64,000 nt of DNA from positions 31,558,001-31,622,000 of the forward strand of contig OX597829.1 of assembly GCA_951406725.2 (NCBI GenBank), given 5' to 3'. A model generated the notes under the pieces. The model was not told where the DNA came from. It worked only from the letters and a program-made list of their open reading frames with translations, and did no database searches. The position numbers were made by a program, and so were the translations under genes. This DNA is from Octopus vulgaris. Lineage: Eukaryota. This document shows, one piece after another, positions 1 to 64,000 of this stretch (the stretch's first letter is position 1; every line of letters starts with the position of its first letter).

Positions 1-463
1 CAGTTTTTGCTAGAATGGAACATATATATTAATTCAATCTATACTCTTACAAACGCTACACCTTTAAAAAGAAATGGACTTGTTTGATTGGCCCTTTAGA
101 AAAAACGGTCAATCTTCGATATACATTTGTGTATGTTTGGTTCTCCCTTTCAAAAGCGATCTTGTTGCATAAAGCTGTAAGTGCAAGAAGACTGTATGTG
201 ATGATGAAGGTATAACAGGAGTTAACGTTTTATCTCGAAACAAGAACAAGTTGTCAAAACAGTTTGTCACAATGAGAGAGAATGCGAAAGAGACTGACTA
301 CAAATGACCGCCCCTTCTTAAATGACAGAACAACAGCAGTACGCCTTGGCGATTTCAGTTCAGACTTATGTCTCGTTATTTCATTCTTGTTTATTTTTGT
401 TTTTTTTTGTTTTACTTCTTTTTTGTCTCTTTTTGTCGTTCATTTGTAAATCGGCTGCACCTT

Positions 464-498
<35 letters not shown>

Positions 499-550
499 GT
501 ACATACACGCATACATTTTGATACACACAAATATAATTATATACATATAA

Positions 551-601
<51 letters not shown>

Positions 602-741
602 AATTATATACGTTTTTATTTTTTTGCAATTTACTTAATCATCGGTATTTTATTATTCTAATTTTAATATTTCTAATAATTTTAATATTTCTAGATGGTG
701 TAATTTAATTGTTCATTTTGAATTGATAAAAGGTGTGTTTT

Positions 742-805
<64 letters not shown>

Positions 806-904
806 TGTGAAATTTGATTTAGTTTTTCTAAATTGAATTTTTTTCCCTGTAAGTTAGGATTAATATTCCCTCAAATAATAGTAATTATTATATATATACA
901 CACA

Positions 905-955
<51 letters not shown>

Positions 956-959
956 TATT

Positions 960-1115
960 TTATTCATTTACTTGTTTCAGCCACTTCATTACGGTCATGC
1001 TGGAGTACTGCCTTAAAGGGCTTTAGTCGAAGAAATCGACCCCAGGATTTATTCTTCGAAAGCCGAGTCGTCTCTTTTTTGGAACCATTAAATTACGGGA
1101 ACGTAAAACACCAAT
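960..1115 (-). mobile_element. SINE family A, 3' fragment
   Basis: TTACTTGTTTCAGCCA...CATGCTGGAGTACTGCCTT...TTTAGTCGA...CGACCCCAGGA is the reverse complement of the tail of the full copies at 25890 and 39770. Confidence 0.7.
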
Positions 1116-1989
1116 ATCTGCTGCATCCCCTATTTCCACTCAATATTATCGATAACATTCAATATAATGAGTCCTTTTTCCCTTAATTCTTTCTTTAATA
1201 CTTTATAGAACTTGCGCTTCACAGTTCCAACGACACAGTGTTGGGCTGTTGTGCGCATGCTCATTTGCCCGAGATAGGAAGCTTCACGCTAGGGAGATAG
1301 AGTACTGTCGTTCACGCAGTGGCAACCCCAGTGTGCAGGTGAAAGGTAGTTTTTCCTTTTGATTCCGTGGATGTTGTGCTTAAAAACGTGTTTATAGTCT
1401 TGAATGTGATAAAGTGTAGAATTGGATTATTATCTTGTTTCCAGCTTCAGTGTTGCTGCCAGGATTTGAAAAACAGGGCAGATTTTCCTCCTTTCTTTTC
1501 TGATTTCGGAGGGGGTGGAAAACAGGGGGGAATTCGCAGCAGTGTTCAGTGAAAAAAATTAAACACACTACTCGACAGTGGCTAAAACGTAAACCGATCA
1601 AATTTATGTATAAATTTTCTTTTTATATGTTTGTTTCCTTTTACACAATATTAAAGCAGCACCCCTACAAATTTTATCTACGAGTCGCCACTGATCGGTT
1701 GTCAAGCGATGGTTGGGGGACAAACACAGACACAAACACACACACACTCTCCCACACGCCCCACCTCTAACCCCACCCTCTGCCTACCTACAAACCCCAC
1801 CTCTACCCCACCTTCTGCCTACCCACATACCCCAACTCTACCGAACCCACACCCCACCCGAGCTTTCCCCACTCTCGCCTTCCCCACCTCCCAACAACAT
1901 CACACCACACCACACTACACCATACAACACTACACATCACATCACAACCCACCACCCACACACCAGCACTGACCAATTCCCATCCCCAC

Positions 1990-2351
1990 ACTTTCACACC
2001 TACACATACATACACGCACACGTCCAGACCACCAGCCCTCTTTCACACGCACATACGTACTCTCTTATACACACACGCACCTTCGTATTGGGGGTCATCT
2101 TTACTTTGTTATCTCCCCTACTTCTTCGCCTTCCTGTGTGGCCCTTCTGTCCGGCAGTCGCCATGATAAATCGGTAACCACCACACGCATTTTTTCTCTC
2201 CTTATTTCTCTCCTTGTTTTTTCTGTGTCCCTTTCTGTAGAAGAGCGTAGGCTCGAAACGTAAAAGATTTTTCCAATTCCTGAGCGTTATACTAATACAT
2301 CTGTTCGTTTTGTACACCACCTGTCTTCGTCTTTTGTTTTTTGTGAACTCT

Positions 2352-2356
<5 letters not shown>
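1990..2356 (+). mobile_element. Penelope-like pLTR remnant with HHR-like motif
   Basis: Ends in (TA)n; carries the HHR-like motif at 2231; downstream TTCCTGAGCGT..AATAC is shared with the minus-strand copy at 22445-22640. Confidence 0.55.
2231..2266 (+). ncRNA. Minimal type-I hammerhead-like motif (degenerate core)
   Basis: CTTT-CTGTAGA-A-GAGC gtag GCTC-GAAA-CG-TA-AAAG: stems I and II pair and stem III is palindromic ACGT; core position A6 is mutated. Confidence 0.5.
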
Positions 2357-2393
<37 letters not shown>

Positions 2394-2713
2394 TTTTGTT
2401 TTTTTGTTTTTTCCAGTTTCAGCTCTTGAGCTGTGGCCATGCTGGGGCACCGCCAATATATATATATTTCAAATACAAAATGGGACAAGAACATAAAACA
2501 TCCGGACAGTTAGGTGATACAAAAATGGGACAACAAAACATCCAGATAGACGGTACAAAGAAAACCAGGACGGGTCCGGCTGATTATATTCGAGATTGGC
2601 CAATCTGGCCAGCCCTAAGGAAAAACTAAGCTAAGAGCATTAGATTCCTTGGAAGAAAGAAGCGAATGTATACAAAAACAAGGAGGGAAAAAAACGGACA
2701 ATGTTACACAAAT

Positions 2714-2769
<56 letters not shown>

Positions 2770-2774
<5 letters not shown>

Positions 2775-2921
2775 GAGCTTCTTTCAGTTTTACGTCTACC
2801 AAATCCACTCGCAGTGCTTTGGTTGGCGCAAGACTATAATTGAAAACACTTTCCCAAGATGCCACGCAAATGGACTTAACCTGGAGCCATGTGGTTAGGC
2901 AGCAAGCTTCTTACGACACAG

Positions 2922-2922
<1 letters not shown>
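2770..2922 (-). mobile_element. SINE family A, 5' fragment
   Basis: CTTCTTTCAGTTT..CGTCTACCAAATCCACTC...GACTATA...CCAAGATGCCACGCA matches the family A head. Confidence 0.7.
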
Positions 2923-2981
<59 letters not shown>

Positions 2982-3139
2982 CCCGTCGTTGCCGGGTCAT
3001 AATGCTAGTGCATGTATATATGTGTATATATATGTGTACATATTACATGTACATCTATATATAAACATCTACACATAAAATACAAAATATAAAGTTATAT
3101 CTTGATATCGCTAGTGATAACAATACTCAAAATATATAA

Positions 3140-3690
3140 CAGACTTGAATTGTAGGCCCGTCTCTTGCAATTTCGATTAATTGTATCTTGTCCTTCCTCT
3201 TGTATAGAAGTGTGGCTACAATCCAGCCTACCTCTACTTCTGGGGGGACATTTTAAATTTTTATCCGGGATGTCCTACGTCCCAGATATAAAGGTAAAAA
3301 TAAAATATTTCCACTTTGCAAGGTTCGAGTCGAGTACTCCCTTGCACGCTCCGTTGACTCGAACCTTGCTTCTATTGTGGCGAATTTACCGCCTCTAGTT
3401 AGATATCTTTCGTAGTCGCACCAAGACACTTTTCGATGGTGCTTTCCTCCAGGTGTTCAAATCTTTTTTTTTTTTTCTCTACATTGTATACTTCATAGAC
3501 AATAAAAAATTAAGTAAATTAATTTTTTATTTCGTTTGGTGGTGTTATCCTAGATTCACCGTCTTTGTCCGTATTTCTTCCATTTTAATTTCAATGAGTT
3601 CGCGCCCACCGACGGCTGCAGCGAAATTCATTTTTGGACTTTCTTCTATCGAAGGCATTCTAACAAAAATGCTTCCGTGTAAACGGTGAA
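3140..3690 (-). pseudogene. Degenerate LINE ORF1 (gag-like) N-terminal fragment
   Basis: Manual minus-strand translation gives MPSIEESPKMNFAAAVGGRELIEIK...YLTRGGKFATIEARFESTERAREYSTRTL...PLYLGRRTSRIKI*NVPPEVEVGWIVA with stops and frameshifts; resembles Tx1/L1-type ORF1. Confidence 0.4.
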
Positions 3691-4189
3691 AATATTGTCA
3701 ATTTCCCCAAAAAGAGACACAATTCAATTTTTAAACAATAACGAAAGCTTCTTCTCCTAAAGGGGGAGGGTTACAGTTTACAATTATTTAACAAATGCAA
3801 CACAACAACGTTTCCTTTACGAGGAACCAACAAAGGTGATAACAATAGTTAAACAGTGAATCAAAAAGCAGTACGCAGTTGAAGCTATAGTCCTTTATGT
3901 ATAATAGTCCATCTGGACTATTCCATTTCTGCACGCTAATTTTATTTTTAATTTATTCCCATTCATGTGAAACCACTTATTCAAGTTCAAGTCATTGATG
4001 CAATTTTATACCAATTGCTATTTTTACTGTTGTTATGTTACAATTATATTATACTTTAGTTTGATTTTAATTATTACTTACTACATATAATTCAATTGTT
4101 ATTATTATCTCTAATTTTTATTGTTAAAATGAAAGTATCTGACATAAAATAGAGAAGTGCTTTTTTTCACTTTTAACACGTAATACTGA

Positions 4190-4500
4190 AATTGTGGAGA
4201 AGATATGATATTGCTATGGGCTCGCCCTAGGCAAGAAGTTGAACATTTTTTTTTTTTGCCCATGAAACTACATGTGTAAAATTTGAATGAAATTGGTTGT
4301 GTAGTTCTCAAGTTTTAGGAAATCGTAGTGGAGAAGATATGATATTGCTGTGGGCTTGCCCTAGGCAAAAAGTTAGAAAAAAATTTGCCGATGACACTCC
4401 CCGGACCCTAAGTAAGGCATGAGTAAAATTTGAATGAAATTGGTTGTGTAGTTCTCAAGTTTTAGGGAAACACACAGACACACATTCTCAGTTTTATATA
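4190..4500 (-). mobile_element. Helitron-like non-autonomous element, 5' part with internal ~135-148 bp duplication
   Basis: Minus strand starts (TA)n-TAAAACTGAGAATGTGTGTCTGTG...AACCAATTTCATTCAAATTTT; GTGGAGAAGATATGATATTGC and AAATTGGTTGTGTAGTTCTCAAG each occur twice. Confidence 0.45.
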
Positions 4501-4505
4501 TATAA

Positions 4506-4556
<51 letters not shown>

Positions 4557-4619
4557 CATACATACATACATACATACATACATACATACATACATACATA
4601 CATACATACATACATACAT

Positions 4620-4775
4620 ACGAAGTGCTTCTTTTAGTTTCCGTCAACCAAATCCACTGACAAAGCTTTGGTCAGCCCCAGACTATAGTGGCAGACACCT
4701 TCTGAAGGTGTCACGCAATGGGACTGAATCTGGGAGCATGTGGTTGGGAAGCAAGCTTCGTGGTGACAGCCATGA
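4620..4775 (-). mobile_element. SINE family A, 5' fragment
   Basis: TTTCCGTCAACCAAATCCACTGACAAAGCTTTGGTC...GACTATAGT...CATGTGGTTGGGAAGCAAGCTT. Confidence 0.7.
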
Positions 4776-5369
4776 ACACACACACATACGTATGTATGTA
4801 TGTATGTATGTATGTATGTATGTATGTATGTATGTATGTATGTATGTATATGTATGTATGTAGCGCTGTTCAGACCGGGAAATGTAAAGGCCAACTGATG
4901 GTTAATTTTTACACGGTTGATGTTTGTTTTACTTTTGAGTCAGTATTGCCGGTGGTTAGATCTACACATTGGTACATATGATTACGTTTCTTCGAGCCTT
5001 AAGGCGTACTACGTTTGTACTGCTGCCGTAGAGAACCATGCCAAGGTTTTAGAATTATGGATTTAGGTTGTGTTGTATGGTACTGTTCAGCATGGGTCGG
5101 GAAGGGAATTCTTCACATAGAATCCAGTACCTAAAACTGTTCTGGAAGAAACTGAAGGAGAAACATTCTGCTTTCCTATTAAAGGTTACATGAAGTTTAG
5201 ACTCTCTGAGACAACTTAGGTTAAATTGCCTAAATATGACGGAAATGTCGATATGTCATATATCAGTGAAAGGTATTACACCTATTATCAGCAGTGGCTC
5301 CGAAATATCATTAATATAATACCTTTCTACGTGGTATGATGTTGTTTCTTATACAATTTGCAATGCTGT

Positions 5370-6596
5370 CTACGAGTTCCCGGACCATTTCTGTAGCGTG
5401 CCAACAGATGCGTGCACACTGAGAGTTAACAGTGACCTTCATCAGCCAGAGTGCCGAGTGACATCTCTGTGTTTACTTCGTAAGTAGTGAAATTTGTGTT
5501 TTTGTGATCACGTGTATGCAGCAGTCTGCGATTTTCTCATGGACAGGAACAAAGAGCCAATGTGAATTTTTGTATGAAACTTGATAAGTCTGCCACGGAG
5601 ATATTGAGCATGCTTCAGCATGTATGTATGTATATGGTTATTTTAGAGATAGAAGGGAACAAATCCTATCTAATATAAACACAATTTAATTTCGGTTATC
5701 TTAAATGCATAGTTACCGAAAATTTAATACTCGTTGCAACGAATAAGGTGGGTTCTAAAACTTGATGACTAACCACATCGACAACTCTTTATAATAAATA
5801 TCAACCGGTCTAAACATCGCGCAACCTTTTCAGTGTAATCTTCAGTATTTATTCTACCCTGTCTCAATTTATAATCTATGCTATTAACTCCTTCTTTTTC
5901 CCCTTTTCGAATACGAACCTGTACACGAGTGGTCGGGGCGCTACAAAAAGAACATCCCTGTAAGACGATCAGCTATCTGGAGATCGCCCATCGTCTTACA
6001 GGGGCTCGCTTTTGAAGTGCTCTTACCATTGGAAAAATTACGTACGACCCATTGCCACCAGCGTCACCCATGGAAATGCGGTATTGCGCTTCGAGAATTC
6101 GTTCCCACCCACCCACCCAAGCCAGACCGTCAATCGGGAGCTCTACTACGACGTTTTGAAGCATCTGAGGGAGGGCGTCCGGCGAAAGCGACTGGATGTG
6201 TGGAGCGAGAAGAATTGCATTCTTCATGACGACAATGCATCTGTCGCTAAGCTCTCTTTGCTCGTGAGTTTTTCGCCAAAAACAACTTGGTATCGCTTTC
6301 GCACCGATGCTATTCGCCAGCACCTGCGGACTTCCATCTCTTTCCCAAGATGAAAATTCAGCTCAAAGGTCGCCGTTTTGATTCCGTTGTCGAGATCCAG
6401 AGCGTATCGCAGAAGAATCTAGACTTGCTTACGGAAAACGACTTTCAGGCCGGATTCCAAAAGTGACAGAAACTTTAGGGCCGGTGTATTGCTGCGCAAG
6501 GCGACTATTTCGAAGGCGATAATGTTAAAACTTAGGCAAATAAGTTATTTTTTATTAAACATAACCAGTCCGGAAACCTTTTGATACCACCTTGTA
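5370..6596 (+). mobile_element. Defective mariner (family M1), interrupted by an insertion at 5622-6029
   Basis: Transposase remnants (QTVNRELYYDVLKHLREGVRRKRLDVW...ILHDDNA; KMKIQLKGRRF); 3' TIR GTCCGGAAACCTTTTGATACCACCTTGTA; same family as 12275 and 28846. Confidence 0.85.
5622..6029 (-). mobile_element. Unclassified repeat with (CATA)n end and terminal hairpin, inserted in the mariner
   Basis: 5636-5920 is an inverted copy of 7060-7350; imperfect hairpin at 5929-6029 (CCCTGTAAGACGAT...ATCGTCTTACAGGG). Confidence 0.6.
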
Positions 6597-7059
6597 TTTC
6601 ATAGAATGCCTTAGAACAAATATTTCTGACTGCTACCACAGCCATACATCTCAACACGAAGAATATTTGTAGATTTCCATTAAAACGTTTGCTAGATAGA
6701 CAAAATATATTTGTGACATATTTGTTTAGGACCAGTAACAAAGTAAAGGATAAACTGTTGTGGAGGTAATCTACCGTTTAGATGTGAACATTACATGCAA
6801 AAATCAGTTAGAAAAAAGACATTAGAAGTCAATTTCTTTGAAACTTGTAATGTTTCCATCCAGAACCAGAAGTTACATTAAGTTACTTATTATTTTAGTA
6901 TTAACTTTAGAAATGTGGTGTTTCCTAACAATGAAAGGAATGGGACATCTCAGAAAATTCTATCTCAAAGTGTACAGTAAATATACAGCAACGTCTAGTA
7001 ATATAAGTAAATGAAAGAGAATATTTTAAATCAAAAATATTAAACAGGAGAAAAACTTT

Positions 7060-7355
7060 GTGTGCAGATTCGTATTCGAAAAGGAGAAAAGAAGGAGTTA
7101 ACAGCATAGATTATAAATTGAAACAGGGTAGAAAAAAATACTGAAGATTACACTGAAAAGGTTACGCGATGTTTAAACCGGTTGATATTTAATATAAAGA
7201 GTTGGCGATGTGGTTAGTCATCAAGTTTTACAGCCCACCTTATTTGTTGCAACGAGTATTTAATTTTCGGTAAGTCTGCATTTAAGATAACTGAAGTTAA
7301 ATTGTGTTTATATTAGATAGGATTTTTTCCCTTCTATATCTAAAATAACCATATA
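7060..7355 (+). mobile_element. Second copy of the same unclassified repeat, ending in (CATA)n
   Basis: Reverse-complement similarity to 5636-5920 along ~290 bp. Confidence 0.6.
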
Positions 7356-7499
7356 CATACATACATACATACATACATACATACATACATTCATACATAC
7401 ATGCATACATGCATACATACATACATACATACATACATACATACATACATACATACATACATACATACATACATACATACATACATGCACACATGTAAC

Positions 7500-7725
7500 A
7501 CACTGCCTAAATATCGATCTTGAGAAATTAGGCTTCTCAAAATCAGAAAGAAGAAAGCTAATTTGAAGACTACAGATCCAATCCATCACCGAAACTATAA
7601 AAATCTGCTAAACTTTCCAGACGTTTATCATTTAAGTATATATGAGCATGTCTAGATATGCAACTATATGCATGAGAATACATACATAAAATAAAACATA
7701 TAAATCTGCACATATACATACATAC
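7500..7725 (+). mobile_element. 3' fragment of R4/Dong-like LINE
   Basis: Close match to 32750-32960 (CTTGAGAAATTAGGCTTCTCAAAA..AGAAAGAAGAAAGCTAATT..AAGACTACAGATCCAATCCATCAC); flanked by (CATA)n. Confidence 0.85.
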
Positions 7726-7784
7726 ATGCACATGCACACGCACACACACACGCACACACGCACACACGCACACACACACATATA

Positions 7785-7840
7785 TGGGGTAAACTCGGAA
7801 CCATATATATATATATATATATGGTTCCGAGTTTACCCCA
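7785..7840. repeat. Perfect 56-bp palindrome centred on (AT)10
   Basis: TGGGGTAAACTCGGAACC-(AT)10-GGTTCCGAGTTTACCCCA. Confidence 0.9.
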
Positions 7841-7931
7841 CTACATATCACCTTCGGAAAGTGTCTTCTACTGAAGGCTCAGGCCTACCAAAGCCTGTGG
7901 GTGGCTCTAGTAGGCGGAAACTGAAAGAAGC

Positions 7932-7963
<32 letters not shown>

Positions 7964-9236
7964 GCAAATGTGGAGGAAAAATGGCGGGAAAAAAAGAAGA
8001 AAAATATGAGGTGAAGTTCGTCCTGTTTTTCGCTGCACAAAGAGGGGATACCGAACATTTAGTTTTGTGCGCCATGGAAGTATGCTTTTTCATTACACTG
8101 ATTTGAATAGGAAAATCAATTAACAAAATTCTGAATGTAGATCACAAGCTAGTCTAGGTTTAAGTTGCTGTAGATCACAATGGCATGTGAATCACATACT
8201 ACACCGGCACCACCTAATGTCTAGTGGAGACAATTTGGTTGACGAAAACTGCACGAAAGTTCGTTGTATGCATTCTATATGCTATTCATATTTTGAGTTT
8301 TCTTTCAGTCATAAACAAACAGGAATATCAGTGTAAGAATGTTGATGCGGCCTCTCTTGCTGTTTGTTGAATGACTCTGAAAATACTTCCGTCTTTGTAT
8401 GATACTTGAGAAGTTAAATAATAATTATCCATTAAAATAATTTATGTGTCGTTTTGATAATTCAATTTTTTTCAGATCCTCTTTGGTGTAATTAATAAAG
8501 CAGCCTTCCAGCATTTGATGGATACTTGAGGATTCAGCTCGCGTGAACGGTGCTGTTCGCTTTTTCTGCGTTCGATCGTATTTGTTAATATGGTGTATGA
8601 GTCTACAAATTAACTGTTTATATTATATGCAGACACACACAGAGATGTATATGATGTGTGTATGTGCCGTTAAGTACAGGCTATCACACTTTCAATGGCG
8701 AAGCGTAAGTAACTTTTATAATCATACAGAGAAGAAAATATATTAGGTTTAATGAAAATTACTCCTAAAAGGGACAGTGCATATATGAGTGCATAAGTAT
8801 GTGTGTGCATGTAGTGTCTGTATGTGTGTGTGTGTGTGTGTTTGTCTATATGGGTGCATGCGCGTACGTGTCTATGGTTGTAGCTGCCTATATGTTTCAA
8901 TCGTCGTATAAGGCATCAACAAGTTTCGTCCTATTGCAATCTAGTCACTGATACAATCTCACTGCATCTACTGATAGTAAATTCCTCACCAGTTTCTATA
9001 AACCACAGAATATTTCTTTACAAACTTGCGAATCGTTAGTCTTTTTATGTGTCGGTTTCTTAGATACATAATTAAATTCATTCATTTTTAGCTCTGCCCA
9101 ACTTTCTTTTTCTTTTTTCTGAGTGACCTTCCTTTTGTTATTTAACAATTAACTTATGTCTTCTTTTCATTGCTTTCAGATTTTATTTTTTTCCTTCACT
9201 TCAACTACCCCTTCTTGTTTATTTATTCTTTATTCT

Positions 9237-9255
9237 TTATTATTATTGTTATTAC

Positions 9256-9288
<33 letters not shown>

Positions 9289-9290
9289 CA

Positions 9291-9330
<40 letters not shown>

Positions 9331-9359
9331 CGTCATCGTCATCGTCATCATCATCATCG

Positions 9360-9403
<44 letters not shown>

Positions 9404-9455
9404 GTCATCATCGTCGTCATCATCATCATCATCATTATTATTATTATTATTATTG
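9237..9455. repeat. Compound (ATT)n/(ATC)n microsatellite
   Basis: Directly visible. Confidence 0.95.
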
Positions 9456-9976
9456 AGTGAAAGAGCAGTGCATGCCATCAAAGTGACACTGGGGTAAAAT
9501 ATACAATGCCCAGTATACCCTTATGATTATCCCTTTGATAACGGTACACCGGGCACATGCATCATAACCATATGTGCGCGGCATAGTGATCTCATCAAGA
9601 TAAACGTCACATGACCTTGCAGGTGGAGGCCCAGTTAGAATTTTCTTCAGGTCGAGTAACCCATCCTGCTAAAAAGGTCCATGAATTAGGGTTGTTTAAG
9701 GATGTTGTACGAACCACCCATGCTTCCAAAGGTGAATTATCCAAACCCCAAAGAATTCCATTCAACACATGGCTTTGGTGCTCCCCCACTACTTCTGCTC
9801 GTGATCAGAGATGCACATATCGTCAGCCACTAAGGGACATGCTCAACTGGCTATGGTCAAAGAACTTAGAAGCAAATCTATGGTATTGAACAGAATATTT
9901 ATTGTAGCTCATCTATAATACGAGTTAAGATCAAAAGCCGTGAGAACCACTGCCTGATACTGCATTAGGGCATTCA
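9455..9976. mobile_element. Unclassified ~520-bp element embedded between (ATT/ATC)n arrays
   Basis: Higher-GC complex sequence bounded sharply by trinucleotide microsatellites; no convincing ORF. Confidence 0.4.
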
Positions 9977-10161
9977 TTATTATTATTATTGTTGTTGTTG
10001 TTGTTATTATTATCATTATCATCATCATCATTATTATTATCATCATCATTATTATTATCATCATTATCATCATTATCATCATTATCACCATTATCATCAT
10101 TATCATCATTATCATCATTATCATCATCATCATCATTATCATTATCATCATCATCATCATT

Positions 10162-10238
<77 letters not shown>

Positions 10239-10364
10239 TATCATCATTATCATCATTATCATCATTATCATCATCATCATTCATCATTCATCATTATCAT
10301 CATCATTCATCATTATCATCATCATCATTCATCATTATCATCATCATCATCATCATTCATCATT

Positions 10365-10396
<32 letters not shown>

Positions 10397-10440
10397 TATC
10401 ATCATCATCATCATTATCATTATCATCATAATCATCATAA

Positions 10441-10478
<38 letters not shown>

Positions 10479-10497
10479 TCATTGTTGTTGTTGTTGC
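9976..10497. repeat. Compound (ATC)n/(ATT)n/(GTT)n microsatellite
   Basis: Directly visible. Confidence 0.95.
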
Positions 10498-10507
10498 TAC
10501 TAATGCC

Positions 10508-10725
10508 TTTGGCCGAATGGTTAGAGCAATAGACTAAATACCTAGCGGTATTTAGTTACAGCTCTACTTGCGTTTTTGCGTTCTGAGTTCAAATCATGTC
10601 TTGGTCAACTTTGCCTTTCAACCTTCCAGAGTCGATAAAATAATGCGCCAGTTAAGTACTAGAGATCGATATAATCGGTTAATCCCACTCTCCAACAATT
10701 TCTGTCCTTGAGCCAATGTTAGGAA
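10508..10725 (+). mobile_element. SINE family B, degenerate
   Basis: GCGTTCTGAGTTCAAAT...GTCAACTTTGCCTTTCAACCTTCCAGAGTCGATAAAATAA matches 36890-36960. Confidence 0.7.
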
Positions 10726-12193
10726 TTGTTATTCTTATATAAAATCTTTTCTAGTCTAGAGTGAGAGATAGGGGGAGGGGAGAGAGGAGAGAAAGAGAGC
10801 GGGAAAGAGAGGAAGGGGGTGAAGAGAGAGAGAGAGAGAAAGATCGGTGCGGTTCATCATTCGGTAAGTTTTTATACATTTCCTCAAAGAATCTTGATTA
10901 TATCGAATCCAGCAAAAAAGTCACAGGAAAACTTATTTTACGGGTTTTGTTACTTTGTTTTGATCCGTTATTTCAGATATTGATTAAACGTGCTTTCTTG
11001 TTTTTCACATCTGCACTACAATAAATACATGTAATAAGCTATTATATAAATGTTTTCCCCTCTGTTAGACCCCTGTTTGGTCACGTAATAAATGAAGAAA
11101 AATTACCTGTCTCACGCATCACTCTAGCATATCGCACTGTCTTCCTTGCTATCACAGCAATTACCCACGACTACAGCGCCAGAAACATTTCGCTTCTGAA
11201 AAACCTTCAAGGCATTTCACACACTGCAATTCTGCAAGATCTGCTAATTCATTCCTGCACTGCCCAGTCACTGACTGCACATTTTTGCACGCAAATTGAC
11301 ACAGCTATTCGGACTTATCCGAATAGAAAATTGTCCCGTACACACTTAAATGATCTTCTCTCTATGTTTTTTTTTTTTTTTGGAAACTCTCTGGAGACAA
11401 GTAATGTAGCGCCTTCATTTGGGCATAAAGTAGATTCGAACCTGAATCTGCCTATTTCCTTTAACATTTCATCAGCACTTTAACATTTCAACAGCACTTT
11501 TCTCACAGAAAAACAATAGTGAGAGCAGATACATTTAACATATGGCTTTGCCAGCCGATTTATGTTTTTGCCACTTGGCCCTCCTAACCTCTTCAAGGCC
11601 ATGAAAGGTTAGAACTGATATAACAGGTCGACTCCCAACAAAATCTATTGTTCTCTGCAATATACCTATTTTTTAGCTAGTTTTATATAGCTATAAATAC
11701 AAGAACTCCGTAAGCCAAAATCAGTTAGCGAACAGAAACCACCAGAGATGGCCACAGGCAGATAGCCACTAGAAACTAACGGTCAGAGTGAGAAAGAAAA
11801 CAATCAGCCACTATGATACATACAACTTTCACTCTCTATCTATCACTGGGTTATTTCTCTTCTCTACAACATTATCCTATCTCTATCTGTGATTTACTAC
11901 TACACAATGACGAGAACCCAAACACAAACTACATAAGGTAAATCTACGCTGTCTCGCTTAACCTCGCATGCTTTACGAATTACATTATACCAACCCGTCA
12001 AAGTAACGGTGATAAATAATTGCTTACAACTTCGATCTGCAACATCAACATCCATTACAATTGATAACTGCCGACTCCAACAATTATCATAATACATCCC
12101 GTTACAACTGGTGATCACTGACTCCCTCTAAAATACCGTTACAAGGTGAAAAAGAATATAATTTCATAGACTAAATATTATGTATGTGCACGT

Positions 12194-12274
<81 letters not shown>

Positions 12275-12276
<2 letters not shown>

Positions 12277-12720
12277 CGAGGTGGTATCAAAAGGTTCCCG
12301 GACTAGTTATGTTTAATAAAAATAAAATAACTTAGTTACCTAAGTTTTACCTTCGCCTCCTTCGAAATAGTCGTCTTGCGCTGCAATACACTGGTCCCAG
12401 CGTTCCTACCACTTTTGGAATCCGACCTGGAAGTCGTTTTCCGTAAGCGATACGCTCTTCATCTCGACAAAGGTATCAAATCGGCGACCTTTGAGCTGCA
12501 TTTTCATCTTGGGAGAAAAGATGGAAGTCCGCAAGCGCAAAATCTGGCGAATAGCGCGGGTGCGAAAGTGATACCACGTTGTTTTTGGCGAGAAACTCAA
12601 GAATGAGGAGAGCTCGGTGACAGGGTGTATTGTCATCGTGGAAAATCCAATTCTTCGGGCTCCATAGATCCGGTCGCTTTTGCAGGAGAGCTCTCGATTA
12701 ACGGTCTAGCTTGGGGTGAC
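12275..12720 (-). mobile_element. Mariner family M1, 3' fragment
   Basis: TA-CGAGGTGGTATCAAAAGGTTCCCGGACTAG TIR; FSPKMKMQLKGRRFDT...ENDFQVGFQKW. Confidence 0.85.
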
Positions 12721-13407
12721 GCAGAATTTGATAATGCAATCTAAGTCTGATTTTGAGGAGCAAATTAGTCTAATAGAGGGTCTGGTGAAGAAGTTGGGTT
12801 TATGGTCCTTCAGGGTGAAATAGACGGGGCGGGGTGTTGAGGTTCGGTTCTATTTTGCGGTCGATTTGCTTGATTAAAGGGGGTGCTTCAGCATGGCTGC
12901 AGTCAAATGACTGAAACAAGTTTTTTAAAAAATCTTTTCTTGAGTTTTTAGATTTAGTCGAGTTTCGTTAACTTCATATAATGTACTATTTTTCCAAGAG
13001 CCCCTTTCATTTGACCTGGATATGCTAAATTTTTGCTGCATTTTTGATTTTTCTGATCTCTAAGGATGGATATTGTCGTGTATGAATCTGTTTTCAAATG
13101 TAATTCAGGAGAAGTGAAGAGGCAAATTTACCTTAGTTTGTCTTTCTCATTTTGTCTCACCTTAATTTGTTTTTTGTACACTCAGAGAGAACAGCGATAA
13201 TTTTCTGAAATAATATTCTGAATATGTTATAGTGTTTTTGATGCATTTTAGAGAAAGTCAATTGTTTAGCTGATATAGTTTTCCTAAGGTAGTGAACATG
13301 TGTAAAACATATATTTTTTCTCAAAGGCAAAAATGCAATAAATATTACTCATTGTGCCCCACGAACCTCCATCCTTTTCACTCTTACATGAAATTTGCTA
13401 TGTATTC

Positions 13408-13800
13408 TTTTCTACTCTAGGCACAAGGCCCGAAATTTTGGGGAAGGGGGGCAGTCGATTAGATCGACCCCAGTACGCAACTGATACTTAATTTATCGAC
13501 CCCGAAAGGATGAAAGGCAAAGTCGACCTCGGCGGAATTTGAACTCAGAACGTAGCGGCAGGCGAAATACCTATTTCTTTACTACCCACAAGGGGCTAAA
13601 CACAGAGAGGACAAACAAGGACAGACAAACGGATTAAGTCGATTATATCGACTCCAGTGCGTAACTGGTACTTATTTAATCGACCCCGAAAGGATGAAAG
13701 GGAAAGTCGACCCCGGCGGAATTTGAACTCAGAACGTAACGGCAGACGAAATACGGCTACGCATTTCGCCCGGTGCGCTAACGTTTCTGCCAGCTCGCCT
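13408..13800 (-). mobile_element. SINE family B, dimeric
   Basis: Two copies of ATCGACCCCGAAAGGATGAAAGG.AAAGTCGACC.CGGCGGAATTTGAACTCAGAACGTA; head ...TTCTGCCAGCTCGCC. Confidence 0.85.
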
Positions 13801-14412
13801 CTATGTATCATGTGATTGTGTTCCTTATTCCGACTGCTAGTATCAGGAATTACTTTAATGGCCATGTTAATACTGTCGACATATCGATAGTCCAGTACAG
13901 CAGCTGTGTTTGTAGCAGCTAATGTTTGTCTTAATTGTCTTTCCAACCACATTACACAAAGATTTGACATTTCCAGCAGTTTCAAACCCGACAGCACCGC
14001 CTTTCATCTGTTTAAAAAATGTGTTATAGAATTTTAATGTGATTTTTTCTAATGTGGCTTTAAAGCTGATAAAAATACTTGCATAATTGTGCTTTGTTAC
14101 TGTTATTGTGAACGGCGCTGGGTTGGTTAATTTCAACCACTTGGTATTTACTGTTACGTATAAAGACCCCTGGAGGTCTTTTCAACATCTAGTGTAGAGC
14201 AGGTAAGACATAAATTCCCCAGGTTATGTCGAGGTAAGTGTTTCTTAGTAAAGGTTAAGGTCAAAGATGGACCCAGTTAATCAACATCAGTACTATGGAC
14301 TATCTCTTTACTTTCTCCGGGTCCACATATTTGTCAATATCAAAATTGGCATCACTAATTTGAAAGAGTGCCCGTAATCAAGTGGTTAGGACATTGGATT
14401 CAAATTCTAGAC

Positions 14413-14578
14413 CAGGAGAGGCATTATGTCCAAGAGAGGCATTATGTCCAAGAGAGGCATTATGTCCAAGAGAGGCATTATGTCCAAGAGAGGCATTATG
14501 TCCAAGAGAGGCATTATGTCCAAGAGAGGCATTATGTCCAAGAGAGGCATTATGTCCAAGAGAGGCATTATGTCCAGG
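14413..14578. repeat. 18-bp minisatellite x9 inside a degenerate SINE
   Basis: Unit CCAAGAGAGGCATTATGT repeated nearly perfectly; flanks resemble a tRNA-SINE head (AGTGGTTAGGACATTGG...TTCAAATTC) and body (GAGCAAGG..CTTCATTTC.CGTTG.TCCAGT). Confidence 0.9.
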
Positions 14579-16245
14579 AGCAAGGTGCTTCATTTCCCGT
14601 TGATCCAGTCCATCCTGCTAAAACTGAATACCGGTTTAGTCCTGATGCAGCGCTTTCTCCCTCTAACTGTCATTTCTTCTATCTTTCGTTGGGTCAAATG
14701 TCGGGAATGTTAAGGTATTTCAAATAAATACAGAAAGCACAGCACGTATTACCAAGTCATACTCGCTCGCAAGTGACGGCTGTGCTTATGGTCGCTGCCT
14801 TTAATATAGTTGGGAGATAATCCTCAGAGTTACATTCATTCATCCTCCTAAAGAGGTTCTCCTTGCTAATGCATGCAGCTGTATGCATGAGCAAGGAGAA
14901 CCTCAACTACCTCAGAACATACTATGTTTGCTGTTGTTAGCATTGCCAGTAACACAGACAACAACATGGTTTGTGGCCGATCCAGTTACACAATATGTCA
15001 GAGTTTTATGATCCTACAAAAGCCATACAGAGACGACTTCGTTAGTATTTGCCTGGAAATTATTTACTGTCCAATTTGACTGCTATTCCATGCAACTCGA
15101 GCTGTCAAGTAATTTTTTTTGCGTTGTACCATACAAGCCTACTTATTACTACCGTTGTTGTTGTTGTTTCTGCTGTTGTTGTTTCAGCTGTTGCTGTTGC
15201 TGTTGGTGTTGTTGTTGCTGCTGCTGCTCTTCCTCCTCCTTCCCCTCCCCCTGCTGTGGTTCTTTAACCTAAGTCAACTCTTACTAAAGAGACCTTTGAT
15301 AAATGCATTCGAACCATGACCATTCCGTACGTTTAGAAGTATGTCTCGGATCACATTTCCCAATGCAGTAGGGTACGATTCGGCGGAGGGGTATTTAGCT
15401 GTTATTTCTAGCAGATAGATCGACAATATAGCAGCGTTGTCACTATCTTGTGTTCCCATCGTACTACCATAGTAGCTCAGAGTGATTGTTCACTAAAATC
15501 AGATACTCATCGTTTGATGAATCATAAGAATTGATAAATGAGTAAATGTCCAACCACAGTTTTTGTTAACTTTAAACGTATGAATGGTAAACACTCATCC
15601 ATTACATGGATGCCACACCTGCACAAATTGATTAGTAGTACTGACGATCTTACTTTTACCATAGCAAGACGAACCACACCAGCAACAAATAAGTATGTTT
15701 ACCATAAAGACAGCGCAAAACCGGAGGTAGATTAGGAAATCTTGACTCGCGAGGCTGACAATACAGTTAACTCTGCCGCTATCTGTATCAAAATAACACC
15801 CTGTTGAAACTGAATAAACTTACAAAAAAATTTTCCAGTTCAAGGAATGATCGTACAGGGCTAGAAATGGGGTAACGTAAGACTAAAACGTAGAGATATA
15901 GTAGAAACTGTAATAATTATGAAAGTTGTAGTAGAGTTGTAGGAAGAGTGTAATAATTGGGTAAATGGTAGTGGGGGAGCAGAAACAGGGCAGCTTCAAA
16001 CGAAATACTGTTCAGCACTTAGTTCTGTCTTTTGTGTTCTACACTCGAATTTTGATGCAGACCATTTGACCACTCAGCTTGCTAAGGTCAAAGAAATATA
16101 TACAAGTATGCACCGTGACCGTTTCAATGACCCATCCACGTTTCTACAAATGAATTGCTTCTTGTATCTGCAAAGGAATAGACATGAATAATTAATTTCC
16201 CGGTTTCTTTATAGAAAAAAAAATTAATTGAATTAAAATGGGTGC

Positions 16246-16402
16246 AGGCGCAGGCGTGGCTGTCCAGTAAGAAGCTTACTTTCCAAGCACATGGTTCCGG
16301 GTTCGGTCCCACTGCGTAGCACCTTGGGAAAGTGTCTTGGGCCGACCAAAGCCTTGTGAGTGGATTTGGTAAACAAAAATTGAATGTCTGTCGTATATGG
16401 AT

Positions 16403-16465
<63 letters not shown>
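16246..16465 (+). mobile_element. SINE family A, 5' part
   Basis: AGGCGCAGGCGTGGCTGT...CATGGTTCCGGGTTCGGTCCCACTGCG...GCCGACCAAAGCCTTGTGAGTGGATTTGGTA followed by (GT)n. Confidence 0.85.
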
Positions 16466-16466
<1 letters not shown>

Positions 16467-16522
16467 GCGTAAATCAACATTTACTGCTTAGTCTGTTTTT
16501 CGGACTATCTTATCTTTGACGT

Positions 16523-16558
16523 GTTATTGACACAGTGGTTCGATCGTCTTCAGATAAT
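16523..16558 (-). ncRNA. Degenerate hammerhead-like motif
   Basis: Minus strand: CTGAAGA-cgatc-GAAC-CACTGT-GTC-aataac; core nearly intact, stem I poor. Confidence 0.3.
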
Positions 16559-17323
16559 TGATATTACTGAGAAAAAGGCTTGAACCTTAAATATTTTAGA
16601 TTCTCTTGCGGTTATGTGACTATTTTATGTTGTGGACTGAAAACCGGCTATGATCGGTACAATGCGTTGAGTGCCGTAACACGGTGAGTAGAAGCTCAAC
16701 TGAGCCAAGTTTATGAAGAGCATACCTGTGTAAGTCTGTCTAATAAAGCTCTTAACAATCCAAATTATACTTTCTAAAAGAATTGACTTAACTACACTCT
16801 AAACTCTAAAACACTCAAAATGCATAGTGTTTCAAAGCTGACAGAGGTGAGCTGTACTTATATACGTTTCCTATTTGCAACCAAATACGTTGGGCCGATG
16901 AGTATTGAGTGTCTGTCACATATACGGCTAAACAGAAAAATGTTAGTGATATGATGCGAATTGCTAATTCTCAATCAGATATGATAGCCCAGTAAATGAA
17001 TATCCTAACAGCTCGGCTTCGTACACCCTCGTGAAAATGATTATATATACTGAAATTTACCTATTCTGTCATCGTTTTGTTTCTAATATCCCAAATCGCT
17101 GTTCTATTTACTTAAAAGAGATTATCTCTGGGACAACTTAATGTAAATTCAGGTCACCATGGTGACTCGCAAGAAAAGCTTTGAGTCTGTTATGTAAATA
17201 TGTCAAGGAACAAAGTATTCTTAATATCTAAAGATTGTCCTGTTATGCTTGACTTCTAGAGAGATATTTCTCGTGGTCTGATACAAAATAAAGATAGAAA
17301 TGAATGAATAAGTAAATAGATAA

Positions 17324-17366
<43 letters not shown>

Positions 17367-17937
17367 GTAAATAAATAAATAAAATAAAACAGCTTCAAGT
17401 TTTTAAATGGAACTTGAGAACATTCTATAGAGGTAAAACGATATGTGCAAATTACTTTTATTCACATCCAAAATATCGTTCTCAATCGCTTCATTTTATT
17501 CGAAAGCAAATATTTCATTTTGTTATTTCTGCGCATGATTAAAAACAAATACTTTACTTTTCTTCTCGAAATGTGTTACAATAGAAATACCTTTACAAAT
17601 ATCTCTGAAAAGACGAACCTAAAGAAACAAAAATTCCTTTCTTAGTATTTGCTTTCCAAGAACCAGTAATAAAATACGTCTTTATTGACGAAGAGATCCA
17701 ATGTATTTTTAAACTGTCGCTGACGCAGAGGTAATAATTTATTCTAGATTTTGTAGTGTTTAACGATAATAGGCATGTTGATGTAAATTCGTTTTTTTTT
17801 TATAAATACATAGGTATATAAATACATACATCACACACACACACACACAGACGCAAACGCATGCGCACATAAGGATAGCATCTTAGACGAACAGAATGGA
17901 GTAAGTGGTACCAGAGCACACACGAAAACGAAAAAAA

Positions 17938-17982
17938 TGTCGCTGAAGAGGCCACAGATGTGTGACGAAAGATTTCCGGACA
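17938..17982 (+). ncRNA. Type-I hammerhead-like motif
   Basis: TGTCG-CTGAAGA-g-GcCACA gatg TGTGaC-GAAA-GATT-TC-CGGACA: canonical core, near-palindromic stem III, stem I with one bulge. Confidence 0.5.
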
Positions 17983-18154
17983 ATGGACATGAGTTAAAAT
18001 TAAAAAAAGAGGAAAGAAGAACAGTGATAAGCGAGTGGAGAACAAATATATAGTGCGTGTGTCTATTTGGCAAAAAAAATTACCGTCCCGAAATACAATA
18101 TCTGTTTCAACACACGACTTCACATCAGGAATCTTACAACAGAAATTGATAAAC

Positions 18155-18197
<43 letters not shown>

Positions 18198-18361
18198 ACA
18201 GGGCACAGAAACTGTGTCAATAGCCAGCTGGATGAGGTATCCTCCTGGGTCTACAAGCTACAGTAGCATCCACCCTTAAGGGTTAACCACATTTAAGTGG
18301 CAAATATACTTCTCGATGTCGTTCAGCTACTGTTTATACCTCACTCAGGGATTTATTATTG

Positions 18362-18427
<66 letters not shown>

Positions 18428-18433
<6 letters not shown>

Positions 18434-18797
18434 TCAACTTGTGTGTCTGTGTGTTTAATTTGCCGGCACATCTCCTAGCCAACAAATCGTAGAACCACCA
18501 AAAATGGGTCACTTAAAGTTTAGGCGAATGAAAATTGAACTGCGCTATTTCGGTTCCGAAATTCATCTCGCAAGTGCAAAAATCGATAATGTGTTTGTTT
18601 AGGCCTTATCCCATGCATTGAATAGTGAACTTTACTCAGTTAGCTGTTTGACGTGAACTGTGTTCACCACGTCTGCAAGCATGCGTAAATTGCATGAAAA
18701 ATAAAAAATCAAGATATAAAAACGAATCGCCGTAAACATTGTAGAAATTCGGCAAAGAAATGAATTTTCGGGATGTAGCCTGGAGGGTTTTTTCGTA

Positions 18798-18820
<23 letters not shown>
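18428..18820 (+). mobile_element. Helitron-like non-autonomous element, 5' part
   Basis: (TA)n-TAAAACTCAACTTGTGTGTCTGTGTG start, same style as 63100 and 4500. Confidence 0.4.
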
Positions 18821-18851
<31 letters not shown>

Positions 18852-18886
18852 AAAAGGAGATGTGGAACACGAGTTGTGATAAATAA

Positions 18887-19182
18887 AAAAAGGAAATGAA
18901 GAAAATGCTGACAAAATAATTTAAGTAAGGAGAGTGTATTTAATTAGGTGAAAGTTCTTTTTACCGGTTGCGCATTTGTTATGCTTATCAAAAGATATTT
19001 TGAGTGAGATAGAGTTCCTTTCTGATTGAGAAAAAAAATCAATCAGAAAGGAACTCTATCTCACTCAAAATATCTTTTGATAAGCACAACAAATGTGCAA
19101 CCGGTAAAAAGAACTTTCACCGAACTAAATACACTCTCCCTTACTTAAATTATTTTGTCGGCATTTTCTTCATTTCCTTTTT
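18887..19182. mobile_element. Fold-back element (~143-bp arms) between (TA)n tracts, Penelope-like pLTR remnant
   Basis: Arms 18887-19029 and 19039-19182 are reverse complements; each arm holds a degenerate HHR-like motif (TCTTT-tTGATAA-GCAC..GTGC-AA-CCGG-TA-AAAAGA at 19073-19112). Confidence 0.75.
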
Positions 19183-19241
19183 ATATATATATATATATAT
19201 CATCATATATATATGTATGTATGTATATATATATATGTATG

Positions 19242-19304
<63 letters not shown>

Positions 19305-19312
<8 letters not shown>

Positions 19313-19576
19313 TATGATAGAAGGCTAACTCTTCCTTCCATAGAAGAAAAAATTCAAATCGGACCATGTTAACACCCAAAATTATTTACATCAAAAAGGT
19401 GCCTTTTTTCTATGAAAATTTCTATTTTTTTACGATGTTTTGACTGCTGTGTCGCCATTTTTCGGTGTATTTCACTTAAAGAGAATATCAAGCTACATAC
19501 TGCCAAATTTTTACTTTTCAAAAATTCCAATTCTAAAGGGTCTAAACAAACCGCAACGCCGGGCGATACGGCTAGT
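19305..19576 (+). mobile_element. Helitron-like element, 3' part
   Basis: Ends GCAACGCCGGGCGATACGGCTAGT-(AT)n, same terminus as 63450-63470. Confidence 0.55.
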
Positions 19577-19837
19577 ATATATATATAATTTTTGGTAATT
19601 TAAAGTATTTGGATGTCTTCATCCACAAAATTTATTTTATAATCTTATACACCGTATTATAATGAACTACACGTGTTTCTGCTGCACCGACTACTCACGA
19701 CTGCAGATGCAACTTTCCATTATTATCGGTGCGGCTTCTTCAAGATCCATCCATTTGGTCAGCCTCGAAGTGAATGAAATAAAGTTTTATCCGTTAGTGT
19801 TCTGCGGAGGGAGGGAAGGCGTGTCTGTATGTATGTA

Positions 19838-19908
<71 letters not shown>

Positions 19909-20807
19909 CAAAAGAGTTAGTGGTTGTTAATCCAACCAACTAAGGGATAATATCTATCCAATATACTGCTGGTAGAAAACCCATTTATTAATACACAAGT
20001 GTTTTTTTTTTATTTGCATGGCAATTACACTATTGAATGTAATAAATGGGTGAGCGTAAATAAGCTTTTTACCCTTAATTTATACAGCAATAAGAAAAGG
20101 GAAAGGATCAATGGGTGGTATTCATCAACTTTTAAACATTATATTATGTCTATTTTTTTTTTAAAAACCATCTTAACAATATTCATACATGTATAGCATA
20201 ATATGCTTTACATATACAATATATAAAAATACCAGTAATTATTAAAATAGTATATACACAGAACAACATAGAGAAGGCACGATACCCAGAGGGAATTGTC
20301 AAGAACAGAAATGCTCATATATATATACACATATATTTTTTTTAATTTGTTTACGGGAAACTTTTGAATATGCAAATAAAGCCCCTATGTCATTATGCCG
20401 GCCACAGTCTAATGACGCTGGCTGGTGAACCAGATTTTTGGGGGTTGCATCGAGCTATACCGATACAATATAGGATAAATATAATAATAATAACAATAAT
20501 CCTTGGATGGAATTTATGAACATGTCTCTTAAGATCACACTCCGTATTCCTGGGATGATTACAGTGTTGAACATAGTGGGCATCGGGTAGATCATGTTCA
20601 TGGATTCATCTCTTCAGGCGATATAACACTAATGGATGTTTAATTGACGTTTGTTTATCCCTTTTGACCAGTGAGAAAGTTGATTGAATTATGTGGTTAT
20701 TTCTGTGTGTATTTGGTGGAGAGGAGGGGTGAGGGAAAGAGAGGAAGGAATGGTAGTTATATGAGGATGGAGGTGTGTCTAGTCATATTGGACTTATTTT
20801 GCTATAG

Positions 20808-21190
20808 TGGAGACGCAATGTCCCAGTGGTCAGGGAAGCAGACTCGCGGTCATAGGATCGCGGTTTCGATTCCCAGACCGGGCGCTGCGAATGTTTATTG
20901 AGCGAAAACACTTAAAGCTTCGTGAGACTCCAGCAGGGGTTGGTGGCGAACCTTGGAGTACTCTTGCACTGCAACTTTCTCTCACTCTTTCTTCCTGCTT
21001 CTCTTGTACCTATATTTCAAAGGGCCAGCCTTGTCACACTCTGTGTTACGCTGAATCTCCCCGAGAACTACGTTAAGGGTACACGTGTCTGTCGAGTGCT
21101 CAGCCATTTGCACGTTAACTTCACGAGCAGGCTGTTCCGTTGATTGGATCATCTGGAACCCTCGTCGTCGTAACCGACGGAGTGCCGCGG
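20808..21190 (+). mobile_element. tRNA-derived SINE (family D-related head)
   Basis: GTGGAGACGCAATGTCCCAGTGGTCAGGG..GACTCGCGGTC..GGATCGCGGTTTCGATTCC (A/B boxes); CAACTTTCTCTCACTCTTTC shared with 29378. Confidence 0.75.
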
Positions 21191-21865
21191 TAAAATTTTG
21201 CTATTCAGTCTGCAGATGTCAAGGATGGACAGTACATTCCTTTGATCTCATTTAAGGAATGACCATATTCAATGGAGTCTGAAGCAAACAAGATCAGCGG
21301 GTGCAGCCGCTACAGCCATCAGCTGTTGGAGTTCATTGTCGGAATTGATAAATGATACTTTCTTAGGGTGGCCTTTTAGATATTTCTGGTGTTGCAGTGG
21401 TATACTGTACAGCATCCCCAATATTGATCGGTTTGTTTATTTGTTTGTGCTCCTTCCTTGTTCTACGTATTTAAAACGTAAATGGATGTTGATGCTTGTC
21501 GACAGATGGCTCCATTTGTAATGTTTCTGACGTTGATTAAACGACGATACAACGACCACAACATTAACAAAAATTGCATAATCGCAGCATGTTTATTTGC
21601 AACATAATATTTGCAGTTAAGGAATTTCCTTGTATATATTCTTTTAAACTAATCATTATAACTGACTTTTGGGCACGTAAATACATACACACATACATAC
21701 ATACATACATGCACACACATACATACATACATACATACATACATACATACATACATACATACATACATACACACATACATACACACATACATACACATAC
21801 ATGCATGCATATATATATGCACACACACAAACACATATGCATATTTATATATGTATATGTGTGTA

Positions 21866-21920
<55 letters not shown>

Positions 21921-22401
21921 TGGTACACCGGCGATTATAATTAATTTTATTGTATCGCATTTAACTTTGTTTATATATATATATATATATATATATACAT
22001 ACATACACGCCTCTGTGTGTGTGTGTGTGTGTGTGTAAATGTGTGTATGGAAGCGCACGAATAAATAGTTATGCATTCATTCACACACACGTGCGCACAC
22101 ATACACAGATACTTACATACATACACATAAACATACATCTAAATACGCATTGTTTCGTAATGGTTTCCTCGTTTCCAATCACGGATGTTTTACTAATGTC
22201 CTTATTTGATTATTTAATTTTAGAACTTGTCTACTTCAAACTAATATGCACTTTGTATTTCGCTGTGGCTTTTCTTTCATTTTCATATGAGGCCAACATT
22301 GTGTAATCCTCAATCTGCAATCCTTGTGTCACGCTGCGTACACTTAGAAAAGTTGTTTTACAGCTTGCTTGCTAGCTGTTCATATTGCCTCAGTCATACA
22401 G

Positions 22402-22444
<43 letters not shown>

Positions 22445-22450
<6 letters not shown>

Positions 22451-22640
22451 TTAATCCAAACAAGAAAACACAGAAAAAAAGAGAAAAAAACACAGCAACG
22501 CAGGACGTGGAACAATTAAAGTATTATTGACGCTCAGGAAAGAAGGGAAGGAGGGTTTAACGTTTCGAGCGGAGCTCTTCGTCGGAAACAAGGAGAAGGA
22601 AAGATCCCAAGGAGGGAAGACAGAGGAGAAAATATTTGAG
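22445..22640 (-). mobile_element. Penelope-like pLTR remnant
   Basis: Abuts (TA)n; carries the HHR motif at 22555; similar to 1990-2356. Confidence 0.55.
22555..22589 (-). ncRNA. Minimal type-I hammerhead motif, CCGACGA variant
   Basis: Minus strand: GTTT-CCGACGA-A-GAGC tcc GCTC-GAAA-CG-TT-AAAC. Confidence 0.6.
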
Positions 22641-22873
22641 CTGGTGGTGCTCAAGAGATCACAATGAATAGGTGTCTAATGCATATATATATATATTATA
22701 TACACTAAATTTGCATGGAGACATCATACATTATGTACACTAAATACGCATGGCAAAGCAAGAGTAAAATTAGATACAAAGTATGTTAACTAAAATCAGA
22801 AAGACACTAATCATGGAACAGATGAGCATAACATCAAAATCTCACAAAACGAAATGCGAAATGCCCTTAGCAT

Positions 22874-23031
22874 AGGTACAGGTGTGGCAGTGTGCTAAGA
22901 AACTTGCTTCCAATGACATGGTTCTGAGTTCAGTCCAACAGCATTGTACCTTGGGCAAGTGTCTTCGACTATAGCCTCGGGCCGATCAAAGCCTTGTCAG
23001 TGGATTTGTTGGACGGAAATTGAAACCCGTC

Positions 23032-23073
<42 letters not shown>

Positions 23074-23081
23074 GTGTGTGT

Positions 23082-23123
<42 letters not shown>

Positions 23124-23405
23124 GTGTGTGTGCGTGTGTGTGCACGCGTGTGTGTGCACGCGTGTGTGTGCACGCGTGTGTGTGCACGCGTGTGTGTGTG
23201 TGTGTGTCTTTGTGCTTGTCTCCCACCATCGCTTAACAACAGATGGCGGTGTGTTTACATCCCCGTAACTTAACGGCTCGGCAAAAGAGACCGATAGAAT
23301 ATGCACCAGTACTTTTACGAAAAAATAAGTACCGGGGGTCGATTCATTCGACTAAAAATCGCCCCAGCATGGCCACAGTCTAATGACTGAAACAATGAAA
23401 AGATA
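22874..23405 (+). mobile_element. SINE family A, full length with internal (GT)n
   Basis: Head, internal microsatellite and tail ...CCAGCATGGCCACAGTCTAATGACTGAAACAA. Confidence 0.85.
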
Positions 23406-24973
23406 AGAAATATATCAATCCACAAATCAACACCAATTATATAACTACAAAAATGGAAGCACTAAAATTCTCAGATGTGATTATCAACCGACCATAAGCA
23501 AGGAATGTGATTTATAGATTCGATTATAGAAGTGAAAGTTGTTAACTCCATGTCTTCGACTCTTATATTGGCCTTATAATTAACAACAACTGAGTCTCTT
23601 ATGGGATTACCATGTACTTACAATAACGAGCAATTGCAACATATTCTGCCCCACAACACCAAACAAAGCGAGATTAGAAGTCATTAGTAGACAACGCATA
23701 AGGTAAAGAATTCCCTACAAAAATAAATGATTAATGATGAAAACATTATTCATATCACAGCATTAGGGCAAAATAAACACAGAGACAACAGGCATAATTC
23801 ATAGACAGACTAAAAATGCGATTGACGCATAAACCTACTATCAAAAAAGCCAGTTATACATGTCCACAACACTTCAAAAATTGAAGAGAATATTGTGAAA
23901 GTGTAGAAACGTTGAGAATGGATCTAGGAAACTTATCGTTCCAAAAGAAGTGTCACAGCCTCGCAAGAAAATACAGGAGAAAATAAAAAGCAAGAATGTA
24001 ATAGTGTTTTCAATAAAATGAACGAACAAACACACACATACAAACAAACAACAATTACACAGTGGTAAAGTCTTCGTAACCATTGTCTCTCATAACCACG
24101 AATAATTTATGAAATGAAAGCTTGTAACTATCACATCCACCACCTCTCGTGTGATATCGTATTCAAATAATTGTTGTACTTTATGTAAATGCAAATGTTC
24201 AAGGCAATGAAAAGACATAGAGACTCTTACAAATATTAATGTGGTCATCCTCGCCTTCAAACGTAGCTTACGTAATATTGTGTACTATCAACTTTGAATT
24301 ATTGACTAAACTTTCTAAGAGTACATTGAGAGAAGAAAATCGAAAGAAAACGTTGACCAAACTATAAAATAGTCCGCCAAGAGCCTTCCCCAGAATTTCA
24401 TCCAACATGGGAAAAGGAATCATTGAACTAAATACCAGTAAATTACTAATTGACTCAATCATTTACGTTGATACATCACCTATGCTGATAGGAATTTTTA
24501 TTACGGCTTTGAAATCGTTAAAATTATAGCTACGTATAACTAGGGTTATGTGAAGGTATGGGGAAAAAACGACATTAAAAATAATTTCTACATAAGTCAA
24601 TCGGTAAAAAGTAACAAAGATAAAACAAGTTTCTTTTCTTTTTTTATCCGTAGATATGAATTTCTATAAAGATTTTCTCAAGTCATGCATTTCATGTTAT
24701 TCAACTTATTTGCTATTCACCGAAGTTTTTGTTATTTGAATGGACTATTTACAGGACGACCGTCTTTTTGCTGAAAGAAAAATATTCACATTCACAATAC
24801 ACACGCACACACACACAAACACTCACACACACACAAACACTCACACACAAACACACACAAACACACACAAACACTCACACACAAACACACACACACTCAC
24901 ACACACTCACACACACGCACACACGCACATACATACATACATACATACATACATACATACATACATACATACA

Positions 24974-25007
<34 letters not shown>

Positions 25008-25112
25008 CAAACATACATACATAGACGTATTTGTAGATATATATGTATACACACAGAAACATGATATTCTCGCGTCGGTTTCGTTGTTCAGCCACTGGAA
25101 CTACTACATATA

Positions 25113-25174
<62 letters not shown>

Positions 25175-25188
25175 CTGTCTGTGTGTGT

Positions 25189-25236
<48 letters not shown>

Positions 25237-25544
25237 GCGATATTGTGGTTATTGTATACTTTTGCCCTTAATGTCATGCAGAATCAGTCTAATGGTATAA
25301 GAAAATGCATGGAATCCGAGTTACATGTATTCAGACTAAATCTAAAGATTCTTTATGTCTCCTTTTGTTTTTTTGGGGGTTTTTTTCAGGTACAGCTTGA
25401 TGTGTTGAACGGTCAACGGCGTTGGAGAGCATACAGATTAAGGTTATAGTTGAGAAAAAGTTAGGTGACATGGAGGACTGAAAACAATCTGAAATATTGG
25501 GGGGAAAAAAGTGTTACCTGTATCACAATGATCCGCACCGGGTA

Positions 25545-25800
25545 TCAAAATACCAACATCATAACTTCAACTCATGCTCTGTGGACACTGTGAAGGTTGT
25601 AAGATGTCACATGGACATCGTGAAAACGAAGTTACCCCAAACTGTGATGATCTTTGGATGTGTTTCCGGTGAGGGTTACGTCATGCCCCCAACATCTTTG
25701 AACAGGCTCAATTCAGACGGTTATATGGAGCTGTGGTCAATCCCTGGCTGGAGAGGGTTGCTGCAGGAAGGCCATATGTGTACCAGCAGTATTCCGCCGT
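25545..25800 (+). pseudogene. Tc1/mariner-superfamily transposase fragment
   Basis: KTKLPQTVMIFGCVSGEGYVMPP...RLNSDGYMEL resembles the DDE/D catalytic region. Confidence 0.55.
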
Positions 25801-25889
25801 ACTATAATTGTAATGGATATAGACATCAACAAAAGTCTCACGTTATCAATAGTGAAAGACAATAGTTACTTTGAAAATAATTAAACACT

Positions 25890-26297
25890 ATGCGCAGGAG
25901 TGGCTGTGTGGTAAGCAGCTTGTTTGCCAACCACATGGTTTCTGGTTCATTCCCACTGCGTGGCACCTTGGGCAAGTGTCTTCTACTATAGCCTCAGGCC
26001 GACCAAAGCCTTGTGAGTGGATTTGGTAGACGGAAACTGAAAGAAGCCCGTCGTATATATATATATATGTATGTGTGTGTATATGTTTGTGTGTCTGTGT
26101 TTGTCCCCCCAACATCGCTTGACAACCGATGCTGGTGAGTTTACGTCCCCGTAAACTTGGCGGTTCGGCAAAGAGGACCGATAGAATAAGTACTAGGCTT
26201 ACAAAGAATAAGTCCTGGGGTCGATTTGCTCGACTAAAGGCGGTGCTCCAGCATGGCTGCAGTCAAATGACTGAAACAAGTAAAAGAGTAAAAGAGT
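25890..26297 (+). mobile_element. SINE family A, full length
   Basis: tRNA-like head GCGCAGGAGTGGCTGTGTGGTAAG...GGTTCATTCCC, internal (TA)/(TG) tract, tail GACTGAAACAAGTAAAAGAGTAAAAGAG. Confidence 0.9.
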
Positions 26298-26727
26298 ACA
26301 ACAACCAGCAGAAAATAATACTAAAACTTAATACTAAGGTATTAAGTTTTAAGCACAAGGCGTAACCGACAAAGAATACAGGTATATAACCAATTATTAA
26401 TGTGAAACAAGTATTGTTTACAGGTTACCAAAAATCCACAAAAATAATGCTATAAACGATTCCTGTGATAACATTCAAACAGGTAGATGAGTCATCATGT
26501 TACTTTAAATGTTCTTCGCTTTGCACAAATGCGTTAAAAATAGGACAAATAGTAGGTGCTATGTTATCCATCTATTGAATATATTTTAGGCGTATAAATC
26601 AGTGGTTTTCAGCCATTTTTTAATTTATTTATGGACCCTTTCGATTCCTATTTTATTAGGGTGGACCCTCATAGTCATTCGCAGTTAAAAATCTTATTAA
26701 GATTTTATAATTAAATATTAACAATTA

Positions 26728-27256
26728 TCTTTTACTTGTTTCGGTCATTTGACATTGGCCTAATCAACCCCAGTACTTATTTTCAGTTTAAGGTTGGTAT
26801 TTACTTTTATCGATCTTTTTGCCGAACCGCTAAGTTACAGAGACGTAAATACACCAACACTGGTTGTCAAGAGGTGGTGGAACACAAACAGACATAATCA
26901 CACATACACACACACATACATACATACATACATACATACATACATACATACATACATACATACATACATACATACATACATACATACATACATACATACA
27001 TACATACATACATACATACATACATACATACATACACACACACATACATACATACATACATACATACATACATACATTCATACATAGATACATACATACA
27101 TACATACACACATACATACATACATACACACACACATACATACATACATACATACATACATACATACATACATACATACATACACGCACACATACACGCA
27201 CACATACACGCACACATACATACATACATACATACATACATACATACATACATACA

Positions 27257-27289
<33 letters not shown>

Positions 27290-27415
27290 GACAGGTTTCT
27301 TTCAGTTTTCGTCTACCAAATCTACTCACAAGTTTGTGGTCGGCCCAAGATTACGGTAGAAGACACACGCCCAAGGTGCCACGGAGTGGAAGCAAACCCG
27401 GAATCATGTGCGCCT
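26728..27415 (-). mobile_element. SINE family A with expanded internal (CATA)n (~390 bp)
   Basis: Tail at 26728-26890, head at 27290-27415, microsatellite in between. Confidence 0.85.
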
Positions 27416-28514
27416 ATGTATAAAAAATTGTTTAAATACTTTGTGTTATTGTAACAGTATAACCAATTCCTTGGTTATACTGTTTCATTTTAACAGTAAA
27501 AACTAAAGGACACCGGTTAACAAGCACTGATATAGATAAATCCACATGGGAAGTATATACAAAGAGATGACCTAGGTGTGTAAAACTACTTTCTATGTAC
27601 AGCAAATAAAGAAACCTTAAAAGTTTCGTTTGATGTGGTTGACCTCTATACAAATATATCAGATAGGTATGGAATAGAAGCAATACATTTTTAGCTTAAC
27701 AAATGACCTTATGAATTAGGAGACCGCTTAGAGAAATTATTTAGTATTGAAGGACTTGAATTTCCTCATGAAGAGATATTCATCGCTTTAAAATATAGAA
27801 ACTTTACAATAATACGATGGGGTGACCATAGATTAATAGAATTTATGTTGGATCTAAAAGAGGACAAACCATAGGGAGCTGGTTGAGGGTGAGGTAGCAA
27901 GACAGCCCAGTGGATACATAGTTATTGGAGACCACATCTTCGGTCTATCACCAGCTAAGATATCACTTTCCAGGGAACGCAAAATCTTATGTGGCTCGTC
28001 CAAGGCCGAATATACTCACGAGTAATTTCAGAAACAGGGCAAGAACGCAATCTGAGCGGGTGTGTCATTCGTCTCGACTTGGTACAGTGCCACGTAGGAC
28101 GACGAAACACGATTGGCTTAAGGAAGAATATTATAACGATGAAGGACAACGACTATGATGGTGACCGTTGACTCATGGCCATCTTTGCGATACAGATTAG
28201 GCAATATATGCCGAATATGCTCCTTTATCACTTCCATTATAGCTTTGAAAAAATAACTGTTAAAATCTAACTGCACTCTTCAAAACTTGCACTAAGAATA
28301 AGTACGAGGTAAAATTACTACCTGCATTTATAGAAAGATGATGTAGGTAGTGTATTCCGTCCCTTCCAACTTTTAGTTCATGCAATTGAGAAACCCTACA
28401 TTATTTACAGGATGGCCCAATATGTTCTGATTACTTTTATTTAAACTTTTCTATTTTTCATTATCTTTTGATAATTAAACTATCTGCCTTGTGCTCTGTT
28501 TTCTTCTATATATC

Positions 28515-28810
28515 TTTTTATCTTTTAATTGTTTCAGTTATTGGATTGCGACCATAGTGGGGCACCGCCTTGAAGGGTTTTGTCAAACAAATCAACACTA
28601 GTACTTATTTTATTAAACCTGGTAGTTATACCACCGGCCCCTTCTTTTGCCGAACTGCCAAGATACAGGGATGTAAACATGCCAACACCAGTTGTTAGTC
28701 GGTGCGGGACTATAGTAGAAGACACTTGCTCAAGGTGCCGCACACTGGGATTGAACTCAAAATCACGTGGTTGTAAAGCGTGCTTTCTAACCACAAAGCT
28801 ACGCTTCAGG
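28515..28810 (-). mobile_element. SINE family A, degenerate with internal deletion
   Basis: TTGTTTCAGT...TTTGCCGAACTGC...ACTATAGTAGAAGACACTTGCTCAAGGTGCC. Confidence 0.75.
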
Positions 28811-28845
28811 AAACTTATTTCCTTCATGCTTCCTTATTACGTTAG

Positions 28846-30010
28846 TCAGTTTCCCGGACAAGTTCTGCAACGCGCCAACAGATGGCAGAAGACGGTTGCG
28901 TGCGCACTGAGAGCTAGCAATGACCTTCATCAGGCAGTGTACGTGTGACATCGCTGTGTTTACTTCGCAAGTTGTGAAATTTCCTTTTTGTGACCAAGTG
29001 TATGCTGTGGTCTGCAATTTTGTTATGGACAGGAACAAAGAGCCAACGTGAAAATTTACGTTAAACTTGGGAAGCCTGCAGCAGAAACATCATGCATGCT
29101 TCAGCAAGCTTACGACCGCGAGTCAATGGGTGGTACACAATTTTTCGAGTGGCGCAGACGCTTCAAAACCAGAAGAACGTCCCTGAAAGACGATGAGAGA
29201 TTTGGAAGATCTACCATGTGTGTCACCCCCAGAAATGTGGAGACAGTTAATCAGCTTGTGCATGAGGATTGTCGGAGGACAATTATCGACGTTTTGCTTG
29301 AGGAAGGACATTCGGCGAAAACAACTGGATCTGTGGTGCACGAAGAATTGGATTCTTCACGACGACAATGCACCCTTGTGGAGGCACATGGCCTAGTGGT
29401 TAGAGCAGCTGACTCGCGGTCGAGGGATCGCGGGTTCGAATCTTAGACCGTGCGATGTGTGTGTTTATGAGCGAAACACTGAAGCTCCACGCGGCTACGA
29501 CAGAAGGTAATGGCGAACTTCTGCTGACTCCTTCGCCACAACTTTCTCTCACTCTTTCCTCCTGCATCTTGCAACTCACCTGCGACGGACCGGCGTCCCG
29601 TCCAGGTGGGGAACCTATACGCCAAGGAAACCGGGAAACCGGCCCTCATGAGCCAGGCATGGTTCGAGAAGGAACAAACAATGCACCCTTTACTGAGTTC
29701 TCTTCACCCGTGAGTTTCTCGCCAAAAACAACATAGTATCGCTTCCGCACCCGCGCTAATCGCTAGATTTCGCACTTCCCAAGATGAAAATGCAGTTGAA
29801 AGGTCGCCGTTTTAACAAAGTTGTCAAGAGTGAATTGCCGAAGGTCCTCGACTCGCTTACGGAAAATGGCTTCCAAGCCGGATTCCAAAAGAAGGAACCG
29901 GTGTATATTTGCACAAGGTGACTATTTCGAAGGAGATGATGTTAAAACTCGGGTAAATAAGTTATTTTTTATTAAACATAACTAGTCCGGGAACTTTTTG
30001 ATACCTCCTA
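28846..30010 (+). mobile_element. Defective mariner family M1 with nested SINE
   Basis: KIYVKLGKPAAETSCMLQQAY...FFEWRRRFKTRRTSLKDDERFGR (HTH), WILHDDNAP; 3' TIR GTCCGGGAACTTTTTGATACCTCCTA. Confidence 0.9.
29378..29677 (+). mobile_element. tRNA-derived SINE (family D) with 13-bp TSD
   Basis: A box TGGCCTAGTGG, B box GGTTCGAATC; TSD ACAATGCACCCTT at 29365-29377 and 29678-29690. Confidence 0.9.
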
Positions 30011-30644
30011 TAATATCTAGGCTGTATATACAAATATAAATGTTGCTTTAAGCATCAATTTAAATCGTTATGTCTTAAAATAAAACTTTATAAATCGAAA
30101 TTAGGGTCTACATATTTTTGCCAATAAGAAACACATCTATTTACGCAGATACTAGAAAATTGGTATTTGTTACCTTATTTCTTGTTTTGACGTCAGCTTT
30201 TTAAATAAAATGGTGTAATATATTACACCATTCAAATTTTTACTCCTTCAAATTTTTGTCTATTATTATCTTATCAGTTTCATCCACGTCAAACTATTTA
30301 TATGTGTTGTTCTGTTCTAATTCTCTGGTTTCACTGTCTAGATAAATATAATATTCTCTCGGTCATAATTAGTTTGCCTCTCCTAGTATCTCTGATACAT
30401 TTACGTAATCATATACGTATTTTTATATTCAAGTCTGTATTCTAATTCATTGAATGCTATTGTTAGATTCATGTGAACTGGGAAGATATTTCAAGCAGAA
30501 GTTACAATTTTCTTGCAGCTTTTAACATGTTGCTGAATTTCTTGTTAACTATGGTGGACCATGTTTGCGATGCTAATGTATTTTTTTCAAATTTTCCTTA
30601 TCTGATCTGTTTTGGTCTTTGATCCAGCTGAATTTTGAAGACTC

Positions 30645-30702
30645 TATACATACATACATACATATATACATACATACATACATACATACATACATACATA
30701 CA

Positions 30703-30737
<35 letters not shown>

Positions 30738-30946
30738 GTACATATATACATACATACATACATACTTACAACATACATACATACATACATACATACATAC
30801 ATACATACATACATAAATACATACATACATACATACATACATACATACATACATACATGCATACATACATACATACATACATACATACATACATACATAC
30901 ATACATACATACATACATACATACATACATACATACATACATACAT
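30645..30946. repeat. (CATA)n microsatellite
   Basis: Directly visible. Confidence 0.95.
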
Positions 30947-33135
30947 CACAGCAGAACAAGCAGCTGGGAAGAAGGGTGTCTGGAGATGTGCCGAGCAATT
31001 TTTTAATCAACAAAACTGTGATATCAGAAGTGCGACAGCATAAGAGGAACCTAGTTTCAATGTGGCTAGACGGCAAGAAAGTCTTTAACTCTGTTCCACA
31101 CTCATGGATGCTAGAAGCTCTTCAACTTTCTAAAGTTCCAGTGAGCATAGTCAAAGCCATAGCTGACCTGACTTCATCGTGGGCCACCATCTTGAAATTA
31201 AACAAAAAAGAGTGACTATATAAATCACTGATGAGATACAGTATCGCGAGAATGTATATTCTGTTTATACTATCTGTAAACCTCTTGTCATTCATATTAA
31301 GGAAGTTTTGAAGGATATCTCACTGGTTCACAAGGAAACAGAAATAACAAAATTACAAACTGTTTCTTTGTGAGTGTCTCGAAACTTTATGCAAAGAATA
31401 AGCACGAGATGAAAAAGAGTCTTGATCTGTTTACAACATTCTCAAAGGATGTAGGGTTGGAGTTTGGTCATGATAAATGTTATATGGTTGTGAAAAGGCG
31501 GTAAACTGTAAACCAGAATAGCAACAGTTAAGTCATCAATGACTTGACTGTTTCCCCTATATCTGATGAGGAATGTTACAGGTATCTAGGGGTGGATGAA
31601 AACATATCTTGCAAAGGCACCAGTAACAAAACTCGTGTCACTAAAGAATATTACAGCTGAATAAAGAAAATTTGGACCTCACAACTATCCGCATTCAATA
31701 AAATAGTGGCCCACAATGTGTTTGCAGTGTCAGTACTCATTCCAATATTTGGGCTGCTTGATTTGACGCTTGCTGAGATCCGAGCCATTGATGTGAAAAC
31801 CCGGAAAATACTAACACGTACTCATAATTTGCACATAAACAGTGACGTAGACCGCGTCTACCTAAAATAAAAACAAGGCGGCAGAGGCTTAACATCGCTC
31901 CAAACTGCCTTTGAATGTTGTAACATACCCCTTCGGCAGCCTCTTTTAGCCACCAGGTGTCGAAGTGCATCCCTTGACCAAGTTTGAATACATGAGGCTG
32001 ATAACATCATAAGACTTGGAAGGCAGCTCATTGAACAGCATTCTTTGTCTGATAACCTTAAATACATACCCAAAGAAGTCGCACGACTTTACCGCAACGT
32101 ATCATCAGTTGAAAGGATAAGCGTGTATGAGCAAAAGATCATGCATGGATATGTTAATAGAAAGCTCCGAGATGAATTTAACATTGATCATCAAAGAAGG
32201 TTATCATGGACCAATAACCGGATTACTACCTCCCACTTTGAAGAGTGTGCATTTGCAATCCAGGAACAGGAAATATCAACCAAATACCTGACGCACAAAA
32301 GGGATAGAGATACAAGAAAAGCAGTAAAATGTGACAACCGATGCAGACTTTGTGGCGTTAACACCGAAGATGTCACCATATCTTAAGCAGTTGTCCGAAA
32401 ATATCATCAGCCGATGAGATATGATGTTGTAACTAGGACACTCTATAATGAAATCCGTCGGAAGAATAACCCTGAGGACAACGAAATAAGAACCTACAGA
32501 ACTGGAATGTCCCAGTGAAAGTCTCAATAAAATGTAAGCTCAACAGACCTGATATAACGATTTGGGATTAAGAAGAGAAACTGCGTACAGTTGTGGAAAT
32601 TAGATGTCCAGTGGATGTTATCATAAAGCTAAAGATCAGTAAAAAAGAGAACACCTATGCTGAACTATTGAGAAATCTGCAGTTGCTCTATCCAGATTAC
32701 AAGTTCACGTTTATACCTGTAATTAATGGGGTCCTGCGATATGTAGCACTCTGCCTAAATACCAATCTTGAGAAACTAGGCTTCTCAAAACCAGAAAGAA
32801 GAAAGCTAATTCGAAGACTACAGATCCAATCCATCACTGGAACTGTAAAAATCTGTAAAACTTTCCAGATTTTCATGTTTTAAATATATACGAGCATGTC
32901 CAGATATGCAACTATATCCATGAGAATACATACATAAAACATACAAATCTGCACATACATACATACATACATGCATGCATGCATACATACATACATACAT
33001 ACATACATACATACATACATACATACATACATACATACATACATACAAAAATACCCTGTTGTTGATGTTGAAATTCCAGTGAAGGAGCCTTAGATCTAGG
33101 TTTGAAACCGGCTCTTTTTCTATTGACAAGAAATC
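30947..33135 (+). mobile_element. 5'-truncated, degenerate R4/Dong-like LINE (RT + CCHC + restriction-like endonuclease)
   Basis: RT motifs EQAAGKKG..C.EQ.LIN, WLD.KK.FNSVPHSW; CRLC...EDVTHILSSC; RPDITIWD, VEI.CP, K..TYAEL; many stops and frameshifts; extension past the (CATA)n to ~33135 is tentative. Confidence 0.85.
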
Positions 33136-33140
33136 ATCAC

Positions 33141-33350
33141 GAAAATCCTGCGAATCAGAGTTCCGCGTGCCCGTTCGTCGGGCAGTTGTGCTACAACTGC
33201 CCGACGAACGGGCACGTGAACCTCTGATTAGCAGGATTTTTCATAATGTTTTTGTAGCTTTAATTTTAAAAAAAAGATTGTCACTGTACCTTCGGTATTC
33301 AAGTACTATTTTGTACCACCATGCTTTGCATTTATATGCTTACTCGTGTA
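33141..33350 (+). mobile_element. Fold-back Penelope-like pLTR remnant with degenerate HHR
   Basis: Arms 33141-33189/33193-33242; CTGC-CCGACGA-ACG ggca CGT-GAAC-CTCTGAT-TA-GCAG; 3' tail similar to 49680-49760; ends in (TA)n. Confidence 0.7.
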
Positions 33351-33352
33351 TG

Positions 33353-33402
<50 letters not shown>

Positions 33403-33520
33403 ACAAGATAAGGGCAGAAGAAAAATTCTAATGCCAGATACGCCGAAACAAAAAATTGTTGATAACCATTAAATTTATGCGTCTCGAAACAAACCGATAG
33501 AAATCTCTAAAAAATTCGTT

Positions 33521-33584
33521 ATTACCGTATTGGTCCAATTTCGGGGTTAATTCACAAGAAATTTTCCCCTCTTCAGCGGCAAAT
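33521..33584 (-). ncRNA. Type-I hammerhead ribozyme (inverted copy)
   Basis: Reverse complement of the motif at 34188-34250. Confidence 0.8.
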
Positions 33585-34187
33585 ACGCGAGATATAAATG
33601 AAATACTTACTCATACTCACGGAAAAAGCAAGCACTAAGTCCCGAGCAGACTTAAGTACCCCAAATATATCCAAAATAGAAAAATCTTCGGCGCACCTCG
33701 AGACACGTGTGATTCTAACTAGAGACTTTCACAGAGTGATAGAATCCGGAAGTGAAACACTAATCTATTTATAATTAATATACGGTAATAACGAATTTTT
33801 TAGAGATTTCTATCGGTTTGTTTCGAGATGCATAAATTTAATGGTTAACGACAATTTTTTGTTTCGGCGTATCTGGCATTAGAATTTTTCTTCTGCCTTT
33901 ATCTTGTAAATTATGTATTTTACCTTTAAAGGCATCTTTTGATATGCTGGCCATTGATAAAAATTTTTTCACGAAAAAAATTTTATCCTATATTAATTAT
34001 AAATAGATTAGTGTTTCACTTCCGGATTCTGTCACTCTGTGAAAGTCTCTAGTTAGAATCACACGTGTCTCGAGGTGCGCCGAAGATTTTTCTATTTTGG
34101 ATATATTTGGGGTACTTAAGTCTGCTCAGGACTTGGTGCTTGCTTTTTCCATGAGTATGAGTAAGTATTTCATTTATATCTCGCGTA

Positions 34188-34250
34188 TTTGCCGCTGAAG
34201 AGGGGAAATTTTCTTGTGAATTAACCCCGAAATTGGACCAATACGGTAAT
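34188..34250 (+). ncRNA. Type-I hammerhead ribozyme
   Basis: TTGCCG-CTGAAGA-GGGG..CCCC-GAAA-TTGG a CCAA-TA^-CGGTAA: canonical core, 6-bp stem I, 4-bp GC stem II, near-palindromic stem III with 1-nt loop. Confidence 0.85.
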
Positions 34251-34484
34251 AACGAATTTTTTTAGAGATTTCTATCGGTTTGTTTCGAGACGCATAAATT
34301 TAATGGTTATCGACAATTTTTTGTTTCGGCGTATCTGGCATTAGAATTTTTCTTCTGCCCTTATCTTGTAAATTATGTATAAATTTTACCTTTAAAGGCA
34401 TTTTTTGATATGCTGGCCATTGATAAAAAATTTTTCCCGAAAAAATTTTATCCTATATTAATTATATATATATATAAGTGTAAA

Positions 34485-34788
34485 ATCCCCTTCCGTCATG
34501 AAAGTTCCTCTCCGAGGCACAAGTCCTGGCAAGGTTGTTTATGGAAGACCAACAACCGTCCATGCATGCCAGCCTCCTGTCTCCATGCCACCGATGTTAT
34601 CCAAGGGAAAGGCAATGGCCGATACAACTTGGCACCAGTGGCGTCGCAACTTATTTCTACAGCTGAGTGAACTGGAGCAAAGTAAAATAAAGTATCTTGC
34701 TCAAGAACACAACACAAAGCCCAATCCAGGAATCGAACTCACTACCTCAATGATTGTGAGCCCGATACTCGAACCACTGAGTCATTCG

Positions 34789-34790
<2 letters not shown>
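34485..34790 (-). mobile_element. SINE family C
   Basis: Matches 44950-45278 (GGCAAGGTTGTTTATGGAAGACC, TTTCTACAGCTGAGTGAACTGGAGCAA, CTTGCTCAAGAACACAAC). Confidence 0.8.
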
Positions 34791-34836
<46 letters not shown>

Positions 34837-35349
34837 CATACATACATACATACATTTCATATTCAACTCACCAACATTCAGAAATTCAACTAACAAATTT
34901 CGTAAATACCCGAAAAATAACTTGAACCACCTGAATTCAGCTGACAACAGGACGCGAAAATGCAACTTCCACTTTAAAAGAGTGTGCCCAACCAACAGTA
35001 ACTGTCCAATCCAGAAGAATGAGTTTTACATTCAACTAGTGTCACGTGTAACATTAACTGAAACAGAATTGAAAATCTAGGAATAACTGCTAACTTATTA
35101 AAGAACAAACTGCGTATGTTCATGATGACTTATTTAGAACATAGCAAATAATATTCAACACAAAATTATCAATATATGCCACTTTGAACACTGAAATCCG
35201 AAATCAAAGCATAAACACAAATACTTAATTTCTTCATGACCTCATATGCGCAGATACCTCTTTACATACCAAAGCAGCATTTGAATAAGAGTAACATTAA
35301 ATCCCAATAGAAAATTATATTTTCTTCTTTTTCTTTCTTGTAATCTCTT

Positions 35350-35800
35350 TTCAAATAATATCCCTTGCTCAAATTAGTAATAACACCTGGGTGACCTCCG
35401 ATTTACAGGAATTTTCTGTAGCTCTCCCGAATATTGACTAAATCACAAAATCAGAGTGAAGCAAATCATTTTTAGAAGCCCACAAAGGACAAAGCTTGTA
35501 TTTGTTTTTCTTACCTTTCCTTTTCATCCATCTTCAAATAATATTTCACGCCTGACCTAATAATAGCACGAATGGCTTTATCTATACAGTAATTCCTTGG
35601 GGTTTTCCCAATTAAATGTATATTGATTAATTCGATAAATCAGATGATTATTTCTTAGATCTAGAATCTACAAAGGACAAAATTTTTGCTTCTTTTCCGT
35701 TTCCTTTCTTTTTGTCGCTTTTCAAGTAATATTTCACACCTGAGCTAGTAATAACGCCGAAGTGACCTCCTCTACACGAAAATCACCACGCCTCTCCCAA
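35350..35800. repeat. Old degenerate tandem repeat, ~185-bp period, ~2.5 copies
   Basis: CAA.TAATAT..C...C....AGTAATAAC recurs near 35352, 35536 and 35723; ACAAAGGACAAA near 35482 and 35670. Confidence 0.55.
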
Positions 35801-36864
35801 ATATATGCACATACAAGCAATTCAATAATTCAGGCAATTTCTTTGCTCCACCGAGATGATCTAGATTTCAAAAAACTATAATGGACAAAAATTCCTCTCT
35901 TTTTAACTTCCTTTTTGACAAATCCAACCATAAACCGTTTCCGCAGACATGCATACACACAAACACAAATACATATCAAGTCGCTCAAACGAGCATGTAA
36001 ACGCAAATAAAACGACCAGTGAAAACACATGCCATAAATCAAATAGATACTCAAGGAAACACATACACACACAATGCTCACACAACACAACACAGACGCG
36101 TGTACACGTGCAAACACACACATACACAAAGACACACACACACACAAATCTTAATAGATACACAGACACACTCGTCAAACCGTTGAACTGAGCAAAGAGA
36201 CGCAAACAAACACACAAGCAGACAAGCACACATGCATACACAGACAGACACATATGGATATCAAACCCTTCAGACGAGCACAAGATCATATAGTTTCAAT
36301 AAGCACACATTCATACACAGGTAGGTACCTAACAACCACAATAAGCACACGTTCATAAAGAGATAGACAACCTAAGAGCCACAACAGTTACGATTCGTAT
36401 TTAAAACGTGGGTTGCTTCTTTATTTTCTTAAAAATCAATCAATGATTATGGAAAATTGAATTTTACATTACATTACCTGAAGAGCCATGTTATGAGGAA
36501 ACCAGAAGCTTTAGGACAAAGTGCAATAGTTAGCTATTAATAGAATTTTTTTTTAGTACTCTGTAAAATCACTGAATTCGCTTTTACTCCTAATCCCTAC
36601 ATATCCATGTATGTATGTGTATGAAGTATATATACACAAACATATATATATATATATATAAAGATATATATACTTAGACATATATAGAGAGAGTGAAAGA
36701 AAGAGGGAGAGGACGATATAGGAATATATTTACCCATATAATATATATATATATGTATACATACATGCATACATACATATATATATATATATGTGTGTGT
36801 GTGTGAGTGTGTGTGTGGGGGGGGGGGGTACTGTAAGTTTAGAGGGAATACTTGATAAGTGTAA

Positions 36865-37722
36865 GCTTAGCGGTACTTCGTCTGCCGTTACGTTCTGAGT
36901 TCAAATTCCGCCGAGGTCGACTTTGCCTTTCATCCTTTCAGGGTCGATAAATAAAGTACCAATTATGCACTGGGGAAAACAATAAGGTGGCGAGCTGGCA
37001 GAAGCGTTCGTTCACTGGGCGAAATGCTAAGCGGTATTTCGTCTGCCGTTACGTTCTGAGTTCAAATTCCGCCGAGGTTGACTTTGCCTTTCATCCTTTC
37101 GGGGTCGATAAATTAAGTACTAGTTATGCACTGGGGTCGATATAATCGCCTTAATTCCTTTGTCTGACCTTGTTTGTCCCCTCTATGTTTAGCCCCTTGT
37201 GGGCAATAAAGAAATAAGAAATGAAAAATAACAATAGCCATCTTATTTTTTTCTCGGCTCCAAGAGATTGGAAGGTAGTTGATGTAGTAGCTTTATAAAA
37301 GCAAAGGCGGCGAGCTGGCTGAAACGTTAGCACGCCGGGCGAAATGGTAAGCGGTATTTCGTCTGCGTTACGTTGTGAGTTCAAATTCCGCCGAGGTCGA
37401 CTTTGCCTTTCATCCTTTCGGGGTCGATAAATTAAGTACCAGTTACGCACTGGGGTTGATGTAATCGACTTAATACCTATGTCTGTCCTTGTTTGTCCCC
37501 TCTGTGTTTAGCCCCTTGTGGGTAATAAAGAAATAGGTATTTTGTCTGTCGCTACGTTCTGAGTTCAAATTCCGCCGAGGTCGACTTTGCCTTTCATCCT
37601 TTCGGGGTCGATAAGTTAAGTACTAGTTATGCACTGGGGTCGATATAATCGCCTTAATCCCTTTCTCTGTCCTTGTTTGTCCCCTCCATGTTTAGCCCCT
37701 TGTGGGCAATAAAGAAATAAGA
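36865..37722 (+). mobile_element. Cluster of SINE family B monomers
   Basis: Four copies of CGTTCTGAGTTCAAATTCCGCCGAGGTCGACTTTGCCTTTCATCCTTTC.GGGTCGATAA; heads AAGG(T/C)GGCGAGCTGGC at ~36984 and ~37304. Confidence 0.9.
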
Positions 37723-38134
37723 AATGGAAAATAACAAAAGCCATCTTATTTTTTCTCGACTCCAAGAGATTGGAAGGTAGTTGGTGCAGTAGGTTTATAA
37801 AAGCAAAGAAATTGGAAGGTAGTTGGTGCAGTGGGTATATAAAAGCACTTCTAGCAGCACTTTTCATGCTTTACTTTAAATTTATGTTCCTCCTTTTTCC
37901 TCTCATTCTTTTCTTCTTTATTTGTTAGATCTTGAACTATCCCCACCCCACCCCCAGTTTATGTATTAACTCTTGAGTGATCGTAAATTTTCTTCTCAAA
38001 ATAACCGGTCGTTTAGTGTTTGAGAATTTAGAATTTTGATTTTGTCAGCGTTGACGTTTATATTTATTCCACTGTAATCCTTTATCCCCAATGTTTCTGT
38101 CTTGTTTTGATTTTTTTTTTTTACTATTATGCAG

Positions 38135-38167
38135 GTTGACATGATATCAGATGGGTTCTACACTGAG
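38135..38167 (+). CDS. Candidate 33-nt microexon (VDMISDGFYTE in phase 0)
   Basis: Long T-tract followed by TGCAG acceptor; GAG|GTAAGG donor; length divisible by 3; lies in non-repetitive DNA. Confidence 0.3.
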
Positions 38168-39728
38168 GTAAGGTGAGATCCAAATAAAAGGGTCTTAAAT
38201 TAGACAAAACTTGTTAATGTTGAAATAGTGCAAAAATGAAATACAAGAGTGAACTATAAAAATGCAGACAGAACAACATTTGAAGATTTATCTTGTATTT
38301 GTTAAATATTTAGGAGTTAAGACACCTTCGTAGGAGACTTTTATATTTCACTTTGCATTTTTTAGGTTTTAACAAAATTTCTCTTATTTAATATCACACA
38401 ATCCTTCAGCCAAGAAACTCTGTAAAAGTGTATCGGATATCTCTGGATGATTAGTTCCCATGGGACATATTATTTGGCAGTTCAGTTCAACTGTACTCTT
38501 TGCGGACCAGTTTAATTGTTCCAAGTGCAGAGATCAAGTCCTCCGTCAACAGAATAGAGTCCGCGTATGGGTTTTTCTTTTCCCTTTTTCTTTTTCTTTT
38601 TTCATATATATATATTTTTTGCGTTCATAACCGCTTCATTTACTTCTCTAAATCCTAACATCCATGTGAAATATGCCAGCATTCCGAGAGTTCAGAACTA
38701 ATTAGGAATTCATTATGAAACAGTGTAGCCGGTACACATTTATTGACGTCTTTGAAGAGTTCACGGCGTTGAACATTTATTCGGTTTCTCAAACAAGACA
38801 AGTACAATGAACAGTTTTTTTTCTGTTTTTTTTCTTCTGAATGAGTGAACGAGTGAATGAACTAACCAGCGTTTATTAAAGTGTTGTTGGTATTCACAGG
38901 CAACGAAATATCTGTGCAAAAATAGATGAGGCTGGGTTGAAAAAGGTGGGATATTGGTTCGGATCCTATTGTATGCCCTGCATTATAATCAACTGACTCA
39001 GCATTTTTCAAAATGGCATATTTGAAATTTTCTCCCTTTCTCTCCAGTCACCTTCTCTTTCACCCTTTCCCTCTCACACCCACATACATACATAGACACA
39101 AGAAGCAGTTCAACGCATAAAATTTTTTTTTTAATACCTTAAAAAATATAAATGGCGTCAGTCTAATGACTGAAACAAGTACAAGAATATATATATATAT
39201 ATAAGGGTGTGTGTGGGTGTGGGTGTGTGTGTGTGTGTGTACGAGTATATATAGCAAGAAGAAGGATCAGAAGTCCTTCAACCATAGGCTCATAAGGCCG
39301 ATTTCTCTGATTCTGTGGTGTATATTCATTTTCATCAAACTAATCTTTGCAGTATCTAATTGGACAGTCAAGTATGTCAGCTACAGGTGTATACATAGTC
39401 CCTTTCAGGGAAACCCAGCAGCTCTTTATGTCGACAGGATTTAAGGAAGTTTTGCTTAGTTTTTCAGGAATGGTTTCACAATAAAGACTTTTTGAAACGA
39501 TGCTGATATGATATAACTACCCTCGGATTATTTGGTAGTGGCCTGCTCTAAGGGTGTCTCTAGCTTCTAAATTTCAACTTTACTAACACTGGTCCTATGA
39601 CCAGTACTGCGTCCAGCTAAACACACGGATCTTGCTAAGTGCACGTCACTGTCTCACAAATATGTTGACCCGACGCATCTTTGGATGCATCTTTGTTTGA
39701 ACAAAAATGCATGCAAAGTGTTCTGTTG

Positions 39729-39935
39729 GCGTAGGAGTGGCTGTGTATAGGCGTAGGAATGGATGTGTATAGTCGTAGGAGTGGTTGTGTGGTAAGTAGC
39801 TTGCTTACCAACTACATGGTTCCGGGTTCAGTGTCCTACTGCGTGGATACTTGGGCAAGTGTCTTCTACTATAGCCTCGGGCCGACCAAAGCCTTGTTAG
39901 TGGATTTGGTAGACGGAAACTGAAAGAAGCCCATC

Positions 39936-40032
<97 letters not shown>

Positions 40033-40240
40033 TTGTGTGTCTGTTTGTCCTCCCAACATCGCTTGACAACCGATGCTGGTGTGTTTACGTCCCCGTAGCT
40101 TAGCGGTTCGGCAAAAGAGACTGATAGAATAAGTACTAGGTTTACAAAGAATAAGTCCTGGGATCGATTTTCTCGACTAAACGCGGTGCTCCAGCATGGC
40201 TACAGTCAAATGGCTGAAACAAGTAAAAGAGTAAAAGAAT
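39729..40240 (+). mobile_element. SINE family A, full length with triplicated 5' end
   Basis: GGCGTAGGAGTGGCTGTGTATA-like 22-mer x3, then the standard body and tail. Confidence 0.9.
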
Positions 40241-41134
40241 ATAAGTTCGTGATTATTATAAAGTGTGAGTTCGTGTTTATTACAAAGAGGTTGTGTTGAG
40301 CACATTTTTTTTAAAAGAGGAATATGCTACTATAATAAAAAATCACTTCATGGTCGCTTTACTAATGACATGAGACCATTCAGTTATGTTTAACCCCGCT
40401 CTGACACTGAATTCGCCAAGCTAAAATAACTGATCTGAAGATTGCACAGCTGAAATCATGGATTCAAGGTCACAGTAAAACTGGTCCCTAATTTCGCTTG
40501 AATTGGTCATGATGGAAGCATATGCAGAGTTCCACGTGCATTCGTGTGTGTGTGTGCATGATTAATGGCATGCTTGCATTTCGTTTTAATGAAGCAAAGA
40601 AGAAATAAATAATTTTCATCTCCAAAAGCTTCAAATATGGCTGGAGCATGGTAACTGGGACAATTGGTGCGGTAACAATACGCCGTCATGCCAGTTTGAA
40701 GCCATGATACTAAGCCAACACCTTTACGGATTTGTACAGAAGCTAGCCAGGTTAGAATTAGTTTCATGCTTTCGCGATGAGACACTGGAGAGACATTATG
40801 AACATCATATGGAAAGGGAGGGTCAGTAAAAACCTTCGTTCTTGAGTATGCCAAATCTCAAAACAGTTAAGAGATATGGGTGTAGTGAAACATCTGAGGG
40901 TTAAGATATGGCCATAGAATTGAGGAATATGATGAGAAGAAAGATGAGAAAACAGACAAGGAGGGGGAAGATAAGCGAGAGGAGGAGGGCAGGAGGGACA
41001 GAGGAGGGTAGGAGGGAGAGAGGTGGGCAAGAGGGAGAGAGGTGAGCAGGAGGGAGAGAGGAGGAGAGGAAGAGGAAGAGGAAGGGTTGGAGATGAAGGG
41101 AAGAGGAGGAGGAAAGGATAAATGATGGGAGGAG

Positions 41135-41168
<34 letters not shown>

Positions 41169-41184
41169 TTCACATACACAGACA

Positions 41185-41417
41185 TTTTTAAACTGGCCAA
41201 ATCCGACCAAGACATTCTACCTGTTTTGTGTTCAAACTGGCCTTTATCCGGCCTTTTACACCGACACTACAATCTTATTTTTAGAATGATAAAACTAAAA
41301 ATAAACAATCACATCATTGAAACATCGAAACCACTAAATAATGCATGATTAATTCCAAACAATGTGAATAAATAAGCATCAAATTTGGCAGAGTAATCTG
41401 AATGCTAAAGGGTTAAG
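41185..41417. mobile_element. Possible piggyBac-type MITE end
   Basis: Terminates ...GAATGCTAAAGGG-TTAA (CCC TIR start plus TTAA); partner end not found. Confidence 0.35.
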
Positions 41418-41902
41418 CAAGCGGGTTGATCTGTGACAAACACAGACACAAACTATTTCACTTGAGTCTATTTACTTCTTATTAATTTCTTATATTATGA
41501 AAACTCAGCAAGTTTCGCCGTACTTCTCTGATTTCGTCAGTGACACTATTCCACTGCATTTGTTCATTCGGTTACAGTAAGCTTCTCTTTTCTTTTCTCT
41601 CTCTCTCTCTCTTTCTTTCTCTATCCTCTTCTCTCTCTTCCTCTTTCTCTTCCTCGCTCTCTGTTGTTACTTTTTTTTGTTTGATATTTCCTTTCTTGGG
41701 AGTGGGTTAATGCTTTTGGGTTTTTTTTTTTTTTTCATGAAAGTTTAATAAACGAAGTTTTTACTCCATGCTTTGCAGGCCAGTTCTCCATAGACAGGAG
41801 TTGGGTTTTTTTTTTTCTTTTTCTTTTTCTTTTTTATTAGAATTGAATGTAGTCAGTATTATTAAATCTCAGAACGAGATGTAAACAGTAGTCGCTCGAC
41901 AA

Positions 41903-42474
41903 TGTAAAGTATTATAGCCATCTCGATATGGATAACCACAAAGGGTGGTGTTACTGTAGCTTTTTAGCCCCAGGAGATCATCGTCTCCAGCTGGCTTTAG
42001 GCACACTATCTGTGCCCTTATGGTATTTGCAAAGGGAGACCATTACTGTAGCTTTTTAGTCCCAGGAGATCATCGTCTCCAGCTGGCTTTAGGCACACTA
42101 ACTGTGCTCTTATGGTATTTGCAAAGGGAGACCATTACTGTAGCTTTTTAGCCCCAGGAAATCATCGTCTCCAGCTGGCTTTAGGCACACTATCTGTGCC
42201 CTTATGGTATTTGCAAAGGGAGACCATTACTGTAGCTTTTTAGCCCCAGGAGATCATCGTCTCCAGCTGGCTTTAGGCACACTATCTGTGCCCTTATGGT
42301 ATTTGCAAAGGGAGGCCTTACGAGTAAGGGATGGCCTCCCTTTGCAAATACCATAAGGGCACAGATAGTGTGCCTAAAGCCAGCTGGAGACGATGATCTC
42401 CTGGGGCTAAAAAGCCACAGTAACACACCCCTCCTTTGTGGTTAGCCATATCGAGATGGCTATAATACTTAACA
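41903..42474. mobile_element. Fold-back element with 92-bp unit x4 in the left arm
   Basis: Termini TGTAAAGTATTATAGCCATCTCGATATGG / CCATATCGAGATGGCTATAATACTTAACA; units start at 41951, 42043, 42135 and 42227; one inverted unit after the spacer at ~42318-42332. Confidence 0.85.
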
Positions 42475-42963
42475 AAGTAGTCAGTGAATTGGTTGAATAG
42501 GGGAGCACAGATCTAATCTTAAACGCAGGCCGAAATGAGGAGACACAAATAAATGCATCATGTTTTTAGACTATACACTACGTTGTCCAAATAAGTTACA
42601 TGCATACGATTATTTGCCAAACCTTGAACGGCTAACTACATCGACATAACAGAAATAGAAAATATAAAATATAGGCTGATATTTTGAGACAAATTATATA
42701 TTCATAATAAACGACTCCACCAACCGTTCAACCTAGATTTAGGAGGCTCTTCAGATGAAGACGGCAACATGTTTTTACCTTTTGCTAGTAGGTAAACACG
42801 CGTGTGATAGAAATTGATATTGTAATACGGGTTTACACACACTCACACGTGCGCGCGCATGCACACACTCACATGTATGACTAAATTTCTATTCGATTTT
42901 AAACGGAGTTATTTAAACATCTCAATACTCTATCCTCTCCCCCGCTCTCTCTCTCTATACATA

Positions 42964-43007
<44 letters not shown>

Positions 43008-43009
<2 letters not shown>

Positions 43010-43243
43010 ATCATCAAAATTTAGATTCAGATGAATATGGTACTTAAGTCAAAGGCACCAGAATTTTGTATGGTTTTATCCATATGAATTTATCCATATA
43101 AATTTTATCCATATAAATCAAATGGGGTGATTATAATCAAAATAAGCAACAAGTATATCCGAGGTAGAGTAGTACGATTGTTTCACGCATGAAACAATTG
43201 TGCTACTCTACCTCGGATATACTTGTTGCTTATTTTGATTATA
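43008..43243. mobile_element. Fold-back Penelope-like remnant with the 3' half of an HHR at the apex
   Basis: Arms 43132-43185/43190-43243; apex GAAACAATCGTA / GAAACAATTGTG; follows (TA)n. Confidence 0.65.
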
Positions 43244-44476
43244 GATAGATAAGTTTCTTTATTGGCCACACAGGGCTGCACACAGATGGGACAAGTTACA
43301 AGGTAGAGCTTTTCTTTTGGGGGATGAAAAAAACAAAAAAACAAAAAACAAAAGAAACAAAAAAAAGGTGGCGTAGGTTTTCGATCAAAAGGGATCGTAA
43401 AAGGGAAAGAAAGAACAAAAAAGAAAAAAAAAGAAAGAAAAAGAAAAAAAAGAAGAAAAAGAAAAGGAACAAAAGAAAAGAGAAATGAAAAAAAAGAAGA
43501 AAAAAGGGGGAAGAGGGGAAAAAAACGATCAATAGGGATCGCGTATCACAGTGTTATGATGTATGGTGTAAAGGGGAAAGCAAGTAAGGTTTATCCGTGG
43601 GAAGAAAAGCCTACGAAAAAGACCACGGTAACCTTGGTCAATATTGTTATTTGTTACCACATTTGTTTGCAAGTGGGTAACCCTCTGTTTTCAATTTCTG
43701 GGTTCATAGGATTATGCTCAAGGTGGCTTCGTCATTCATACGTGCCATCCTTGCTACATTCACCCATCTTTTTTAAAACATTCGCTAGACAAAACTTGCC
43801 TCTCTACTCTCACTTTCCTTTTCAAGTGGTACTTGAAGAAGTTGATGAGAGATTGACCAGAGAGGAAAGTGTTTGTCTCCAATCTTTTCAGACGCGTCCA
43901 CCAGATACATTCTTTCGCCATAGCCACAAGGATGATGAAAATAGCTCTTCCTTCCCGTTTGAAGGAAGGAGGCGTGACAATATTGACGATAGACTCAGCT
44001 GATAAACCGACTCGTCCCACACGTGACAGCAGTTGTTCGACATAAGCCCACAGGTCGGAGATTGTTGGACACAGCACGAGTGCGTGCAGAACGGTTTCGT
44101 CGCTCTGACCGCATCTCGGGCAGGTCGGCCCCGTGTTTCTCGAGCCGTGTCTGTAGAGCTTATCCCGAACGGGTAGCGCTTCTCGGTAGCACCGCCAGGC
44201 CAGGGATCTCTGGAAGTTGTCTATGGGCCCTGGCCCGAAAGTCGTCCCGAACAGGCGGGTCAGGTACTCCTCGTCGACGTCCAGGTTCGCCCCGAGCTCG
44301 TCGTCGTACCTCCCCTCCACTAATCCCCTATAGAATGCTTTGGTTGTGATGAAGTCCCTCAAGGTCGACCCAGGACGGCAGAGTTGCTTGAGAGCAACGC
44401 GACACTCGCGGTGCCATTCGCCCTTCCTCGGCCTCTTTTTGATCCACGACTGCAGTTCGGTCATGGAGACGATTAT
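43244..44476 (-). mobile_element. Tx1/L1-like LINE 3' fragment (zf-RVT region plus 3' UTR)
   Basis: FQRSLAWRCYREALPVRDKLYRHG...CPRCGQSDETVLHALVLCP..W; AATAAA followed by an (ATCT)n tail; the other end abuts (GATA)n. Confidence 0.85.
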
Positions 44477-44680
44477 AGATAGATAGATGGAGATGATGAT
44501 AGATAGATAGATAGATAGATAGATAGACAGATAGATAGATTGACAGGTAGACAGACAGATAGATAGATTGACAGGTAGACAGACAGATAGATAGACAGGT
44601 AGACAGACAGATAGATAGATTGACAGGTAGACAGACAGATAGATAGACAGGTAGACAGACAGACAAACAAACAAACAGAC

Positions 44681-44733
<53 letters not shown>
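44477..44733. repeat. (GATA)n/(GACA)n compound microsatellite with ~28-bp higher-order unit
   Basis: GACAGGTAGACAGACAGATAGATAGATT recurs. Confidence 0.9.
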
Positions 44734-44734
<1 letters not shown>

Positions 44735-44812
44735 AACTTACTTGGAAAAGGATGCGTGGCATTCGATCATGAAATATATATATATATAAATGTGTGTGTG
44801 TGTGTGTGTGTG

Positions 44813-44936
44813 AAGGCGCATGGCTCAGTGGTTAGAGCGTCGGACTTACGACCGTGAGGTTGTGAGTTCGAATCCCGGACCAGGCTGCGTGTTGTGTTCT
44901 TGAGCAAGACACTTTATTTCACGTTGCTCCAGTTCA
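44813..44936 (+). mobile_element. SINE family C, 5' part
   Basis: tRNA-like head GGCGCATGGCTCAGTGGTTAGAGCGTCGG...GAGTTCGAATCCC. Confidence 0.85.
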
Positions 44937-44949
44937 TATATATATATGT

Positions 44950-45278
44950 CGGAGATCCCAACTTTGGTCATGAATGACCATGGGATTACACGTAGAAAGT
45001 TACCCTCCCAAGTACAATCCGGGCAAGGTTGTTTATGGAAGACCAGTAGTCTTCCATGCATACCAGCCTCCTCGCCACAGATGTAATCCAAGGGAAAGGC
45101 AAAGGCCGATACAACTTGGCACCTGTGATGTCGCAACTCATTTCTACAGCTGAGTGAACTGGAGCAACGTGAAATAAAGTGTCTTGCTCAAGAACACAAC
45201 ATGCAGCGCGGTCTGGGGTTCGAACTCACAACCTCACGGTCGTAAGTCCGACGCTCTAACCACTGAGCCATGCGCCCT
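44950..45278 (-). mobile_element. SINE family C, full length
   Basis: Inverted copy of the same head plus body and tail. Confidence 0.85.
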
Positions 45279-45309
45279 CATACACACACACATACACACA
45301 CACACACAT

Positions 45310-45352
<43 letters not shown>

Positions 45353-45354
45353 CA

Positions 45355-45429
<75 letters not shown>

Positions 45430-45435
<6 letters not shown>

Positions 45436-46561
45436 TATGTTACGAAAAGAAAATATAAAATACACGTGGAAATGTAAGGGTAAAATATGAAAAATCAACG
45501 AAAATGCATATTGCAGATAGAAAAAGGCTATTTATGAAAGGTATTGACAAATATATACAAAGATTATGGAAAAATAGCCGAAATACTAAACAAGACTTAA
45601 AAATACTCCCGTACATCTCTACACATAACCCCAGAAACAACGAAGCCTTCAACATCATCACCCAAAACCTCCCCATCCTCACAGCAGACAAAACAATGAA
45701 CGAAATTTTAAGCCCATATAAAATTATAAAAAGCAAAAAGCAACCGAAGTCACTGAAAAGAATACTAACCAGTGCTAGACTTTACCCACTAACTGCTGAG
45801 CCAAAAGTGACAAAATGTGGACGTTCTAACTGTGGAACATGCCCCCACCTTCTGGAGGGTTCAGAATTCCAATTCAAACAAGGAGAAATATTTAAGATCA
45901 AATCAAATTTCACCTGCGCCTCAGTAAATGTAATCTATGTCATGACATGCATAGGATGTGGTAAACTCTATATTGGACAAACAGGAATTTTGCTCCGTCA
46001 AAGAATCACCATTCACAAAGAGCAAATCCGTCACCCACAATACAGACAGTTAAAGGTGGGTGAACACATAGAAAGATGTGCCAGGAATCTTATTCCCAAT
46101 TTCCAAATATTTCCCTTTTACCAATGCTCACAGAACACCACAATGCAACAAAGGTTGAATAAAGAGTCATTTTTCATCAACAAATTTCTCCCCCAACAAA
46201 ATATGAACACACAACTCAATACAGAACACCACTAACTCTACAATTTAAACCACTAAACCCTATACACTTTCTACATCACTCACATCTCTAATTCCAGAAC
46301 TACTTACCTCCCTTAGAAATAATCTCTTTTCTCAGGAACTATTAGACCTGACACCGTTTATTAACCGGTGTTGTTCAAACGATGAATAGCCCACGCGCAA
46401 ACCAATTGGTTCGTTTTGGTCTCTTACTCATAATAATGACCTTTATGACTCGTATTACTACCTCAGTCAATCTAAATGTATATATTTGTCACTACCTGTC
46501 ATAAATAGCCTTTTTCTATCTGCAATATGCATTTTCGTTGATTTTTTTATATTTTACCCCT
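45430..46561 (+). mobile_element. 5'-truncated Penelope-like element with inverted pLTR piece
   Basis: GIY-YIG ORF; 45478-45567 is the reverse complement of 46469-46561; (TA)n on both sides; degenerate HHR-like motif at 46376-46418 (palindromic ACCAATTGGT). Confidence 0.9.
45504..46235 (+). CDS. Penelope-like GIY-YIG endonuclease C-terminal fragment (N-terminal ~25 aa derive from the inverted pLTR)
   Basis: KCGRSNCGTCPHL zinc-knuckle linker, FTC.S.NVIYVMTC.GCGKLYIGQTG..LRQRI.IH, H, E..FI. Confidence 0.85.
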   Translation: MHIADRKRLFMKGIDKYIQRLWKNSRNTKQDLKILPYISTHNPRNNEAFNIITQNLPILTADKTMNEILSPYKIIKSKKQPKSLKRILTSARLYPLTAEPKVTKCGRSNCGTCPHLLEGSEFQFKQGEIFKIKSNFTCASVNVIYVMTCIGCGKLYIGQTGILLRQRITIHKEQIRHPQYRQLKVGEHIERCARNLIPNFQIFPFYQCSQNTTMQQRLNKESFFINKFLPQQNMNTQLNTEHH

Positions 46562-46772
46562 ATATATATATATATATATATATTCCACCCGCATCTAACG
46601 AGGCGGACTGCTTCACTGACCTGGGCCGCCCACCATCCCAGTGGACGCCTGCCCCTGGGCAGTTCCAAGCAGTTGATCTTTTTGCGGGCGCCTGCTAGCG
46701 CGCTGTGGGCCGGCTTAACTTCTCCAGGCGTCCCCGTCGTCTCAACATCTCCCCAGCCGAACTCTCGGCTGG

Positions 46773-46933
<161 letters not shown>

Positions 46934-46934
46934 G

Positions 46935-47320
46935 ACTCTTGACCTGTCCAACAAAGCGTGATGCCTAAACCAATCAGCTCAACCAACCAATCAGCTTAAG
47001 TAATTGAGTGATACTACACACTGATTGGTCAGAATACAGTTTGCAAAACCTAGCACTCTGGAGCCTACCCAGCTGTATTTATAGCACAGAATCACTCATC
47101 TTGCTACAGTCAAAAATTGTGAAGCATGACTGTCAACACTACTACATGAACCCGAAGATTGCAGAATTCAATGCATGAAAGTACTAGTTCAATCAGAATG
47201 AATATTTAACATTCTACTATTTCATTTTATTTTATTCAATTATAATATATTATCTTATAATATATCATTATAAGATTGTAAATAAAACGTGAAAATCAGA
47301 CAAGGTTGGAATTCTTTTTA

Positions 47321-47325
<5 letters not shown>
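46935..47325 (+). mobile_element. Solo Penelope-like pLTR with CCAAT/TATA-like motifs and HHR
   Basis: CCAATCAG x2, CTGATTGG, TATTTATAG upstream of the HHR at 47147; between (TA)n tracts. Confidence 0.6.
47147..47191 (+). ncRNA. Type-I hammerhead motif, CCGAAGA variant
   Basis: TGAAC-CCGAAGA-t TGCA gaattcaa TGCA t-GAAA-GTAC-TA^-GTTCA: 5-bp stem I, 4-bp stem II, palindromic AGTACT stem III. Confidence 0.75.
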
Positions 47326-47402
<77 letters not shown>

Positions 47403-47424
47403 TATAACATGTATATATATATAT

Positions 47425-47542
47425 AAACGATGGGCTTTGGTTCGACCCGAGTCTACAGTAGAAGACACTTGCTCAATGTAAAACTGAAGCCGGAACCATG
47501 TGCTTGAGAAGCAAGTTTCTTACTACACGGCCACACCTGCGT
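47425..47542 (-). mobile_element. SINE family A, deleted head fragment
   Basis: CTACAGTAGAAGACACTTGCTCAA...CCGGAACCATGTG...ACACGGCCACACCTGCG. Confidence 0.65.
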
Positions 47543-47854
47543 TTATGAGTTTTCATAATGATCAACTTAGAGATTTGCATTGATAAATTACAACTTTTGT
47601 GACACGCTACAGGCCGAAGATCCATTAGATTTGCCAGTTAGATTTCTATTTCTCTTGAAGACATTGCTGTAATCATTTTGTCTGTTCATTCGCATTAGAA
47701 ATTTAACCAACTAGAAATTTAACCAACTAGAAATTTAACTCGGGGAATGCTATCTTCTCGTGAGATTGTTGTTCGATGGAGTGTCGAATTTTCAAAATTA
47801 ATGTCAGAAGTGTATTCCTCCCGTACCTTTTTTTCTTTCTTGCTTTGTGGAGTT

Positions 47855-48093
47855 CTAACATTGTGATGACCTTGACCAGACATATTGGCCAATACATTTC
47901 ATAACCGTGGTTAAATATTTTGTAGTGCCAAGACAGTGTGCGGAACCAGCGCTGCACTTTATACAACAAGCAACATCCATTCTTGGAAATAGAATCATTT
48001 TGAAAAAAAGAGCGGACTGGTTTCTGTCGTTCTTCACAGTCACGGTTCTGGTAGCAATTCGGAAGCTGTGCCCATTATCTCTACTTAACAATA
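47855..48093 (-). CDS. Candidate terminal exon encoding a small Cys-rich PAN/apple-like domain
   Basis: Non-repetitive open frame ...VACCIKCSAGSAHCLGTTKYLTTVMKCIG (C-x3-C-x6-C-x-G..Y..C spacing); acceptor TTTACTTATAG; upstream GTGAGT donor at 48366. Confidence 0.4.
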
Positions 48094-48209
48094 CTATAAG
48101 TAAAGGTGGATCTTTAGCATGCATATATATTAGAGAAGGAAGAGAGATTTTTTTATAATTATGCATAATTAATTTGTTGTTGTTGTTGTAGTAGTAGTAG
48201 TAGTCGTCT

Positions 48210-48275
<66 letters not shown>

Positions 48276-48468
48276 CAGCAGCAGCAGCAGCAGCTATGTG
48301 ATTTTCGTAAAAGAAGGCCAAGCAGAACTACCAGAAACGAAATAACTAATATATTCATATACTCACATCTCTAAGAGAATAAATATAAATACATTAGCAT
48401 AATAAAGTAATCTACTTTGTTGAGAAGAGGCTAAATATTAAATAAGATCTTGTTATACACACACACAC

Positions 48469-48523
<55 letters not shown>

Positions 48524-48796
48524 CACACACACAAATATTACAATATGTTATTGACATATTAATATCAATTGCTCGATATTTTCTGAAAGACTTAATTTAA
48601 ACATCTGTTCAGCTTAAACATATAATTATATCGAATATAACATAATCTATACGTACGGATATAATAATCATCCGCATGAGACTTCTTCAGACATTGGAGT
48701 CTCAAAGTCGAGTGTGTTCTACACGCAAAAATTATGAGTGCAGAAGGAAATATCTTATATCCATACATATATAATTTATAGAATGGTGTTGCGTGT

Positions 48797-48862
<66 letters not shown>

Positions 48863-48875
48863 ATCTGTGTGCGCG

Positions 48876-48947
<72 letters not shown>

Positions 48948-48982
48948 ACATATACATATACATATACGTATACATATATATA

Positions 48983-49070
<88 letters not shown>

Positions 49071-49073
<3 letters not shown>

Positions 49074-49353
49074 TGTATGCTGTCCCGTAAAGGGAATTAC
49101 ACACCGCTATTTAGCCCTAGGAAGCATCGACGCTTTCTGTCGGCTTTGACACGTTTTCTGTGTCCTTATATTTGCGAAGGGGAGGCAAGCACCCCCACCA
49201 GCTAGGGCTAGTACCTAGAGACATGCATGTTTCTGAGTCTTTGCTCGTCATCAGTCTAGGGTAACCAAGGAAGCGTCGATGCTTCCTAGGGCTAAATAGC
49301 GGTGGTGTAACTCCCATTACGGGACTGTCACGTTATGTTGACAGTATACAACC
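49071..49353. mobile_element. Small element with ~70-bp inverted repeats enclosing an HHR
   Basis: 49071-49138 pairs with 49268-49353 (17-nt insertion in the right arm); adjacent to (TA)n(GA)n. Confidence 0.8.
49214..49260 (-). ncRNA. Type-I hammerhead ribozyme (canonical core, GUC site)
   Basis: Minus strand: CCTAGA-CTGATGA-c GAG caaaga CTC a-GAAA-CATGCAT-GTC^-TCTAGG; stem III is the palindrome ACATGCATGT. Confidence 0.85.
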
Positions 49354-49525
49354 ACTCTATCGCTCCACCACCGCTCATGTCTCTCTGAGACATTTAGAAA
49401 TTTAATATTTCTAATTATATATATTTATATATATATATATATATATGTATGAATACACACACACTCGCACATACACACACACACACACACACACATACAC
49501 ACACACACACATATATATATATGTG

Positions 49526-49560
<35 letters not shown>

Positions 49561-49756
49561 TTTATTTAAAGCAGCAGAAAATTCAACAAAACCTGTTACT
49601 CTGAGTTTCACGTCCGATGAACGGCAACGTGAAACTCAGAGTAACAGGTTTTGTTGAATTCTCTGCTGCTTTAAATAAAACATATTACTCTACCACTGGT
49701 ACACTGGTATTTGAGTACTCTTTTTCCACCTTATTTCACATTTATGTGTTTACTCC

Positions 49757-49760
<4 letters not shown>
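49561..49760 (+). mobile_element. Fold-back Penelope-like pLTR remnant with HHR at the apex
   Basis: Arms 49561-49613/49627-49679; gt-CCGATGA-ACG gcaa CGT-GAAA-CTC a GAG-TA-ACAGG; between (TA)n tracts. Confidence 0.8.
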
Positions 49761-49798
<38 letters not shown>

Positions 49799-49930
49799 CA
49801 TACATACATATACATATATATACATACACCTACACACAAATACATATACATTGATAAAGAGATACAGAGAGATAGAAAGGAGATTTGGTAGTAGAAACAG
49901 GAAAAGAGGACTTAAAGCATGAGTAAATAT

Positions 49931-49973
<43 letters not shown>

Positions 49974-49975
<2 letters not shown>

Positions 49976-50755
49976 AGGGTCGGCTGAAAGCTCATAGGCT
50001 GACCAAGATACTCTCATGGAATGTAACCAAATGAGGTTTTATTTTTCAACTTAGCCCCACCTTGTAATCCATAACTTCTATCAGAGCTGCAGTGCTTGAA
50101 TCCCATTAGTGAAAAAAAAAACTTCCATCCTGTTGTCCTAAAAAGTCATCAACAGCAGCTGTATGATGTCGTCATCATCACTGCGATATTGATCCCAAGC
50201 CTTGTATTTTTTTTTTCATGTTGGGCAATAGATGATAGATGAGGCCAAATCTAGAGGATGAGGAAGGTGATCAACCAGTTCAATGCCACAGACATGCACA
50301 GCAGCCATTGAAACCAAGGGCTTGTGTGCTAGAGCATTGTCCTGATGAAACAAGACCTCTTTTGTCAGTTTTCCTGGGCATTTGGTCTTGATAGCCTATT
50401 GTAACAGCCTCAGCAAGTTAGCAGAGTACTCTCCATTGATGGTGTGGCTCTTCTTGAAGATAGTCAATAAACACAATGCCTTTTGCATCCCCAAAAAAAA
50501 TTGTGGCCATCACCTTCCCTGCAGATGAAACGACCTTAGCCTTCTTTGGAACAGGTGAGGGGGGATGATTTCGCTGCATGGATTGTCTCTGTCTCTGGCT
50601 CAAAGGTAACATTAATTCTGGGTTACAAAACGTTCGAGGAAACCAGCTGGATCTTCCTAAAACAATGTCAGGTTTTCTCTTGATGCGACCAGATGCTAAT
50701 AGCATTGGCTATTTGATTTATAGTCATTGCTTGAACTTTACAGCCCACCCTCGTA
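49974..50755 (-). mobile_element. Internally deleted mariner (family M2) with both TIRs
   Basis: TIRs CGAGGGTCGGCTGAAAGCTCA / TGAACTTTACAGCCCACCCTCG-TA; PKKAKVVSSAGKVMATIF..DAKGIVFIDYL. Confidence 0.85.
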
Positions 50756-50804
50756 CATACAAACGTACGTACACACACACAAACACACACACATACATAC
50801 ATAC

Positions 50805-50895
50805 ATTATTTAAGTATATATGAGCAGGTATAGGTATGCAAGTATATGCATGAGAAGACATACATAAAACAAAACATACAAATCTGCACATATAC
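50805..50895 (+). mobile_element. Short 3' UTR fragment of the R4/Dong-like LINE
   Basis: TTTAAGTATATATGAGCA...CATGAGAA.ACATACATAAAAC...AAATCTGCACATA matches 32878-32955; in (CATA)n. Confidence 0.75.
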
Positions 50896-51117
50896 ATACA
50901 TACATGCATGCATACATACATACATACATACATACATACATACATACATACATACATACATACAAATACATACATACACATACATGCATACATACACACA
51001 TACATACACATACATACATACACATACATACATATAAGACATACATACATACATACATACATACATACATACATACATACATACATACATACATACATAC
51101 ATACATACATACATACA

Positions 51118-53330
51118 TGATGGTCGTCCACTCGTGACCGAGGAAGACCATTGCCGACCTTCAGGAACATTGTGCGCTCTAGGACTGACTTATATTTTGC
51201 ATTTGCGGCTCCGTTGGTGGCTAATGAGTCCTGCTCTTGACAAGCACAAACGACTGCAAACATTGCAGACCAAGCTTTCCCCATTCACTATACGAGCCGT
51301 GCGCTTTCGCACAGCTCGCCTAAGTTCTTCATGCTGGATACGTGCTCTCTCAAAAGTGTCGATCCCCTCTTTAACCTGCTTCCTCCATCTGTGGCGATGA
51401 CAGGCATTGTTCTCCCAGTCAGTGTCCTGCATATCAAAGGCCTTTAACGAGGACTTGACACAGTCCTTAAATCGCAGCCTTGGTTTCTGCCGGAGTCTCC
51501 TTCCATTCACAAGTTCTCCATAGAGCATCTGCTTAGAAATCCTTCTATCCTCCATTCTAATAAGGTGTCCAGTCCAACACAACCGGTGCTTGTGTACCAT
51601 CGCCTCAATACTCAAGATATCAGCTGTCCTCAGGATCTGTGTGTCTGGAATTTTTGAGGTCCAGCCAACATTGAGAATGTGTCTGAGACATCTCTGATGT
51701 AAACGTTCAAGGACCCTTACCTGACGTTTGTACAGAGTCAATGTCTCACATGAGTATAGAAGCACTGTCAGTACACAAGCACGGTACACAACAACTTTTG
51801 TTCTCCTTGAGATGCCATGTTGGGACCAGACACGAGACTGAAGAGACCGGAAGGAATTTGTTGCTCTCTGCAACCTGAAAGATATTTCCTCATCCAGGGA
51901 GCAAGAACGGCTGAGTGTGCTGCCCAGGTAGACAAACTTGTCTACTACCTTCAGAATTGTTCCTTCGACCAAGATAGCTGGTTCTATATATGGATTTCCT
52001 GGTGCAGGCTGGAACATTACAACAGTCTTGTCCAGGCTAATGCTGAGTCCAAATGCCCTGCAAGAAGCAGAAATGCAATTCATGAGTATTTGCATGTCAT
52101 CCACTGTATGAGTAACTAAGTCACAGTCATCTGCATAAAGGAGGTCACGAATAATAGACTGGGAAACCTTTGAATTGGCAGCAAATCGGCGAAGATTAAA
52201 GAGGCGGCCAGAAGATCGATATCTGACATATATTCCCAGAGAGCTAACCTTAGTAAAAGCATGAGTAAAAGTAGCGGCAAAATACAAAGAAAAGAGAGTT
52301 GGGGCAAGGATGTCACCCTGCTTAACACCATTCTCTACAGGAATGGGTCCTGCCATGGCACCACCAACATTGACCCAAGCCTCCATCCCATCATGGAATG
52401 ATTTAATTATAGATACAAAGTGATCCGGACATCCAAGTTTGCCAAGTATTTTCCATAGAAAGGCCCTATTTACAGTATCAAAGGCCTTAGTTAAATCAAT
52501 GAATAGCTGGACAAGATCCATATTCTGCTCATAGCACTTCTCCTGCATCTGTCTTGCTGTGAAAATCATATCCATTGTCCCTCTACCAGATCGGAAGCCA
52601 CATTGAGATTCAGATAGGACATAATTTACGAGACACCCATTCAGACGGGTAAGAAGAATATTTGCCAGAACCTTTCCAGCAGCTGATAGTAGAGCAATAC
52701 CTCTGTAGTTACCACACATTGTTCTGGCTCCTTTTTCTTTATATAGAGGAAGAATAATTGCATCCTTCCAGTCCTTAGAGATTGCACCATCCCTCCAGTT
52801 CATGAAGGGACTGTGTGATGCAATTACCACCAAATCGCAAGACCTCAGCACAAATTCCATCCTTTCCAGGTGCCCTACCAAGATTCAATTTACTTATTGA
52901 TGTCATTACTTCATGTATTGATGGCGATGAGTCTAAGGAGTCAATGATAGGTCTTTGTTTCATAGTATCAATCACTGTTTCATCCACAACTGACTCATGG
53001 TTTATGAGTTCAGAGAAGTGTTCGATCCAGCGACCTGTGATTTCTGTTGATTTAGTAAACAGAGTGGAAGACTCCTTGGAAAGCAAAGGAGCTGATGTGG
53101 AGCTCTTAGGTCCATAAGCTCGCTTCATAAGATGGTAAAGCTTCTTGCTGTCATTTGCATCAGCAGCAGCCTGAACATCACGAGCAAGATCCTCCCACTA
53201 AGTGTTCTGCATCTTCCTGAGAGATCGCTGCAGTAGTGATTTTACACTGTTATAGTGGGCAAGTGCTAGACTTCGCTGCACAGTAGACAGTTCTCTGTGC
53301 AGCAACACACTGTGGGCATGGCGCTTCACC
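51118..53330 (-). mobile_element. 5'-truncated RTE-clade (BovB-like) LINE
   Basis: RT ORF plus upstream remnants; short 3' UTR; (TATG)n on both sides. Confidence 0.92.
51190..52790 (-). CDS. RTE reverse transcriptase and C-terminal zinc finger (open part of a disrupted ORF)
   Basis: NYRGIALLS, ESQCGFR..RGT.DMIF, FIDLTKAFDTV, GVKQG..LAP.LF, LLYADD, F.YLGS, CNVCSRLC.SRAGLISHQRS; upstream frame 52775-53128 (RAPGKDGI.AE) is joined by a deletion or frameshift. Confidence 0.9.
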
Positions 53331-53993
53331 ATACATACATATATACATACATATATACATGCATACATACATACATACATACATACATACATACATACGT
53401 ATATGCATGCATACATACATACATACATACATACATACATACATACATACATACATACATACATACATACATACATACATACTTACATACATACATACAT
53501 ACATACATGCATACATACAAACATACATACATACATAAATATAAGACATAAAAATGAAGAATGCAACTTAGTACGGGTGAACTAAGCGAACACACCCGTT
53601 TGAGAAACACCTCGAAGAAAGCGACATGAGATTGTTTACTTTTAGACTGGAAGACACTCTACAACTGTTTCTATCGAAGGATTCTAGGACACTTATACAG
53701 CAGAAACACGTGTCAATGTGTAATATGAAGAAAATGCTGCTTTAATAAAATAAATTTTGAAGATGTTTTATTCTCCATTCTTCAGTTTGATGTCTTGATT
53801 ATAAACTCTGAATTCTTGTAAGCAATCCAATGAAGCGAATTCTTGACTCACCAATTGAGAGCAGTACAGTTTAATCGTTGATCTTAAATGATTCTGGATG
53901 ATTCCTGTCTCCCGATGTGGTAAGCCTAATCTGGATTCACATCACAGTGCTAATAAGGTATCTGCCCGGACTTCAAATCTCTATTCCATAAAG

Positions 53994-54024
<31 letters not shown>

Positions 54025-54027
<3 letters not shown>

Positions 54028-54190
54028 GACGGGCTTCTTCCAGTTTCCGCCTACCAAATCAACTTACAAGGTTTTGATTGGCCCCCGTGCTACGGTAGAA
54101 GACATTTGCCCTAGGTGTCACAGAGTGATACTAAACCAGAGACCTCTTAGTTGGAAAACAAACTTCTTTCCACGCAGTCACATCTGCGCT
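54025..54190 (-). mobile_element. SINE family A, degenerate head
   Basis: GACGGGCTTCTT.CAGTTTCCG.CTACCAAATC...GTAGAAGACA. Confidence 0.7.
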
Positions 54191-54504
54191 TATGTACTTA
54201 TATCTATCAACCTGTACACACGCACACACACGTACACACACACACACATACACACACACACACATACACACATGTACGCACACATACACACACACTCAAA
54301 GAAACAAACAAACAAACAAACAAATAAACACAATCGGGAGGTAGACAACAATTAAAATGAAAGAACTCAATGTAAGAAATTTCTGGAATATCAGAATTAT
54401 GAAGTTGAATGGAGTCAAGAATGCAGATTTTAAAAATCTTTACATTTATAAACCTGTTTCGCCAGCAGAAACTATTTACGCGTACATAAGCGTTTATATG
54501 TATT

Positions 54505-55075
54505 ATGTATGCTTGTATGTATGTATGTATGTATGTATGTATGTATGTATGTATGTATGTATGTATGTATGTATGTATATATGTATGTTTGTATGTATGT
54601 TTGTATGTATGTATGCATGTATGTATGTATGTTTATATGTATGTATGTATGTTTGTATGTATGTTGGTATGTACGTATGTATGTATGTATGTATGTATGT
54701 ATGTATGTATGTATGTATGTATGTATATATGTATGTTTGTATGTATGTTTGTATGTATGTATGCATGCATGTATGTATATATGTATGCATGTATGTATGT
54801 ATGTATGTATGTATGTATGTATGTATGTATGTATGCATGTATGTATGTATGTTTATATGTATGTATGTATGTTTGTATGTATGTTGGTATGTACGTATGT
54901 ATGTATGTATGTATGTATGTATGTATGTATGTATGTTTGTATGTATGTGTGTATCTATGTTTGTATGTATGTTTATATGTATGTATGTATGTATGTATGT
55001 ATGCATGTATGTATGTATGCATGTATGTATGTATGTATGTATTGTATGTATGTATTATGTATGTGTGAATGTATG
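54505..55075. repeat. (TATG)n array with ~220-bp internal duplication
   Basis: Variant string GTTTATATG...GTTGGTATGTACG occurs near 54630 and 54850. Confidence 0.9.
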
Positions 55076-55333
55076 ATGTAGGTATACGTATGTATGTGTG
55101 TATGTATATGTATTAATGTATGTATATGTCTGTATGTATGTACGCATATATGTGTGTACATAAGTATATATGCATACATATATGTATGCATGTGTATATA
55201 TGTATGTGTGTGTATGTATATATATGTATATGCATATCTATCCATCCCTATATATATATATACACACACACATAAATATATGCATATCTATATATATATA
55301 TGTGTGTGTATATATGTCTATATGTATATATGA

Positions 55334-55367
<34 letters not shown>

Positions 55368-55373
<6 letters not shown>

Positions 55374-55562
55374 TTTATAGAAGGAGTTCTACAGGACTAG
55401 AACTGTTTCATTCAAATGAAATCATCAGGAAGCCTGATGATTTCATTTGAATGAAACAGTTCTAGTCCTGTAGAAGCTCCTTCTATAAAATAAATTAATT
55501 TACTCTGCTATGTATTGAGTACCTTATTTACTGTGATTAACCCCGACTCAACCTGGGACCTA
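55368..55562 (+). mobile_element. Fold-back Penelope-like pLTR remnant with two back-to-back HHRs
   Basis: Arms 55368-55429/55433-55495; CTGATGA-tTTC attt GAAt-GAAA-CAG ttctagtc CTG-TA-GAAGC; between (TA)n tracts. Confidence 0.8.
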
Positions 55563-55563
55563 C

Positions 55564-55624
<61 letters not shown>

Positions 55625-55630
55625 AATGAA

Positions 55631-56200
55631 CAGTAATCCCTCGACTATTGCGTGTGCTACGTTACCAAAACCCCCGCGATAGGTGAAAATCCATGAAGTA
55701 GAAACAGTACTGTGCTGCATATCTTTTTTTGTTTTTTTGTTTTTTTCATTTTTATAATTTGTATTTATTTATAAGTACAAAAATAACACCACGGAGGAAT
55801 CCGACGCAAGCTTAAATAATAAAACGCGATAAGTGAACCGCGATACGGCGTGGTATTACTCTGTGCGCGCGCATGCACGAGCCCACGAGAGAGACTCTAC
55901 ATGCAACCTCGACCTCCTAAACACAACATTCTAATACCCCTGAAATCCCAGCCAACAGTACAAACTACATTTTTTTTTTTCATACTCGACGTTCTCCCTT
56001 TCGCAGCATGGCGCCAAGTTACCTGATTCAATAATATATTCTGATCGTACGTATTTATTACATATAATAGAGTACTGTTCGCTTCACCGACAATTTTCAT
56101 TGTATGATGGGCGGTAAACGAGAACGAAAGTCTCGCGTGGACCTCGCTTCTGACGGTGCGTGCTAGCTGACCCGTAAAATGCATACGAGCAGAAAACAAT
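55631..56200. mobile_element. Tigger/pogo-like terminal region
   Basis: CAGTAATCCCTCGACTATTGCG...CCGCGATAGGTGAAAATCC resembles Tigger TIR and subterminal motifs; CpG-rich; right boundary uncertain. Confidence 0.45.
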
Positions 56201-56339
56201 TTATTAAAATATTGTTTGAAAATACTGGGAATTATATCAAAGATCCTTACTAAATTTCTGACTATTACTGAAATTCCATCAAATTAACTCTTTATGAGAG
56301 TCATGTATTTGAAAAAGAAATTGAAGTGGTTAGTTAATA

Positions 56340-56650
56340 TTGTGGCTGTGTGATTAGCTCCATACATGTTCCACAGTTAGTTCCACATACATGTGATTTC
56401 GGGTTCAATCCCGACTGTGCAAAACCTTAGGCAAGTATCTTCTACTATAATTTCGGGCCGACCAATACCTTGTGAGTGAGTTTGGTAGATGGAGGTTGTG
56501 TGGGAGCTCTTGCGTTTGCATCTATGTATATATGCCTGAGTATATATACGTGTACATGTGTACGTACGTGTTTATGCATGAATACAAGTGTACGTGTGTG
56601 TGTGTGTGCGTGTGTGTGTATGTGTGGGTGTTTCCACATCACTTAACAAT
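56340..56650 (+). mobile_element. SINE family A, degenerate
   Basis: GTGGCTGTGTG...GGGTTCAATCCC...GGCAAGTATCTTCTACTATA...GGCCGACCAA. Confidence 0.7.
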
Positions 56651-56789
56651 ATAGAAAAAGTCCAAAGAAAGGAAGACGGAGAAAGAAAATCGCCAACGAT
56701 ACACACGCGGTCTAGATAAGATATGAAATAGAGTGAAGTGGAGGAATGAAAATAGACATGAGTTATGCAGAGATATTGTATCCGCAGTT

Positions 56790-58430
56790 CCATTATTTAG
56801 GCAGAATGGTAAACATATAAGATTCCTGTACCTTGTGAGTAAGTTTCAATTGTATTTATAATTGGTCATTTCAAGCATAGAGTTTGTAAACGGTGTTATT
56901 GAATTGATGGGTTTTTTTCGGTTTTTTTAAAGCGGAAGCGGGGTGTTTGTCCTATTTAAAATAACCTGGTTTCTGAGAAAAAGTTAATTTTTTCAGATCC
57001 AGAAGGTAGGCTGGTCGTCATGGACTTGACGTTCAGCCACGGTAAGATTATCAGACTGGTTGCAATTTATGCACCCACGACAACTGGGTAAAGCGAGTAT
57101 TTTCGGAACCTGAAGACGTTTTTTTGTACATCACATTCTTTAGTTGTGCTAGGAGACTATAACACAATCTGCGACGAACGCGTAGATTATGCTGGCTTGT
57201 GTACAGATAGAAAAGGTAATCCTTGCTTCCAAGAACTGCTAAGCCACTTTGAGCTGGCAGATCCATAAAGGCTGGAATTTTCGAACGCTCCATTGTGGGC
57301 ATGGTCAAGCAGCGACAGATCTTCCAGGTCATATTTAGATAGAGTCTTAATTAGAAAAGCAGATAGAAATATAGCTAGGTGTCCACAGTTCACCCCGTCA
57401 GCTATAGTGATCATAAAATGGTCATCTGTAAGCCTGACATAGATAAGCTATATAATAGAGTTCCCGGCTACTGGAAACTTAATACGTTCCTTTTGGGGAT
57501 TAAGGAGTACATAGGGCATTAACCGGATCCATTATTAATAATAAATGGTGGTACGCTTTCAAGCGAGCCATTAAATTTGAGTCTATTAGATATAGCATAG
57601 GTTTAGTTGCTAGTGAGGCTAGGAAGGAATCAGCTTTAGTTAAGGACTTAGAGGAAGCAATGAAAATTGGCTCTGCGGCTCAAGTGAAGGCCAAGAGACT
57701 GGCGTTAAACCAGCAACTTGAAGCCAAATACATGGGTTGCATTGTCAGGGCTAGGCTTCGTGCAATGGGTTGTGAGGGAATCAAGACCGCAGGATGGGCA
57801 CGAGTTGTGGAAACCCAACGTGCTAATGATGCCACAATACGATCTTTGACGAACCAACAAGGTAAGTTGATAGACGAACCCGAGATGTGAGAGGCCTTTC
57901 AGGAGCACTTCGCCCAGCTTTTCAGTGGGGGGGGGGAGAATAGAAAGAGATCGGGGAGGCACAGACATGCAATTCCCGGCAGAAGCATCCGGGATAATCT
58001 CCATTTTATACGGTGCACTTTAGAGGGGTTTAATAGTTATTCTGGCAAGGGTGGGGCACTGGTCCATTTAGACCAATCAAAGGTGTCCGTTCTGGCGCAG
58101 TTCGGCCTGGGTCTTGGCTTCTTCAGGTGGATCATTCAAATTTATGACAACGTCGACTCGGTAGTTCGAGTGAACGGCCTCTTGTCGAAGCCGTTCAACA
58201 TCAAACGCTCGGTTCGTCAAGGGTGTCCGCTCTCCCCGCTTTAGTACGTAATGGCTCTTGAGCCATTGCTGCGAAAATTGAGCGGCAGCCAGGTTGTGAA
58301 AAGTCGGTTTCAGCTTACGCGCATGATATCACCATCATCGAAATGGATCACCTACAGAGGGTAGGCAAGGCCATTAAGGTTTACGAGACGGTGGCAGGAG
58401 CAAAGGTTAATCGCGAAAAGTCAGTGGCGA
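56790..58430 (+). pseudogene. Degenerate Tx1/L1-like ORF2 (APE endonuclease plus deleted RT)
   Basis: DPEGRLVV.D, RLVAIYAP, VVLGDYN, SYLDRVLI, SDHK, GYWKLN; RT VRQGCPLSPL*Y..ALEPLLR, GAKVNREKS; many stops. Confidence 0.8.
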
Positions 58431-58599
58431 GGCAGGGCTTGTGGGGTCCGAATTAAATCCCCCCCACCACCACCACCACCATTCCATCCGTAATGTCTTC
58501 CAGTCTGTCCTATCATTCGATTTCTTTATATTTTCAAATATTGTCAATTTTTAATTTCATATTTATGTTTATAACCATTCGTTCATCTGACCCCAAATC

Positions 58600-59790
58600 A
58601 GATTGTGTTGTCTCCTTGTGGAAAATTAAACATCATCTTATTCTTAGTACAAGTTTTGAAGAGAGCAGTTTGATTTCAACAGTTATTTTTATAAAGCTAT
58701 AATGGAAGTGACAAAGGAGCATATTCAGCATATTTTGTTTTATGAGTTCAATAAAGGCAACAACACAACAGGAAGTGCGAGGAATATTAATGCAATATAT
58801 TGGGATCGGACATTAAGCGTAAGCCAATGTCAACGGTGGTTCCAGAAATTCCGAACGAGAAACTACAGCCTAGAAGACGAGCTTCATCCTGAAAGATCTG
58901 TAGAGCTCGACGAGGATGTCCTGCAAATCCTTGTGGAACAAAATCCCATCGTAACTGTTGAGGAACGAGCAGAGAAGCTTGGATTTGGTCATTCAACCAT
59001 TCATCGACACCTGCGTGCCATCGGGAAAGTCAGCAAATTGAGTCAATCAGGTCCTCACAAACTTTCCGAGTCTAATCGTGCTCAAAGAGTGAATGTGTAC
59101 TCTTCTTTGCTGTTACATGTCACGTATAAACCATTTTGGACCTAATAGTGACCGGTGACGAGAAATGGGTTTTCTATAAAAATATTGAGCGCCGAACATA
59201 GTGGGTAAGGATAGGAGAAACACCGGCACCCCAGGCTAAAGAAGGTCTTCACTCACGTGAGATAGGAAAGGTTTAGTTCACTTTGAACTTGTAAACCCAA
59301 GCCAAACGATAACAAAGGAAATCTACTGCCACAGCTTGAGCGGCTTGAGTTAGCGCTAGAAGAAAAACGACCATCTTTGGTTTCAAGACGAAAGGTGTTC
59401 TTCCATCAGAATAATGCGCGGCCACATACAGCGAGGATGACATTCCAAAGGCTGGAGCAGTTTGAATGGGAAACTATACCTTACGTATCATATTCGTCGG
59501 ACATTGCCCCATCTGATTATCATTTATGCTGCATTCTTCAAAACCATTTGAATGGAAAAATATGAATTCTGTAGACGAGGTCAGAACAGTACTGGAGCAG
59601 TATTTTTCGTCGTGGACAAGTGAATTTTGGAAGAGGGGCCTTGTAATTCTACCAGATAAATGGGAGAGCATTGTATAAAATGAAGGAGAGTATATTCTAG
59701 ATGAAAAAAGAACTTTGTTTATCTTAATTTTGAAAAAATTTTGAAAAGAAGTATTTAAAAAATCATATTATTTATGGAATGCTCCACTAT
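58600..59790 (+). mobile_element. Degenerate mariner transposase copy (family M3)
   Basis: MEVTKEHIQHILFYEFNKG..WFQKFR..SLEDE, IVTGDEKW, FHQNNARPHTA, YSSDIAPSDYHL; stops and frameshifts. Confidence 0.9.
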
Positions 59791-59795
59791 ACATA

Positions 59796-60965
59796 CAGGC
59801 ATAACTTACCCTACGCCGTTACTTGGCTCCAGTAGACGTGACTTAAGTCGAATTAACTTGTCTCTAGGCTAAGCCGCTAATAGCCATTCCAACGGTATGG
59901 TAATTTTTTCCCATACAATCCAGTTTCGTCTACTTTAAAAATCTGTTGGGAAGAAACCCGTTTTCTTCGATGATTTTCTTTAATGCATTAGGAAATTCCG
60001 TTGCTGCTTGTTCATCAGCTGATGCACTTTCACCTTGCTTCATAACGGAGTGATAACTTCTTCGCTCTTTAAATCTCATGAACCATCCTTGACTTGCCTT
60101 GAACTCTACATCTTTCTCATCTGGATATTTTTTCTTCAGGTCCTCAGACAAAGACAAATCTTGAATGATTTCTTGAGTAATAGTAGCATGCTGACGATTC
60201 AACCTAACAATCCAAAACGGAAAAAGACTTTCCATTTCTTCAAAGATTTTGCCCTTTTTTTCCTTATTGATGAAAGTGTTCATCATTCCTGGGGCTCCTG
60301 ATTTGATATGTGCTAAAATCTTGTCCTTATCATGTACAATTGTTGAAAGAGTTGTCTGATTCATCCCAAAAGATCGTGCAATTGTTACAACTTTTTCATC
60401 TTTCTCATGGCACTTTATCACAGCCAATTTATCTTCCAACATTATAGCATGACGCTTGGCACTTTCACTACGAATTTTCTTAGGAGCCATGAGGGCAAAA
60501 ATAAAGTCACAAATCAATGTGAATGTGAAAGTAGCCGATAAACAGATGTAAACAAATCTGAATTCAAAGCAATCGCGGGAATCACGAGTGACAACGACGC
60601 CTAATGGTAGATATTGGAACTAGAGTGCAATATGAGTTCCGAAAGACTGCTAAATAAGACAACACAGCTGATTTCATGATTTCGTTCACTAAGCTACACT
60701 ACTTTATGGTGTGTATCTTAACATTTACTGCACGTATTTTAATATGATTATATATGCTTTTATCCTTATTTATTGTACAGTAAGATGATTTTATGTCCTT
60801 TTAACAGTTTTCTAGGGATCTTACGATTCTAATATCTGCGGCGGACAGGCGTAAAGTCGAGTAGAATGATTTGACTTGATTTGTATTCTTTCATATAATA
60901 TTTTTGAAAACCTATGTATAATCGGGAACGACTTACATCGAAACGACTTATGCCGAGCTTTGCCT
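59796..60965 (-). mobile_element. Internally deleted Tigger/pogo element
   Basis: TA-CAGGCA terminus and degenerate partner ...TTTGCCT; contains the CENP-B-type ORF. Confidence 0.8.
59930..60490 (-). CDS. Tigger/pogo transposase N-terminus (CENP-B HTH + Tc5 HTH), truncated
   Basis: MAPKK..KRHAIMLEDKLAVIK, IARSFGM..TTLSTI, EEMESL..W, FKASQGWF.RFKER, GESASAD..AA..F. Confidence 0.85.
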   Translation of the reverse strand: MAPKKIRSESAKRHAIMLEDKLAVIKCHEKDEKVVTIARSFGMNQTTLSTIVHDKDKILAHIKSGAPGMMNTFINKEKKGKIFEEMESLFPFWIVRLNRQHATITQEIIQDLSLSEDLKKKYPDEKDVEFKASQGWFMRFKERRSYHSVMKQGESASADEQAATEFPNALKKIIEENGFLPNRFLK

Positions 60966-61053
60966 TTCCCTAAGCGTCTGCTAATACTTTACATGTGCTA
61001 CGTCCTCACGTTGTTTTTTTTTTTTCTTTCGTGTTTGTTCTTCTTTTTTTATT

Positions 61054-61129
<76 letters not shown>

Positions 61130-61454
61130 CAGACACAGAAAGAGAGAGAAAAAGACAACCAGACACACAAACACGCATACATACATACATACATACATAC
61201 ATACATACATACATACATACATACATACATACATACATACATACATACATACATACATACATACATACATACATACATGCATGCATATTCCAGCGTTAGT
61301 ATTTAACCACGATCCCAAATAAACTTCAGGCGAATGACAAAGTTTCGATTTTCTGGATAAAACTGAGCTGTTTGACTTATCAAAGTCTGCTTATTACCCT
61401 CCTTGTGATAGAAACATCACTGATACTAACACGTAAGGTTTTCTTCTTTTCTCT

Positions 61455-61750
61455 TTTATTCTTTTACTTCTTTCAGTCATTGAACTGCGGCCATGCTGGG
61501 GCACTCTGTTGAAGGGATTTTAGTCGACTAAATTAGTCCCAGGATTTATTTAATGTCTGTTATTTTATTGTAAATCGGATCTTTTGCTGAACCGATATGT
61601 TAAGTGGGGTGTAAACAGACCAACACCGACTTCCGCACAGTCCATATCCATCAAATTGATTCACGAGTCATTGTCCAAGATGTCGCTCAGTGGGACTACT
61701 CTCGAAACAACGTGACTGCGAAGCGAACTTCTTTACTACAAAGCCGTGCC
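61455..61750 (-). mobile_element. SINE family A, degenerate
   Basis: TTTCAGTCATTGAACTGCGGCCATGCTGGGGCAC...TTTAGTCGA. Confidence 0.7.
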
Positions 61751-62449
61751 TGTAATATACGAATTCCATTTGAAGTCTTTGAATCCAAGTCTGGCGATTA
61801 GATACTAGCCGTCAGACTTGAATATAAATGAATTGATTTCAGAACAGAGGATTAATGAGAGATAACCATTCTACACGGGAGGACTTTTATTTGTGCTTAG
61901 AGTTTAAGCGACAACAACCGTAGAGCGAAAATGTAAGCATCTCGCTAATAGTGACCCCTGACTCAATTTCAATTTCCGAACGATGTAAATTTACTTGGTT
62001 TATATTACTAATGCCTTGAATGTCTCTGCATATCATATCTATTTTCTCCTAAAACAATTGCGTCTTTGTTTGCTGTCAATCTGAAACCTAACTCCAGTAT
62101 TGTAATCCAACTCGATGAATGTTACAACTACAAGAACAACTAGTATAGCGATAGAAGAATAACTTGAACAATAACTCAATGCGTACGCAAGCAGGGAAGA
62201 GACTCTTTCTATGTAGTAGGTCGATCACCTAGAAATAACTAAATTTCCATCAAATCACACTTACATCCTTAAGAGAAAATATTTGTAGAATGTCCTAGAT
62301 ACACTGTCTGAATAAAAAAAAAACGTGGAACTCTTATGGGCTGAATACCTGGATCGAAAGTAATACAAAAATGGCCATTTTTTCATTCAAATTGCATATG
62401 TTGTTATTGCAACTTTTCCTCTAAACAAAGGTACTACTCACCATAATCT

Positions 62450-62890
62450 ACACTAGAAGTGATGCATTTTCGCTATCATTGAATTCATCCCTCGAATCTT
62501 GTCTGAAAAAAATCTTTTTATGTACACTGCTGTGCCCGTTTCTTGACAGTTTCGTCTCATCTGTGTCATAAAACCATTGGCCCCACCAAAACTGTCCTTC
62601 ATTGAACCGGACAGGCGCCAAATCCGAGCAGTGAGGTGGTTACAGGACACTTCACCTGCCCTGTTTGCTGTTTGTTTGATTTGTTAACAAAGACTTGTGC
62701 GGTTGCACACAGTCGTGGTGAATATGATGCGTTTTCAGACTCTTTTTGTCCTAATAGCTTCTCTAAGTGGTTTCAATGTATCAATGTACAGCTCACTGTT
62801 TATGGTACAGCTACGTTCTTGAAATCAAAAAGATTGACGCCTTTGTCATCCGAAAAACAGCAACCATAACGTTCTGTGCTGATCGCTGAT
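62450..62890 (-). pseudogene. Highly degenerate mariner fragment
   Basis: Minus-strand remnants resembling IIFHHD..QPH and PHCSDLAP. Confidence 0.5.
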
Positions 62891-63004
62891 TCTTGAGCTT
62901 ATGCCATATAGAAGAGCCTAGTAGTTATCAAGCGGTGGTGGGGGACAAACACATACACAAAGACACACACACGTAAATGTATGTGTGTATATATACACAC
63001 ACAC

Positions 63005-63520
<516 letters not shown>

Positions 63521-63524
<4 letters not shown>

Positions 63525-64000
63525 AGTTAATTTTTGGCTCAAAAAGCAAGGCCATGTAGGGGGACATGGAGTTATGTACAGGGTGGTGTTCATGCAAAGA
63601 GTTCGGGCCATTTGTGGTCAAGGGAGACTTTGAACCGAGCGATCGTCGGCATCTTCACTATCTCGTCCGGCAGCTTATTCCACGGATCCGCAATCCGGAC
63701 AGAGAAAGCCCCTCTCCTTCGATTGAGATGAAATCGTCGCAGATAGAACTTTTCAGAGTCACCCCGCAGCCGACGCTCTGGAGCAGGAGTGAAGAACAGC
63801 TCCTTCGAGAGGTTACACTTTCCGCTTATGATGTTGTGAGCAAGAATGAGATCACCACGGCATCGTCGTTTTTCTAGAGAATAAAGGTCGAGCGTCTTCA
63901 GCCTTTCTTCATAAGACAAATGCTTGAGACCGAGAACCATGCGGGTAGCCAGCTTCTGGACTCTTTCGAGATGATGCATGTCTTTGGGGAGATAAGGAGA
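63521..64000 (-). mobile_element. CR1-clade LINE 3' end (runs off the window)
   Basis: LERVQKLATRMV.GLKHLSYEERLKTLDLYSLEKRR.RGDLI, FSVRI...WNKLP; short 3' UTR ending at (TA)n. Confidence 0.9.

Follow-up and report, generated by a model that had tools for sequence, protein, structure and literature searches.

Architecture of the locus

The window analysed here is the whole 64,000-nt stretch of Octopus vulgaris DNA, within which a short insertion reads, from left to right, as a (TA)n tract, an inverted arm, a direct arm and a second (TA)n tract, with a complete type I hammerhead on each arm. Its features are as follows, in window positions.

33349..33395, no strand: left (TA)n target tract, read from the sequence and from a TRF array at 33349-33398
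33396..33782, minus strand: inverted arm of 387 nt, which covers the unit from about position 207, includes the ribozyme and ends at 3' end site A (AATTAT, position 132), where it is joined to (TA)n
33522..33582, minus strand: type I hammerhead of the inverted arm, predicted cut between 33528 and 33527
33780..33782, no strand: head-to-head junction with a 3-nt ATA microhomology, abutting the cut site by chance
33783..34243, plus strand: one cut-to-cut unit, 461 nt here and about 465 nt in the family, including only the 3' half of the upstream ribozyme
34189..34249, plus strand: type I hammerhead of the direct arm, with a 6-bp stem I, CUGAAGA, stem II GGGG/CCCC, GAAA, a short near-palindromic stem III and a predicted UA cut after 34243
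34244..34465, plus strand: partial second unit of 222 nt, ending at 3' end site B (AATTAT, 34460-34465)
34377..34465, plus strand: "tail", the 89 nt (90 in the family) that separate the putative reverse transcription start sites A (34376) and B (34465), a concept taken from PMC11167929
34466..34476, no strand: short right (TA)n target tract, read from the sequence

The direct arm (33780 or 33783 to 34465) consists of one 461-nt unit and 222 nt of the next, with a spacing of 461. Its repeats are 94% identical over 234 columns, and the inverted and direct arms are 96% identical over 415 columns. The first-pass annotation had described an ORF-less 461-bp unit present as about 1.5 direct copies plus an inverted copy of about 385 bp within (TA)n, and this layout was confirmed, with an inverted arm of 387 nt. 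The 3' end and the start of the inverted copy had also been placed at one AT-rich point; the AT-rich motif is indeed shared, but the base is not, the start of the inverted arm lying about 10 nt ahead of the 3' end point. No ORF longer than 70 aa, read stop to stop, lies wholly inside the element, and no RT plus GIY-YIG ORF of an autonomous Penelope-like element (PLE) was found in the element or joined to the unit in 200 unit records. Since the 5' half of the upstream ribozyme is missing from the direct arm, a unit would not be released from the window copy by two cuts in cis, and at least two complete ribozymes in tandem are not present in it. The window copy is probably a daughter, dead-end and decayed, rather than a source locus.

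Other repeats surround the element. Just left of the TA tract, at 33142-33240, there is a near-perfect, GC-rich, MITE-like palindrome of about 100 bp, and directly right of the element, at 34477-34790, a very high-copy repeat, far deeper than the unit in contigs and also seen in locus L195, which we take to be SINE-like. Decayed non-LTR retrotransposon fragments, including a 132-aa piece with no Pfam match, occupy 30573-32890 and end before a (TACA)n tract. On the minus strand, a frame with zf-RVT (43760-44737) and a 564-aa LINE RT frame (51190-52884) were observed, and tandem arrays occur at 37353-37719 (184-nt period), 41951-42321 (92 nt) and 14412-14580 (18 nt).

The hammerhead ribozyme

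On the plus strand, CUGAAGA at 34195 and GAAA at 34229 are followed by the predicted cut after 34243, and the CUGANGA, GAAA and UH core elements are found in type I order with stems I to III. An Rfam search gave no hammerhead match at the gathering score or at E values up to 10; therefore, the ribozyme call rests on motif, pairing and covariation, all of which agree with the canonical type I hammerhead (CUGAAGA/GAAA/UA) annotated earlier. The computed active fold has an energy of -11.3 kcal/mol against a minimum of -12.4 kcal/mol, a gap of 1.1 kcal/mol, and the isolated ribozyme region folds no better than its shuffles (z 0.12).

The covariation set comprised 16 hand-picked rows from two or three lineages, which were chosen by core motif, so that the core is invariant by virtue of this choice. 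Compensatory changes across related families were found in all three stems, with 5 of 13 pairs changed on both sides, a number reached in 49 of 500 shuffles, and 98% of 208 cells are paired across the 16 rows, compared with 32-46% in slid controls. In an older 475-nt relative, which is 76% identical, both sides of pairs are altered in stems I, II and III. These comparisons support a real hammerhead that appears to be under selection, and its maintenance by compensatory change in a non-coding unit suggests that cleavage is needed for spread. In vitro cleavage failed for eight of nine predicted Xenopus elements, according to a preprint (bioRxiv 10.64898/2026.07.22.740005).

Copy number and family unit

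The family comprises hundreds to thousands of copies. A 22-mer of the unit has 461 exact matches in the genome (control 0), 2,022 places in the 2.8-Gb genome match a degenerate pattern for the ribozyme clan (control 0), and the unit search yielded 2,723 candidates. The copies in the window had been called near-identical; the actual values are 94-96%, and the best other copy among the 40 scored candidates is 94% identical. Mapping was performed on 160 locus records, 30 selected for matching the full unit, 70 taken on three contigs from the list of 22-mer hits, and 60 selected on positions 4-68. These records, a small part of all copies and mostly with flanks of 1.5-2 kb, gave 236 segments, 232 after filters, and 230 arms in 126 loci once one duplicated locus was dropped. 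Two records, L012 and L026 (C1, 11 kb apart), hold one insertion with identical junctions twice, a local segmental duplication.

The majority unit is about 465 nt. As the second copy at the window locus and many family members carry 4 nt that are missing from the 461-nt window unit, the length of 461 nt annotated earlier is correct for the window copy, but the unit of the family is about 465 nt. Copies differ from the majority sequence by 2.2% at unmasked sites, and their earlier description as young is relative, as they are older than the wave of PLEs with 99-100% identical pLTR pairs described below. Arms longer than one unit account for 24 of 168, the longest measuring 1140 nt, in agreement with the earlier suggestion of more than one round of copying. 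At least two complete ribozymes in tandem occur in 12 of 230 arms, in a sample enriched for long arms, and also in L247. The linear window unit has a fold z of -4.65, with 0 of 100 shuffles as good; the circular fold of the majority unit (z -2.4, 2 of 60 shuffles as good) is weaker than that of the linear window copy.

A non-coding unit of a few hundred nucleotides, with a type I hammerhead and no LTR, corresponds to a retrozyme. Judged by these sequence features, the element classes as a non-LTR retrozyme, that is, a non-autonomous PLE, and the retrozyme-like, non-coding family proposed in the first-pass annotation from an ORF-less unit with a hammerhead and tandem copies is upheld. No published description of this family was found in searches of the literature, and it may already be catalogued in supplements or repeat databases.

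Several rearranged or unrelated loci were observed during mapping. In L058, L064, L066 and L031, arm-internal deletions lie between short direct repeats, which suggests RT slippage on the template. In L007 (1960-3253), a probable DNA transposon, 1.3 kb long and with inverted ends, has split an arm, and a 669-bp palindrome of 99.6% identity adjoins a relative of the unit in L244 (1521-2189). Other hammerhead elements, unrelated to the unit and in or beside (TA)n, were found in L169 (90-574), which is a two-armed palindrome, in L204 (3272-3865 and near 6706), which repeats at about 450 nt, and in L168 (near 45). Several retrozyme-like families thus coexist in the genome.

Ends and junctions of the arms

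The 3' ends fall at two AATTAT motifs 90 nt apart: among 232 arms, 93 end at site A (position 132), 103 at site B (222) and 36 elsewhere. The 87 head-to-head pairs include 61 A+B, 2 B+B, no A+A and 24 with an unclassed end. A+B is therefore found in 61 of the 63 classifiable two-armed insertions (p 4e-16), where the 61 include the window locus and one duplicated locus. The window locus itself fits the rule, with its inverted arm ending at A and its direct arm at B. That the two arms end at two different fixed sites is the informative feature, and it was missed by the first-pass annotation. The 475-nt relatives (30 loci, counted by eye) gave 9 A+B pairs and no like pairs, and further subfamilies (10 loci with 2.5-kb flanks), one of them with a 497-nt unit, have a similar end pattern. 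No published count of such a near-strict A+B rule was found; a "tail at one end" is its qualitative form.

A TA tract follows 138 of 196 terminal arms, in keeping with the Penelope-type integration primed at (TA)n that had been proposed for the locus, and target duplications of 12-14 nt flank four non-TA insertions. Both the AT-rich or microsatellite target with target duplication and the combination of a partial tandem, an inverted 5'-truncated arm and a tail at one end are Penelope-like characters.

At the window locus, the 3-nt overlap of the arms ends exactly at the upstream cut position, and the direct arm can be read as starting there. The first-pass annotation had the first direct copy begin at the predicted cleavage site; the position stands, within the 3-nt ATA overlap, but the significance attached to it does not. 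Over all arms, 5' junctions at the cut site number 4.3 against 4.5 expected, ranking 199 among 465 windows, and 123 arms cross the site against 4 that stop. Under stricter entry rules and with the window locus excluded, 4.1 were observed against 4.4 expected, and stops amount to 4 of 124 passes (95% interval 0.9-8.1%). Therefore, the position of the window junction at the cut site is best taken as chance microhomology, and the 5' junctions of the sampled copies, for which clustering at the cut had been suggested as a check, are dispersed instead, an outcome that the first-pass annotation had itself named as refuting its reading. As most head-to-head junctions carry a few-base overlap or filler, the 3-nt overlap at the window locus is ordinary.

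Apparent hot spots of 5' ends at the entry to stem II (11.9 vs 5.3) and at unit positions 369-375 (10 vs 2.8) were lost on scan correction, 32 of 300 simulations being as extreme; a further peak at unit positions 46-60 appeared in the first scan, before any such correction.

Penelope-like elements of the genome

The search for GIY-YIG matches gave 6,136 candidates, and many of the 150 scored lie in 781-aa frames, which are intact and contain RT and GIY-YIG domains (Pfam). These PLEs appear Neptune-like, having a cysteine linker of the Neptune/Nematis type with a motif as given in PMC8557442. They sit in (TA)n, their direct and inverted pLTRs are 99-100% identical, and their 3' ends are two, 40 nt apart, with A+B in both of the two-armed loci ending in TA. 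No canonical hammerhead was detected in the pLTR of the abundant PLE by the descriptor used. The enzyme class serving the unit would be PLE, as the insertion signature suggests, and the exact partner may be an older family.

Loci L191-L198 (e.g., L194:768-4468) belong to a PLE family that is very young. Intact 781-aa frames are numerous in it, and they are overlapped by an upstream frame of up to 479 aa, for which Pfam gave no clear match. The pLTR of this family has repeated CCAAT- and CRE-like motifs followed by a TATA-like box, and no canonical hammerhead was found in it. Within the window, a 258-aa frame at 45459-46235 on the plus strand, with a cysteine linker and a GIY-YIG domain, is a 3' PLE fragment lying 11 kb from the element. 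L240 was considered as a unit running into a PLE ORF and was rejected, since a (TATC)n tract lies between the two.

Proposed RNA template and mechanism of insertion

We consider it likely that the unit is a non-autonomous hammerhead retroelement of the non-LTR retrozyme type, mobilised in trans by an endonuclease-positive PLE, and that the window locus is a dead-end daughter. Priming from two ends in the PLE manner is very likely. In the proposed sequence of events, rare source loci with two complete ribozymes would be transcribed, and the RNA would be cut at both and ligated into a circle of about 465 nt. The end structure suggests that (TA)n, or AT-rich DNA of another kind, would then be cut twice, in staggered positions, by a PLE RT/GIY-YIG protein. 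Going by the genomic pattern, cDNA from one DNA end starts at the internal site B and cDNA from the other end at site A, which lies 90 nt further upstream; each start coincides with an AAUUAU motif able to pair with a TA end. In the same pattern, each cDNA extends for a variable distance that is unrelated to the other's, the cut site being no barrier and at times being traversed repeatedly, and the cDNA ends are finally joined via a few bases of microhomology or filler to give a head-to-head insertion.

Within two-ended priming, we lean towards a ligated circular RNA of about 465 nt as the template. The share of rare alleles in common is 21% between tandem repeats (53 pairs) and 17% and 11% between opposite arms (83 and 24 pairs), compared with 1.3% between loci, and at 7 polymorphic sites the agreement within an insertion is 86/90, 107/112 and 28/28 against 61%. 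Cut-site crossings numbered 159, one of them with a deletion, and no insertion above 10% is listed at the cut site. One monomer copied round and round would explain this allele sharing, the scarless crossing of the cut site and the conservation of the ribozyme most simply; the sharing of rare alleles could also come from local gene conversion or homology-guided jumps. Contigs from three runs guessed to be RNA and one unlabelled run, which are blind to ends, strand and circles, span portions of the unit; some of them run across the cut site, and others stop at a variable base 2 nt beyond it. It may also be, as a tentative extension of the circular template, that one circular ribozyme RNA is copied from both ends of cut (TA)n by an asymmetric PLE dimer, with one subunit at A and the other at B.

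The same two-ended PLE insertion could instead use a linear, uncleaved RNA read through tandem source loci, with the uniformity of insertions arising by homology-guided jumps or gene conversion and the ribozyme acting at another step; we regard this as possible but doubtful. Unprocessed RNA predominates as the substrate of an anole PLE in vitro (PMC11167929), the lack of cut-site stops is as compatible with uncleaved RNA as with a circle, few arms are longer than two units, and a comparison of gene conversion with template inheritance did not tell the two apart (Fisher p 0.24). However, a linear template should accumulate register-specific alleles, and none distinguishing upstream from terminal units was seen at the 5 variable sites tested. 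The compensatory ribozyme changes suggest that spread depends on cleavage, and with an equal ribozyme in each unit, such transcripts would be reduced to monomers.

With regard to the inverted arm, it has been proposed for Penelope palindromic junctions that one cDNA, or else an antisense template, folds back and primes itself (PMC3846280). Such an origin would also account for the sharing of alleles between arms, and the 5' ends lie within 25 nt of each other in 12 of 47 pairs against 7.4 by permutation (p 0.049), yet we find it improbable here. The A arm reaches further upstream in 30 of the 61 A+B pairs, the B arm in 25, and the two are level in 6; in those 30 pairs the A arm is also without the tail, and neither arm contains the other, which rules out fold-back as the general origin of the inverted arm. 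Arm lengths are likewise unrelated (Spearman -0.07, n = 47). As the extents of the arms are independent, simple fold-back of one cDNA is excluded, and both arms would have been copied from RNA.

Still less probable is a reading of the unit as nothing more than a coding Penelope element's pLTR, with truncated pLTR fragments as its copies. The architecture does match that of PLE pLTRs, PLE fragments lie near the unit at 6 places in 200 locus records and in L192, and the records cover a small part of the copies. Nevertheless, head-to-tail runs of the unit, up to 2.4 units long, contain no coding insert, and at all 7 places inspected the PLE is set apart by a microsatellite or oppositely oriented, as expected of separate insertions. 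Among 50 GIY-YIG locus records, a small sample relative to the genome, no pLTR is similar to the unit, and no coding PLE was found joined to it in the 200 unit records. Thus, the outcome that the first-pass annotation had named as contradicting its own reading, a unit that is always simply the pLTR of a coding Penelope element, was not seen in this sample.

The earlier interpretation, in which ribozyme-cleaved linear RNA is the main template and RT run-off at the cleavage site leaves the junction as its mark, is the least credible and is already largely refuted by the stop and crossing counts given above, although the window locus and four others have junctions compatible with the cut site.

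Comparison with known systems

Non-LTR retrozymes, their circles and their proposed link with PLEs have been reported previously (PMC7229834, PMC4209133, bioRxiv 10.64898/2026.07.22.740005). Like the octopus unit, those of metazoans are non-coding and low in GC, with a canonical type I hammerhead and head-to-tail repeats, and both they and the octopus family have target duplications of more than 4 bp and occur in genomes that also contain PLEs (Cervera and de la Pena 2020, PMC7229834; Li et al. 2026, bioRxiv 10.64898/2026.07.22.740005). The octopus unit of 465-497 nt exceeds the circles of 170-400 nt shown in the former and lies within the range of 51-972 bp given in the latter. A junction analysis is provided here for the octopus family, whereas none appears in the available text of those two reports. 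The octopus copies, known here from genomic DNA, differ in being dispersed, mostly under one unit in length and two-armed, with no long array in the sample.

The standard PLE insertion has a partial tandem, an inverted 5'-truncated copy, a one-sided tail and a (TA)n bias (PMC8557442, PMC3846280). Endonuclease-positive PLEs of the Neptune/Naiad type (Craig et al. 2021, PMC8557442; Arkhipova et al. 2013, PMC3846280) have this layout, the tail at one end and the (TA)n bias in common with the octopus family, as well as microhomology at 5' junctions. Target duplications are of comparable size, 8-10 bp as reported for them and 12-14 here. Their tails are 30-40 nt compared with 90, and the octopus unit, unlike them, has no ORF. 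Further, it has no sequence similarity to the coding PLEs sampled in the same genome.

In LINE-1 twin priming, both target ends prime cDNA, the inverted 5' part is joined by microhomology, and the two parts cover different stretches of one RNA. In contrast, the octopus arms have sequence in common, and their starting points are fixed and internal.

In the in vitro system of Poseidon PAc from the green anole (Frangieh et al. 2024, PMC11167929), the tail is delimited by a pair of internal RT start sites, and both target strands are cut and extended. According to that study, hammerhead cleavage is not needed in this sole in vitro PLE system, and unprocessed RNA serves as the substrate. Both Poseidon PAc and the octopus family use AT-rich targets and show no pile-up of ends at the hammerhead cut. 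However, the Poseidon PAc start sites are AC-rich, non-homologous to the target and not strand-specific, whereas both octopus sites are AAUUAU motifs with the capacity to pair with TA, and the same site is hardly ever used by both target ends.

Taken together, the insertion works like that of a PLE, of a kind already known; the family is a further member, and the window locus is ordinary for it. The first-pass annotation was right on the class of the element and wrong on its junction. The formation of tandem plus inverted PLE insertions is called open in PMC8557442, and retrozyme circles as RT templates for PLEs are proposed rather than shown in PMC7229834 and in bioRxiv 10.64898/2026.07.22.740005, the latter of which concerns mainly vertebrates. 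With its short substrate that encodes no protein, its two mapped start sites, the near-strict A+B rule and a candidate enzyme present intact in its genome, the octopus family makes both the formation of PLE insertions and the role of the circle as a template directly testable. If the tentative reading of an asymmetric dimer on one circular RNA is true, it would explain the PLE inverted repeat and the one-sided tail in a single step and would constitute genomic evidence for retrozyme circles as templates of reverse transcription; in that case, the partner may share no sequence with the unit and may carry no hammerhead itself.

What the first reader, a model, noticed from the sequence alone, without database searches (positions are those of the whole stretch)
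49071..49353. Intact GUC hammerhead held between 70-bp inverted repeats (rod-like ~280-nt element)
Seen: a fully canonical HHR on the minus strand (49214-49260; 6-bp stem I, 10-nt palindromic stem III) in the spacer between long inverted repeats. The right arm has a 17-nt insertion that is itself a small hairpin, and a second GAAAACGTGTC-like half motif lies near 49148-49160. Unlike the other fold-backs, the ribozyme is single and unduplicated. Inference: either a Penelope inversion product or a distinct MITE-like or viroid-like ribozyme element.
Basis: partly seen in the sequence, partly recalled or inferred. Interest (0 to 1): 0.7.

Follow-up and report, generated by a model that had tools for sequence, protein, structure and literature searches.

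The report
One-off inverted retrozyme insertion
This is one two-armed copy of a 353-base repeat that carries a predicted self-cutting RNA motif at hundreds of places in this animal genome; its fold-back join is found only here and was likely left by a Penelope-type copying enzyme, so it is an ordinary copy of a known kind of jumping repeat, not a separate viroid-like element.

Summary
The hammerhead (minus strand, 49214-49260) and the inverted arms are real, but the element is not distinct. It is one insertion of a 353-nt tandem, non-coding hammerhead repeat (non-LTR retrozyme; 616 core matches, control 0). The junction and the 17-nt arm difference each occur once in the genome; the latter is a deletion in the left arm (93 of 93 other copies keep it). 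Outer ends are fixed at two unit positions, one per arm (26 of 27), with 11-15-nt target duplications: the published Penelope inverted-copy-plus-tail footprint. The ribozyme is a family-typical variant (C.A opposed at the base of helix II), predicted to need a dimer. The 'half motif' is a family hairpin. Cleavage, circles and the mobilising enzyme are not shown. In passing, a LINE inserts just upstream of this family's hammerhead. The scan noted both patterns before in other repeat families of this genome.

The parts
49071..49417 (.). Whole two-armed (head-to-head) insertion of the 353-nt hammerhead repeat; m1 = first base after the cleavage site in the real copy L011 used as ruler
49071..49263 (-). 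Arm 1, unit sense on the minus strand: m311 through the hammerhead and cleavage site to about m167 (the family's inner 3' end, mode m174)
49214..49260 (-). Type I hammerhead variant: 6-bp helix I, CUGAUGA, extra C and extra A around a 3-bp helix II, GAAA, 10-nt palindrome in helix III, predicted cut between 49220 and 49219
   Evidence: activity not tested
49264..49267 (.). Private inversion junction joining m82 (inverted arm) to m311; unit positions m232-m310 are absent from this copy
   Evidence: 1 match genome-wide with up to 1 mismatch, this copy
49268..49417 (+). Arm 2, inverted 5'-truncated copy, unit sense on the plus strand, m82 to m231 (the family's outer 3' end, mode m229)
49354..49417 (+).
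49325..49344 (+). Small hairpin that is the family's normal state; 17 nt of it are deleted from arm 1 near 49080
49148..49158 (-). GAAAACGTGTC: loop and 3' strand of a unit hairpin, not half a ribozyme
49024..49071 (.). (AG)24 tract next to the arm-1 end, followed outward by (TA)n; such a tract follows 8 of 54 ends of this class, (TA)n follows 20 of 54

Best explanation
The stretch is one head-to-head, two-armed insertion of a 353-nt non-coding hammerhead repeat (a non-LTR retrozyme) with a join found only here, likely written by a Penelope-type reverse transcriptase-endonuclease and likely dead. Shown: the unit, its tandem copies, copy number, two fixed outer ends, variable inner joins, target duplications in sister copies, and the private junction and deletion. 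Inferred: a staggered cut in TA-rich DNA gave two primers; one cDNA began near m170 and ran back through the uncut (circular or multimeric) hammerhead to m311, the other began near m230 and stopped at m82; the two were joined, then a 17-nt hairpin was lost from one arm and point changes built up. Predicted: the single hammerhead folds poorly alone and would cleave mainly as a dimer through its palindrome; this copy lacks the second ribozyme and m232-m310 (the 5' half of the long helix I and a possible promoter motif), so it would not release a unit RNA.
For: Tandem unit of 353 nt in a real dimer, 45% GC, longest ATG frame 26 codons. 616 core matches, control 0; 1,904 matches of a 3' 16-mer, control 1. 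Junction and deletion: 1 match each, this copy. Of 79 scored insertions 34 are two-armed, 126-713 nt; 26 pair one m220-236 end with one m160-178 end, 1 pairs two alike (P 2e-7 for 26 of 27). Non-microsatellite duplications of 11-15 nt in 14 of 34. Sister arms are closer than the median unrelated arm in 28 of 29. 42 of 48 arms that reach the cleavage site pass it. Helix I pairs hold in 77-92 of 92 motifs with compensatory changes, and the helix III insert is palindromic in 72 of 92 in several versions. Predicted lone active fold about 1e-5; dimer -29.7 against 2 x -12.0 kcal/mol. Inverted 5'-truncated copy plus tail at one end is the described Penelope layout (PMC8557442; PMC3846280); two internal RT starts explain the tail (PMC11167929). 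GIY-YIG frames exist in this genome.
Against: No autonomous Penelope sharing the unit was found: 29 other loci of one Penelope-like ORF family gave only short weak matches. The tail is about 57 nt, against 30-40 nt in the papers. This copy's own target duplication cannot be read in microsatellites. Only 1 of 45 one-armed copies showed a clear duplication by my rule. For this copy the sister arm ranks only 11th among 53 arms (94.1% against a median of 91.9%). Self-cleavage and circular RNA are untested.
Confidence: 0.86

Rival explanations
1. The unit is the terminal repeat of an autonomous Penelope-like element, and this is an ordinary doubly truncated copy of that element.
For: Same end signature; the hammerhead has the extra nucleotide after A9 and palindromic helix III reported for Penelope motifs (PMC4209133); only a small part of about 1,900 copies was read.
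Against: 12 of 114 arms exceed one unit and run into more unit sequence. The conserved continuation that I traced was a LINE inserted within the unit. No ORF in the unit; no shared sequence with the Penelope-like ORF family tested.
Confidence: 0.07
2. The fold-back arose after insertion, by DNA repair or replication fold-back of a one-armed copy, without an RNA step for the second arm.
For: Sister arms are alike; one sampled copy, L106, is a palindrome that includes its flanks; the genome is rich in microsatellites.
Against: DNA fold-back would give two identical outer ends and mirrored flanks; instead 26 of 27 pairs have two different fixed ends and 14 of 34 have direct target duplications. 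Here the arms end at about m167 and m231.
Confidence: 0.04
3. A distinct MITE-like or viroid-like element in which the rod and the ribozyme move together.
For: Strong rod fold on both strands; intact core; outer ends recur among relatives.
Against: Junction single-copy; continuous spread of sizes; ribozyme on one strand only; arm differences are private and uncompensated; the repeat is not terminal, as a 64-nt tail lies outside it.
Confidence: 0.03

Closest known systems
Metazoan non-LTR retrozymes (PMC7229834: passages and section 15 seen; bioRxiv 10.64898/2026.07.22.740005: parts 1-3 of 5 seen)
   Same: Type I hammerhead in a non-coding tandem unit of 353 nt (mussel 350-390, axolotl 330 and 353); compact predicted circle (z -7.5); mismatch at the base of helix II as in axolotl HHR_Amex2; many solo and truncated copies.
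   Different: C.A instead of U.U at helix II; a long palindromic helix III; mostly dispersed one- or two-armed copies. RNA circles and cleavage not shown here. This copy holds one ribozyme only.
Penelope-like element insertions (PMC8557442 and PMC3846280: passages seen; PMC11167929: parts 1-2 of 4; PMC4209133: parts 1-2 of 4)
   Same: Inverted 5'-truncated copy abutting the 5' end, tail on one end only, two fixed 3' ends, short target duplications, TA-rich targets, hammerhead with an extra base after A9.
   Different: No RT or GIY-YIG frame; tail about 57 nt; no autonomous partner identified.
MITEs and hammerhead viroids or viroid-like circles (recalled, not from a call)
   Same: Short, non-coding, inverted repeats, rod-like fold, hammerhead core.
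   Different: No fixed length or repeated junction, repeat not terminal, ribozyme in one polarity only, integrated among hundreds of non-rod copies.

Membership tests
Non-LTR retrozyme (family level) | Type I hammerhead in each unit | tested here: met
   616 core matches, control 0; covariation in helices I-III over 92 motifs
Non-LTR retrozyme (family level) | Head-to-tail units of about 170-400 nt, no ORF | tested here: met
   353-nt dimer, longer arrays, longest ATG frame 26 codons
Non-LTR retrozyme (family level) | Highly self-paired monomer | tested here: met
   circular fold -120.1 kcal/mol, z -7.5 against 40 shuffles; prediction only
Non-LTR retrozyme (family level) | Self-cleavage and abundant circular RNA | not testable with these tools
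   needs bench work or raw stranded reads; only contigs were offered
Non-LTR retrozyme (this copy, active) | Two hammerheads in tandem to release a unit | tested here: not met
   one core, m232-m310 absent
Penelope-type insertion | Inverted 5'-truncated copy adjoining the 5' end | tested here: met
   this copy and 34 of 79 sampled insertions
Penelope-type insertion | Tail at one end only (two fixed 3' ends) | tested here: met
   ends at m160-178 (54) and m220-236 (46) of 114 arms; mixed in 26 of 27; about 57 nt against 30-40 nt published
Penelope-type insertion | Target-site duplication | tested here: inconclusive
   11-15 nt in 14 of 34 two-armed relatives; unreadable here, microsatellite flanks
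Autonomous Penelope-like element | RT plus GIY-YIG ORF tied to this repeat | tested here: not met
   none in the unit or in the one ORF family tested; other families not tested
MITE | Many copies of uniform length and internal structure between terminal repeats | tested here: not met
Hammerhead viroid or viroid-like circle | Ribozymes in both polarities (feature recalled) | tested here: not met
   one core, minus strand; half motif is a hairpin
Canonical hammerhead | CUGANGA, GAAA and NUH core with helix I | tested here: met
Canonical hammerhead | G10.1-C11.1 pair directly next to the core | tested here: not met
   extra C and A flank it; C/A in 61, T/A in 24 of 92 family motifs; no Rfam hit

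The most novel reading that the evidence does not exclude
Each two-armed copy is written in one event from one uncut RNA, probably a circle, by a Penelope enzyme dimer that primes both cut DNA strands at two different fixed points of the unit; and the family is itself the chosen target of a LINE and its ORF1-only derivative that land just upstream of the hammerhead, at the start of an snRNA-type promoter. This copy would be one footprint of that mechanism.
Probability: 0.35. Interest if true: 0.6.

Novelty: new member of a known kind. Interest (0 to 1): 0.28.

Why it matters
The copy itself matters little: it is a dead, private rearrangement. Its family gives genomic support for a proposed route, Penelope enzymes moving animal retrozymes, and a simple test of it: one start at each of two fixed sites per insertion, with read-through of the cleavage site. 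It also warns that ribozyme-in-a-rod patterns in such genomes arise routinely and should not be read as viroids or MITEs.

Tried and rejected
Rfam: no hammerhead model hit in the region at E up to 10, only a generic hairpin model below cut-off; the whole-window list (150 of 179 rows shown) was microsatellite and hairpin noise. Recurrence of the rod: rejected; two pairs of equal spacing proved to be different insertions (L120 and L127; L157 against this copy). Second ribozyme half: rejected. Pile-up of 5' ends at the cleavage site: not seen (6 of 48). Autonomous partner: the Penelope-like frame beside L004 is only the target of that insertion; its family shares nothing with the unit; two pieces of that frame had no Pfam hit. 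RNA: no RNA holder listed. Contigs of runs guessed to be RNA cover parts of the unit, one with a 349-nt 'goes back' joint that a tandem copy explains as well as a circle; no listed contig bridged this copy's junction, which proves nothing. An 18-mer scan of U2 upstream DNA against the unit gave nothing above 13 of 18. A 22-mer from the arm found 386 matches, and the 10 loci read were all this family. Paper searches for a tested C.A hammerhead variant and for cephalopod Penelope ribozymes listed nothing specific.

Full report
Observation. The minus strand holds a hammerhead at 49214-49260: a 6-bp helix I, CUGAUGA (49248-49254), GAAA, the palindrome at 49221-49230 and a GUC site. It is not fully canonical: an extra C follows A9 and an extra A precedes G12, around a 3-bp helix II, and no Rfam hammerhead model matches at E up to 10. 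The inverted arms are real (49071-49138 with 49268-49353) and both strands fold as rods (z -14.7 and -12.9), as any inverted duplication would.

What it is part of. A search of the window's own genome (2.8 Gb, animal; species not determined) gave 112 matches among 40 scored of 2,940 candidates. One locus, L011, is a tandem dimer with period 353 nt; I used that real unit as ruler, m1 being the base after the cut. The unit is 45% GC with no ATG frame above 26 codons and folds as a compact circle (z -7.5, 40 shuffles). A core pattern has 616 matches (control 0) and a 3' 16-mer has 1,904 (control 1). On this ruler the finding is two truncated arms that meet head to head: m311 through the ribozyme to about m167 on the minus strand, and m82-m231 on the plus strand (49268-49417).

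The special features dissolve. The junction has one match in the genome with up to one mismatch, this copy. So has the short form of the left arm; 93 of 93 other arms keep those 17 nt, so it is a deletion on the left, not an insertion on the right. The four substitutions between the arms are each rare in the family and uncompensated. The 'half motif' sits in a unit hairpin and mostly reads GGAAATGTGTC.

Architecture of relatives. I read the insertions at the first 100 listed sites, all on one chromosome. After merging, 79 were scored; L149 gave no alignment and was dropped, two pairs are halves of copies split by a LINE, and L131 is probably two-armed but was scored as one arm. Of 79, 34 are two-armed, 126-713 nt long, with inner joins spread over the whole unit. 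Outer ends cluster at m160-178 (54 of 114 arms) and m220-236 (46 of 114). Among two-armed copies 26 pair one end of each class, 1 pairs two alike (L106, a palindrome with mirrored flanks), and 7 have another end. Fourteen of 34 have non-microsatellite target duplications of 11-15 nt, against 1 of 45 one-armed copies; 16 of 34 touch microsatellites. This copy lies between (TA)n tracts with an (AG)24 tract at one end, so its duplication cannot be read.

Mechanism. Shown: the above. Inferred: a Penelope-type enzyme cut TA-rich DNA and primed two cDNAs at the two fixed points. Sister arms are closer than the median other arm in 28 of 29 copies, best in 8, which points to one source per event but does not prove one molecule; this copy's sister arm is only moderately close. 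Of 48 arms that reach the cleavage site 42 pass it, with no excess of stops there: the template was circular or uncut. The ribozyme was under selection in the family: helix I pairs hold in 77-92 of 92 motifs, the middle pair of helix II is A-U in 57 and G-C in 30, and the helix III insert is palindromic in 72 in several versions; these counts include relatedness. C facing A is the family norm (61 of 92; T/A 24). Folding gives the lone active form about 1e-5 and favours a dimer through the palindrome; this is a prediction without tertiary contacts. With one ribozyme and no m232-m310, this copy would not release a unit.

Comparison. PMC7229834 (passages; section 15) describes 330-390-nt tandem type I retrozymes, dimer-dependent cleavage and a U.U mismatch at the base of helix II. 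The 2026 preprint (parts 1-3 of 5) ties them to Penelope repeats and found 8 of 9 tested dimers inactive in vitro. PMC8557442 and PMC3846280 (passages) give the inverted 5'-truncated copy, the one-ended tail and short duplications. PMC11167929 (parts 1-2 of 4) shows two internal RT starts, cutting of both strands in AT-rich DNA, and uncut RNA as main substrate. PMC4209133 (parts 1-2 of 4) reports the extra base after A9 and motif pairs on opposite strands. No supplements were read; they may list cephalopod families. No autonomous partner was found, though GIY-YIG frames exist in the genome and 3 kb from this copy.

Side result. Of 28 exact sites of a LINE 5' motif, 15 are directly preceded by this unit ending at m277-m322; of 23 whose 3' end I located, 12 have a hammerhead core within 90 nt, against 2.1% of random positions (29 regions read, 6 not assessable). 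Most inserts are about 1.65 kb with only a zinc-knuckle frame (below the Pfam cut-off); a relative of 5,446 nt in L178 has endonuclease and RT domains. Its clade was not tested. Following earlier notes, I found ATCAGT upstream of 11 of 12 U2 loci, about 59 nt before the start in the one I counted, and at m237-242 in 19 of 27 arms, which would put a start near m296; a 6-mer is weak evidence. Tx1 families that target other transposons are known (PMC4494074, passages); one search for a hammerhead target listed a single unrelated paper (listing only).

Verdict. Real, explained and ordinary as a single copy: a new member of a known kind. The scan's earlier notes report the same two-start footprint and LINE targeting for other repeat families of this genome; none matched this sequence. 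Interest 0.28.

Noticed in passing
L170-L175, L178, L179, L180-L227 (e.g. G000:C1:12589200-12591800): A LINE-like family, mostly 1.65 kb with only a zinc-knuckle frame, inserts just upstream of the hammerhead core of this and related repeats with short duplications; a 5.4-kb relative has endonuclease and RT domains.
   Followed up: partly
unit m237-m242 (absent from the window copy); U2 loci L228-L239: ATCAGT occurs upstream of 11 of 12 U2 loci and in 19 of 27 unit copies, a possible snRNA-type promoter motif. L233 has a LINE-like 3' end in place of the U2 upstream region.
   Followed up: partly
window 49555-49685 and 55368-55495: Short fold-backs of other families with hammerhead-like cores (one with CCGAUGA).
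   Followed up: no
window 33388-34384: 415-nt inverted pair, 96% alike, with a CUGAAGA-type hammerhead-like motif on each arm (34195 plus, 33576 minus).
   Followed up: no
window 41903-42474: Tandem 93-nt subrepeats plus inversion, distantly similar to the unit's m50-m125 region.
   Followed up: no
window 18195-18414: Distant relative of the unit (59% over 225 nt).
   Followed up: no
window 45459-46232: Open frame with a GIY-YIG domain (E 4.6e-6), a Penelope-like fragment.
   Followed up: partly
L004 (G000:C6:57021140-57024460): A two-armed copy inserted inside a decayed Penelope-like ORF whose family has at least 151 matches.
   Followed up: yes
window 49268-49310: Far more public contigs fit this 40-nt part than the ribozyme part, many with different continuations, hinting at a motif shared with other repeats (contig depth is no copy number).
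   Followed up: partly
L060: A different insert of about 660 nt at the same unit position (m292-m307 duplicated).
   Followed up: no
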